Assembly (NCBI GenBank): GCA_951406725.2
Contig: OX597817.1
Coordinates: 92,504,001-92,568,000 of the forward strand
Source of the DNA: Octopus vulgaris
Taxonomy: Eukaryota
DNA length: 64,000 nt
Reading direction: 5' to 3'
Positions 1-64,000 of this stretch are shown one piece after another; position 1 is the first letter of the stretch, and every line of letters starts with the position of its first letter. The translations under genes were made by a program, and so were the position numbers. Under the pieces are notes generated by a model. It did not search any database. It was not told where the DNA came from and saw only the letters and a program-made list of their open reading frames with translations.

Positions 1-1522
1 ATGAGTCACCGATGATGTGATTTGTTGAGCTAATGTCTCCATTTCCTTTATTTATTTCTTCCTATTTTTGGCTTGGTTTTTATGGCTGGTTGTACTTCTT
101 ACTCCCAAATACTTTTCAGTGCGTGGGTGTGTGTTCATGTGTGCGTGCGTGTGTGTGAGTGTGTGTGTTTGTGTGTATGTGTGTGCGCATGTGTGTGGGA
201 TCACAGTTATTTGGAGAAAGAAGACAGGTGTTACTTCATAAAATGAAGTAACACCTGCCTTCTGTCTAATAAATTATATTGAGATAATTTGCAATGTAAG
301 ATAGAATAAACATACAATTTAACTTTACTGTGAAAATGTATAAACTATTAATTTCTTTGTGAACAGGGGATGTTTAATCAGTTTTAGGTGAATGTTTAAC
401 AAAACAAAATAATTTAAATAAATCAACCACTTTTTCTGCTCGTGGATAGACAAAACCTGTTGTGTGGTCACTTAATAGCATTCTACACCGAGAATAAATG
501 TAATGTTTATTAAACAAATATCCCATAAATTTAAAATTATATATTCATCATTGTCGTCGTCGTCGTCATTGTTATAACATCCATTTTTCCATGCTTGCAT
601 GGGTTGGGTGAAATTTGCTGAGGTAGGTTTCCTATGGCTGGATATGCTTCCAGTTACTACCCTCAACTGTTTCCAAGTAAGTTAATATTTTCCCATGACC
701 AGGCATGTTTTCATTGAATATTGAGAAATGAAGGACACCCTGTGCATGTCAGTGACACTTGTTTAGAACTATCATGTGATGTCAAGGCAAAGAAGGTGAC
801 AGTAACACATACATACATGCATGCACACATACCTACATTTAAACATGTATATACACATATGATGTGTTCCTTTCAGTTCCCATTTTCCAAATCACAAGGC
901 TTTGGTAAACCCAGGGCTACAGTAGAAGACACTTTCCCAAGGTGGAACTGAACCCAGAACCATATTGTTTGAAAGCAAACTTCTTACCACAAAACTACAC
1001 CTGCATATATAAAGTTTACAAAAAGTAATATAGCTATTTCCGAGAGTTTTTACTTCTCTAATATTTACTGTAGCTGTCACTGGTAAAGCACAACTGCATT
1101 ATTCTAATGCATTCCTATATTTAAAGTAAAACTTTATAGATTAGAATTAGTTTGCTCAGTTGTTGCTTCATTACAAGACACATTTTCTGTCATGTTCCTT
1201 ATAAATTACATCGCGATATTTGTTTTTAAAATTAGAGAGATTGTTTCAAGTCATTCCCTGTAAGTTTCATTTTCTTTATACTTATTATTTCTTCCCTGCT
1301 TTTCCATGAATCTTTCGTCAATAATATTCCTACTTCATTGATGATAGAAAACTAGAAAACCACAATATGTTTTGAGTTGGTCAACATCTTATCATTTAAT
1401 GCAGTAAAGATATATTTTACAACAGTGTTGCTGCACTCACAGCTACTCTTTTACTGGTGTCACTTTAAGGCCCTTTGATTCCAGGTTTTGTTTCCATACC
1501 TGGAACTATTTTTAATTCTGCT

Positions 1523-2600
1523 TCAGATTCTGCAATAAGAACAGATGAATAAGAGTGAACTAAGAACTGAGCCCTGGTGAACCCCTACTTGTATATTACA
1601 TTCATCACTGTATTCATGGCCGGCTCTCACCTTAATGACAGTACCATTGTACATGGCTTGTACGGTTTCAACAAGCCTCTCCTCTACTTCTAGCTTCCTT
1701 AGAGACCACCAGATAACAGAGCAGGGAACTCTGTCAAAGGCTTTCTCCAGATTGACAAAAGCTAAGTACAATGGTTTACTTTTGGCCATATACTTATATA
1801 CTTTTCTTGCAACTGACTCACCAGGAAGATGGCATCTATGATACTCCTCCCAGGAACAAAACCTAACTGCTTCTCATCTAGTTTAATTCTATTCCTAATC
1901 AATTGAGCTGTAACTCTCTCCATAACTTTCATGACCTGGTCCAGCAGTTTGATACCTCTGTTGTTGTTTCTATCTAAAGTATCACCTTTACCCTTGTAGC
2001 AGCCTACTATAATACTTCTACACTAGTCATTGGGGATGACATCTTTCTGATTAGCCTTATTAACTATGCAAGTGACTAAGCTGTATATCACACTCTCAGA
2101 TATTCTAACCATCTTGGCAGTGATAATCAATGGTTCAGGAGCTTTCTTGTCTTCATACCCCTAACTATTATACTACTATGAACGCCGATGGTTGGTACCT
2201 CAATTGGTTTGATATTAAAAAGACTCTCCTTCTCCCATTAATTTTCCACACTCAACAACCTCTCATAGTGGCACCTTCATGCAGTTTTCTTCTCTGAGTC
2301 AGTAAGTGCAAGCATGCCATTATTCATTTGCACACATTTCTCCCCCACCACATCTCTATTCTCTCTGATACACTACTTCGCAATCCTGAACACCTCCCAC
2401 CTCCGATCCTCATACTGTAAAACATTGACAAACCTCTCATCTTCTACTGCTCCTTTTGCTATATAAATCTGTTGCCTAGCCACCCTCTTGGCTACCTGAT
2501 ATAATTCCCTGCTTCTACCATTTTTCCTGTCTTTCTAGGCCCATCTTTTTTGCCTTTATAGTGCTATCCACCTCTTTGTGTCACCACAACATCATCCTCG
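1523..2600 (-). mobile_element. Decayed RTE-clade LINE reverse-transcriptase fragment
   Basis: ORF 1523-1789 has LAFVNLEKAFDRVP and VGVHQGSVLS (RT motifs). Upstream sequence with frameshifts encodes YKGKGD...RGIKLLDQ. Confidence 0.85.
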
Positions 2601-2635
2601 GTATGTATGTATGTGTATATACATATATATATATA

Positions 2636-3092
2636 TTTGTTGTTCATGATTTTTTATGTGAAATTGTGTGTTGAAACAGATATTGATGTATTTCTGAATG
2701 GTCATTTTGCCAGTTTAGCCAATAAAAACACACGCACTATATATTTGGTGTTACTTTGCTTCAGCATTATTTATTTTTTACATTAATCTTAATCTTATTT
2801 CGGCCAGAGTTCTTTCGTCACACTCCTGTGACCGCATCAGTGGTCCTTTGCTTTCTTCTTTCTTATTTGTGTCTCTCCTTACTAACCATCAGCCATTTTG
2901 TATTTCTATTGTATGTGTTTCCATTTGCGCATGCGTATATCTCTATGTGCATCTATGTTTAGTTAGTGTGTGTGGAGGGGATGCCTGTAATATTTGTATC
3001 TTTTGTTTATATACGTTCGTGTAATTTGTTTTTGTTTTTATTTATTCTTATTTTGTTCATGTGTTTACATCCACTTATTATTATTATTATTA

Positions 3093-3126
<34 letters not shown>

Positions 3127-4155
3127 TTTTTTTTTCTTCTTTCAAATTTGCTTTCATTTCTTGCCGAGTGTCTTCCCGACTCCTAGGGCAAAGAAACTCA
3201 TAGTATACATTGGTAGGCCATTAAACCAAACTCAATAGTTCGTTCATTTTTTTTTTTTTTTTTTTTTTTTTCTAAGTTAAATTAAAATACATGAGCAGCA
3301 ACAGTTCTCACATCGACAATGCTCTTCTCAATGCGTGTGATGTACCAGTTAAGACAATCTTTTGCACTTCTTGCAGAGATGGTAAGCCAGGGATCATTCT
3401 CATATAATTTTCGGTTCCCTTCTTGATCATTCCTAGTGCTCCTACGATCACTGGTATTGTAACCGCCTTGAGATGCCACATTTTCTCAATTTCAATGAGT
3501 AGGTCTTTATATTTTCTGAGCTTGTCAAACTCTTTCGCTGAGATATTATGATCACAGGGGATGCTCATGTCGATCAATAAGCAAACTTTATTGTTTTGGT
3601 CTTTCACAACAATATCTGGTTTATTGGCCTTGATGGTTCGGTCTGTATGTACTGGAAAGTCCCACAGAATGGTTACATTTTCTCCTTCAGTTACAGCCTC
3701 AGGGTGGTGATTATACCACTTGTCGGCAGTTTTGATATTGTAATGCCAACTTATTAGCCAGTGTAGATATTGGCCAACTCTGTCATGTCTTAATTTATAC
3801 TCCACTGGAGCTAAGACTTTACATCCAGAGATTAGGTGGTCCACTGTTTCAATCATGTCGTTGCAGAATCGGCATTTTGGGTCTGCTCCATTTTTCATCA
3901 CATTGGCCTGGTAGTTCCGGGTTAATAGGCTTTGATCTTGAGCAGCCAGGATGAAACCTTCGCTCTCTGCTTTTAGCCCTGAGCTCCGTAGCCTCTGATG
4001 GGTTTGCTTCTGGTCAACATCAGCTTGTTTGCTGCGGGTCACATATTTGCCGTGCAGAGGTTTCTCCTCCCACCTATCAGCCAATTGCTCGTGCGCTTTT
4101 TTCGTTGCCATTATTTTCACCTTCTTTGCAACAATAATTGCTGTACTTCCCTCGG

Positions 4156-4214
<59 letters not shown>

Positions 4215-5190
4215 CATCATTATTATTATTATCATTATTATTATTATTACATATGCTTGTATGTATGTATGTATAACAACAATACTAGTAGTAATAATAA
4301 TAATGAAAAAAAATTTTTTAATTAAAAAAATTAAAAATTTAAAAAAAAATGTATATAGTTATTTATTCCCATTTATTTATTTCTCTGTGTATTTTATTTT
4401 ATTATGTTTTCAGTTTTGTTTATACTGTAACCAGTTTATAGGGATCCTCTTCTGTCATATGTTGTGGTGTGTGCTAGTGTTCCATTCCAGTTTCCTATTC
4501 AGGCTAGGTTTATCTTCTATTATGTGTGTAGCTTCCGTAATTTGTCTAATTGTTGCGTCTGTTCTATGTGTGGACAAGATTTTAACTTCTATGTTGTTGA
4601 TTGATCCCCCGTGTTCCTGTTCGGCGTGTTGGTATAGAATCGATGAGCTCTTTCCTTCCTTAAGTTCTCTCCAATCTTCATTTACCTGCTCTCCTATGCT
4701 TTGTGCCGTTTCCTCTATGTATGTTGTTGTCTTGTTACTGCATTGTCCCTCTATACATCTTATACTATAGACTACATTTCTGGCTTTACAGTTTGTTTGT
4801 GGGCTAAATCTACACACAGTACAGTACCTATCCGTACAGGGGGTTCTACTAAAAGGGTAAGTTCTACCGATTATGGATTTAATAGGGTTGCTTGGCTTTT
4901 CAACAACCTTAATCCTTAGCTTAAGTTTGTCTAGGGCCCTTCTAAAGCGGTATGCCAGTTCACCTCTAGGGGTGGTGCCAACGAACATGACACTCTGGTA
5001 TTTGTGGCTATCATACCAAGAGTTGGCCTTCCCTATTTTCTTCGTTGTCCTTTCCATAGTGTTCCACAACATATGACAGAAGAGGATCCCCATAAATTGG
5101 TTACAATATAAACAAAACTGAAAACATAATAAAATAAAATACACGGATAAATAAACAAATGGAAGTAAATAACTATATACATTTTAAAAA
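2636..5190 (-). mobile_element. 5'-truncated Penelope-like element (GIY-YIG end, long 3' repeat, inverted 5' copy), interrupted by a LINE
   Basis: ORF 4455-5144 has CxxxxCxxC, NVVYSIRC...TYIEET and E...I......LN (GIY-YIG). 5064-5186 is an inverted copy of 4346-4468. HHR-like motif at 2801-2846. Confidence 0.82.
3126..4158 (-). mobile_element. Dong/R4-like RLE non-LTR retrotransposon, 3' fragment, in (TAA)n
   Basis: ORF 3308-4120 has a CCHC knuckle (CRFC...HLISGC), RHD, PDIVV.D and KYKDL restriction-like endonuclease motifs. (TTA)n on both sides. Confidence 0.9.
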
Positions 5191-6363
5191 AATCTTTTAA
5201 ATTAATAGTAATATAGTAGTTAAAATCTAAAATTTACGCTATCAATAAATATATAGACTTATAATGAAAATTAAATAAATTAATTAATCCAATATTACTT
5301 ACATAAATATTAAATATTAATATAATATATGTATGAAATACATTAAAAAATTAAAGATTAAAATCAAATTATAAACTATTAACCTATCGTAAAAGAACCG
5401 TATAACTATTTTACGATCTATATATCTCTTTGGCTAAGTAATATCTTACAAATAACGTACAGTTATAATCTAATAATTAAATACATATCTTCAACAACTA
5501 AATAATTATAGAATCAAATTAACAATCAGTAGTTATATAGTATACAATATAATACAATATAACTTACTAAAATACTTAAAAATCTAAAATAGAAAAGGTT
5601 TACTTAGCTTTCAAAAATCGTGTCATTAACTAAAATTTTAAAACGGAAAACGTTTTTTAAGCGTTAATAAGAAAACTCGTGGAATTACGTTATTAATAGA
5701 AATAGAATAAACAGATGAAAAATTCTTTTAACAATGAAAACTACGAATATACTTTATCACTGAAAATTATGAATAAATATTATCAGTGGAAGATACAACT
5801 ATAGTTTAACTATAATAGGTAAAGAGAACAAAGTCACTATTAGAGAATAAAACCCCTATATACTATAAAATTTATCATCAAAAATAACTACAATAAATTA
5901 TACTCAATACTCTATAAATTAAATAATTTATATAACTACCAATTACTCTATATACTGTAAAAATCTTATAAAAATTAATTTTAAATAAAAGGTTACGTTA
6001 TAGTCAAATCTTAATTTAAATGAAATAAAAAATAACTATTATACACATTCAAAAGTAATTCAGTAGTAATTCAAACATTATCTATATTATGACCACTAAT
6101 TAATATAAAAACTATATTCTAATAAAATTCATCATATAATATTAATTAAATAAACATCTAAATAAATCTACTTCGAAATATATAAAAAATACATACATAA
6201 TGATTAATTTAACGAATTTATTACAAACTATATACTTAACTGTAGTATAAAATAAATATATATTATATATCATATTAATACTCAAAATAAATGCTAAACA
6301 ATAATAAATTAAACTTAGTATATAGGTAAACTAATTTGTATTTATACTCTTTTATTCTTTTAC

Positions 6364-6750
6364 TCTTTTACTTGTTTCAGTCATTTGACTGCGGCCATGT
6401 TGGCGCACCACCTTTAGTCGAGCAACTCGACCCCGGGACTTATACTTTGTAAGCCCAGTACTTATTCTATCGGTCTCTTTTGCTGAACCGCTAAGTGACA
6501 GAGACGTAAACACACCAGCATCGGTTGTCAAGCAATGCTAGGGGACAAACACAAACACACAAACACACACATATATATACATATATACGACAGGCTTCTT
6601 TCAGTTTCCGTCAACCAAATCCACTCACAAGGCATTGGTCGGCCCGGGTATATAGCAGAAGACACTTGCCCAAGATGCCACGCAGTGGGACTGAACCCAG
6701 AACCATGTGGCTGGTAAGCAAGCTACTTACCACACAGCCACTCTTGCGCT
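6364..6750 (-). mobile_element. tRNA-derived SINE family 1 (multi-copy)
   Basis: Minus-strand head has box A TGGCTGTGTGG and box B GGTTCAGTCCC. Related copies at about 860-1000, 14703-15136, 15162-15556, 22268-22430, 28030-28215, 29100-29410, 45100-45440, 52640-52980, 58158-58640, 61045-61410 and 61650-61780. Confidence 0.85.
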
Positions 6751-6871
6751 TATATTTAGATGTTTTAAGTTTCTAATTTAGATAATACAGTTTTTTATAA
6801 GAAAAATTATTATTTCATTTATTTCTTAAAAAATATTGTTTAACTCTATTTGCTTATTTATTTAACTATTA

Positions 6872-6970
6872 TCATTAACCTGAAGATTGACAATAATTTT
6901 AATTCGAATTTTCTATTGAATTTAATTGTAATTCGAATTTAATTATAGCCATGAAACGTACGTAGTGTTT
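6872..6970 (+). ncRNA. Type I hammerhead ribozyme-like motif (partly decayed)
   Basis: CTGAAGA (6880), long AT-rich stem II, GAAAC-GTAC-GTA with palindromic stem III. Stem I is weak. Confidence 0.55.
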
Positions 6971-7254
6971 TAACTTATTATATTATATTTATCTTTTTTG
7001 GGTTAATAAAAAAAAAATTTTTAATTAAAAAATATAAAAATTAAAAAATTTAAATTTTAAATTTAATATTTTATATATATATTATATATTATATTAATTA
7101 TATTTATATTTTTTGTTATTTATGTATTGGTTTATGTCTATCACTGCTTGAGTTGCCTAATAGTGGTTTTATCTTTAATTTAATTTATATTTATACTGTG
7201 AAATTTGATTTAATCCTAAATCTAATTTTTCCCTGTAAGTTTGGATATAATCCC

Positions 7255-7309
<55 letters not shown>

Positions 7310-7316
7310 TTTTTAA

Positions 7317-7351
<35 letters not shown>

Positions 7352-7882
7352 ATATATATGTATGTATGTCTATTTACGTATGTATATATGCATATATACA
7401 AGTATGTATGCACACACAACATACATATATATACATACAAACATATACGTGTACTTACATACATACACACATCATCACATGCTAAATTTGAAAGATAGTT
7501 ACAAATAGTTATGAATAACTATTTTAACAAAGCAAAAAGAAAAACAAATGTATGCATAAAAAATATATAAATAAATGAAACAGACACAATGTAATTGTGG
7601 GGCGAAGGAGGAAACATAGATATAAGTGTGTATACTATTTTAACAAAAACAAAGGACATATATAATAAAACCATAATATTTATATGTCTATATGAGTAGA
7701 CACTCATCCAAACAAATACACATATATACATATATACATACATTTTATTGTACATAACTGCAACATTTAAAGAAGCATATGTATGTGTATGTATATATAT
7801 ATATATGTATGTATATATATATATGTATGCATATATATATGTATGTATATATATATATGTATGTATGTTTATATATATATGT

Positions 7883-8155
7883 GAAGGCGCATGGCTCAGT
7901 GGTTAGAGCGTCGAGCTTACGATCGTGAGGTTGTGAGCTCGAATCCCGGACCGGGCTGCGTGTTGTGTTCTCGAGCAAGGCACTTTATTTCACGTTGCTC
8001 CAGTTCACTCAGCTGTAGAAATGAGTTGCGACGTCACTGGTGCCAAGCTGTATCGACCTTTGTCTTTCCCTTGGATAACACTGGTGGCGTGGAGAGGGGA
8101 GGCTGGTATGCATGGGCGACTGCTGGCCTTCCATAAACAACCTTGCCCGGACTTT
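7883..8155 (+). mobile_element. tRNA-derived SINE family 2
   Basis: Box A TGGCTCAGTGG, box B GCTCGAATCCC, inserted after (TA)n. A second copy lies at 20581-20915. Confidence 0.85.
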
Positions 8156-8159
8156 ATGA

Positions 8160-8810
8160 CCAAAAGCCTTACCATACATCTCCACACACAACCCTCTCAA
8201 CAATGAAGCCTTCGACACCATCTTCCAAAACATACCCCTGCTAAAAAAGGACCACAGAATGAACTTAATCCTCCAAACACACACGATCATAAAAGCAAGA
8301 GACAGCCCAAATCTATGAAAAGTCTCCTAACACAAGTCGAATACGCTCACCAACACAGCCGACAGTAAAAAAATGTAGAAGACCCAATTGTGGGATATGC
8401 GATTATCTAATTGAGGGATCATAGTTCTCCTTCAAACAGGGACAACGTTTCACAGTGAAAAGCAACTTCACATGTGCTTCGGAGAACCTGATATACACAC
8501 TAACTTGCTCTGGGTGTCAAGAGCAATACATAGGCCAAACAAAAAATAGTTTACGTAAATAGTTTACGAATGGCCCTGCACACATCCCAGATAAAAATTC
8601 CCCAAAACAGAAAAATAGCATTTAGCCAACACATAGATATTTGCGCCAACAACAAAACTCCAAGCTTCAGGATTTCCCCCCTCTACCAATTCAGGGACGA
8701 TACAACCTGGAGCCAACGAATTAGTAAAGAAACTCTCTTTATTACAAAATACAGGCCCCTTCTGAATGCGTCTACAACAAACGATATATCCACCTCGGCC
8801 TTAGAATAAC
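8160..8810 (+). mobile_element. Decayed Penelope-like GIY-YIG fragment
   Basis: Reads FTCASENLIYTLTCSGCQEQYIGQT at about 8467-8540, then RISKETLFITKYRPLLN. Confidence 0.8.
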
Positions 8811-8939
8811 ACAAATACACACGCAAATATTACATTCCTAAGAACCCATTAAAAATCATCCCCAATCACTGCTATAATCCATAACATGCCAACTTTAAGT
8901 CATCCAACACCTCACTACTTTCACTCATTCATATTTTCC

Positions 8940-9045
8940 CTTCTTCTTCTTCTTCTTCTTCTTCTTCTTCTTCTTCTTCTTCTTCTTCTTCTTCTTCTTC
9001 TTCTTCTTCTTCTTCTTCTTCTTCTTCTTCTTCTTCTTCTTCTTC
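8940..9045. repeat. (TTC)n microsatellite
   Basis: Pure trinucleotide run seen directly. Confidence 0.95.
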
Positions 9046-9522
9046 TCCCCCTTCTCCTTCCTTCTCCTTCCTGACTTTATCACTAATGCTTTTTAGTATA
9101 ACACCTATGCAAATTCTATAAACAACACTTTCAATAGAAATATTTTCATGAATTGAACAGCAACTGCTAGCCTCCACTGACCATTCAAAATACTACAATC
9201 AAGGCACTCCCAAATTCTTCGTCTTCTTCCTACTCCTCCTCCTCCTCCTCCTCCTCCTCCTCCTCCTCCTTTTTCCCTACCAAGAATTCACAACAACCTC
9301 CAACCCACAAGAGTAAACAAGAGAGACAGAGAAAGGCAGAAACAAGGAAAATGCCACTTATATTTGAACACTATACAAATATTCTTTTAAAAATACTTTT
9401 CTTTTAATTTTTCTAAATTTAATTATCTAATTGTTACAGTTGAAAAGGTCTCAATGACTGATACTGATACTGAAATGTTCTTTATAAAATTATTTTAGCA
9501 TTTCTATCCTGACTTGTTTTTT

Positions 9523-9597
<75 letters not shown>

Positions 9598-9920
9598 TAC
9601 ACACAAGCCAAAAAGAATAAAGAAACTCAAAGTTAATACTTGTTTTCATAAGCAAAAATATCGTTAAAAATATGATGATGTAAATTGTCTTCACCAACAG
9701 TAATTGAAAATGTAACTTACCATGATGTGTGTTTTCTTGAAAACAATTACAGATAAAAACATGATAGATATATAGATATATCTTATATATTATATACATA
9801 TTTTTATACGCAAAAATATATACACACATATGCTTTCATTTTTTAGTATTATGCATATGCAATTACAAAGGTAGACAAAAGAATATATAATTATATATAC
9901 GATTATTTTATCTTTTTCAG

Positions 9921-10170
9921 TTTCCATGCAAATATTCTAAAAAAATTTACCAAAAGGGAACTAAAGCTTCACCTCTCTATCGATGAAGAATCTTTAGTCA
10001 TAAAATTGACACCAAATGTTTCAGTACTCCATCCTAACTCTGTGGTTAGCTTTGCAGATGGTTCTAAAGAAGAACTAGTGGATATTAAACACCTGAAATC
10101 TTGTTATCTCATTGGGAATATCATCTCACATGGAGGCTTGGCTTCTTTCTCACATTGTGGAGAAATATTA
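9921..10170 (+). CDS. ADAMTS-like metalloprotease, internal exon A (prodomain)
   Basis: tttttcag acceptor, gtaagt donor. Encodes FHANILKKFTKRELKLHLSIDEESLVIKLTPNVSVLHPNSVVSFADGSKEELVDIKHLKSCYLIGNIISHGGLASFSHCGEIL, which has the M12B propeptide pattern (L.L.PN...CY..G.....AS.S.C). Ends in phase 0. The upstream signal-peptide exon(s) were not found. Confidence 0.88.
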
Positions 10171-10424
10171 GTAAGTGTGATAGTTAATGTTGTGTATCTG
10201 GTTTTAATACTACTCCTTGTTATGATATTACGATATTTTTATATGATACTACTTCTGGTAAATGCTTGGATTTGAATGGCTTACCTCACAAGCTTTACAT
10301 TTATGTGCCAGACTTGCTGGCTATGGTCTTCACCAACATCTAGTGCAACTGGCAGCAAACCAAGAGCATTCCTGATTGTGAGCTTGAAACTGATGGAGCT
10401 GCTGTTGAAAGATGCAAACTTGAG

Positions 10425-10580
10425 AAGCATAACTGGTGACTTCAGACCCATAACTTTGCTGAATGCAAAGTTAAACAGCCAATGTCCTCACAGAGATTGT
10501 CATTTGTCATTAGTACTGTCAAATATACTGCACAAACTTAATAGATCAATCCATGACAACCTCTGTCTCTTAAAATATAG
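10425..10580 (+). mobile_element. Short L1/Tx1-like RT relic
   Basis: DFRPITLLN and RSIHDNL motifs in ORF 10276-10626. Confidence 0.5.
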
Positions 10581-11183
10581 GATAATTTCTTTGTACAACA
10601 ATAACTGTTCAGTAGTCACACTTTAAGGCTGCCTATAAAAATGCAGGTTGGGGAGGCACAGAGTGTTATGGTTTAAAGAAGCAAAATCTATGTAGTAGTC
10701 ATGGTTGAATAGCAAGATGGAGAACATTGATGGCCAAGTGGTCATAGCTGGGTCATGTGGTTGTATTGTGTTGGTGAGTCTTTTCTGAATAGTGGGCTGC
10801 CATTTTTTAGCTGCAGTCTAAGATGATGAGATTTTTAGAAGCAACACAATTTTCTTCACATAGAAGAGCGGACCAAAAATGATACCACTTAACTTACTAG
10901 AAAAAGTAGCCAAATTTCTCTTGAATCATATCCTACCATTATAAAACAAGGGCACATTGGATAATAAAGTCCAAGATATACTAGTCCAAAAAAAAGACGA
11001 GATATTCATAGCTGGAAGACCTTTGATAATAGGTTTTCTGTATTAGGGCCGTTTGAGACTAAACAACCGCAACAATAACCACAACAGTAATACACTGAAA
11101 AACACAAACAAAAGTTCTTAATTTGTTACTAACATCAATGTCTAAAGATAACATTGTCAATATAGCATATTTTTATCTATTAG

Positions 11184-11331
11184 GAAGGAGCTATGATGAT
11201 AAATGGAACTGAAATGTTGGTGAAAAGTTTGCCCCAACATCTTATTCATCGCCATCGAAGATCAGCTTTTGACCAACCAATTCTAATTGCAAAGAGACAA
11301 ATGAATTACTCAACTGGTTATATTAAAACAG
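11184..11331 (+). CDS. ADAMTS-like exon B (prodomain)
   Basis: tattag acceptor, g|gtaaat donor. EGAMMINGTEMLVKSLPQHLIHRHRRSAFDQPILIAKRQMNYSTGYIKT. Phase 0 to 1, compatible with both neighbours. Contains RHRR. Confidence 0.85.
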
Positions 11332-12248
11332 GTAAATATTTGCTGGCCTTTTGTTCACAATCACCTAAAATAGTCTAGTATCTTATGGTGATGTCTGTAT
11401 GTGTGCATGGGAGTGTGTGTGTGTAGGGGGCGTGAATGCGTGTGGGGTGAATGTGTGTGGAGGTGAATAGGTGTGTGTGTGGTGGAGGTGAGAGTGTGGG
11501 AGTGAATGTGTGTGGGGATGTGGGGGTGAAAGCGTGTGTGTGTAATGCAGTGAATTGTTTGAATCATTAGAGTACTGAATTTGACAAAGAAGGTAGCTCC
11601 GTTATGGCTTGACAATTCAATACAAGTTTCCATCCCATTGTATCACCTATAAATAAAGTGGCTAGACAGCTCGCTTTGATAATCAAGTATTCGAAGGCCA
11701 TCACAGATATAACTTGTCACTCAACCAGTTGACTTATTGTCTGAACATCAAAGGGGAATTTTTTATTGAATCTGAAAACCTTAATAAATTCGTCTAATAA
11801 AACAATTAATTACATCCATTTTCACATTTGCACACATGTATTGAAATAATTATTTTTGATAAACATAAATCCAACTGCTAGTTTGCTTACACTCTATATA
11901 TAATTATATATAACTGTGCATTATTTTTGGATGCATTAGATCAACACATATGGAATATCTAGTACAATACGAACACTAATGTTTCTATTGTAAATATATA
12001 TATACACACACACACACACACATACACACATATGTCTATGTCAATCATCATTATCATCATCATCATTTAATGTCCTTTGTCCATGCTGGCATGAGTTGGA
12101 TGGTGTGACCAGGACTGGTAAGCTGGAAGGCTGCATCAGACTCCAGTCTGATTTGGCATGGTTTTATACAGCTGGATACCCTTCCTAACACCAACCACTC
12201 TGAGAGTGCAATGGGTGCTTTTACGTGCTACTGGTATGAATGCCATGT

Positions 12249-12289
<41 letters not shown>

Positions 12290-12292
<3 letters not shown>

Positions 12293-12717
12293 TAAATGAA
12301 AGAATGGAGTCGAACGAAGATGTTAACAAAATTCCTTTACTCTCGACACATGTTTCGAAGTCAGCATGTTCTCATTCCAAAGGAATAAAGGGTGCATTAT
12401 GCAATCTTCTCATCAGGAAAGCAAGGGAGCCTCTCTCGACAACAAGACAAACAAAAATTTCGATGATTGCCTACATGGTAAACAAAGCGATAATGAGTGT
12501 GTTTCTTTAAAAAAACCGTTAGAAGAATTGATGCTAAAAATAGATAGTAGGAAGAGAAGGGAACAGTATGTTTGCTGTATGTATGAAAATGTGTGGGTGT
12601 GTGCTTGTGTTGATGAGTGCGTGCGTTTGTGTGTGTGTATAACTGCATTTGTGTGTGTGTGTGGGTGTGTGCTTGTGTTGATGAGTGCTTGCGTTTGTGT
12701 GTGTGTATAACTGCATT

Positions 12718-12752
<35 letters not shown>

Positions 12753-14630
12753 CAGATGTCAAAGATAGATAGTAGGAAGGGAAGGTATAAAGGAATAATA
12801 GTTAGGGAACAAGTGAAGAGGGAAGGGTACGTTGATTGAAAGAATGTTCGAAGGCTTAGGAAAGAATTTCTCTATAGCAGTGTGGTGGACGTAAAGCTAA
12901 TTTTCAAACCACAGTGACTATCGTTATCATTTATATGAGTAGAAAGTGTGTTTCTGCCAGTGTTTACATTTGTACGATTTTTCTATGAGTGTGTTTACTA
13001 GGGGAACCATAGCGAAAAGAATATGGAAGAATTCAGAGTTACAAATGTTACAGAATCTCCTGCCTTTATCAAAAGGAAAGGATACAGACAGTATGAACCA
13101 ATCTAACTTGAAAATTATATTGTTGTCTTTAAGACGCCAAACTAATTTACTTAGCCCTGTGCTATGACGTTTTTTACTATCTCTGAATGTTGAGTAGTGG
13201 TTTGAAATTCTCTTGGATAACTGGGAAGTGGAAGCTCCTTTATAGAAGAAGACATCGGTACTGGAAGAAATTCTACACTGGTAAATAGCATTCTTAATCT
13301 TAGAATTACTGGACAAAAATTTAATTCTGTTGGGGTTGTCCGAGATCGAGACGAAGTTTTTATTGTTATTACTGTTGTTACTATTATTATTAGCGCTAAC
13401 AACTACACTATTTCTATTATTATTAGTATTATTAATGGTATTACAACCAGTAATACCACCGACAATAATACTGTTATTGTTGTTACCATCAACACTACCA
13501 TTGTTATTATCACGACTAATACTATTATTAATATTATCATTGTTAACACCTTTGCTGCTACTAATGCTGCTACTATTAATACTATTCCTATTATTATAAT
13601 TGTATGATGGGTTGGAATTAGCAAGATTAGTGTTGGAACTCCTGGGTGAAGAATCTTTGTTTAGCAGCTTGGTATTGTGGGAAGATATAATTTGTGAAAG
13701 ATTCCTAGTGTTAGAGAAAGCTATTCTGACCTTGTGTGAATTGATAATAGAATGATATCTAGAATTTGTGGGAAAGTTCCTAGCAACGGCTTCACGGAAC
13801 TGTAAGGGAAGGTTCGATTTAATTTGTTTTCCGAAAGGTATTACAAACCAGATACAGTTTTTTGTGGCCTTTGAATTGTTCTTAGTGTTGTTTGTGATAG
13901 TAAGGGGAAAATTTCTGGGTTGGATATTTGGGGTTGCATGGCACTTACCTCCCCTAGTCCATAAAGAATTTATTTTATGTACAGGGTTGCTGGCACTATT
14001 AGAATTGAAATCATTATTCCTATTACGAGTAACTTTACTATCTGGAGAAGTAGATGTTGGTTTAGAATGAGCTGGGTTGATGCATGACACTTTCTTCTTA
14101 TAACCGGCTCTTGACAAGGCGGCATTATAGAAGTCTGCCTTTTGGTTAAAGATGTCGACATAAGCAGATAATTTGGACAGACTCAGAGATATGTTTTTAA
14201 CTAAATTATCGGTAATTGGCTTGGCATGATTACTGAAAATGCTGATATACTTAAGATTAGTGGAAGATTTATGATAAGGGAAGTATGAGTTATTCTGCAG
14301 ATTGAGGGTAATGTCCAAGAAGTTGGCTTTAGTTAATTCATCGTCAAAAACTATGCGCAAGCCCATTCTACTAAAAAACCTAACTAATCTGTTCTTAACC
14401 TTCTGTATTTTTTGGTTTAAAACGTTTTGGAGGTAAAGCAGACAATCGTCGCGATAAAGACCTCCACAGATGTCCGGGAATTGGTCGGCCATTTCATAAA
14501 GAATATAAATTCCGACCAAATCGGCTATCTGGGCGCTGTCTGTACTTCCCATTAGTACATCAAACGCATTAGGGGTATCTCTACGGACCCACAACTTGTT
14601 ATCGAACTGGATGAAAGATTTCCTAGCAGT
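12290..14630 (-). mobile_element. 5'-truncated Penelope-like element, probably Hydra-type, with long open RT-EN frame
   Basis: ORF 12927-14669 has MGSTDSAQIADLVG, YRDD, NFLDITL, GIY-YIG (NAIYQC..YKGAS...RISNH) and C-terminal CNIC..E....C.H. HHR at 12337-12424. (TA)-rich flanks on both sides. Confidence 0.92.
12337..12424 (-). ncRNA. Type I hammerhead ribozyme in PLE 3' repeat
   Basis: Minus strand: stem I TTGCTTTC/GAGAGTAA, CTGATGA, stem II GAAG...CTTC, GAAAC-ATGT-GTC. Confidence 0.8.
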
Positions 14631-15589
14631 CACATATACATATATGTATATACACATATGTATATACATATATACATATATGTATATATATATTCTTTTA
14701 TTCTTTTACTTGTTTCAGTCATTTGACTGTGGTCATGCTAGAGCACCACCTTTAGTCAAGCAAATTGGCCTCAGGACTTATTCTTTGTAAGCCTAATGCT
14801 TATTCTTTTGGTCTCTTTTGCTGAACCGCTAAACTATGGGGAGATAAACGAATCAGCATTGGTTGTCAAGTGATGGTGGGGGTGAAAACACAGACACAAA
14901 CATATATACACACATAGATATATGGATAGATAGATTGATAGATATATACATACATACAAACATACATACATATACGATGGGCTTCTTTCAGTTTCCATCT
15001 ACCAAATCCACTCATAAGGTTTTGATCATCCTGAGGCTGTAGAATGACACTTGCCCAAGGTGCCGCACAGTGGGACGGAACCTGGAACCATGTGGTTGGT
15101 AAGCAAGCTACTTACCACACAACTACTCCTGTGCCTATATATATATATATATCTTTTTTTTTTTTACTTGTTTGAGTCATTTTGACTGTGGCCATGCTGG
15201 AGCACCGCCTTTAATCGGGCAACTCGACCCCAGGACTTATTCTTTGTAAGCCCAGTACTTATTCTATCGGTCTCTTTTGCTGAACCGCTAAGTGACGGGG
15301 ACATAAACACAACAGCATCGGTTGTCAAGCAATGCTAGGGGGACAAACACAGACACACAAACATACACACACATACATATATATACATATATACAACGGG
15401 CTTCTTTCAGTTTCCGTCAACCAAATCCACTCACAAGGCTTTGGTCGGCCCGAGGGTGTAGTAGAAGACACTTGCCCAATGTGCCACGCAGTGGGACTGA
15501 ACCCGGAACCATGTGGTTGGTAAACAAGCTACTTACCACACAGCCACTCCTGCGCCTATCATATATATATATATATATCATCATCATCA

Positions 15590-16260
15590 TCATCATTTAA
15601 TGTCTATTGTCCATGCTGGCATGGGTTGAATGGTTTGACCAGACTCATAATCTGGAAGGCTGCACCAGACTCCAGTCTGATTTGGCATGGTTTTGCATGA
15701 CTGGATGCCCTTCCTAACACCAACCATTCCAAGCCAACAAAGGGCAAGTACAGAGGTTTATCTTTGGTTGTGTATTTTTCCTGCAGCTGCCTCACCAGAA
15801 ATATATATATATATAGCATCAGGGGTGCTTCTTCCCGACACAAAACCAAACTGCATTTCAACTAAATCAACTCTCTCCTTAATTAACTGGGCTATGACTC
15901 TTTCCGTAACCTTCATCACCTGATCCAGCTATTTGATACCTCTGTAATTATTTCTATCTAAGACATCACCTTTACCTTTGTAACAGCTGACTATGGTGCT
16001 GCTACACCAGTCATTGTGTATGACTCCTTCGTGAACTATCTGATTTACAATACTGGTAACTAGACCATAACCCACACTGCCAGATATTTTAAGCATCTCA
16101 GTGGAGATTCCTGTTTTCATATCCTTAATTGCTTTATCTACCATGGAACTGTTGATTCAGGTAGCTGGTCTCTCATTTGAATCAACATTTGGCAGACTCT
16201 CCTCCTCCCACTCATTCTCTACATTCAGCAGTCTTTCATAATGTAATTTCGAAAACCTCT
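15590..16260 (-). mobile_element. RTE-clade LINE fragments and RTE-type 3' tail
   Basis: CYKGKGDVLDRNNYRGIK and RQLQEKY..KDKPLYL.FV. The ccatgctggcatgggtt...ctggatgcccttcctaa tail sits next to (CAT)n. Similar tails at about 12045-12250, 16670-16875, 24975-25130 and 55370-55810. Confidence 0.8.
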
Positions 16261-16300
16261 TTCTTTGCAGAATCATTACATGCACGTGCATCTCTTTCTT

Positions 16301-16365
<65 letters not shown>

Positions 16366-16619
16366 GTATATCAATATATGTATATATGAAAAGCATAAGC
16401 CAAAATCAGACTGGAACCTGGTGCAGTTCTGTGGCTTACCAGTTTGAATCAAACCATCTAACCCATGCCAGCAGGGAAAGCAGACTTTAAATGATGATGG
16501 TGATGTCATGGGACATGTAAATAAATGTATGTGTGTGTATGTATATGTAAGAATGTATTTGATAATCAGAATCAGAGTATGTATGTACGTATGCATATGT
16601 GTATATATGTGTGTGTGTA

Positions 16620-16670
<51 letters not shown>

Positions 16671-16879
16671 TCATCATCATCATCATCATTTAGCGTCCGT
16701 TTTCCATGCTAGCATGGGTTGACGTTCTGCTGGGGTCTGTGAAGCCAGAAGGCTTCATCAGGCCCAGTCAAATCTGGCAGTGTTTCTACGGCTGGATGCC
16801 CTTCCTAACGCCAACCACTCCGTGAGTGTAGTGGGTGTATTTTACGTGCCACCCGCACTGGTGCCAGACAGAGCTGGTT

Positions 16880-16945
<66 letters not shown>

Positions 16946-17653
16946 GTATATATATGTATATATGTATATATGTACATATGTATGAATATGGGGATGCAGA
17001 GAGATGCATATGTATGTATATATATGTGTGTAAGTAATTGTATATGTACGAAAGTATCTGTGAGTATATCTGTATGTGTATATGGGCATGTATACATGAA
17101 TATATGTGGGGAAGTCTTTGTATGTCTCTAGAACACCGAATATTGAAAATCAGATAATAAAATTTCTCATGTACAGCCTAACATGAGGAACAGATCAAAA
17201 ATCGGATAGTACCAAAATAAACATCCACTACGTCCAACACCACTCATAGTAGGCAAATAGAAGCATGTTAACAGCAAGCAGAATCAAACTACCAGCGTCT
17301 ACTAAATTCAAAAAAGGCAGATGGGTGTGTTAGTATTGAGGTTGAAAGATTTTTAACTGAGACAGCAGAAGCCCATCTAAAGCCTGAAAGAGACAGGCTT
17401 CTGCTAAAGACCAGTAAAACTTTAAGCCGTATTGAACTGAATCAATATATATATATATATATAGTTCAGTAAAATTTAGATTCAGTTGAATATGGTACTT
17501 AAGTTAAAGGCATCAGAATTTGGTATGGAATTATCCATATAATTCAAAATGGGGTGATTACAATCAAAATAAGCAACAAGGATATCCAAAATTTTGGTTA
17601 ATAGAATAACTATACAAATGAATCCTTTGAATTTAACTAAATTCTATATTTTT

Positions 17654-17743
17654 ATGCAGCTGAAGATTGCTCTACATTTTAAAACTGATGTAATATTTGC
17701 ATTGTTCAATTAAATGGAGTCGCATGAAATGATCATACTGCAT
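17654..17743 (+). ncRNA. Type I hammerhead ribozyme in a short fold-back element
   Basis: Stem I ATGCAG/CTGCAT, CTGAAGA (17660), GAAA-TGATCA-TA with palindromic stem III. Bracketed by a 27-bp inverted repeat (17562-17588/17750-17776) and (TA)n. Confidence 0.72.
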
Positions 17744-17804
17744 TACCTCTGGATATCCTTGTTGCTTATTTTGATTATATATATATATATATTATATATA
17801 TATA

Positions 17805-20445
17805 TATATAAACGGCAGTTTGTCTGTGTGTGTTTCTGTGTGTCTGTTTGGTTGTACCCTCACTCTGACCACGGCTTTCAACCGATTCTGATGGAACTTG
17901 ACACACACATAGCCCAATGTCATAATTCAAAACTAACGCAGCGAAAATTTTGAAAAGTTCACCCAATTCTGAAAAAAATTAATAAATTCGACATGGGGTC
18001 GAGAATCAGAAACACAAACCACAGACTGTCTAGGGGACGCAACTCGGCCTTTTTAACTCTGACCTACCAATCCACTTCAGGCGTTCTCAGTTTCCTGTTA
18101 AACTCTGCTTCGCAATGTTCATCAATAAATCCCAAGGCCAAACGCTACAAGTCGCTGGGTTACAGTTGGGCGAACAGTGCTTCGCCCACGGTCAACTCTA
18201 CGTGGGCTGTTCACGCGTTGGGAGGCGCAATGATGTTTTCATGTTTTCGCCCAAACGGACAGCTAGGAACATCGTATACACAGAAGTATTCGAGTGAAGA
18301 GAAGACATTGCAACCTACAAAATCGATAAACTCGGCATGGGGTTGAGAATCTAAGCTTTTTATATGCAACACATTATCTATGGTAGTTTTCGCAACTTGC
18401 AATCGATTTTCACAAAACTCATGGGGAAGCTTAATGTCACCCTAAGAAACTCAATTCTGACGTTAGTTTTCCATGCAATACCTTACCATCAGAAACAATC
18501 GATAAAATCATGCCATTTTGGGAAATCGCGTTCAAATTCAAGATGACATATTTTTGACAATATCTTTCACAAATTGGCAGGAATTTTTTTTTTCCACAGT
18601 GAGCATCATGTCTGCTCCAAGGAGCTATATAGCCCTTTTTATTCCAATAGGATACATTATTGGAAAAAATCGGTTAATTAAATCTTTCACAAATTGGCAG
18701 GAATTTTTTTTTTTTCACAGTGAGCATCATGTCTGCTCCAAGGAGCTATATAGCCCTTTTTATTCCAATAGGATACATTATTGGAAAAAATCGGTTAATT
18801 AAATCATATGTGGCACACATAGCAAACCAATTTGTGTATTAAACACAAACCAGACTATCTAGGGGACGCAACTGGACCTTTTTAGCTATCGATAATTCGA
18901 TCCAACCAATTCCTACCAGGAAGAAATTACATTCGAGACTTCACCCCCAACACTGCCACTTCTACTAATAGCTGCTGCAGCCGCAAGTTATTCGAATACT
19001 TTTTTTGTTTACACTTTCTTTATAACTACCACCCCAAACGTCAGTAAAGCACCCTCTGCCATCGTGGCGTCCCACTGGGAGTCATCCTCTAGAAGGCCAA
19101 GTCTCATACATGCTTCCCTGAAGGTGTCGCACAGAACCCCATTGACGGTACGTATATTGCCGAAACCTGTTGGACCAGTGACCTCATGTAGAAGGAGACG
19201 GAGGTAGAAGCATTCTTGCTGGTTTGGCGGGATGTTGTAAACTCGACCCAGGCAGGAGTCAAACTTGACGCCTGGGAAGCCTTCGACGTTTTTGTCGGAT
19301 TTCCGTCGAACCCAGGTGTTTTTAGACCACACGAAGTACGATGGGACCTGTGGGTACAAAAGCGTTCGAGCGAAGTCATCACGTTGGCATAATTTGAAGA
19401 AACCAGTTAACGTTGTGTCTTTAGGGCTGGTGGCTATCTGCACAGCACTTTGCTCTGTGAAGTAAATCCGCTGTCCATTTTCCAAGTGTACAGCAAGCTG
19501 CACCACAGCCGGGTGTCTCTGATGGAGCGGGAAGCTGTAAATGCGCCAAATGCTTCGTTGCTGCTGAGGTACCGGCCAGCCAAGTAGTTGGACACTTCGT
19601 CGCGACTGGTGGTCCTCTGGATGCTGAACATGGCAGCATCGCTGCCTTTGTTGATATATTTGCAGACATATTGTATTGACCTGATGGAGCTACAAAACAA
19701 TTTACGCGACCTAAAATGGCTGGCAGGCAGAGCTATTCTCGCACCCAAAAATACAACCGTCAACTCCATCAATATCCAGCTACTTGAAGCTATTCCTGGT
19801 GATGTCCACGTCTACAAATCTATAGACAGGACAGCAGACCCTGCCCAGCTTGCCGATTATCCTGTTGAATTCCTGAATTCACTTGAACCACCAGGCCTGC
19901 CGCCACACATCCTGAAGTTAAAAGTCGGTGCATCCATTATGCTCATCAGGAATTTGATTCCACCTAAACAGTGCAACGGCACACGTTTGGTTGTGAAACA
20001 TTTGGCACCACATTTAATAACGGCCACAATACTTACCGGTTGAGGGAAGGGAGAGGACGTCTTCATTCCACGGATGCACCTTCAACCGTCGGGCGCTGAT
20101 CTACCAATCCACTTCAGGCGTTCTCAGTTTCCTGTTAAACTCTGCTTCGCAATGTTCATCAATAAATCCCAAGGCCAAACGCTACAAGTCGCTGGGTTAC
20201 ATTTGGGCGAACAGTGCTTCGCCCACGGTCAACTCTACGTGGGCTGTTCACGCATTGGGAGGCGCAATGATGTTTTCAGGTTTTCGCCCCAACGGACAGC
20301 TAGGAACATCATATATACAGAAGTATTCAAGACATTGCAACGTCCACATGCACCTTCGTTCCCTGGAGGGAAAGGACTACATTGGGATTAGTCATTGCCT
20401 ACTAGGGGCTCTTACATACCCGGGCAACGCCGGGCTATGCTGCTA

Positions 20446-20446
<1 letters not shown>
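17805..20446 (+). mobile_element. Internally deleted, rearranged Helitron
   Basis: Rep-Hel segments (LAVHLENGQRIYF, ECFYLRLLL) on the minus strand. PIF1 helicase motifs (RAILAPKN, FLNSLEPPGLPPH.LKLKVG...CNGTRL, INKSQGQTL, GQLYVGCSR) on the plus strand. 3' hairpin CCCGG-GCAACG-CCGGG (20419-20434) then CTAG at 20443-20446. Confidence 0.92.
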
Positions 20447-20487
<41 letters not shown>

Positions 20488-20937
20488 GCGTGAGTCATCT
20501 AAGAGACCATAAATCAAGGAAAAAATGCACCCATACATCTGTCAGTAGAGTGGGTATACCCATTTCAGATAATATATACATGAAGGTGCATGGCTCAGTG
20601 GCTAAAGTGGCGAGCTTACAATCGTGAGGTTGTGAGCTTGAATCCCGGACTGGGCTGTGTGTTGTGTTCTTGAGCAAGACACTTTCTTTCATGTTGCTCC
20701 AGTTCACTCAGCTGTAGAAATGAGTTGCAATGTCACAGGTGCCAAGCTGTATTGGCCCTTGTTTTCCCTTAGATAACACTTGTGGAGTGGAGAGGGGAGG
20801 CCAGTATGCATGGGCAACTGCTGGTCTTCCATAAACAACATTGCCTAGATTTGTGCCTGGGAGGGTAACTTTCTAGGTGCAATCCCATGGTCTGTGTCAT
20901 GACCGAAGGGGTCTCAGATATATATATATAATAAATA

Positions 20938-21337
20938 TGATATTGTTGTATTTCGGAATGGTCATTTTGCCAGTTTAGCCAATGAAAACACATGCACTAT
21001 ATATTTGGTGTTACTTTGCTTCAGTGTTATTTATTTTTTACATTAAACTTAATCTTATTTCGGCCAGAGTTCTTTTGTCACACTCCTGTGACCGCATCAG
21101 TGGTCCTTTGCCTTCTTCTTTCTTATTTGTGTGTCTCTCCTTACTAACTGTCAGCCATTTTGTATTTCTATTGTATGTGTTTCCATTTGCGCATGCGTAT
21201 ATCTCTATGTGCGTCTATGTTTAGTTAGTGTGTGTGTGTGGGGGTGGGAATGCCTGTAATATTTGTATCTTCTGTTTATATACATTCATGTAATTTGTTT
21301 TTGTTTATTCTTATTTTGTTCATGTGTTTACATCCAC

Positions 21338-21395
<58 letters not shown>

Positions 21396-21835
21396 GTATA
21401 CTTGGATGTATGTATGTATGTATAACAACAATACTAGTAATAATAGTAATAATGATAAAAAAAAAATTTCTTTTTAAATGTATATAGTTATTTACTAAAC
21501 ATAGACGCACATAAAGATATAAGCATGCATAAATGAAGACACATACAATAGAAATACAAAATGGCTGACGGTTAGTAAGGAGAGACACAAATAAGAAAGA
21601 AGAAAGCAAAGGACCACTGATGCGGTCACAGGAGTTTGACAAAAGAACTCTGGCTGAAATAAGATTAAGTTTAATGTAAAAAATAAATAACACTGAAGCA
21701 AAGTAACACCAAATATATAGTGCGTGTGTTTTTATTGGCTAAACTGGCAAAACGACCATTCCGAAATACAACAATATCTGTTTCAACATATGATTTCACA
21801 TAAAAAATCTTGCACAACAAATATATAAACGTAAT
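20938..21835. repeat. Fold-back element from the same PLE terminal repeat as 2636-4365
   Basis: About 20940-21226 is the reverse complement of about 21494-21777. Both arms match 2680-2965, and the spacer matches 2966-3070 joined to 4250-4365. Confidence 0.88.
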
Positions 21836-21842
21836 AAATATG

Positions 21843-21873
<31 letters not shown>

Positions 21874-21923
21874 GTGTTACTTTGCATCAGTGTTATTTAT
21901 TTTTTAATCTTAATATATATATG

Positions 21924-22229
21924 TGGAGGTGCAATGGCCTAGTGGTTAGGGCAGCGAACTCAAAGTCGTAGGATCACGGTTTCGATTCTCAGACCGGGTG
22001 TTGTGAGTGTTTATTGAGTGAAAACACCTAAAAGCTCCACGAGGCTCCGGCAGGGGGTGGTGATCCCTGCTGTACTCTTTCACCACAACTTTCTCGCACT
22101 CTTTCTTCTGTTGGCCTGCTTGCTTAGCCAGTGGGGTGGTGTCATTTGAAGGCTAAAACAATGCAAACGCATTATGACCAGCGATGTGTAGCAACATCTG
22201 ATGGTCTGGTCGGTCACAGTGATCACGTG
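21924..22229 (+). mobile_element. tRNA-derived SINE family 3
   Basis: Box A TGGCCTAGTGG, box B GTTTCGATTC, (TA)n flanks. A reverse copy lies at 48303-48570. Confidence 0.82.
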
Positions 22230-22689
22230 ATATATATATATATGTATATAAATATGATATATACATGTGTGGCTGTGTGCCAAGGAGTTTGCTTCTCAAC
22301 CACATGGCTCTGGATTCAGTCCAGGCATTTAAAAAATAAGATCTGGGGTTGATACATTCGACTGAAAATTCTTCAAGGCGGTGCCCTAGCCCCAATATGG
22401 TTGCAGTCTAATGACTGAAACAAGTAAAAGATTGAAGGGAGATAATGATGTAGTATGTATTACATTATACTATGAGAGCAATCCTAGCTTAATGACAATT
22501 TCTGAATGATTTGGGTGTGAGAAATGTCTTTAAATTGAAACCTTAGTATATAACGAAAAGCTATTCTATTGAAAATGATTTTGTTTCACCATACTTTAAA
22601 TTCTTCAGTCATGCCATAACCTAATGATAAATGTATTATCTAATTAGATTTAATAGATAGTTAAAAATCATCATCATCATTATCAAATG

Positions 22690-23663
22690 CCACAGTGCTG
22701 AAATATGCAGATGACATCAAGCTGTACCTCAAAATAAAGAGGTCAGATCCTGTACATTATAGATCTCTATTGCAAGCAGACCTGGACACAATGCAGCAGT
22801 TGATCATGGACTAGCAACTCAAGCTGGCTGTGGACAAATGTACCACCATGCATTTTGGGAGGAGAAACCCAGCGTCCACCTATTCCCTCCACAACACTAA
22901 TCTCAAAAAGTCTTTGTGTGAACGTGACCTGGGTGTTATTGTCGACAGTGATTTGCGTTGGACAAAACACATCGCTAAAATTGTCAAGAAGGCTGAGGGT
23001 ATCTTGGTATCTTGGTATCACACACCAAATCCTTTGTGAGTCGCTCTCCGACTATCTATCTGTGGCTTTATATAGCTATGGTAAGACCTCACCTGGAATT
23101 TGCATCACCGGTCTGGCACCTCTATCTTGCCAAGGATATCAATCGTCTGGAAGCTGTTCAGCGACGTGCAACCAAAAGAATACCCTCCATCAGGCATTTG
23201 CCATATTCTGAACGCCTTACTTCCCTGGGCATGGACCCATTGAAACTCCGACGTCTGGCAGCTGACTTGGCAGACACCCATAAAATTATCAACCATCTTA
23301 CAAACAATAACTCTGGGCACCTTTTCAAACTCCACCCGTCTAACACCCATGGACATATTTACAAAGTCAGGAAACAGCACAGCTCCCATGACTTTAGGAA
23401 ACATTTTTTCACGCTGAGAGTTGCTGAAGCATGGAACAAACTGCCGGCATCGGTTGTTAGTTGTCGGAGCACTGCATCCTTCAAAACTTCCATGCTTTCT
23501 GAGATTCGCCAACACTACACCTGATTTCCTCCCCTCCATGCACACACAAGCATGTATCTGACTCATACATTGTTCGCTTTCCAGACATTTGTACATTACT
23601 GCATACACTTTATACGCACTTTCTGACAAGTTGTGGTGCACCTTAGCACTGTATACAATAATT

Positions 23664-23666
<3 letters not shown>
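22690..23666 (+). mobile_element. CR1/L2-like LINE 3' fragment ending in (ATT)n
   Basis: KYADDIKLY, ERDLGVIVD, VRPHLEFASPVW and FFTLRVAEAWNKLP. A shorter copy lies at 41080-41460. Confidence 0.88.
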
Positions 23667-23699
<33 letters not shown>

Positions 23700-23700
<1 letters not shown>

Positions 23701-24911
23701 TTTTTTTTTTCTTCTTTCAAATTTGCTTCCATTTCTTGCCGAGTGTCTTCCCGACTCCTAGGGCAAAGAAACTCATAGTATACATTGGTAGGCCATTAAA
23801 CCAAACTCAATAGTTCGTTAATTTTTTTTTTTTTTTTTTTCTAAGTTAAATTAAAATACATGAGCAGCAACAGTTCTCACATCGACAATGCTCTTCTCAA
23901 TGCGTGTGATGTACCAGTTAAGACAATCTTTTGCACTTCTTGCAGAGATGGTAAGCCAGGGATCATTCTCATATAATTTTCGGTTCCCTTCTTGATCATT
24001 CCTAGTGCTCCTACGATCACTGGTATTGTAACCGCCTTGAGATGCCACATTTTCTCAATTTCAATGAGTAGGTCTTTATATTTTCTGAGCTTGTCAAACT
24101 CTTTCGCTGAGATATTATGATCACAGGGGATGCTCATGTCGATCAATAAGCAAACTTTATTGTTTTGGTCTTTCACAACAATATCTGGTTTATTGGCCTT
24201 GATGGTTCGGTCTGTATGTACTGGAAAGTCCCACAGAATGGTTACATTTTCTCCTTCAGTTACAGCCTCAGGGTGGTGATTATACCACTTGTCGGCAGTT
24301 TTGATATTGTAATGCCAACTTATTAGCCAGTGTAGATATTGGCCAACTCTGTCATGTCTTAATTTATACTCCACTGGTGCTAAGACCTTACATCCAGAGA
24401 TTAGATGGTCCACTGTTTCAATCATGTCGTTGCAGAATCGGCATTTTGGGTCTGCTCCATTTTTCATCACATTGGCCTGGTAGTTCCGGGTTAATAGGCT
24501 TTGATCTTGAGCAGCCAGGATGAAACCTTCGCTCTCTGCTTTTAGCCCTGAGCTCCGTAGCCACTGATGGGTTTGCTTCTGGTCAACATCAGCTTGTTTG
24601 CTGCGGGTCACATATTTGCCGTGTAGAGGTTTCTCCTCCCACCTATCAGCCAATTGCTCGTGCGCTTTTTTCGTTGCCATCATTTTCACTTTCTTTGCAA
24701 CAATAGTTGCCGTACTTCCCTCGGGTTGTTCAGTTTGGGTATCCTGCACGAGATCAATAGCAAATTTTTTGCTTTCCTTTATGATAGAATGAAGCTTCTT
24801 TCGTCTCTCGTGATTTTCCACGAGCTTTAGCATCCAGTCATTCGATATTTCGAGATATTTGGCCAGTCCAATTGTGGTTGTTTTGTAAGCTAGTTCAAAT
24901 TGGATCAGGCC

Positions 24912-24912
<1 letters not shown>
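23700..24912 (-). mobile_element. Dong/R4-like RLE LINE, second near-identical 3' fragment in (TAA)n
   Basis: ORF 23877-24833 is almost identical to 3308-4120, with the same 3' end and (TTA)n on both sides. Confidence 0.92.
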
Positions 24913-24976
<64 letters not shown>

Positions 24977-25934
24977 TAACTTCCATTTTCCATGTTGCCA
25001 TGGGATGGACAGTTTGACAGGAACAGAGGAAAATCAGAAGACATCACCAAGCTCTGGTATCTACTTTGGCATGGATTCTATGCTCTTCCTAATGCCAACC
25101 ACTTTACAGAGTGTACTGGGTACTTTTTCCATGTCATCAATAGCAGTGAGGTCATCAAGAAACTTGCAGGACAAGACACCATTCTACTGGGGGGAATAGT
25201 ATTGAGTGATAGAAAGGTGTCTTGCATTAGAAGAAAGACATGGCTTTCTCAGTTGGGAAAGAGAGAGAGAGAGGGGTGTGGAAAATGGTGAAAATGTAAC
25301 AAAGGGGAGCAGGGGCCATATACCTAAGTTAGACGTTGGTATGTATAGAGATGTGGACCAGGGATTGGAGAGGGTGGGTAGATGGGTGAGTTCACAAGAT
25401 TTTGAAGGAGAGTGGGAGCTAGAGTTGGAGGAGGAAGGGATTTAACAGAGATATATGGTGTGCAGGTAGGTGTACACATGAGCAAGAATGAGAGGATTGG
25501 GAGAGGAGACATCAGTAGTGAGCATGGGTGGGTTGTAGGAGAGAGAGGGGTATTATTGGATATTACATTGCTGGGCAGATCGTCTCAAGCACAGTGTATC
25601 ACCAGTTATCTCAGTTCTTTGTCATCTCTGTGTGGCTCATTTCTTGCCACTTCATCTCATGTCTTCCTGTTTTTTCCCTCTTCCACAGTTTCCCTCCATG
25701 TATAGAAATTGGTACTTCATTATGCAGCTGTCCTCATCCATATGCATCACATGACTATATCAATGCAATCTTCTCTCTAGCACACTACATCTGATGCCTC
25801 TTTTACCTAATTTCTCTCTCAAAACATTTACGTTTTGATGTACATGCATACTAACATTTGACATCCAACAGAACATGCTGGCTTCAAGTAAATTGAAAAA
25901 TAAAAATAAAATAATTTGATTTAATCTGTCCTAG

Positions 25935-26119
25935 ATCCTATCTCACCAGAAAACAGGGAGAGTTACAAGAAAATATTCAAAAGATCAGAAGGATTGACAA
26001 GTTTGACAATAGAAATTGCTGTTTATGTAGATTCTGTTTTAACAAAGTCTCTGGAAGAGGAACATCATTTGATGTCTTTGCAACAGAAGATAGATTTTGT
26101 GGTCATCAAATATAATGCT
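25935..26119 (+). CDS. ADAMTS-like exon C (pro/catalytic boundary)
   Basis: cctag acceptor, gtaagt donor. DPISPENRESYKKIFKRSEGLTSLTIEIAVYVDSVLTKSLEEEHHLMSLQQKIDFVVIKYNA. IEIAVYVD matches the reprolysin first strand (VE..VV.D). Phase 1 to 0. Confidence 0.9.
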
Positions 26120-26404
26120 GTAAGTATTTCTATTAGATTGATGGATATTTTTAATAATTAAAAACACTAAGCTGGTGGATTGATAAAATTAGTAGAGTAC
26201 CAAGTAAATGCTTTGTGGTACTGATTATGCCACTATAATTTCTGTGTTCAAATTCTACCAGAGCTGACCTTATCTTTTATTCTTCTTGGGTTGATAAAAT
26301 AAATACTGGTTAAGTACTGGAGTTAATTTAGTGATCACAGCCACTCCTCAAAATATGTCTTTGTTGGGTCTTATATTAGGATGCTGAGTTGCAACTTAAA
26401 AATA

Positions 26405-26600
26405 TTCTTTTCTACTCTTGGGGAGGGGGCCCAGTTGATTAGATTGACCCCCAATATGCAACTGGTACTTAATTTATCGACCCCAAAAAGATGAAAGGCA
26501 AAGTTGACCTCAGCGGAATTTGAACTCAGAACGTAAAGACAGATAAAAAGCCTCTAAGCATTTTGCCTGGCGTGCTAATGTTTCTGCCAACTTGCCACCT
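26405..26600 (-). mobile_element. Short SINE-like repeat
   Basis: Minus strand has a GAGTTCAAATTCC box-B-like head followed by gtcaactttgcctttcatc...gggtcgataaattaagtaccag. Related plus-strand pieces at about 26240-26330 and 28950-29000. Confidence 0.6.
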
Positions 26601-27555
26601 TGCAACTCAAAAATATTGTCTTCTTTTGGATTGTTTTTTTTTTTTATAATTAATTTATAGTTAATGTCTATTGTTTGTTTGATTTTTAAATCTATTTCTT
26701 CATTTTACTTAAAATCATATCATTACCCACTATGCAACTATATGTATTATTGGGATGTTCAACACAATGTCTGGAAATCCCATTATTCATGTCAAGGTTT
26801 TCTGTTTTATGTTCATTTTTTATTACTTCTGTCTATTTGATTCATAATATTAACCTTATTCATATGTTCTTTAATTTCCTTTTTAAGGATATGGTATATT
26901 TTATGCCTATATCAAGCTTCAGTTTGAGCATTATTGCAGTACTTCTCATTATTCTTGAATAACTCCTCATTAGTAGATAGTTGAGATATACTGTATATAA
27001 ACCTAGTTGTCTGAGTGGAATTTTTCTGTCCATTTAGCTTATATTGTATCATATTATCTTCATTATCAGCAGTCACTGTGTGAATGCATCTTGATCATCT
27101 AATTAAGAACCTGTATACTATTAAATGTATTAAATAATCTGTTCACTTAATATCTAAAAAGGTCATAAGTTTAAGTGATACTATCCTGTACCCTGAGGTT
27201 TTATGGTCCCTCACCAAGAATATACTTTAAGAAGGACTATCTACGACTAGAATCTTCAATTTGTTTCGCCCACACACATGGGTAAAACCTTGAAGAAACC
27301 TGCATGGAAATGTCTAACTCGGATTTATATGTACTGCAATTCATTTAAATTTAAATCAACTAAATGTACATTACTGCTATCCAGCAGAAACAGGTGCCAG
27401 ATTAGAATTTAATGAGAATAATGCTTTAATGAAGAAAATTTAAGATGTATAATTCTCTATTCTTCTTTTATGATGTCTTGAGTGTGTGTGTGTGTGTATA
27501 TATATACATATATTTATATAAATATATATATGTATATATATACATATACATATAC

Positions 27556-27613
<58 letters not shown>

Positions 27614-27880
27614 ATGTATGTATGTATTTACACACACACACACACACATGTATGAGTGTGTGTGTGCATGTGTATGTATGTATGTATGTATGTATGTATG
27701 TATGTATGTATATGAAAGTATAGTAACAACAGAGGAAGGTTAACAAGGAAAAGAGTCATCATGTGTGGCAGACATACAGGTACAAAAAACTAGAAATGTA
27801 CAGAAAATAGACCCTATCAAATGCCAGGGGGGATACCTAGAAGTAGTTATATATATAGTGGGAATTATATATATAGTGAG

Positions 27881-27951
<71 letters not shown>

Positions 27952-28342
27952 TATTGTGAGAATTTACAAAAAAAAAATAGATAGAAAGGAACACAGAAAT
28001 AAACAGGGAGAGAAAATAGAAAAAGGTTGAGTGGCTAGCCCCACCACCACTGCTTGACAATCAATGTTGGTGTGTTTATGTCCCTGTAATTTAGCAGTTC
28101 GGTAAAAGTGACCAATAAAAAAATAAGTACTGGAGTTGATTCATTCAACTAAAAGTTCCCCAAGGTGGTGCCCCAGCATAGTCACAGCCTAATGACAAAC
28201 AAGTAAAAGATAAAAGATGCAGTTATACTGCGTTACAGGGTATATCTTTTGGTTTTTAACTCCTAGTATCCTATGAATAGATATAATAAACACTTAGTAA
28301 TAATGGTGTTATAACCAATATGTTCATGGACCAAAAAGGTAT

Positions 28343-28390
28343 TCACTTGCTGATGAAATCCAAACACAAGAATGAAACTAGTCTAGTTGA
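28343..28390 (+). ncRNA. Minimal hammerhead-like motif
   Basis: CTGATGA (28350), short imperfect stem II, GAAAC-TA-GTC with palindromic ACTAGT. Stem I is imperfect. Confidence 0.55.
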
Positions 28391-28580
28391 TCATTCATTT
28401 TTTTTTTATTCAGAAAGATATTGTATGTAAAGAGGTGTCAACTACATCTGTCACTAGATGCAGTGTTGATTAAAACCTATAGATATATTCCATAGTACAA
28501 TACAACATTGAAACAAAATGCTGGTAATGTGCCACTAATAATTGACTTCGTTCTTTTTTCTTTTCTTATACTCTGCAAAG

Positions 28581-28667
28581 GTTCAGTATGAATACTGGAA
28601 AGAGAAACTTAGTGATCTCCATATCATCATTCAAGTAAAGAAGATTGTCTTCTTTGTTAAAGACCCG
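28581..28667 (+). CDS. ADAMTS-like exon D (catalytic domain)
   Basis: Polypyrimidine tract plus aag acceptor, gtgagt donor. VQYEYWKEKLSDLHIIIQVKKIVFFVKDP. Phase 0 to 0. Confidence 0.85.
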
Positions 28668-29419
28668 GTGAGTAATATAGGGCATATCCACAAAAAGATG
28701 ATAATATTGTTGTTGTTGGTGTTATTGAGATGCAAGTAAACTCTATTCTGTTCTATTCTTCTATATTATTTTCTATTCCAATCTATTCTCTTTCTATTGT
28801 ATTCTGTTCTCTATTCTGTTTTATTAAGTTTTATTCTAAAAAGATATCTTTGAAAAAAATGTTATGACCAAAAACAAATTGTTGACAGATTGGCAGAAAT
28901 GTTTGAGCATTTGCCCAACAGCCTTCTGTAGTTCTATCTTTTTACATTTTGATTTCAAATCCAGCAAAGATCAACTTAATCTTTCATCCCTCTGGGGTAC
29001 TAGTGAAATAATGACACTCACTTAACCATTTAACTTTCTCTTGCTAAAATTTAAGACCCTGTACCTACATTTTATATATGTGTGTGTATGCACACAAATA
29101 TGCAGTTGTATGACAAGAATTTGCTTCCCAATCACATGATTCTAGGTTCAGTCCCACTGCATGGCACCCTTAGGCAATGTTTTCTACTATAGCCTAGGGC
29201 TGGTGAAAGCCTTGTGAGTAAATTTAGTAGATGGAAACTGAAAGAAGCCTGTCATATGTGTGTGTGTGAGTGTGTGTGTGCGTGTGTGTGTGTGTGTGTG
29301 CGTGTGTGTGCAAGCATGTGTGTGTCTTTGTGTCTGTGTTTGCCATCACTGCTTGACAACTGGTGTTGGTGTGTTTATGTCCCCATAAGTTAACAGTTTG
29401 GCTAAAGAAACTAATTGAG

Positions 29420-30163
29420 AGAAAAAAACCTGTGGAAGAGGTAGACCTAGGAAGACCTGGTATGAGGTGGTGAAGCAAGACCTTCGAACATTAGGCCTCA
29501 CCGAGGCAATAACTAGCGACTGAGACCTTTGGAAATATACAGTGTGTGAGAGGACCTGGCAAGCCAAGTGAGACCATAAGCCGTGGCCCATGCCAGGGTT
29601 GTAACCAGCCCACTTATGTGTACCTTTCCTTCATTGGACACTAAACTCTGCTTGCGAAGACCTGTTGAGGCAAGTGAAATCAAAATCAAATCAAATTTGC
29701 AAATTTGATGACTGGCACCTGTGACAGTGGAGCGCTAAGAGCACCATCTGAGCATTATAGCTGCCAGAGCAGCCAACTGGCTTCCATGTTGGTGGCATGT
29801 AAAAAGCACCATTCAAATGTGATCGTTACCAGCATCACCTTACTAGCACTTGTGTTGGTTGCACGTGAAAAACATTCAAGCGAGATAATTGCCAGTGTTG
29901 CTGGACTGGCTCCTGTGCAAGTGGCACATAAAAAACACCACTTGAGCATGGTCGTTTCCAGTACTGCCTGACTGGCCCTCATGCCTGTAGCACGTAAAAG
30001 CACTCACTACACTCTTGGAGTGGTTGGCAATAGGAAGGGCATCCAGCTGTAGAAACTCTGCCAGATCAGATTGGAGCCTGGTACAGCCATCTGGTTCGCC
30101 AGTCCTCAATCAAATCGTCTAAGCCATGCTAACATGGAAAGTGGACATTAAACGATGATGATG
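29420..30163 (+). mobile_element. RTE LINE 3' end (inserted after a SINE)
   Basis: GRGRPRKTW.EVVKQDLR C-terminus, then a 3' UTR with internal repeats and a (GAT)n tail. A reverse homologue lies at 53395-54362. Confidence 0.8.
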
Positions 30164-30180
30164 ATATATGTATTTATACA

Positions 30181-30759
30181 GTAAGACAATTTTTTTTTCA
30201 TGTTTGTTGCACACACGCATCTTTACTAGTACATACGCAGTGAAGCTATACATTAGCGTCGTATTTATTACGTTTGTTATTTTCCAGTAAATATTGGTGC
30301 TTCGTTGTGCCATTTATTTACTTTTATATGTATAATTTTACCCTCACGGGATATCCTTTACTGGAAAGCAATACTCTCGTATTGCATTACTATTTTCATT
30401 TAACTTCTTCACTGTTCTCGTTCTGTTAACGTTTTGGTGTTCAGACGAGTGTACTGGCATAGATGTGGCAACATTTGAAATGTTGTCGAGGTATATGCAG
30501 CTGATGAAGACAAATCAAATATACGTTGGCAAACGTATTTCGAAGAGTCTGAAACCGGTACTGCATTATCCGTTTCTAGGTTTTTCATTTTTCAGATGTT
30601 CTTCCTAGAGGTAAGACAATTTTTTTTTCATGTTTGTTGCACACACGCATCTTTACTAGTACATACGCAGTGAAGCTATACATTAGCGTCGTATTTATTA
30701 AGTTCGCTATTTACCAGTAAATATCGGTGCTTCGTTGTGCCATTTATTTACTTTTATAT
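30181..30759 (+). mobile_element. Retrozyme/pLTR-like partial tandem repeat (430-bp unit) with intact HHR
   Basis: 30181-30328 is directly repeated at 30611-30758. No ORF. HHR at 30495-30566. Confidence 0.75.
30495..30566 (+). ncRNA. Type I hammerhead ribozyme, canonical core
   Basis: Stem I ATGCAG/CTGCAT, CTGATGA (30501), stem II AGAC/GTCT enclosing hairpin ATACGTT/AACGTAT, GAAAC-CG-GTA. Predicted cleavage after 30560. Confidence 0.88.
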
Positions 30760-30764
30760 ATATC

Positions 30765-31420
30765 ATCATCATCATCATCGTTTAACGTCCGTTTTCCGCG
30801 CTAGCACAGGTTGGACGGTTCGACCGAGGTCTGGGAAGCCAGGGGCTGCACCAGGCTCCGGTCTGATCTGGCAGTGTTTCTACAGCTGGATGCCCTTCCT
30901 AATGCCAACCACTCCGCGAGTGTAGTGGGTGCTTTTTACGTGCCACCTGCACAGGTGCCAGGGGGGTCTGGCATCAGCCACGATCGGTTGGTGCTTTTAA
31001 CGTGCCACCAGCACGGAAGCCAGCCAAGGCGGCGCTGGCATCGGCCACGTTCGGATGGTGCTTTTTATGTACCACCAGCACAGAAGCCAGTCGAGGCATT
31101 GCTGGCATTGGCTACGTTCAGATGGTGCTTTTTATGTGCCACCGGCACAGAAGCCAGACGAGGAGGCGCTGGCAACGGCCACGTTCGGATGGTGCTTTTT
31201 ATGTGCCACCAGCATTGGTATCACAACTATTTCCATTGATATTTGTTTCAATGTTCATGTACATGCACTTGACTCAATAGGTCTCCTCAAGCACAGCGAG
31301 ATGTTCTGGGATCCAAGGTACTTTGAATGGGCAGGGGCTATGCGGAACTGGTGCCAGAAGCATCCCGGGTCTTTGCAGTCACAGCACATCTCCAGAGATA
31401 TCGGTCCTTCGCCATTGCTT
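30765..31420 (-). mobile_element. RTE-type 3' tail element with about 75-bp internal tandem repeats
   Basis: (CAT)n plus RTE tail. Roughly four units of ggtgctttttatgtgccacc.gcacagaagccag...ggccacgttcggat at 30928-31215. Confidence 0.7.
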
Positions 31421-31550
31421 CAGTAATATATATATTTATACACTCATACATTCATGTATATGTATATATATATATAATTTAGATGACTTAGAGTGGCCCA
31501 GGCCATGTCTAACTTAATAGCGCTACCTGATAGGATTTGCTAAATCCTTT

Positions 31551-32720
31551 TTAAGTCAAGTTTTGTGGTATCATGGCCCATTCAAGTAGGGAGTTCTTGT
31601 TGAGTGAGTTGTATCCAGGTATAGGTGGCTTATTTGTTATCCCTTGAAGAAATTTGTCCAGATTCCATTTAAATGTGATGGAATCTTTTTCCTCTTTGAT
31701 TTGTTTTGGGACAAAGTTGAATCGGGCAGGGCCTGTTGAGGAAAAGAAATTGGGTTGCAGTGTATTTATGTGTTGTGATCCTGAATTTGGTAGAGAATGT
31801 ATGGCTTGTAGTCCTAGCCTTCTGGAACTAATGCTGATGTTGTTTGGGCAATACTGGTGGTATATTCTCCACATTGTGCAAATGATGTATCACTCATGAT
31901 GGCACTGGAGAGGATAGAGTTTCAATGTTTTAAGGTGGTCCCAATAATTGAGATCAGTCATGCCTTTAATTCTTTTAGTGAATGCCCTCTGGAGTGATTC
32001 AATTTTTGAAATGCTTTGTTTTGTGTGTGGAGACCACAGAGGGCAGCAGTATCCAAGGTGTGGCCATACAAAGGAGGAGAAAAGAGAAGTGATGACACCT
32101 TGTCCTCTGGACCAGAAGGTTCTTACATTCCAAGAGTTCATCTCATGAGCTATATTGACATTATTGTTGATGTGGACACTCCAGCTGAGATTGTTTACAA
32201 CAGTTGCTCCTAGGACTCTGATATTATTAGATACTATGAGTGGTTCCCCTGAGGGAAGAGAATATGGTTGTTTTAGCATAATCTTTTTTCCAAAATGGAT
32301 CAGTTCTTATTTTCCCTTGTTTAGACGCATTTTGTTTTTGTCTGCCCATTGGCTTACAGCATGTAGCTCAGACTGGAATTCAGTTCAGTCTTCTTCTCTG
32401 TTGATAATTTTCTGGAGCTGAGAGTCATTGGCAAATATTTTCACTTTGCTGTGATTGATGTTGCTTGAAATGTTAATATAGACAATAAACAGAAATGGGC
32501 CGAAGACAGAACCCTGAGGGACACCACTGGCGACTTTTGCTGAGCTTGAGTGGATTCCTCTGATCACATGTTATGTTCTGTTCTCCAGGAAATACTCAAT
32601 CCAGTGTAATAGTTTTCCATGGATTCCAATCTTTGACAATTTTGACAATATGTTGCTGTAGTTGACTCTGTCGAATGCTTTACTGAAATCAACATATATG
32701 ACATCAGATTTTGAACCTGT
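31551..32720 (-). mobile_element. Decayed CR1/L2-like LINE RT
   Basis: SGVPQGSVFGP, IFAND(D), PHLGYCCPLWSP and IESLQRAFTK, with frameshifts. Confidence 0.85.
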
Positions 32721-32937
32721 TCTGTGATGGTAAGATCAACAAAAAAATGTATTCCATCTGGTGAGAGATAAATATTATTTAATATACACAATGAATGTTA
32801 TGTGCTACTAATAGTCTTAAATTTAGTTAGTTATGATATGTGGTTTGTGTCTGATGATTATGTTAGGTATTTCTCAATATCTGAAACTATTAATAGCACA
32901 TAAAGACATGTTTGTGTATATTAAGTAATATACATAT

Positions 32938-32993
<56 letters not shown>

Positions 32994-33666
32994 GTCCATG
33001 AGGATTACTTAATACAGTTTTTGAAGTGTAAAGGAAATTTTTATTTTAAAATTATTTTTTAAAAAAATGTTATGAAATCTTTTATGAGGACGTTACTAAC
33101 CTCTTTTTGGAAGAAGTTTTTTTCTAGCGTGTGAACGCTTGTATTTGCTTTGTAAGAGTCTTGATATGAAAATGTGTGTTGAAATAGATATTGCTATATT
33201 TTGGGATGGTCATTTTTATTTTTTTGCCAAATAAATACATGCTCTATATATTTGTGAAGAACGAATATATAGTGCATGTGTTTGTTTGCCAAAATAAAAT
33301 AATAAATGACCATCCCAAAATATAACAATATATATATCAGGCTTGTACGGTGTTACTGGTGCTCTTGGCGGTCTGCACACCAAGGCATTTGGCTACTTCA
33401 TTTCAAAATATAACTACATGTGGATTGTTGGCGGTTTTTACCCCCCCATCTACTTTTTCTCTTGGACTTTCCTGTCTCCTTTTTCTGAAGAAGAGTTTTG
33501 CTCGAAATGTAAAACTAACTTTCTCTCCTTCCCTGAGCGTCTGTTAATACTTTGCATGTATCACGTCCTTGCGCTGTTGTTTTTTCTTGTGTTTTTTCTT
33601 TGTGTTTTTGGGACTATATGTGTGTGTGTGTGTGTATTATACACACACACGCATACATATATCTTA

Positions 33667-34860
33667 TTGGGTCATCCCCAAAATAATATTTTATACTATT
33701 TTTTTTCAAAATTATGATAAAGTCCTTTTTAAATCTAAAATATACTCTCCTTCATTTTCTACAATGTTCTTCCATCTATCTAGTAGACTTGCAAGGCCCC
33801 TCTTCCAAAATTCACTTGTCCGTGACGAAAAATACTCCTTCAGTACTGACCTAACCTCGTCTACAGAAATCATATTTTTTCCATCCAAATAATTTTGAAG
33901 ACTGCAGAATAAAGGATAATCAGATGGGGCAATGTCCGGTAAATATGGTGGGTGGGGTATCGTTTTCCATTCAAACTACTCCAGCCTTTGGAATGTTATC
34001 CTCGCTGTATGTGGCCGAGCATTATCCTGATGGAAGAACACCTTTCGTCTTGGAACCAAAGATGGTCATTTTCCTTCTAGTGCTGACTTAAGCTGCTCAA
34101 GCTGATTGCTGTAGATATCCCTTGTTATCATTTGGTTTGGGTTTAAAAGTTCAAAGTGGACTAGACCTTTCATATCCCACCAAATAGACACCAATGCCTT
34201 ACGTGGGTGAAGACCTTTAGCTTGTGGTGCCGGTGTTTCTCCTTTCGCTACCCACTGTCTTTGGTGCTTGAATTTTTTATAGAGAACCCATTTTTCTCAT
34301 CACCAGTTGCTATTCGGTCCCAAAATGGTTCATTCATGAGACGTGACAGCAAAGAAGAGCACATATTCACTCTCTGCGCACAATTGGACTTGGAAAGTTT
34401 GCGAGGAACACATTGACCCAAATTTGCTCACTTTTCTGATGGCATGCAGATGTCGATGAATGGTTGAATGCCCTAATCCAAGCTTCTCTGTTAGTTCCTC
34501 AACAGCTACGATGAGATTTTGTTCCACCAGAGCTTGCAGGATGGTCTCGTCGAGCGCTACAGACTTTTCAGGATGAGGCTCATCTTCTAGACTGGAGTCT
34601 ATCCGGCTCAGAATTTCTAGAACCACTGCTTATGGTTATTGTCTGATACCCATATACTGCATTAATATTCCTCGCACTTTCTGTTGAATTGTTGGCTTTA
34701 ATGAACTAATAAAGCAAAATATGCCAAATATGTTCCTTTGTAACTTCCATAATAGTTTTGAAAAAATAACTGTTAAAATCGAACTGTACTCTTCAAAACT
34801 TGCATTAAGTATAAGTATTTTATTCGAGCCACAAGGGTCAAATATAGAGGGCATGGTACA
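33667..34860 (-). mobile_element. Decayed mariner (DD34D) transposon
   Basis: SLEDEPHPEKS..LDE.IL HTH region, HQDNARPH and PHPPYLPDIAPSDY. TA|TTGGGTCATCCC TIR-like left end. The right end was not resolved. Confidence 0.85.
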
Positions 34861-35213
34861 AAATGAACACGGGGTCGGGAAGCATATAGAAATACATAGA
34901 AATGAACAATTAAAAATTTATTAAAATAAAACGAATGGTTTACACTCATGCAAGACCTTTCATTCCCAACATGCATATCACTTGCTCCAATCTTTTACCA
35001 TATGTATCCGATGACAGGCACTTCCTCTCTAGCCTTATTTTCCTTCATAGAACGAAAACAATTTCAGAGAGTGGGTTGGAACAATCGTTATAACTGACTC
35101 AGATGACAGCTGTACTCTTCCCATACTTGAAAACAGTCGTTCGATATAAACCCATTTAGGTAAAGAATTATATTTTTCATAATTTGTTTCTTTCATTTTT
35201 ATATTTTTTTCAG

Positions 35214-35317
35214 ATGGAACACTTCAAAGAAAAGAATTTAGACTCAATCTTATATTCATTCTGTGCTTGGCAGCGATTTCACATTCCTCGATTTGATCAT
35301 GCTATGCTCTTATCAAA
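35214..35317 (+). CDS. ADAMTS-like exon E (catalytic domain)
   Basis: ttttttcag acceptor, gtaaat donor. MEHFKEKNLDSILYSFCAWQRFHIPRFDHAMLLS carries the ADAMTS L.SFC.WQ and D.A.LL motifs. Phase 0 to 2. Confidence 0.92.
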
Positions 35318-35429
35318 GTAAATATATCATCTTTAGATTAACTCTTGACTATTTATACAAATTTTTAGTCCCTGATATATGATATTGTATTACAAATGAT
35401 TATGTCATAAATACTAACCAACTGCAGAT

Positions 35430-36544
35430 GTATACTCGTATTGCCCTTGCCAGAGCACGTTCCATGGACCGTGCATCCGCTCTCTCCCCCCGAACCCGCC
35501 CTGCAATCTCCTGGCTTCACGCCATTTCCCCTCCACCGGTCACTCTTTGCAACACCTGTCTGTGTTCGGATTGTCCTTGCACAGAGGCTATCCGGACTCC
35601 CGTTTGCGCCGTGAACAGGGATTAATCTTCTCTTTTCACTCTTTTACGCCATTTGGGCTCAACTCTCCTCCCCGACCCCTACTTCTTTTCACTCCTACAT
35701 CTCTTTACCCCTACTCTCTTTCTCTCTTCTCTCTTACTCTCTTTCTCTCTTCTCTCTTTCTCTCTGCTCCCTCACTCTCCTTCTCTCTTCTCTCCCCCTC
35801 CCTCCTTCCTCCCACCCAACTCTCCTCTCTTGACCCGACTCCTATTTCTCTTCACTCCTACTTCTCTTCACCGTTACTCTCTTTCCCTCTTCTCTCTTTC
35901 TCTCCCCTCTTTCCCTCTTCCCTCTTACTCTCTTTCTCTCTTCTCTCTTACTCTCTTTCTCTCTTCTCTCCTCCTCTCTCTCCTCACATACCCCACCTCT
36001 ACCCCCACCCTCTGCCTACCCACAAACCCCAACTCTACCCCCACCCTCAGACGAACCTACACCCCACCCATGCTTTTCCCACTCTCGCCTCCCCACCTCC
36101 CAACAACATCACACCACACTACACCATACAACATTACACAACACACCACCCACACACCAGCTCTGACCAATTCCCATCCCCACATTTTCACACCTACACA
36201 TACATACACTCACACGTCCAGACCACCAGCCCTCTTTCACATGCACAAACATACTCTCTTATACACATACGCACCTTCGTGTTGGGGGTCATCTTTACTT
36301 TGTTATCTCCCCTACTTTCCTTCTCGTGCGTGACCCTTCTGTTCGAGTCAGACGCCATGATAGATCGTTAGCCACTACACACATTTTTTTCTCTCCTTGT
36401 TTTTTTCTGTGTCCCTTTCTGTAGAAGAGCGTAGGCTCGAAACGTAAAAGACTTTTTCTATTCCTGAGCGTTATACTAATACATCTGTTTGTTTTGTACA
36501 CCACCTGTCTTCGTCTTCTGTTTTTTTCGTAAACTCTCCCTACA

Positions 36545-36545
<1 letters not shown>
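35430..36545 (+). mobile_element. 5'-truncated PLE copy (same family as 36915-40822)
   Basis: 35440-35670 matches pieces of 39470-40150, followed by a CT-rich 3' UTR and an HHR-like motif at 36415-36450. Confidence 0.8.
36415..36450 (+). ncRNA. Minimal HHR-like motif, family with variable position 6
   Basis: CTTT-CTGTAGA-A-GAGC-GTAG-GCTC-GAAACGTA-AAAG. Homologues at 33481-33514 (+, CTGAAGA), 37003-37039 (-, CTGCTGA), 40731-40767 (+, CTGTTGA) and 45607-45646 (-, decayed). Confidence 0.7.
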
Positions 36546-36589
<44 letters not shown>

Positions 36590-36737
36590 GTGAAATAGAA
36601 AGATGAATAATCTTGTTGTAGATTAATCAAAAGTTAACCGATACCTTAGTAGCAAAAATCACAGCAGTAAACAGCACGGTTGGAGGTACAACCATCTGGC
36701 GTTGCAACCGTGCGTTGGTGCGGATAATTGAAATTAA

Positions 36738-36874
36738 AACATTATTGGTGAATTGAAGAAATGGAGCTGAACGCAGATTGAACAGAAATCGTTTCGAAAC
36801 ACGTGTAGAATGAAATAAAACGATTTCTGTTCAATCTGCGTTCAGCTCCATTTCTTCAATTCACCAATAATGTT
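36738..36874. repeat. Perfect 57-bp inverted repeat
   Basis: 36738-36794 is the exact reverse complement of 36818-36874, with a 23-nt loop containing GAAACACGTGT. Confidence 0.95.
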
Positions 36875-36882
36875 ATATATAT

Positions 36883-36913
<31 letters not shown>

Positions 36914-36914
36914 G

Positions 36915-37093
36915 TTGAAATTTACAGAAAAGCAAAAGACAATGACAGGTGTATAAACAACATAGAGGTCTATTAGTTTAACGCTCGGGAAGGTGAGAGA
37001 GTCTTTTACATTTCGAGCCTACACTCTTCAGCAGAAAGGAATATGAGGAAATTTGGAAATTTTAGAGCTAGCGATCAATAATGTTGGTCAATC

Positions 37094-37167
<74 letters not shown>

Positions 37168-40100
37168 ACATATACATCTGTGCGTTGTTACTTTGCCTCT
37201 TTCTCTCTCCCTTTCTTTTCTTTTTCATCTTCTCTTCCTTTCTTCTCCTTCTGCCTTTTGAATTTTTCGACCTTTTATACTCCATACGTCATTACTTTAC
37301 CTTCTCTCTCCCTTTTTTTCTCATTTTTCAATCATGCCTCATTACAAACTTTTCCTTCTCTACCTTCACCACCGCCTAAAGAAGCACCTTTCTACACTCC
37401 CTCTCCGCTGCTTTCAAGCTATTAATCTTTCCCTACTAATTTTCAAAAAAACAAGGTTCTCTAGCTACGTTTCATTTCTCAGTCGCTGCCTCCACCACCG
37501 CTTCATTCCCAAAGATTTCTGCTTCAATTTCCACCTTACTCTCTACTCTGCTTCAGCCATCCTATCCATACTCTGTACTACTTCCTACCGCCTTATGCGT
37601 ACCACCATTCGTTCCAATCTCCCCAAAATACACACCATCGACCGCCTTCTCCCTCTCGCTTATTCCATCTTTGCCTCTCTGTCACCCTCCTATGCACACT
37701 CTACTTTACGTTGTATAATCCATTTAAATTATCTCTTCCATTAATTTCTCGCTCGCATTAAACAACGTAAACTCCACTCACTCCACCATTTCATCACATC
37801 CAATGTCATTACCGCAACTCCTTCCCTCCCCCCCTCCCCCATACACTCCCTCTTCTCCTCACCTCAACTCCTCCGTCACTCCAACCCCCACACATACTTA
37901 CTCCTCCTTCCTCTCATCCCAGCCTTCCACTACCACTCCCCTCCCATATCTGATCCATCTACACACTCCCACTTCAGTCTGTTGTTACCATTCCTCCTGA
38001 TCTTCCTTACTCTCAGGTGGATAGCTCTTTTCTCAGTAGAGGTCTGCGCTTTATTCTCCTCATTCCATCCAGTAACAAATTTCAGACTCGTGCTGAATAG
38101 CTTTGTGCGCCGTGTCAGGCTATATGCACTATTTCACAACACTCCACCTGCATCTAACGAAGAGGATTGCTCCACCGACCTGGGCCGCTGACAATCCCAC
38201 TGGACGCCAACTCCTGGCCAGTTCCAAGTAGTCGATCATTTTGCAGGCATCTGTCAACGTGTTGTGACCGGTTTAACTTTCGCAGGCATCCTCGACATCT
38301 GAACATCTCCCCAGCCGAACTCTCGGCTATTCGATGTCTCCGACGCCGCAAAGACATTATCATAAAATCGACCGACAAGGGTGGAGCCGTGGTGGTATGG
38401 CACGCGGTTCTCTACAAGGCTGAACCTCTCCGCCAACTTCAAGACACCTCTTTCTACTGCTCTCTGCCCTCCAACCCACGCCTAGCTATCAACAGACGGT
38501 ATCCTTCACTATCCATGACATTATCTCCTCCTCCTATCTCCCTCCCACAGCCTACAGTCTCATTGTCCGCACTCCTTGCATCTCCACTATTTACTTCCTT
38601 CCACAAATCCACAAACCCAACAACCTTGGCCGCCTCATCGTCCCGCATGTAACTGTCCCACTGAACTCATCTCTAAATACCTCGGGCGTGTCCTTGCCTC
38701 CCTAGTGGCTTCCTTTCCACCACACATCCACGACACTAATCATGTTCTTTGTCTTTTCAACTCTTTCTCCTTCCCTCCCAGCCCCTCTAAACTTCGCTTC
38801 GCTCTTGATATCAAGAGTCTATATACGGTGTTCCCACACCACGAAGGACTCTTGCCCTCAAACACTTCCTAGACCTTCGACCCAACCCCCAACCTGAGAC
38901 GTGCGCACTTCTTCATCTGGCCGAACTTGTTCTCTCCCTCAACGGATTCTAGTTAACGGGGGAGATTTACCAAAAGCTCTCTCGGGAGTGGCCATGGGAA
39001 TGAGAATGGGCCCCAACTATGCAAACCTGTTCGTTGGCTATGTTGAGGCCCAAATATTTTCAAGATTCACAGGCCCCACTCCCGAACTATAAGTCGTTAT
39101 ATTGATGATTGTATCGGTGCGTCTGCGTTCTCCCGTGAACAACTAGACTCCTTCCTCTCTTTTGTCCAATCCTTCCATGCTGCCCACGAATTCTCCTGCA
39201 CCATTTCAAACACTTCCGTCGCCTTTCTCAACATTTCGGTCAACATACACAACTTCACTCCCACTACCTCCATCCACTACAAACTCATCGACTCACACTC
39301 ATACTTCAACTTCTCCTCCTCCCACCCTACCTACACCAAGCTCTCAATCCCCTTCTCCCAATTCCTCCATCTGCGCAGGCTCTGCAGTGACAATAAATGA
39401 CTTTGAGACTCAGTCTCAACTCATGGCTCACCACTTCATCTTTCGTGGATATCTCCTCACCACTATCCACACCACCCTTGTCAGGGTACGATCTGTGGAC
39501 CGCGCCTCTGCTCTCTCTCCTCGCACCTGCCCCGCCGTTACCCATCTCCCGTTTCCGCTCACCTACCACCCCTCCATCCTGCCTCTCCAATGCACCATTC
39601 TCCGAGCCTTCCGGCGACTCCAGTTCGACCCCTCTACTTTGCCCATCTTCCCCAACCTACTCCTCCCCGTGTTCAAATGAGCCCACAACCTACGTGACCT
39701 CCTGGTCCACAGTTTCTTCCCTAACCCTACCTCCCAACCTGGTTCATTCCCCTGTTCCTGCCCACGCTGCCGCACTTGCCCCTACCTCTCCAACACCACC
39801 ATCCTCACAGGCACCCATCATATCATATCACTATCCCTATCATATCACTGACTCCTTTACATGCTCTTCTAGCAACGTCATTTACTATATCTCCTGCTCT
39901 TTCTGTCCTTCTGTGTACATTGGTCAAATGGGACGCTGCTTGGCTGACCGATTCGCGGAGTACCTCCAGGACATTAGACTCAGCAGTGATTCCCCAGTCT
40001 CACGCCATTTCCGCTCTACTGGTCATTCATTACGACACAACTGTGTTTGGATTGTCTTTGCTCAGGGGCCATCCGGTCTCCTCCTTTGCTGTGAACAGGA

Positions 40101-40822
40101 ATTAATCTTCTCCCTTCGCTCATTTGCGCCACATGGGCTCAACTTCCCTCCCTCCTCTCCTCTCTTCATCTCACACCTACTTCCTCTCTTCACTCCTCCC
40201 ACCTCTCCTCTCCCCTCTTGCTCTGACACCTACTTCCTCTTTACCTTCTCCCTTCATCGTTACTCCGTCCATCCACACCCCACACCTACACATCCCACCC
40301 ACCCCGCACATATCCCACCATACCCCCACATCATCACTTTAACCCCACACACCACCCTCACATCCCCACACCCCATCCTTGCATCCCCACACCTCAAACT
40401 TGCATCGCCACATCCCACCACACACTACCACATCACACCATCCGCAAAACTAACACTGACCACTTCCCAGCATCCACACACCCACACATTACGGACGTAC
40501 ACACACGCACACAGCCGCACGTCAAAGTCACCAGCCCCTATTCACACGCACACACTTATACACTCTCACATATACACGCACGCTCACCATCGTTTTGGGA
40601 TCACCAATACTTTATTATCTCCCCTTCTTCCTAGCTCTCCTGTCTAACTACCTCTGTCCAGCCAGCCACCATGATTGACCACTAGCTCCAAAAGATTTTT
40701 TATTCTCTCGCTGTTTATTTCATCGAGTTCCTTTCTGTTGAAGAGCATAAGCTCGAAATGTAAAAGGACTTTCTCACCTACCAAAACGTTAAACTAATAC
40801 ACCTCTCTTCGCCTGGTGTACA
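36915..40822 (+). mobile_element. Near full-length decayed Penelope-like element with inverted 5' pLTR and 3' pLTR
   Basis: KSTDKGGAVVVW, LDIKSLYT, GVAMG.RMGPNYANLFVG, YIDD, and GIY-YIG NVIYYISC.FC..VYIGQ, with frameshifts. 36950-37041 is an inverted homologue of 40728-40822. Confidence 0.92.
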
Positions 40823-40880
40823 CACACACACATATATATATACATATATATACATATACATATATATGCATATATATGTG

Positions 40881-40916
<36 letters not shown>

Positions 40917-40978
40917 TATATATACGCATATATACATACATGTATATATATACATATATATATGTATTATACATACAT

Positions 40979-41079
<101 letters not shown>

Positions 41080-41689
41080 GCTTGCATCTGCCATACTCTG
41101 AACGTTTTGCTTCTCTGGGCATGGACACATAGAAGCTCAGACGTTTGGCAACTGACTTGGTAGACACCCACAAGATTATCCATAATCTTTCCAACAACAA
41201 CCTCGGGTACCTTTTTTGTATTCCATATGACAAACACCCGTGGACATGCTTACAAAATTAAAGACAACACAGCACCCATGACTTTTGGAAACTATTTTTT
41301 CACGCTTGAAATTGTGGAAGCATGGAATAAACTACCCGTATCAGTTGTAAGCTGTTTAGACACTACATTCTTCAAAACTTCCATGCTTCCTGGCATCCAA
41401 CAACAGTACACCTGATGGCTTTTATGCTTTCTTAGTTGTAGTGCACTGAGCACTGTATGCGACAGTTTCTTTCATATATATATCATACATACATACACAT
41501 ATATGTGTGTGAATGAGAGAGAGTTTAGAGGGATATATCATCCGAGTGGATACTGTAGTGGCTCTCAGTTATGTTCCAGATTACAGCTAAGCACATCGAT
41601 CAGTATTTAACGTCTATAACTATTATTAGTTGTCAGTCACTGTAAATTTTGTGTCCACTTCTCTGACTGATAATATTGAATTATAATGA

Positions 41690-43325
41690 TATAGAACATG
41701 GAGACTTGTTCATCCTCAAAATTTATTTCCTCTTATTTTACAATTTTATATAGCATATTATTATGGTCTTTATGACCCACACGTTTTCACTGAACAGATT
41801 ATGGGCAGTTTCAGATGCAACCTGGCACGATTTTTGTTGCAGCTTCTTCATTTGGCTAGTTTTGAAGCGAACTGAGTGGAGTTAGGTTTTTTGTTGGCTA
41901 GGGTTCGGTGGGAGGTGGTGAGGTTGTTCTGAAATTGAAATTCAATCGGTTAGTAGGCTTCTGCAGTTGACCTCGAATTCACACTAGTTACTGTCCAAAG
42001 TCAGGGTTTGGTCTAATTAGGTCACGGTTGATGTTTTGCAGGGTTCCTTGTTTATTGTGGTGGTTGGGTGTGGTGTAGCTTTGATTTCAAGTGTAGTGCT
42101 TGTAGTGTAAAGTCTTTAGCTGTTCATATATTCATTTTCTTGACTGTGTTGTTTATGTTTTGCGGTATACATTGAATTGAGTATATGCTAGGTTTGCTAA
42201 GGAGTACCATGAATTTTGGGGGTTTAAGATATGTTCTTGATTGTAGGTGGAGCATTGGTTATCTAGAACCTTCTTTCAATTTTTTTAAAGTTTTGCTGTG
42301 TTAGTGTGTACGCATCTTAAGGCCTGTTCAAGTCTGATATTAAGTAATGTGTTTCTCGATGTAAATATTTGGTATAATTCTCCTATGCACAAGTCACACC
42401 TTTTCTTTCTGTCTGCTTTGGTTTAGCTGTACTAATTATTTCCCACTCTATAGAATAGTTATGGTTCCTGTCTTTAATTGACCAGATTAGTTTACTTAGG
42501 CTAGTATCCTTTATCTTTCTCTATCTCTAAAAGAACTTAAGTGATTGGCCAGCCTTCTCTTGAAATTAAGAGAACTTGCCCCTATATAGAAGTACGCCCT
42601 TCCCTCAGAAGTGATTTTGCATCTATAGACCAAGTTTTTCTCCAAACATCTTGATTTTAAAGGCATACTGTATCCCTAGAACAGTTGCGGGAACTTAATT
42701 CCTTTTTTCTATTATTTATTGTGTTATGGCTTCCACTAGAAGTCTCTGCTGTCTTCGTTTGTATTGGTCTAGTATCATTTCTAAGCTTCTTATATATATA
42801 GGTGTTTATGTGCTGGCATTTTTAGCAGGTCGCACGTCCTGTCTTGTGGAGATATTGGTATGTATTAGAGTTGTTACCCTTTGACTTCTGGCTCTTAGAT
42901 TACTTCCCACACCCTTATTCAACTGTGTGTTATTTTGGTTTTAGTGCCCTGGTCCCTTATGTAGCTAACTGTTTCTAGTTAGACCAAACCCTGACTTTGG
43001 ACAGCAACTGGTGTGAATTTGAGGTCAACCGCTCAAGCCTACAAACGGATTGAATTTCAGTTTCAAAATAACCCCACCACCTCCCTCCGAACCCTAACAA
43101 AAAAAAACTAACTCCATTCAGTTCACTTCGAAACTAGCTAAATGGTTAGACCCTGAAGAAGCTGCACCAAAAATCATGCCAGGTTGCACCTGCAACTACC
43201 CATAATCTGTGCAATCTGTGCAGTGGAAACATGTGAATCATAAAGATCATAAACAATATACTAAATAAAATTGTAAAATAAGAGGAAATAAATTTTGAGG
43301 ATGAACAAGTTTCCATGTTCTATAT
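41690..43325 (-). mobile_element. Hydra-type PLE endonuclease relic between about 330-bp inverted repeats
   Basis: Minus strand 42305-42680 reads KNLVYRCKITSEGRAYFYIGASSLNFKRRLANH and KRCDLCIGELYQI...LLNIRLEQALRCVH. Arms are about 41690-42020 and 42976-43325. HHR-like CTGAAGA...GAAAC at 43153-43235. Confidence 0.85.
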
Positions 43326-43578
43326 CATTATAATTATTTCTAATACGCACACACACACACACACACACACACGCACGCACACACACATGTAGCATGAACA
43401 GGACCCTAACATGAAGCGTTTATTTACAGAAGACAAGTGAATATATATAGTTACATGTACACGCGCGCTCACACATGAACACATGCATGTACACACGCAC
43501 ACACGTATGATGATTTATCAATCATTTACTGCTTTATCTACATCCTATATTAAATTCATTCATTTCAATATGATACAG

Positions 43579-43707
43579 AAAAGAATCAAACGAATCTGGA
43601 GGACGAGCATACCAGCCTGGAGTTTGCCGTGCATCATTACACTGTGCTGTCAATAATGAGGTAACATGGGGACTTTGGTATTTGGAAGCACATGAGTTAG
43701 GTCATAA
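43579..43707 (+). CDS. ADAMTS-like exon F (zinc-binding motif, first half)
   Basis: tacag acceptor, gtaagt donor. KKESNESGGRAYQPGVCRASLHCAVNNEVTWGLWYLEAHELGH, i.e. G.A...G.C.....C plus AHELGH. Phase 2 to 2. Confidence 0.95.
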
Positions 43708-43798
43708 GTAAGTTCTGACAACTTATATCCATGGCTCAATTATATGTCTGCTATATGCCTACACACACACACACAAACACTATCTGTCTCTCTCTCTC

Positions 43799-43886
<88 letters not shown>

Positions 43887-43894
43887 TGAGTGTG

Positions 43895-43934
<40 letters not shown>

Positions 43935-43942
43935 TGAGTGTG

Positions 43943-43993
<51 letters not shown>

Positions 43994-44263
43994 TTATTTA
44001 TATTTATATATTAATAAACTGTATATTCTGTTTATTTTTTATTTACATATTGGAATAACATTGTCATTGATATAGATAATATAAACCAGTAAATTCTTCG
44101 GATATTTAATATCCCTTAGGTGTATTTTACACCTAGATAAATTGTATATACATACATATATACACAGACACATACACACACACATATATATATATAAGCA
44201 TACGCACATACGCACACACACATATGCATACATACATACATACACACATACATACATAAACAT

Positions 44264-44304
<41 letters not shown>

Positions 44305-45083
44305 CAGGGTGCAGTGAATAAACTATTGTCTAAATTACGCAAAATTGAAAATAAAACTGACATTTTATTTTAAAAGATATATTTACCAAAATTACATAAA
44401 AATAAAATCGCCATTGGCTTTGACCACGGCCTCTAGATGACTTCAGAACTGTCTGCAACTCTTCCGGACAATCTCCTTGTTTAAGTTAGTGAGTGCTGCC
44501 ATAATCCTTGCCTTCAGTTCATTTTTGGTGTTACAAGGAGTTTTGTTGGTCTCTTGCTCAACTGCGCCCCACAAATAATAATCAAGGGATTGCAGTGTGA
44601 GGAGTTAGGAGGCTAGATGTTAGGGGCAATGTGGTCGCTGAAATTGACTGACAGCCATGACTGGTTTCTCCTGCTTGTGTGGCATTGTGCAGAACCCTGT
44701 TGCCAGACATAGGGTCTTTCAGCAGCCACCCTCTTGACCCAGGGCAGCACTGCCTCCCCCAGAAACTTGATGTAGGCCTCCATGTTGAGTCTGAGGTAGT
44801 GTGGGAAGAGGAATGGAGGGATAACGTCACCATCACTAGAGATCCAAACACCATGAGGTTGACTGAATGTTTGACTTTTATCACTCTTAGTAATGTCCTC
44901 AGATTGACACTCAAACACTATGAAATGGTCGTATTGGAATTTCTGGTTGAGTCAGTTGCATCATGGTGCTGTTTTTCTCACAGACGGTGCCCAACTGACC
45001 CTACTATACTGTGTAGTCGACAAAATCAAAGACAAATAATGCGCATGAAAATAAAATGGCGACAATTTACCCATCATACCCTG
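44305..45083 (-). mobile_element. Internally deleted Tc1/mariner (maT/DD37D-like) transposon
   Basis: TA|CAGGGT...ACCCTG|TA termini. YVWQQGSAQCHT (QQDxAPxH) and PPNSSHCNPLDYYLW motifs. Confidence 0.82.
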
Positions 45084-45780
45084 TATATATATTATATGGT
45101 TTTATTTGTTTCAGCTATATGATTGCAGCAATGCTGGAGCACTTACTTTAGTCGAAGAAATCAAACCCAAGACTTATTCTTTGTAAGCCTAGTACTTATT
45201 CTATCGGTTTCTTTTGCCGAGCCGCTAAGTTATGGGGATGTAAACACACCAACATTGGTTGTCAAGTGATGATGGGGGACAAACACAGACACACAAGCAC
45301 ACACACACATAAACATATACGACGGGCTTCTTTCAGTTTCCGTCAACCAAATCCACTCACAAAGCTTGTCCAAGGTGCCACGCAATGGGAGTGGACCCGG
45401 GACCATGTGGTTGGGAAGCAATCTTCTTACTACACAGCCATACATACGCATGTATACATATATATATGTGTGTGTGTGTATGTGTGTGTATGTATATATA
45501 TATATATATATATATACACAAACATACAATTCAAATAACAAATAAAATTAATGGACAACGAGAGGATGTGCACAAGGCATGTACTAGTGTGTTACTTGAT
45601 GAAAAAAGAGTTTGACATTTTGAGCATAGCTCTTTGTTGGAAAGGAAATAGTGAAAAAGAGTAAAGTAAAAAAAAAAGGAAAAGAACTCGCCAACAACAC
45701 GTGTGCGTAGATACATTGCTGAAGTATATATATGTATGTGTGTGTGCGTATGTATGTATGTATATATATATATATATAGG

Positions 45781-46064
45781 AGATGTACTTGCATAGCAAG
45801 TGATTTGATCTGAGATCGTGTGCTGAAACGAAAACAATTGCAGTGTGGAAGGTGTTTGTAAGCCATTTAAGAATTACACAAAAGCCTTTCGATTCACTTC
45901 AACATTTAATTTTAATTTGTCAAAATATTTTCGTCACTTTAAGACCGCGACCTGTTCTTAAAGCGACGAAAATATTTTGACAAATTAAACTTAAATGTTG
46001 AAGTGAATCGAATGACTTTTGTGTGATTCTTAAATGGCTTACAAACACCTTCCACACTGCAATT

Positions 46065-46068
<4 letters not shown>
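45781..46068. repeat. Fold-back copy of the variant-HHR repeat family
   Basis: Arms are about 45831-45943 and 45957-46068. Homologous to 62934-63163 and 47345-47472. Confidence 0.9.
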
Positions 46069-46102
<34 letters not shown>

Positions 46103-46134
46103 CACACAATATAATATATATATATATATATAAA

Positions 46135-46428
46135 AATTAGAAAAAAACACCTTTTATCAATTCAAAATGAACAATTAAATTACACCATCTAGAAAATTAC
46201 ATTTAATAGAAATCTTAAAATTAAAATAACAATAAAATACCGATGATTAAGTAAATTGCAAAAAATAATAAAAACCAATTATATACGTTTTTATAATTTT
46301 TTTTGCAATTTACTTAATCATCGGTATTTTATTATTATTTTAATTTTACTATTTCTATTATATGTAATTTTCTAGATGGTGTAATCTAATTGTTCATTTT
46401 GAATTGATAAAAGGTGTTTTTTCTAATT
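46135..46428. repeat. AT-rich fold-back (about 140-bp arms) between (TA)n tracts
   Basis: 46135-46276 is the approximate reverse complement of 46287-46428. Confidence 0.9.
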
Positions 46429-47111
46429 CATATATATATATAGAGTATCTCATTATCCTCATATTAGTCAGATGTATTGATGTAATATGCAGTTATAAAT
46501 GAGTTACTTATATATATATCTCAAGGCCTCATCAGCGATTATAAAGTACAATTATAAAGGTATAAAATGAAGTACAATTATAAAGGTATGAAATGAAGAT
46601 ATAACGTGCAAATATGAATATTAGAGAAGGTACACATATACAAGAATAAGTTTATATACATATATACATATACATATAAGTGTATACACACCTACATATA
46701 CATATATATAAGTATATACATTATAATATACATACACATAAGGTTACAGTTAATCAAATCTATATACTAGAATATACATACATACATATATCCACATCAA
46801 AGTACACTCTCTCATATTTGTGTATTAATATTTACTGAATCTCAGTTTTTTATGCGCTAAACCACTTGGTGTTAAATTGATGTTATTAAATTAATATCCA
46901 ATTTTTTCACCCTTATTTTGACTTTAATTATAAATTAATATGTTCTCAAACTACTGCGGTAAATTATTTATGCTGTATTTATTTCCGGTAATTTTGGCGC
47001 GCTCGAACGAGGGCATTTGAACAAAACTGCGAATATAATAGGCTGAACTACTCGTGGTTTTAACTTAGTGTTAATATCAGACGTGCAGTTCGACAAATTA
47101 TATTTATGATG

Positions 47112-47190
47112 AATCCTACTGATGATCTGTAGATTTATTGTGTACGTAAAATCGCATAATTTATTAACAGTGAAACAATTGTCTGGGGTT
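47112..47190 (+). ncRNA. Type I hammerhead ribozyme
   Basis: Stem I AATCCTA/TGGGGTT, CTGATGA (47119), stem II CTGT/ACAG, GAAAC-AATT-GTC with palindromic stem III. Confidence 0.8.
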
Positions 47191-47486
47191 AATCTATATT
47201 TTTGTTATTTTTCATTTGTCCTGCTCGCTTACGTTCATAGTTGTGCTAATTTTTCTTGAGAACAATTCTTAGTGGTTGAGACCATAGCGGATCTATTTTT
47301 AGCGTAAGAGCGTCCACATAGTGGATTCTCTCTTATATTTGTATATTTCGTCGCGGTCTTAAAGCGACGAAAATATTTTGAAGTGAATTGAACGGCTTTT
47401 GTGTGTTTCTTAAATGGCTTACAAACACCTTCCACGCTGCAATTGTTTTTGTTTCAGCATACGATCTGAGATATAATGGAGAAATC

Positions 47487-48069
47487 TTGATCAACAACAT
47501 TTGACTTCCATTGATTATTATTTTTTGATAGAAAACATTACTCCATCTAACAGCCGTTTCTGCTTCCAATGTCTTGCAGTGCTGACAAAAAAAAAAAGAA
47601 TCCAGAAAATAATATTCGTCATATTTTATAACACATCTGATCTGGAACATGGAGCTTCATCAGAGTGAAGAAAAGTAGATAAAAGAAAAGAAAAGAAGAG
47701 AAGCCTCGAGAGGAGTAATGAAGGCTTAATATATTTGAATCATACCATTTTGCAGTGTAACGCTTCAGGCCGTGGAGATTTTTCTTAACGGCCTGAAGCG
47801 TTACACTGCAAAATGGTATGATTCAAATATATTAAGCCTTTATTCCTCCTCCTGAGGCTCTTTTTTTCTTTTCTTTTATTGTATATATTCTTCTTCACGC
47901 TGATGAAGCTCCATGTTTCAGTTCAGTGTATTATAAAATATGACGAATATTATTCTCTGAATTTTCTTTGGCAACACTGCAGGACATTGGAAGCAGAAAC
48001 GGCTGTTAGATGGGATAAAGTTTTGTATTAAAAAATAATAATCGATGGTAGTCAATTGTTGTAGATCAA
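47487..48069. repeat. Large fold-back (about 285-bp arms), each arm with a long-stem-II HHR-like motif
   Basis: 47487-47773 pairs with 47788-48069. CTGATGA-AGCT...AAGC-A-GAAAC-GGCT-GTT lies at 47900-48007 (+) and in mirror form at about 47548-47662 (-). Confidence 0.85.
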
Positions 48070-49625
48070 AATTTCTCCATTTTCTGCTTAATTTAAATTT
48101 GATTACTGATAAACTCTTGTATCCTATGGGCATAACATGCTTGCATATGTATGCCCAGAGTTAACATAGATAATTTATACCGGTAGTAAAACGGATATTC
48201 TTACCCCTTAGACAGTTATTTCAACCGCTAACTCTACTAACCTATATGTATATATATATATGTGTGTGTGTGTGTGTGCATGTATGTATATATATATATA
48301 TCACGTGACTGACCAGTCCATCAGATGTAGTTACACATCGCTGGTCACAATGCGTTCGCATTGTTTTAGCCACCCCACTGGCTAAGCGAGTAGGCCAACA
48401 GAAGAAAGAGTGGGAGAAAGAGTACAGCAGGGATGACCACCCCCTGCCGGAGCCTCGTGGAGCTTTTAGGTGTTTTCACTCAATAAACACTCACAACGCC
48501 CGGTCTGGGAATCGAAACCACGATCCTACGACCGCGAGTCCGCTGCCCTAACCACTGGGCCATTGCGCCTCACACACACACACACACACACATATATACA
48601 TATATATACATGTATGTATGTGTGTATATATATATATATGCATGTATGTATGTGTGTATATATATGTATATATGTATATATATTTATATATATATATATA
48701 TGAGGAAAAGAATCTGAAAATGCAGGAGTGTTTTTAAAGTATTCATTAACTTAACCGGTTTCACTTATCTAAATAGATCTTCAAAAGTAAGGTACGAGGC
48801 TTTGTGTATCCTCTGTGATGAATCAAAAAACAGTTTACATTAAAGCATTCCGATCAGGTAATAAAATTTTTTACAATAAGAAGATAAAAATTAGTTTACA
48901 TGAATATATCCAAATTATGTAATAGAGTCTTTGACGAGAAGATATTACAAGTTTGGTTTGTCAATCAGTGGGTGCTAAAGTTTTAGTCTCACTGTGATCA
49001 GAAACCATAATTGTTTGCGCAAAATATACTGTCACGTGATATTAACGCACGGACGTAGCAGGAAACGTACAGAAGGTTCTAAACTTAATCACATGTTTAT
49101 TCTCTACAAATGTTTGACGGGAAACATTCAGAGCATTGATTGTTTAGTACTACCACCAGACTTGTTCAGTCAACCACGTTAGCCTTAACTTACAACGCTA
49201 AACATTGTCACTTGATACTAATACACGGATGTGGCAGAGAACCTACAAAAATTTCTAAGACCAGTCATGTGACTATTGTCTACCAATCAAACCCTATTCA
49301 AAACATACTAATTTGAGCTGTGAACTCCCTATAAAAATAGGGCAAGTTTCAAACACTAGTCAGAAGCAAAACAGCTGTGACATAAGCCACGTCTTTCTAT
49401 TTCAAATTTTTGAAAATCGGTGTAAGCTGTGAAACCGGTTAAATCTTTAAATATAATAATAATAATAAATATTTTAACTTTTATTTTCAACTTTTATTTT
49501 TCCTATATTTCTATCCATGTGGAATAAAATAACCTTGTTTTATATATATATTTATATATCAGAATTGAGGATTTTCCTAAGTATGGCTTTCAGCTGGGTA
49601 GGTGCATAGGCACTTATTAGAGTAG

Positions 49626-50050
49626 CTAACCGCCCACCTTTCGTAGAGTCATTAGACATTCATTTATAGGAACAGGAAGCTCCTCCAACTTCTTAAGGAT
49701 ATCAGATCGAACTTCAAAGCCAACACCAGCCTTTCTGCGCCCCCTCTTCTGCCTCCTCTTCCAAAAAAAGGTGTATTCACCTTCTACTTCCTCGAGATGA
49801 CCATCACCTTCTATACGAGTCCCTGAAAGTTCTGAAACATCAATGTTATAACAGTTCAGCGTGCGAGCAACAAGTGCAGTGCGTCTTTCAGGCCTACAAT
49901 CCCTCTTGCTATCCAACAGAGTGCACATATTCCAACATGAAATGTTCCAAGATCTATCCAGATTTTATAAATAAAAATCTCTTTGTTTTTTTGAGCGCAG
50001 AGTGACCATCTGCCAGTCACACTAAAGTGACTAGCCATAGAAAGACAGGC
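49626..50050 (-). mobile_element. RTE (BovB-like) LINE 5' fragment, AP-endonuclease N-terminus
   Basis: RPERRTALVAR.L..YNIDV..LS.TR..GDG.LEE....YTFFW...GVGF. Confidence 0.85.
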
Positions 50051-51243
50051 AATTTTTTTGATCACCTTTTCTAGAACCTCCCCGGCCTCCGGATGAGCAG
50101 TGTCATCCCTAAATGGAGCTGCTCAGACACACAATTGAATCCTACCGCTGTCTTGGGCAACAAGGAAACGACTTTATATCTAGCATGGGCCGCCTATGTG
50201 CAGGTCGCAGACTACATGCTTCCAACCCATCAAGTCTGCCTGCTTCACCACCATCGACGCAGGACTTCCGAATAAAAATAAAATTAAAATATACTAAAAA
50301 TAAATAAATATATACTAAAAATAAAGATACATATATACTGAAAATAAAATATATATATATATATATATATATATAGGAAAAACAGCAGCACATATCGAGC
50401 AGAGGTCAGCAATGCCCATGCAGAGTTTTAGGTCCAGTAAGGCTTGCACGACAACTCATTGACCCTCTCCACTTTATTGACATTATCTAGAGACAAACCG
50501 GGGCAAGATGTCTAGTGCCAATATGAGTCGCAGGCTCAGTGATGTGGGAGTGCCATGATCTCAGCACAAACCAAAGGTCCCCAAAATATCCAATGCCATT
50601 CCCTGCGTATCTGGTTTTATATCAGAGTGACCTTCTCCTAGAGATAGGCTTCAACGGTCTTTCAGCACGCCGAACACCATCCCGGAATTTTTGTGTACCC
50701 GTGTTATTGCTAGATAGCCGTTGAGCCTGTACTAGGTTCATCCGACCTTTCAACAGGTCTTGCTTTTAATCCTGCTGGGTTTCTAACAACCCTCCTCACC
50801 AGGATAGCCTGGTGAGGGTGCCAGTTTAGTCGCCAACAACCCAACCATGCAACAGGTTGTGCTAGATTCCATGTTACCAGTAGCACTTATGGAAACCTCA
50901 TAAGTGACCTGACACCCCCCACACACAAACGCATATATATATATATATATAATCAAAATAAGCAACAGGATATTAAGAGGTAATGCAGTACGTTTCTAGC
51001 ACGCCCTGCTACCACGTAACAAATATTTGTGATAAAGTACTCGAAATACCTGTTACGTGGTAGCAGGGCGTGCAAGAAATAGCAGCCAAATTTTTCCTTT
51101 TCTGGGGAAAGGAGCCGTTTATGCGTGATTTCGATGTCACATTCGTTGAAAGCGTGCAAAATAACTGGGAAAAGAAAAAAACTCAGACTTTCTTGGTGAC
51201 CCAATGGGTCATGGATAGTCTAGTCTAGTCTAGTTTAGTCTAG

Positions 51244-51277
<34 letters not shown>

Positions 51278-51285
51278 TACACACA

Positions 51286-52490
51286 TTATTCAGTTTTATT
51301 TCAAGATTTCTTGCTAATAGTGAAAGAGACAGTTTCTAACCTAGATCCAAGACTCCTTCACTGGAATTTCAACAACATCAACATGGTATTTTGTATGTAT
51401 ACATGTATGTGTGCAGATTTGTATGTTTTGTCTTATGTATGTATTCTCATGCATATAATTGCATATCTAGACATGCTCATAGATACTTAAATGATAAATG
51501 TCTGGCAAGTTTTACAGATTTTTACTGTTCCAGTGATGGCTTTGTTTTGTAGTTTTCAAATCAGCTTTCTCTTTTCTGGTTTTGAAAAGCCTAATTTCTT
51601 AAGATTGATATTTTGGTAGTGCGTTACATATCTCAGTACCCCAATAATTACAGGTATGAACCTGAATTTGTAATTTGGATAGAGTAGCTGTAGATTCCTC
51701 AATAGTCCAGCATAGATATTTTCATTTTCGCTGATCTTTAGCTTTATGTTAACATCCGCTGGGCAGCTGATTTCAACAACTGTACACAGTTTCTCTTCTT
51801 TATCTCAAATTACTATGTCAGGTCTATTATGTTTACATTTGATTCAGGTTTCCACTGGGACATTCCACCAGTAGTCCTTCTTATTATGAGTGGCTATGGC
51901 CTCTACTGTATAGTAGGTTCTTATGTCTTTGGCCTCTGGGTTATCCTATTGACAGATCTCATTATACAGTGTCCTAGCTACAACATGTCTCATTAGTAGA
52001 TAATACCATGATGACATTTTTGGATAACTGCTTATGATGTGGGTGATATCTTTGGTATGTATGCATGTCATTATTCAGTTTATTTCTAGATTTCTTGCTA
52101 ATAGAGAAAGAATCGATTTCTAACCTAGAACCAAGGAATTTCAACATCAACAACAGGGTAATTTTGTTTGTTTGTATGTATGTATGTATGTATGTATGTA
52201 TGTATGTATGTATGTATGTATGTATGTATGTATGTATGTATGTGTGTATATATGTGTGTATGTATGTATCTATGTATCTATGTATGTGTGTATGTATGTA
52301 TGTATGTATATATGTACAGTTTTGTATGTTTTATGTATGTATTTTCATACATATAGTTGCATATCTAGACATGCTCATTTATATTTAAATGATAAACTCC
52401 TGGACACTTTTATAGATTTTCACAGTTCCAGTGATGGATTGGATCTGTAGACTTCGAATTAGCTTTCTCCTTTCTGGTTTTGTATAAATT
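51286..52490 (-). mobile_element. Second RLE-type LINE family, 3' fragment with duplicated 3' UTR
   Basis: Minus strand about 51600-52050 reads DITHIISSYP, NRPDIVI.DKEEKLCTVVEISCP and FIPVIIG. The 3' UTR 51286-51590 is repeated at 52070-52485 around (TATG)n. Confidence 0.75.
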
Positions 52491-52986
52491 GACAATTTTT
52501 GTTCAGTTTTTAAAGTATGACAGTGGGACATGCACACACACACACACATGCATATGCAACATACATACATACATACATACAAACAAAATTACCCTGTTGT
52601 TGATGTTGAAATTCCTTGGTTCTAGGTTAGAAATTGCTTCCCAACCACATGGTTCCAAGTTCAGTCCCACATGTGAAGTATCTTAGTCAAATGTCTTCTA
52701 CTATAACCTAGAGCCAATCAAAACCTTGTAAATGGATTTGATAGACAGAAACTGAAAGGAGCCTGTTGTATGTGTGTGTTTGTCTTTTTATGTGTGTGTC
52801 ATTGTGTTTGTGTTTGTCCCCCACCACCACTTGACAACTGGTGTTGGTGTATTTATATCTCGCAACTTAGCTGTTCAGAAAGAAGTACCAAGCTTTAAAA
52901 AAAAGTACTGGGTTTGATTCATTTGACTAAAATTCTTCAAGGAAGTGCTTGAGCATGACCACAGTCTAATGACTGAAACAAACAAA

Positions 52987-53037
<51 letters not shown>

Positions 53038-53162
53038 TACATATATATATATATACATATATACATAGACACACACACACATACATATATATATTAATAG
53101 TAATGGTATGACAACAAAAGAGTGAATGAGACCTCGATATTTTGTAAATAGAGGAATTTATG

Positions 53163-53390
53163 TGTAATATAATATGTGACAATTATTCAGTTGTCATAAT
53201 AAAAGTCCAAGTTTCAGATGTCAGGGCAGAAATTTGCTCCGGCATCTCGTCAGTTATTAAGACAATAAAAAAATGGGCATTTTTGTATTGTCTTAATAAC
53301 TGACGAGATGCCGGAGCAAATTTCTGCCCTGACATCTAAAACTTGGACTTTTATTATGACAACTGAATAATTGTCACATATTATATTACA
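53163..53390. repeat. Near-perfect 228-bp palindrome with HHR-like arms
   Basis: The arms are reverse complements with very few mismatches. Each carries CTGACGA-GATG...CATC-T-(G/A)AAAC. Confidence 0.92.
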
Positions 53391-53394
53391 TCAT

Positions 53395-54362
53395 CATCAT
53401 CATCATTGTTTAACGTCTGCTTTCCACGCAAGCATGGGTTGGAAGATTTGACTGAGGACTGGCGAACCAGATGGCTGTGCCAGGCTCCAATCTGATCTGG
53501 CAGAGTTTCTACAGCTTGATGCCCTTCCTAGCACCAACTACTCCGAGAGTGTAGTGGGTGCTTTTAAAGTGCTACCGGCACAAGGGCCAGTCTGGTGGTA
53601 CTGGCAACGGCCATGCTCAAAAATGGTGTTTTTTACATGCCATCTGCACAGGAGTCAGTCCAGCAGCACTGGCAATGACCTCGCTCAAATGTTTTGTTCA
53701 TGTGCCACTGGCACAAGTGCCAGTGAGGCAACGTTGACAACGATCACACTCAAGTGATGCTCTTTACGTGCCAGACAGCTGCTCTGGCAGTGATCCCGCT
53801 TGGATGGAGCTGTTAGCGCTCCACTGGCATGGGTGCCAGTCATCGAATTTGGTTCAATTTTGGTTTTACTTGCCCCAACAGGTCTTCGCAAGTAGAGTTT
53901 AGTGTTCAGTGAAAGGAGGTTGGCATGGGTGCCAGTCAATGAATTTGGTTCGATTTCGATTTCGATTACCTCAACAGGTCTTCGCAAGCAGAGTTTTGTG
54001 TCCAAAGAAGGAAAGATATGCATAAGTGGGCTGGGTACATCCTAGTAAAGATCATGGGTTATGGTCTCACTTGTCTTGCCGATTCTTCTCAAGTACAGCA
54101 TATTTCCAAAAGTCTCAGTCACTAGTCATTGCCTCAGTGAGGCCGAATGTTCGAACATCATGCTTCACTACCTCGTCCCAGGTCTTCCTGGGTCTACCTT
54201 TTTCACAGGTTCCCTCAACCGCTAGGTTGTGGCACTTTTTCACACAGCTGTCTTCATCCATTCTTGCTACATGACCATACCGGCGCAATCGTCTCTCTTG
54301 CACGCCACAACTGATGCTTCTTAGGTTCAACTTCTCTCTCAATGTACTTACACTCTGTTGAG
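53395..54362 (-). mobile_element. RTE LINE 3' end
   Basis: RRLRRYGHVARMDED..VKKC...VEG..GRPRKTW, followed by the 3' UTR and a (GAT)n tail. Confidence 0.88.
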
Positions 54363-54367
54363 TTACA

Positions 54368-54421
<54 letters not shown>

Positions 54422-55771
54422 TTGTGTGTTTGTGTGCGTGTGCTTGTGTATGTATGTGTAAATAAATGATAAAAAAATGGAATGAATGACATTCTTTATT
54501 TAAAGTTATTGCAATTGTTTCAATACCCTTAGTACATTGATAAGATGTTGTGCAATCATTATCATGCATCGAAGGTGTAAAATGTACCTCTTCAGGTGAT
54601 TACTGTCACCTATTGTCATTTCATTCAGTGTGAGAATGTATACCTAAAGTGATGTGTCATTTCCAGCAGTTTACAGACAAAACTAAATCCATAGATACAG
54701 TAACAGACAAAATATTATTATAATCAATATACAAAACACTAAAAACAAATGAAAAAAAGGGTAAGGTTGACTATAAATTACAATCCTATTGTTTTGGTCA
54801 GATTATAACAAAGAAAGTGCAAAACAGATTGAAGTATTAAATGAAGAATAAAATTAAGTATTTAGAGATAATTAAGTGATAAAATGATGAAGACTGACCA
54901 TCTCAGTGTTTAACAACTATTTCTTTATTTCTACTAAGGATCTAAATTACCCTCTGTCTTTCATGACAAACAACTGGCTCCATGCTACACTTGAATCAGC
55001 TTCTACTTGAAGTTAATTTATTACCATCTGGCTTATATATCCCTCTTTGAAACAATTAGGGAAAAAATAAGTTAATTGGTATCTTATCTTTGATAAGTAC
55101 TGATTACACATCTCACCAATGTTCTATGAGTGAAAAAACGTGTTGAAACAATCGTAGTGATTTTAAATAAAGAATGTCATCCATTCCATTTTCTATCATT
55201 TATCTATTTGTAAAAAAATCTATGGATATTATGGAATTCCTGATGTATATATAGTAGCAGGAGCATCTCTATTATATGATGACATCATAGCCAATAACTG
55301 TGAATGAGCTTTGTATAGTATTCTACAAGGTTTTTACCCAAATCTTATTCAACTATATATATAAATACATCTCAAGCGCTGGGCTTCATATTGGGTCTCA
55401 CGGAGGCAATGCCAGTGTCATGCAACTAGCAGCTGTGTTGGTGGCATGTAAAAAGCACCTTTTGAGCATTGGGTCTCATGGAGACAATGGCTGATGACTT
55501 TCAGCAATATGCTGTGCTTGAGTAGAAGACCCACCAAACCAAGTGAAGCCCTAGTCATGACAAAGGTGCCAGTCACACTACTGGCATCTATGCTGGTGGC
55601 ATGCAAAAGCACCAATTACACTCTTGGAGAGGTTGGTGTTAGGAAAGGCATCCAGCCATAGAAGCCATGCCAAATTAGACTAGAGTCTGGTGCAGCCCCT
55701 CGGCCTACCAGCCCTGGTCAAACCATCCAACGTATGCCAGCATGGACAACAGATGTTAAATGATGATGATA

Positions 55772-55812
<41 letters not shown>

Positions 55813-56230
55813 ATATATATATATATATATGTAATGTATGTATAAACATATGTGTGTGTTTGCATTTCCTTATCTTGATATTACTTGTTAGTTCTAAACA
55901 AATGTTTGTTATACGTGCCATCTTGTTTGCACACTTTTGTGAAAACATGTCAGGCCATTGTGATGTTTATGTCTGAAGGACTAGGGGAAATATTACTTTA
56001 CCTGGAAACAAATGAGGTATGGCATCATGAAAAGCAGCTGGCTGTAAAAATTTGTCTCAATAAATTTTGTCTGGCTTAATTATGTATATATTTAAGTATG
56101 ATTTTACACAAATGTATGACCTTATTGACATTACTTCTTTTTTCGAATTTTGTGATAAATGTCTGCTATTTCGTTAAAACAAAAATCTAATCTTCCCTTT
56201 ACCACCACTCAAATAATCTCTATCACTCAG

Positions 56231-56356
56231 CTTAGGTATGTCTCACAGTGATAAAACAGAAGAATGTAAAACGCCACCAGCAAGTCATGGTATCATGGGA
56301 ACTTTGCGAACTGGATGGAGTATTTGCTCCAGAAAATCTCTGCTGCAACTGATAGA
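56231..56356 (+). CDS. ADAMTS-like exon G (zinc motif second half, Met-turn)
   Basis: ctcag acceptor, gtaagt donor. NLGMSHSDKTEECKTPPASHGIMGTLRTGWSICSRKSLLQLI completes HExxHxxGxxH and has the GIM Met-turn and WSxCS. Phase 2 to 2. Confidence 0.95.
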
Positions 56357-56399
56357 GTAAGTCTACACAACCATCTTCCACATCACATGTTGCTGCCAT

Positions 56400-56977
56400 G
56401 ACAGCATTACAATGGTGTTGTTATTATGAACATCCTTATCACAAGCATTACTGTCCTCATCATCATCACCACTGCCATCATCATCATCATGGTCACCATC
56501 ATCATTATATCAATCATCATCATCATCAACATGACCATCGTCATCATCATCGTTTTCATCATCATCATCATCATCGTCGTTGTCTTTGTCATTATCATCA
56601 TTGTCATCATCATCATCATCACCACAGCCACTGCCACCACCACAATCATTGTGATCCCCATCATCATTATCTCATCTTTGGTGCCACTGTAATTATTATT
56701 ATCATCATCTTAACCATTGTCATCCTCACACACATCAGCAACATCATTACCAGTAGAATGAATCAAAATTATAACTGTCAGCATCATTATCATTGTCATC
56801 ATCATCTTCATAAGTATTGTTATTGTGATTATTGTCACTGCTTTCATCATCATTATTCTCATCAAGAATATAATGACAATGGCATTATCATTGTTGTTGT
56901 CATCTTTGATGCCACCATTGTCATCCTCATTATCAACATCATTATCATCCTCACCATCCTCATCCTCATCCTCATCC

Positions 56978-57011
<34 letters not shown>

Positions 57012-57130
57012 TATCATCATCCTCATTGTTGTTGTTGTCATTGTCGTCATCATTGTTGTCATTGTCATCATCACCACCATTATCCACATCCCTGTTATTA
57101 GTCCTCTCAGCTCCAACATCCACATCAAAA
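56400..57130. repeat. Degenerate (CAT)n microsatellite
   Basis: Low-complexity cat/tca tract that starts inside the intron after exon G. Confidence 0.9.
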
Positions 57131-58823
57131 TAAGCAAACCAGTACGACTTCACCATGCCTACCAAAGTAGTGATGAATGATTTTCTATGTAAAGGGACAA
57201 GATTGTACATTGGTTTGTGTAGGGCAGTGGAACTGATGCGAGATTAAATAATGTAGAGATTTTATGTTTGTCAAACAATAGGTAAATCAGTATTAATAGT
57301 TAATATCAGGAGCATTAAACAATATTGAGATACTGCACTACATATTTGTCCAACAATAGGCAAGTTAGTGTATTTACACATTTAGCTTAGGGAGCATTGA
57401 AAGATTGACCAGAAATATATGGTGTGAAAAATGCATTCTCAGACAATGACTAACTTTATATTCATTTCCCAGCAAATACAGTGGACCTTAGTATTTCAGC
57501 TAATACTGTTGCTGCTCTACTGTATTGATGAATTTAGAATACGACTGAAACATGTCAAAAATTGTCTCTTGTACATAGTAACAAAAACGAAAATAATATT
57601 AGCCATGATGCTCCCCCACTACTACTGCTCATGATCAGAGATGCACATATTGTCAGTCACTAAGGGACATGCTCAGGTTGTTAAGGTCAAGCAATGATCA
57701 AGCAAATCTGTGGCATTGAGCAGAATATTTGCTACATCGATATTTCTCCTTCAGTAACTCAGCACTGAATCTGTCTGAAATGTAATGGAAAATAGGTCAG
57801 TTTCAAAACATTGATGTCCAGATCACAAAAGCAAAGTTTGAAGGGAATAATAGTAATTTCCTTTATTTTCTAAGTAGAAACAAATAGGAAATAATACTTA
57901 TTGACCAAAGACAAAAAAGAAAATTAGAATTTTGTTAGGATGCCTTGTTCAGGAGCACAGCACAATGGTTGTAGTGGCAAAGTTAGCACATATAAGCATG
58001 TGGTGTAGTCTAGTCCCACTTAACCCTACAGTCATCACACATTATCAAATTCCCTAACATCAGGCATCTAATTTTGTGTAGGTATTTAACATTGAATAGA
58101 TGTTAGGCAGGTACCTTTCTTTGATAGATATACTTTAGTAATGAATAGCTTTGGCAGAGGCATAGCTGTGTGGTAAGAAGCTTGCTTCTGAACCACATGG
58201 TTCCAGGTTCAGTCCCATTGCAGGGCACCTTATACAAGTGTCTTCTACTATAGCCTCAATGCTAACCGCTAACCAATGTCTTAAGAGTAAATTTGGTAGA
58301 CAGAAACTGAAAGAGGTCTGTTGTGTGTGTGTATGTGTGTGTGTGTATGTGTGTGTGTGTGTATGTGTGTGTGTGTATGTGTGTGTGTGTGCATGTGCAT
58401 GTGTGTGCGCATGTATGTGTGAGTGTGTGTCTTTGCGTCCATATTTGTCCCCCCACCACTGCTTGACAACAAGTGTTGGTGTGTTTACATCCCCTGTAAC
58501 TTAGCTGTTCGGCAAAAGAGACCAATAAAATAAGTACCTGACTTTAAAAAAAATATACTGGAGTCAATCTGTTCAATTAAGAAATTCTTCAAGGTGGTGT
58601 TCCAGCATGGTCACAGTCTAATGATTGAAACAAATAAAAGATAAAAGAGTGAATAACAGCAATAATCATAACGGAATGATAGAATGGTAATAAAGATGGT
58701 GTACAATAATATAGTAACATACTTTGGAAGGCTGGTAATGCATTCCCACTCCGCCACTTTGCAATACAACCTCATGCTAGATACATAGATGTTAGGATAT
58801 ATTTCTCTTTTTGTTGTTGGCAG

Positions 58824-58918
58824 CAACAACCTGGCAGAGTGTCTGTTTGAAGAGAATGTCAAGCGAAACGAAGTTGCAGACACTTTTAAAAGCTTAACAC
58901 TAAATGGTCTCTTACCAG
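58824..58918 (+). CDS. ADAMTS-like exon H (end of catalytic domain)
   Basis: ggcag acceptor, g|gtcagt donor. DNNLAECLFEENVKRNEVADTFKSLTLNGLLP(G) has the CL...LPG pattern of ADAMTS. Phase 2 to 1. Confidence 0.9.
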
Positions 58919-58945
58919 GTCAGTGCAGTATTTGTCTCCTGTTTG

Positions 58946-59027
<82 letters not shown>

Positions 59028-60423
59028 CTTACTAGTTCATTTGTAATGATTTTTAGTTGTTTTGTCCATGACTAGAATGGTTATGTTCAAGATATTTTAT
59101 TTGACATGTAATGAGTGTTTTTGTGTTGACATTGTTGTTGAAGACAACATCCATTATGTAGTGATTGTGTTGTTGTGGAGAAGAAAAGTTAGACATGATC
59201 CCATTGGAGATTGTTAAGGAATTTTCTGTTTATGAAGTCATTGCAATTTTTGATGTAAGGTGTTTAGGCTGCATGTGGATGGTGCCTGTCTATGGATGGT
59301 TAGAGATAGCAGTAAAGGGTTGTATCGTCTGCATAGGAGAGAACATTGGTAGCTAAAGGCTGATGGTCAGTAATTTGTTGAAACAAATATATATAGGAGG
59401 TTGCAATATTACAGTGTTTTAACAGTTCTAGTTGTAGTTACAAATAATATCAAACCATTTAACTGCTAGAAAATGTTTCCTCACCACCACCACCACCACA
59501 AAAACCACCAACACCATCACAATCAACACCACCACAATCAACACCACCATCACCACCGCCACCATCATCACTACCACCACCACTACCACTAGAGAATGTT
59601 TCGTTGCCATCGTCACATTCATCATCATCATTTTACATCTGTTTTCCTTGTCAGCATGGGTTGGGCAAGTCATCATAGGCTGCATCATTTCTTATTTAGA
59701 GTTACTGCTCTCTTAGATGGATCAGCTATCTTTCACATAGCTTATATGGTTGGATACCTTTCCTATCACCAACTACTTTACAGAGAATGTCAGGATTTAT
59801 TCATGGCACCAGAGCTAGTGAGGCTGCTTTTTACCCTTTTAAGAATAAAGAATCCTCTTTACTCTATATTGTTTCTATCTAATTCAGATAGAGACATGGC
59901 CAACAGGGTGGGTAGAACAGAGAGTGAATGCTGAAGATAAAATTGAGTAAAATGGCAAAATGCTCAATTATGAGGTACAAAATACAGATTGTGGAGACAA
60001 TAGGAAAAGGAGATACGAGAGATGTAGTGTTAGAGAGAATAGTACTAGAGTGCTTTAAGAGAGATAGTAATGGCAGAGGGTAGAAGGAAAGAGACACTAA
60101 TGGAAACTAAATGTTTAATGGCAAGTGAGAGAGAGAGAGGGGGAAGGGAGAGAGATGAAAGGGAGAGAGAGAGAGAAAGAAAGAGACAGAAAGGGAGAGA
60201 GAGATGGAAAGAGAGAGAGAGAACAAGACAGAGAGGGGAGAGAGCGAGGTAGAGAGATGGAAAGAGAGAGAGAGAGAAGGAAACAGAAAGAGGGAGAGAG
60301 AGAAAGACAGAAAGGGACAGAGAGAGAGAAAGAGAGAGAGATTTTGAATGGTGGTAAGTCAAGATGTCAATGACAAAAAAATGTTGGATTTGAATAATGT
60401 TTTAATCTTCTTTAATTCACTAG

Positions 60424-60509
60424 GTCTATACCTTACACCAGATGATACATGTGAAATGAACTATGGACCAGGCTTCCGTTACAGAGGATTTCCTAAAGAA
60501 ACTCCCAAT
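60424..60509 (+). CDS. ADAMTS-like exon I (disintegrin-like domain start)
   Basis: cactag acceptor, gtaata donor (weaker). GLYLTPDDTCEMNYGPGFRYRGFPKETPN resembles G..Y..D.QC...FG. Phase 1 to 0. Confidence 0.85.
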
Positions 60510-61465
60510 GTAATATTTCATATTATCTTTTGTTATAATGGAAATGGTAGAAGACTGCCTCAGTATGGATGGCGATCTAATTCATTCACTGCTGTTGTTT
60601 TGTCAATTGTCAAAATACTTTCTTCTCAATATCCCACTTCACTTAGCTGTTACTAGGCATCATAGAATGAACTTGTTCACTGTTGTTTTTGTGCCAAGTT
60701 GCTTTTTCAGACATAATATACATTATTTAATTGGTCCTTCCATTTTTGAAAATGTAGTGTGATTTGAGGTCGGGGTAACATAGTTGCTTTTTCTGGCAAG
60801 TTAAAGTGACAATGACACTCAACCATTTGTAGTACTCCCGACCACAAATGGTGTATTACAAATGTGTTTTTAATCAAGCTAATCAATTTTCTTTGCCTTT
60901 ATCAGCTATATTAAATTGAAAATTTACTCACTAATTAGCAATCAAACTAAATCAATAATTTTTTTTGCTATTAGCTGACATACTAAAGTAAGATTTTACT
61001 TACTAATTACCATTCTAACCAAACTAATCTTTTATCTTTCTATTTTTTACTTGTTTCAATCATCAGACTGCGGCCATTCTGGGGCATCACTTTGAAGAAT
61101 TTTTGTCAAATGAGTTCACCCCAGTGCTTATGTTTTGTAAAGCTGGGTACTTATTCCATCAGTTTCTTTTTCTGAACTGCTAAGTTACAGGGATGTAAAC
61201 ACACCAACACCAGTTGTCAATTGGTGGTGGGGGAAAAACACTGGCACACATGCATATAAATATATGATGGGCGTCTTTCAGTTCCTGTCTACCAAATCCC
61301 CTCACAAGGCTTTGGTCAGCCTAAAGCTATAGTAAAAGACACTTGCTCAAGGTGCTGTACTGCAGACTGAAGGTGGAACCATGCAAACTTCTTACCATAC
61401 ATTTATGCCTGTGTCTGTAATAATAATAATATAATTAACAAACTATGCATTTGTCATGGTTCCAG

Positions 61466-61573
61466 ACCGAGTGTAAGTTCCATTCCTGTACATATCTCAT
61501 TCATGATGAAAGATTTGGTGAGTCGAAGGTAAATTATCATGGAATAGCTGGTGCTTATTGTGGAAAGAACAAG
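61466..61573 (+). CDS. ADAMTS-like exon J (disintegrin-like domain)
   Basis: ttccag acceptor, gtaagt donor. TECKFHSCTYLIHDERFGESKVNYHGIAGAYCGKNK resembles C..L.C...GT.CG..K. Phase 0 to 0. The gene continues beyond the window. Confidence 0.85.
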
Positions 61574-61792
61574 GTAAGTTTGTCTAAAGTTCTTCTTTGT
61601 TTTTTGTTTTTTGCTTATACTCTCTCTTTTACTCTTTTACTTGTTTCAACAGGCTTCTTTCAGTTTCCGTCTACCAAATCCACTCACAAGACATTTGCCC
61701 AAGATGCCACGCAGTGGGACTGAACCCGGAACCATGTGGTTGGTTAGCAAGCTACTTACCACACAGCCACTCCTGCGCCTATATTGATCTTA

Positions 61793-61828
<36 letters not shown>

Positions 61829-62933
61829 GAAACAAAGCTCAGATTTGGTCTAATTTGTGATAGGATTTATGTGGGTATTGGATTATGACCTGTAACCTTT
61901 GGTATCCATATGTTTTAAGCAGTCTTTCAAGTGCTAAGGACCCTTCTGATAATCCTTGCTGTACCTAAGAAGCAAACTTTCTACAGAAGCTCTACCAGGC
62001 ATTCTATTTCAATCGCTTTCAGCCATTTGTCTATATCTTGGCTTACTGTTTCCAATGCACTTATTATTATGGGCATGACCTTTACTGTTCTCATGCTCCA
62101 AATTCTTCCTTTTTTAAATTTTAAAGGATTATATTTTCTGTTTTTCTTCCTCTTTCTTTACAATCTTGGAATTAAACAGGTATGATGGGTCAATAAGCAA
62201 CTTCGCTTTTCCTTATCTATGATCATAATATCTGGTCTATTGTTTTCTAACTTCTTGTCCATTTGAAGAGGTAAGTCCCACAACATTTTACATTTTTCTG
62301 ACTCTAGTACTCTTTTAACTCGATGATTGTATCATGTGTTTCCAGCTTCAAATTCCCATTTCTGGCCCAGTTTCCAATGTAAAACTTTTACAACCTGGTC
62401 ATACCTCCATTTCTTATATTCTTCCTGTGTTAACTTGGGGCATTCTGCTGCAGTGTGTGCCAGTCTCATTTCAAGTTCCACCAGCTCTACATTTTTCTGA
62501 CACATTCTCTATATATTTTTTATCAAGTTGTTTGTTTTTATCACTTGATCTTGGGCTGCTACAATTAGGGTCCCTGTTTCTTTTTTAATTGCCCCTTTTT
62601 TAATCAAGTCCTAGATTTTGTCCCACCTGTGTCTTGAGTGGCTCTCCTAAACTGGCCATGCAGAGATTTCTCTTCAATCTGTCTGATGTGCTCTCTTTGT
62701 ATTTCATTCTTGTCCCTTTCTCCTATTATGAGCTTCATCGCCTGTTCTTTTTTAATTGTCATTAGTAGTTTTTCTGTGTTGCTCTGTAAATGCTCTACTA
62801 GACTTTTTTTTCCATTTGTACACATTCTTCTACTACTGTTAAGCCTCAAGTACAGCCAGTTGATATCAGCTTTCAGATGGTGGATTCCATACATCGTCAA
62901 CTTTCTAGTTTCTCTGTCAAGTTTCTTTATTTC

Positions 62934-63163
62934 GAAGATGTACTTGCATAGCAAGTGACTTGATCTGAGATCGTGTGCCGGAACGAAACCAATTGCAGCA
63001 TGAAAGGTGTTTATAAGCCATTTAAGAAACACACAAAACCGTTAGATTCACTTCAACATTTAAATTTAATTTGTCAAAATATTTTCGTCGCTTTCAGACC
63101 ACGACCTGTTCACTGACAAAACTTCGTGCTGCACCCTAACCCTAACCTTCCACACTGCAGTTG
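62934..63163 (-). mobile_element. Short non-coding insertion carrying a variant HHR, nested in the Dong-like LINE
   Basis: Flanked by the direct repeat GTTTCTTTATTTC (62921-62933, 63164-63176). Homologous to 45781-45957. Has a short inverted terminal piece and (CCCTAA)2. Confidence 0.8.
63070..63120 (-). ncRNA. Hammerhead-like motif with G3-C8 swapped core
   Basis: Minus strand: TTTGTCA-GTGAACA-G-GTCGT-ggtctgaaa-GCGAC-GAA-AATATT-T-TGACAAA. Confidence 0.65.
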
Positions 63164-64000
63164 GTTTCTTTATTTCACTTCTGGTCTATTATTCCAACTC
63201 CATATTTGATTGGGGGTGCTGCTCTTGAATTTGTTGCTTCAATAAGATTTTTGGAATTCAACTTTGACTGCAATAATTTTCTGACTCTCCTTGTCTACTC
63301 TCTAAATTTGTTTAATTTCTTCATTTTTTATCTCATCTGCTTCCAGTATTCCCAAGTACTTATACCACTGTCTTTTCTCAAATGCTCTCATTATTTTTCC
63401 GATTGGCACTTCAATTCCTTGCTTCTTTCAAATCTTCCTCATTTCATTTTCAATATAGCACACTTTTCTAATTCAAATTCCAAACCTGCATCATTTGAGA
63501 AAATGCAGATAGTATGTACAAGAATTTCAAGCTGTTCTTCATTTTTCAAATAAACCTTTATATCATCCATAGAAAGGAAATGAGTTATCTGACCATTCCT
63601 TTTTCCCAAATCATAAGCAATTTTAACCTTTTGTAGTATCATAGTGAATGGTGTCATGGCCAATACGAATAGTAAAGGAGATAACCTATCACCTTGGAAT
63701 ATTCCACATATGATGTTCACTTTTCCAAGTGTTTGCTTTCCTCCAATAGATTTAGTTTTCCAATGTTTCATACTTTCATTAAGCATTTTCTCCATGTATT
63801 TTGCTATTCCAAACATGCCCATAGTTTAACACATCCAAATGTGTGGTACCATGTCATATACTCTTTTCTAATCTAGCCATGCTACATCCTGTCCCATCAA
63901 TCTGCATCTACACTTTCTAATTGTCATTTTATTAACTAATAAGTGATCTTTTTTTGCCCTACTTTGCTTCCTGCATCTTTTCTGTTCTTCTGGAAGTAGG

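What the first reader, a model, noticed from the sequence alone, without database searches (positions are those of the whole stretch)
63070..63120. Apparent natural hammerhead with a compensatory C3-G8 to G3-C8 core swap and UUU cleavage triplet
Seen: on the minus strand, a perfect 7-bp stem I (TTTGTCA/TGACAAA) encloses GTGAACA, a 5-bp stem II (GTCGT/GCGAC), GAA, and a palindromic stem III (AATATT) followed by T. This is type I minimal hammerhead topology, but the core reads GUGAACA instead of CUGANGA. Stem II, GAAA and AATATT are kept in two other copies (45918-45985, 47349-47379), and GAACA is also seen at 45953-45957. Established: C3 and G8 form a tertiary Watson-Crick pair in the active hammerhead, and double mutants can partly rescue activity. 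Inference: this repeat family carries a covaried ribozyme that CUGANGA-based searches would miss. I cannot tell whether it has been reported.
Basis: partly seen in the sequence, partly recalled or inferred. Interest (0 to 1): 0.8.

Follow-up and report, generated by a model that had tools for sequence, protein, structure and literature searches.

The report
Swapped-core hammerhead in Penelope-like retrotransposon
Thousands of copies of an animal jumping gene carry a small hammerhead-shaped RNA motif whose two paired core letters are exchanged (G-C instead of C-G) relative to a sister element, likely a natural version of a swap so far found only in lab mutants in the papers searched, and predicted, but not shown, to cut itself slowly.

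Summary
The motif is real. It is the family norm: 2,684 exact genome matches with G3-C8, 19 with C3, none with C3-G8. It sits in the terminal repeat of a GIY-YIG-bearing Penelope-like retrotransposon, including a young subfamily with stop-free reading frames. A sister family (55% protein identity, 3,958 matches) has C3-G8 at the aligned place, and four pairs, 3-8 among them, change on both sides between the families. That is one evolutionary contrast. Lab double mutants are partly rescued; only U3-A8 was found reported as a natural swap, but two key papers could not be read. The UUU triplet is not new. Cleavage is untested. Against strict need: a G3-G8 sub-lineage spread, and the sister family has A9C. 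This scan noted similar G3-C8 motifs behind Penelope-like genes in two other genomes (unchecked). Verdict: new variant of a known kind; interest 0.55.

The parts
63114..63120 (-). Stem I, 5' strand
   Evidence: Sequence; paired in the predicted fold
63107..63113 (-). 5' core strand G3 U4 G5 A6 A7 C8 A9 (G3 = 63113, C8 = 63108)
   Evidence: Sequence; family majority state; aligns without gaps to C3..G8 of the sister family
63106..63106 (-).
   Evidence: Sequence; an extra nucleotide here is a conserved trait of Penelope-element hammerheads (PMC4209133)
63087..63105 (-). Stem II (5 bp, G10.1-C11.1 closing) with 9-nt loop; this copy has one C-to-T change giving a U-G wobble
   Evidence: loop differs in the young subfamily while the stem is kept
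63077..63086 (-). G12 A13 A14, palindromic stem III (AATATT) and U17; predicted cut between 63077 and 63076
   Evidence: Sequence; cut site inferred from hammerhead numbering
63070..63076 (-). Stem I, 3' strand
   Evidence: a common A-to-G variant keeps a U-G pair (15-41% of contig depth at 63074 in 4 of 4 runs)
62934..63133 (-). 5'-truncated copy of the element's terminal repeat (pLTR), about 200 nt, holding the motif
   Evidence: 89% identity to the 3' end of an ORF-bearing copy, L208
62934..63021 (-). Likely first codons of the element's ORF, starting 56 nt after the predicted cut
   Evidence: Inference: translation resembles the N-terminus of the sister family's ORF by eye; no full-length copy of this family was seen
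63146..63163 (+). 18-nt inverted piece of the same repeat at the 5' junction
63134..63145 (-). Two telomere-like hexamers as filler between the inverted piece and the direct copy
   Evidence: 1 of 92 copies examined
63164..63176 (-). Target-site duplication, 13 bp, upstream copy
   Evidence: Identical to 62921-62933
62921..62933 (-). Target-site duplication, 13 bp, downstream copy
63442..63825 (-). Reverse-transcriptase fragment of an unrelated, decayed non-LTR retrotransposon into which the copy inserted
   Evidence: Pfam RVT_1, E 5e-12; frame fragments on both sides of the insertion
45773..46068 (.). Inverted pair of truncated copies of the same repeat (minus copy starts at G5, plus copy in loop II)
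47350..47472 (+). Truncated copy starting in stem II
2795..2845 (-). Sister-family motif with C3-G8, C9 and the same extra G: the comparator

Best explanation
The motif is the minimal hammerhead-type element in the terminal repeat of a Penelope-like retrotransposon, with G and C at core positions 3 and 8 where its sister family has C and G; the exchange is likely compensatory, and the RNA is predicted to cleave slowly after U17 only when helped by a second copy or the element's protein. Shown: sequence, copy counts, linkage to a GIY-YIG ORF, alignment to the sister motif, paired changes. Inferred: G3 pairs with C8 in the folded core, so the sugar 2'-OH at position 8 stays in place while G12, G5, A6, A9, A13 and A14 are unchanged; the 2-bp stem III is too short for a monomer, so two motifs would pair through the AAUAUU palindrome, or the element's protein would fold it, as reported for other Penelope elements; cleavage would trim element RNA 56 nt ahead of the likely start codon; it is probably not needed for every insertion.
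For: Position 8 with G3: C 2,684, G 131, T 63, A 28; C3 with the same remainder 19, all C8, about half deletions or junctions; a looser C/U3-purine8 pattern gave 5 matches, all U3, none C3-G8. 16 of 30 loci picked by the endonuclease region have the repeat downstream on the same strand within 1.5 kb (one is the query locus, one lacks the core). 11 of 11 loci of a young subfamily keep core and stems with a different loop II; Pfam GIY-YIG at E 1.8e-5, above cut-off, in its 1,025-aa frame. Sister family: 55% identity over 814 aa; 16 of 19 loci have the C3-G8 motif behind the ORF; 3,958 matches, the first 100 rows 97 C3 and 100 G8. An unguided alignment puts the cores in register; 4 of 12 named pairs change on both sides, one each in stems I, II, III and 3-8; slid controls 0-1. 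The changes fall in whole complementary pairs with a naive chance of about 1e-5 over 11 pairs (one contrast, pairs chosen by me). No change at 63104-63113 reaches 3% of depth in 4 of 4 runs from four coded organisms. Papers: the C-G to G-C swap was the only rescuing double mutant in this region in a pairwise scan (PMC9901934, passages); it partly restores a Penelope-element hammerhead that needs protein to cut (PMC11167929, passages).
Against: No cleavage data. The predicted fold extends stem I by a G3-U17 wobble, analogous to the inactive C3-G17 pairing discussed in PMC3884650 (passages). The modelled stem-III dimer (-25.4 kcal/mol) is barely better than two monomers (2 x -12.4), and the unconstrained dimers did not form stem III. 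G3-G8 copies number 131, with a cluster of 28 alike copies on C16 among the first 100 rows; the four examined have different 3' flanks, so a broken pair did not stop spread. The sister family mostly has C at position 9 (92 of the first 100 rows), so its core also departs from consensus. In one search the count of pairs with two-sided change did not exceed the letter-shuffle control (273 of 500). No direct tandem arrangement was seen in the 4 ORF-bearing loci of this family fetched at 9 kb; neighbours were inverted, which would bury the motif in a long duplex. 5' ends at the predicted cut are not shown to be enriched.
Confidence: 0.6

Rival explanations
1. It descends from a hammerhead and keeps the fold, but no longer cleaves; the structure is kept for another job such as binding of the element's protein or control of translation just upstream of the start codon.
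For: G3-G8 sub-lineage on C16; A9C in the sister family; G3-U17 wobble in the predicted fold; cleavage was not needed for insertion in vitro and no reads ended at the cut in the lizard element (PMC11167929, passages); 119 of 226 fragments start at the first base of the repeat, upstream of the motif (loci mostly chosen for holding the core).
Against: All unpaired catalytic positions are identical between families that differ in loop II, in three stem pairs and in 45% of residues; the 3-8 pair exists only in the active conformation (PMC3884650, passages), so keeping it points to selection on that conformation.
Confidence: 0.28
2. Positions 3 and 8 changed independently by drift in a master copy after the motif lost constraint, and their complementarity is luck.
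For: Only one contrast is available (two families); position 8 mutates to G more often than a control C does, so it is not a quiet site.
Against: The other core letters are intact in old and young subfamilies; three further pairs changed on both sides; two unchecked scan notes report the same swap behind Penelope-like genes in other genomes.
Confidence: 0.09
3. A chance hairpin that only resembles a hammerhead.
For: Folding z-score is modest (-2.16 for 51 nt, -0.35 with flanks); no Rfam hammerhead model matches at E up to 10.
Against: 0 of 20,000 element shuffles and 0 hits in 30 window shuffles; it lies in the terminal repeat, where these elements carry hammerheads (PMC4209133); Rfam also missed a canonical-core minimal motif in L010, so the miss says little.
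Confidence: 0.03

Closest known systems
Minimal type I hammerheads of Penelope-like elements (Cervera and De la Pena 2014, PMC4209133; parts 1-2 of 4 of the text and parts 1-2 of 3 of the supplement read)
   Same: Place in the terminal repeat, type I topology, extra nucleotide between 9 and 10.1, G10.1-C11.1, short palindromic stem III, U17 common; UUU triplet in the Crassostrea gigas row; G as the extra nucleotide in the Nasonia row.
   Different: All rows of the 56-motif alignment that I read have C3-G8 or U3-A8; none has G3-C8. Their consensus for the extra nucleotide excludes G.
Natural U3-A8 hammerheads (Perreault et al. 2011, PMC3088659, passages; Schistosoma Cercyon elements in PMC4209133)
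   Same: A natural change on both sides of the 3-8 pair.
   Different: U3-A8 takes two transitions and keeps a purine at 8; G3-C8 takes two transversions and puts a pyrimidine at 8.
Engineered C3G/G8C double mutants (PMC11167929, PMC9901934, PMC8495972; passages)
   Same: Same two letters; single changes kill activity and the double partly rescues it, also in a Penelope-element hammerhead.
   Different: Made in the laboratory; here it is the natural majority state of a high-copy family, together with an extra G and a UUU triplet.
Neptune-clade Penelope-like elements (Craig et al. 2021, PMC8557442, passages)
   Same: Cysteine-rich linker before a C-terminal GIY-YIG domain, inverted 5'-truncated neighbours, optional 3' tail, frequent (TA)n flanks.
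   Different: Clade assignment rests on domain order and motifs; no tree was built. The tail here is about 60 nt (3' ends cluster at 142-148 and 198-206) against 30-40 in that paper.
Drosophila virilis Penelope hammerhead (PMC4209133)
   Same: An intron 3' end maps next to stem I there; here a branch-point-like motif, pyrimidine run and AG lie 14 nt before stem I in longer copies (188 exact matches).
   Different: Splicing here is not shown (one search found no informative joint); the core there is canonical.

Membership tests
Hammerhead ribozyme, canonical consensus | C at 3 and G at 8 | tested here: not met
   G3 and C8 in the window copy and the family majority; hence filed as a variant, not as a canonical member
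Hammerhead ribozyme, canonical consensus | Watson-Crick complementarity between 3 and 8 | tested here: met
   G-C here, C-G in the sister family; the physical pair itself is inferred
Hammerhead ribozyme, canonical consensus | U4 G5 A6, A9, G12 A13 A14, A15.1-U16.1, H17 | tested here: met
Hammerhead ribozyme, canonical consensus | Stems I and II flanking the core, G10.1-C11.1 | tested here: met
   Predicted fold; two-sided changes in both stems
Hammerhead ribozyme, canonical consensus | Stable stem III | tested here: inconclusive
   Only 2 bp with a 2-nt loop as a monomer; 6-bp palindromic duplex possible in a dimer but not favoured in the energy model
Hammerhead ribozyme, canonical consensus | Site-specific self-cleavage after H17 | not testable with these tools
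   Needs transcription in vitro; genomic 5'-end test inconclusive
Hammerhead ribozyme, canonical consensus | Match to an Rfam hammerhead model | tested here: inconclusive
   No match, but a canonical-core minimal control was missed too
Minimal hammerheads of Penelope-like elements | Located in the terminal repeat of a Penelope-like element | tested here: met
Minimal hammerheads of Penelope-like elements | Extra nucleotide between 9 and 10.1; palindromic 15.2-16.2 and loop 3 | tested here: met
   G at 63106; AATATT; traits listed in PMC4209133
Minimal hammerheads of Penelope-like elements | Works as a dimer or with protein help | not testable with these tools
   Only energy models were run
Endonuclease-bearing Penelope-like element (Neptune-like) | One ORF with reverse transcriptase and C-terminal GIY-YIG domain | tested here: met
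   GIY-YIG above Pfam cut-off at residues 915-1005. RT not hit by Pfam RVT_1 or PDB; read from motifs by eye and from the best named homologue, labelled reverse-transcriptase-domain protein, 58% identical
Endonuclease-bearing Penelope-like element (Neptune-like) | Terminal repeats with inverted 5'-truncated neighbours and optional tail | tested here: met
   direct repeat-ORF-repeat layout seen for the sister family (L212), not for this family in 4 loci
Endonuclease-bearing Penelope-like element (Neptune-like) | Cysteine linker between RT and endonuclease | tested here: met
   Four-cysteine motif before the GIY-YIG strand in both families; assignment of the motif to Neptune from PMC8557442
Endonuclease-bearing Penelope-like element (Neptune-like) | Phylogenetic placement within the Neptune clade | not tested

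The most novel reading that the evidence does not exclude
The first natural, active G3-C8 hammerhead: fixed in a recently mobile animal retrotransposon lineage shared by several related species, cutting element RNA in vivo often enough to leave insertions that begin exactly at the scissile bond, with recurrent C8-to-G copies as escapers from cleavage. It would show that evolution crossed the two-transversion valley of the hammerhead's tertiary pair and that a whole class of genomic hammerheads is invisible to current descriptors.
Probability: 0.3. Interest if true: 0.75.

Novelty: new variant of a known kind. Interest (0 to 1): 0.55.

Why it matters
The 3-8 pair is the structural signature of the active hammerhead. 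In the papers I could search, nature had shown only the transition swap (U3-A8); G3-C8 was a lab construct. A natural, high-copy case with a close C3-G8 sister gives phylogenetic support for the pair, and a ready test set (G3-C8, G3-G8 and C3-G8/C9 versions in one genome) for the open question of whether Penelope-element hammerheads need to cut at all. It also means descriptors fixed on CUGANGA undercount these motifs, which bears on reports of Penelope-like clades lacking hammerheads.

Tried and rejected
Rfam: no hammerhead match at the site; uninformative because a canonical control failed too. Homologous loci outside this genome: a metagenome scan with P0001 found 28 pattern matches and none confirmed, so no third family was obtained for covariation. 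PDB search of the ORF: 0 hits. Within-family covariation: not expected in neutrally decaying copies and not seen; most variation is at CpG sites and loop II. Protein-coding constraint as the cause of G3-C8: a 22-codon frame crosses the motif in old copies but is cut to 7 codons in the young subfamily, so rejected. G3-G8 as an ancestral intermediate: such copies occur in all loop-II subfamilies, and in 5 of 8 loci with an inverted partner covering position 8 the partner keeps C, so it looks derived. 5' ends at the predicted cut: 59 matches lacked T before the 3' strand of stem I; of 30 examined about 11 are junctions at or within 3 nt of the cut, 2 ambiguous through stem I complementarity, 2 deletions, 15 point changes. 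Background in other loci is 0.34 ends per position among 226 fragments, with 1 at the cut. No matched genome-wide control was run, so inconclusive. Splicing and expression: four runs of contigs covered the repeat; three are only guessed to be RNA, and no joint showed an intron. Papers not held: Lunse et al. 2017 and Przybilski and Hammann 2007; one search returned an unrelated paper.

Full report
Observation. Folding recovers stems I and II (z = -2.16 for 51 nt; 3 of 200 shuffles as good) and adds a G3-U17 wobble. A descriptor for minimal type I hammerheads that allows any Watson-Crick pair at 3-8 finds only this site in the window, 0 of 20,000 shuffles of the 206-nt element and nothing in 30 shuffles of the window. 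The two other sites cited are truncated copies at inversion junctions and do not cover position 3.

The family. The window lies in an unnamed 2.8-Gb genome, G000; the best named protein relative of the element is from Octopus vulgaris (58% identity), and I did not identify the genome. Exact patterns give, with G at 3: C8 2,684, G8 131, T8 63, A8 28; with C at 3: 19, all C8, about half from small deletions or junctions. A looser pattern for pyrimidine-3 with purine-8 gives 5 matches, all U3. These are counts of exact matches, so lower bounds on copies. In contigs of four runs from four coded organisms no change at 63104-63113 reaches 3% of depth. G3-C8 is therefore the inherited state, not a quirk of one copy.

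The host element. The window copy is a 200-nt direct repeat with an 18-nt inverted piece, a 12-nt telomere-like filler and a 13-bp target duplication, inserted into a decayed non-LTR retrotransposon (Pfam RVT_1 at 63442-63825). Other copies show inverted 5'-truncated neighbours, two clusters of 3' ends about 60 nt apart and frequent (TA)n flanks. Longer copies extend upstream through a splice-acceptor-like motif (188 exact matches) and a microsatellite-rich stretch to a GIY-YIG region; 16 of 30 loci chosen by that region have the repeat downstream on the same strand. A young subfamily with long stop-free frames keeps core and stems in 11 of 11 loci but has a different, shorter loop II; its 1,025-aa frame has GIY-YIG above the Pfam cut-off. 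Pfam did not hit its RT region, which I read from motifs and from the label of the best homologue. Domain order and the cysteine linker fit the Neptune type as described in PMC8557442 (passages); no tree was built.

The comparator. The other 19 of the 30 loci belong to a sister family, 55% identical over 814 aa, with a repeat-ORF-repeat layout in L212. Sixteen of the 19 have, in the repeat, a motif with C3-G8, the same extra G and a stem II that begins alike; three copies lie in the window. It has 3,958 matches; the first 100 rows show C3 in 97, G8 in 100, and at position 9 C in 92, A in 7, T in 1. MAFFT, given no structure, aligns the two cores without gaps. Of 12 pairs that I named, four change on both sides between the families (one each in stems I, II, III, and 3-8), one stem I pair is not formed in the sister family, and partners slid by 1-3 columns give 0-1 such pairs. 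Against letter shuffles, cells paired and covariation score exceed 500 of 500, but the count of two-sided pairs does not (273 of 500 reach it). The 8 rows are 5 plus 3 relatives, so this is a single contrast.

Mechanism. Shown: the letters, their fixation, their place and the paired changes. From the literature: C3 and G8 pair only in the active conformation (PMC3884650, passages); the swap was the only rescuing double mutant in this region in a full pairwise scan (PMC9901934, passages); in a lizard Penelope element single mutants are dead, the double is partly active, cleavage needs the element's protein and is not needed for insertion in vitro (PMC11167929, passages); minimal Penelope hammerheads cut weakly and as dimers (PMC4209133). 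Inferred: this motif folds the same way, cuts slowly after U17 with a partner or protein, and trims the RNA 56 nt before the likely start codon. I put this at 0.6.

Evidence against. Nothing here measures cleavage. The G3-U17 wobble could trap an inactive fold, and the extra G could compete for C11.1 (that an extra G lowers activity is recalled from De la Pena and Flores 2001, not read). The stem-III dimer is only 0.6 kcal/mol better than two monomers in the energy model. A G3-G8 lineage spread on C16 (28 alike copies among the first 100 rows; four examined have different flanks). The sister family's majority has A9C. Neighbouring copies are mostly inverted, which would hide the motif in a duplex. 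A pile-up of 5' ends at the cut is suggested but not established. A non-cleaving fold kept for another role gets 0.28, lucky drift 0.09, chance 0.03.

An unexplained point. Changes at C8 are 59% to G (131 of 222), against 25% (14 of 57) at one control C in stem I (Fisher p 3e-6; 1e-4 without the C16 cluster). In 5 of 8 loci the inverted partner of the same insertion keeps C, so the change often arose during or after insertion. One control site is thin.

Novelty. Ten paper searches were made. Those aimed at the swap gave: 'G3-C8' one paper, on an engineered variant; 'C3G' with 'G8C' two papers, both on engineered mutants; 'G3C8' forms none; nothing further. Natural U3-A8 is reported (PMC3088659, passages; PMC4209133). 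The 56-row alignment in the supplement of PMC4209133 has no G3-C8 but does have a UUU triplet and a G as extra nucleotide (part 3 of that file not read). Lunse et al. 2017 and Przybilski and Hammann 2007 were not held, and Arkhipova et al. 2017 did not come up; they or their supplements could already contain the variant. Other papers opened: PMC6765202, PMC6155905, PMC11014351, PMC8495972 and bioRxiv 10.64898/2026.07.22.740005 (passages only), with nothing on a natural G3-C8. Two earlier notes of this scan describe G3-C8 motifs behind Penelope-like genes in other genomes; they are unchecked.

Verdict. Observation confirmed; interpretation supported at sequence level, activity open. New variant of a known kind; interest 0.55.

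Noticed in passing
window 2840 (-), 21100 (-), 21617 (+); L211, L212: Copies of the sister Penelope-like family whose hammerhead has C instead of A at position 9 in 92 of the first 100 of 3,958 matches, while recently mobile copies have intact 1,310-aa frames. A second non-consensus core in its own right.
   Followed up: partly
window 30495-30566 (+): A canonical-core type I hammerhead-like motif with 6-bp stem I, long irregular stem II and palindromic stem III; weak Rfam HH9 match, 23.3 bits, E 0.25.
   Followed up: no
L010 near 2598 (+), L041, L053: A third repeat family with a fully canonical minimal hammerhead core; two U3-A8 descriptor hits in L014 and L033.
   Followed up: no
G000, position 8 of the motif; C16 cluster: C8-to-G changes outnumber C8-to-T, unlike a control site; 28 alike G3-G8 copies cluster on C16.
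   Followed up: partly
window 63134-63145 (-): Two telomere-like hexamers fill the junction between the inverted piece and the direct copy; 1 of 92 copies examined.
   Followed up: partly
L009 1490-1724, runs X16 and X18: Runs guessed to be RNA show more A-to-G and T-to-C places (15/16 and 13/13) than the DNA run (7/5); X15 shows 6/10. Could reflect A-to-I editing of duplexes from inverted copies; different samples, so only a hint.
   Followed up: no
L080-L109, 14 nt upstream of stem I: Branch-point-like motif, pyrimidine run and AG, kept in old and young subfamilies; many short copies begin right there. Possibly an intron end or transcription start; not shown.
   Followed up: partly
window about 61850-64000 (-): Decayed non-LTR retrotransposon that hosts the insertion; its C-terminal motifs recall the R4/Dong type (recalled, not tested).
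   Followed up: partly
window 53163-53390, 46142-46422, 47735-47826, 30928-31214, 18562-18805: Long near-perfect inverted repeats and tandem arrays of 67 and 121 bp; the Rfam microRNA hits in the window are microsatellite or hairpin artefacts below gathering score.
   Followed up: no
L213 3-1370 (-) and 2709-4290: A tandem C2H2 zinc-finger array lies next to a young copy of the element.
   Followed up: no
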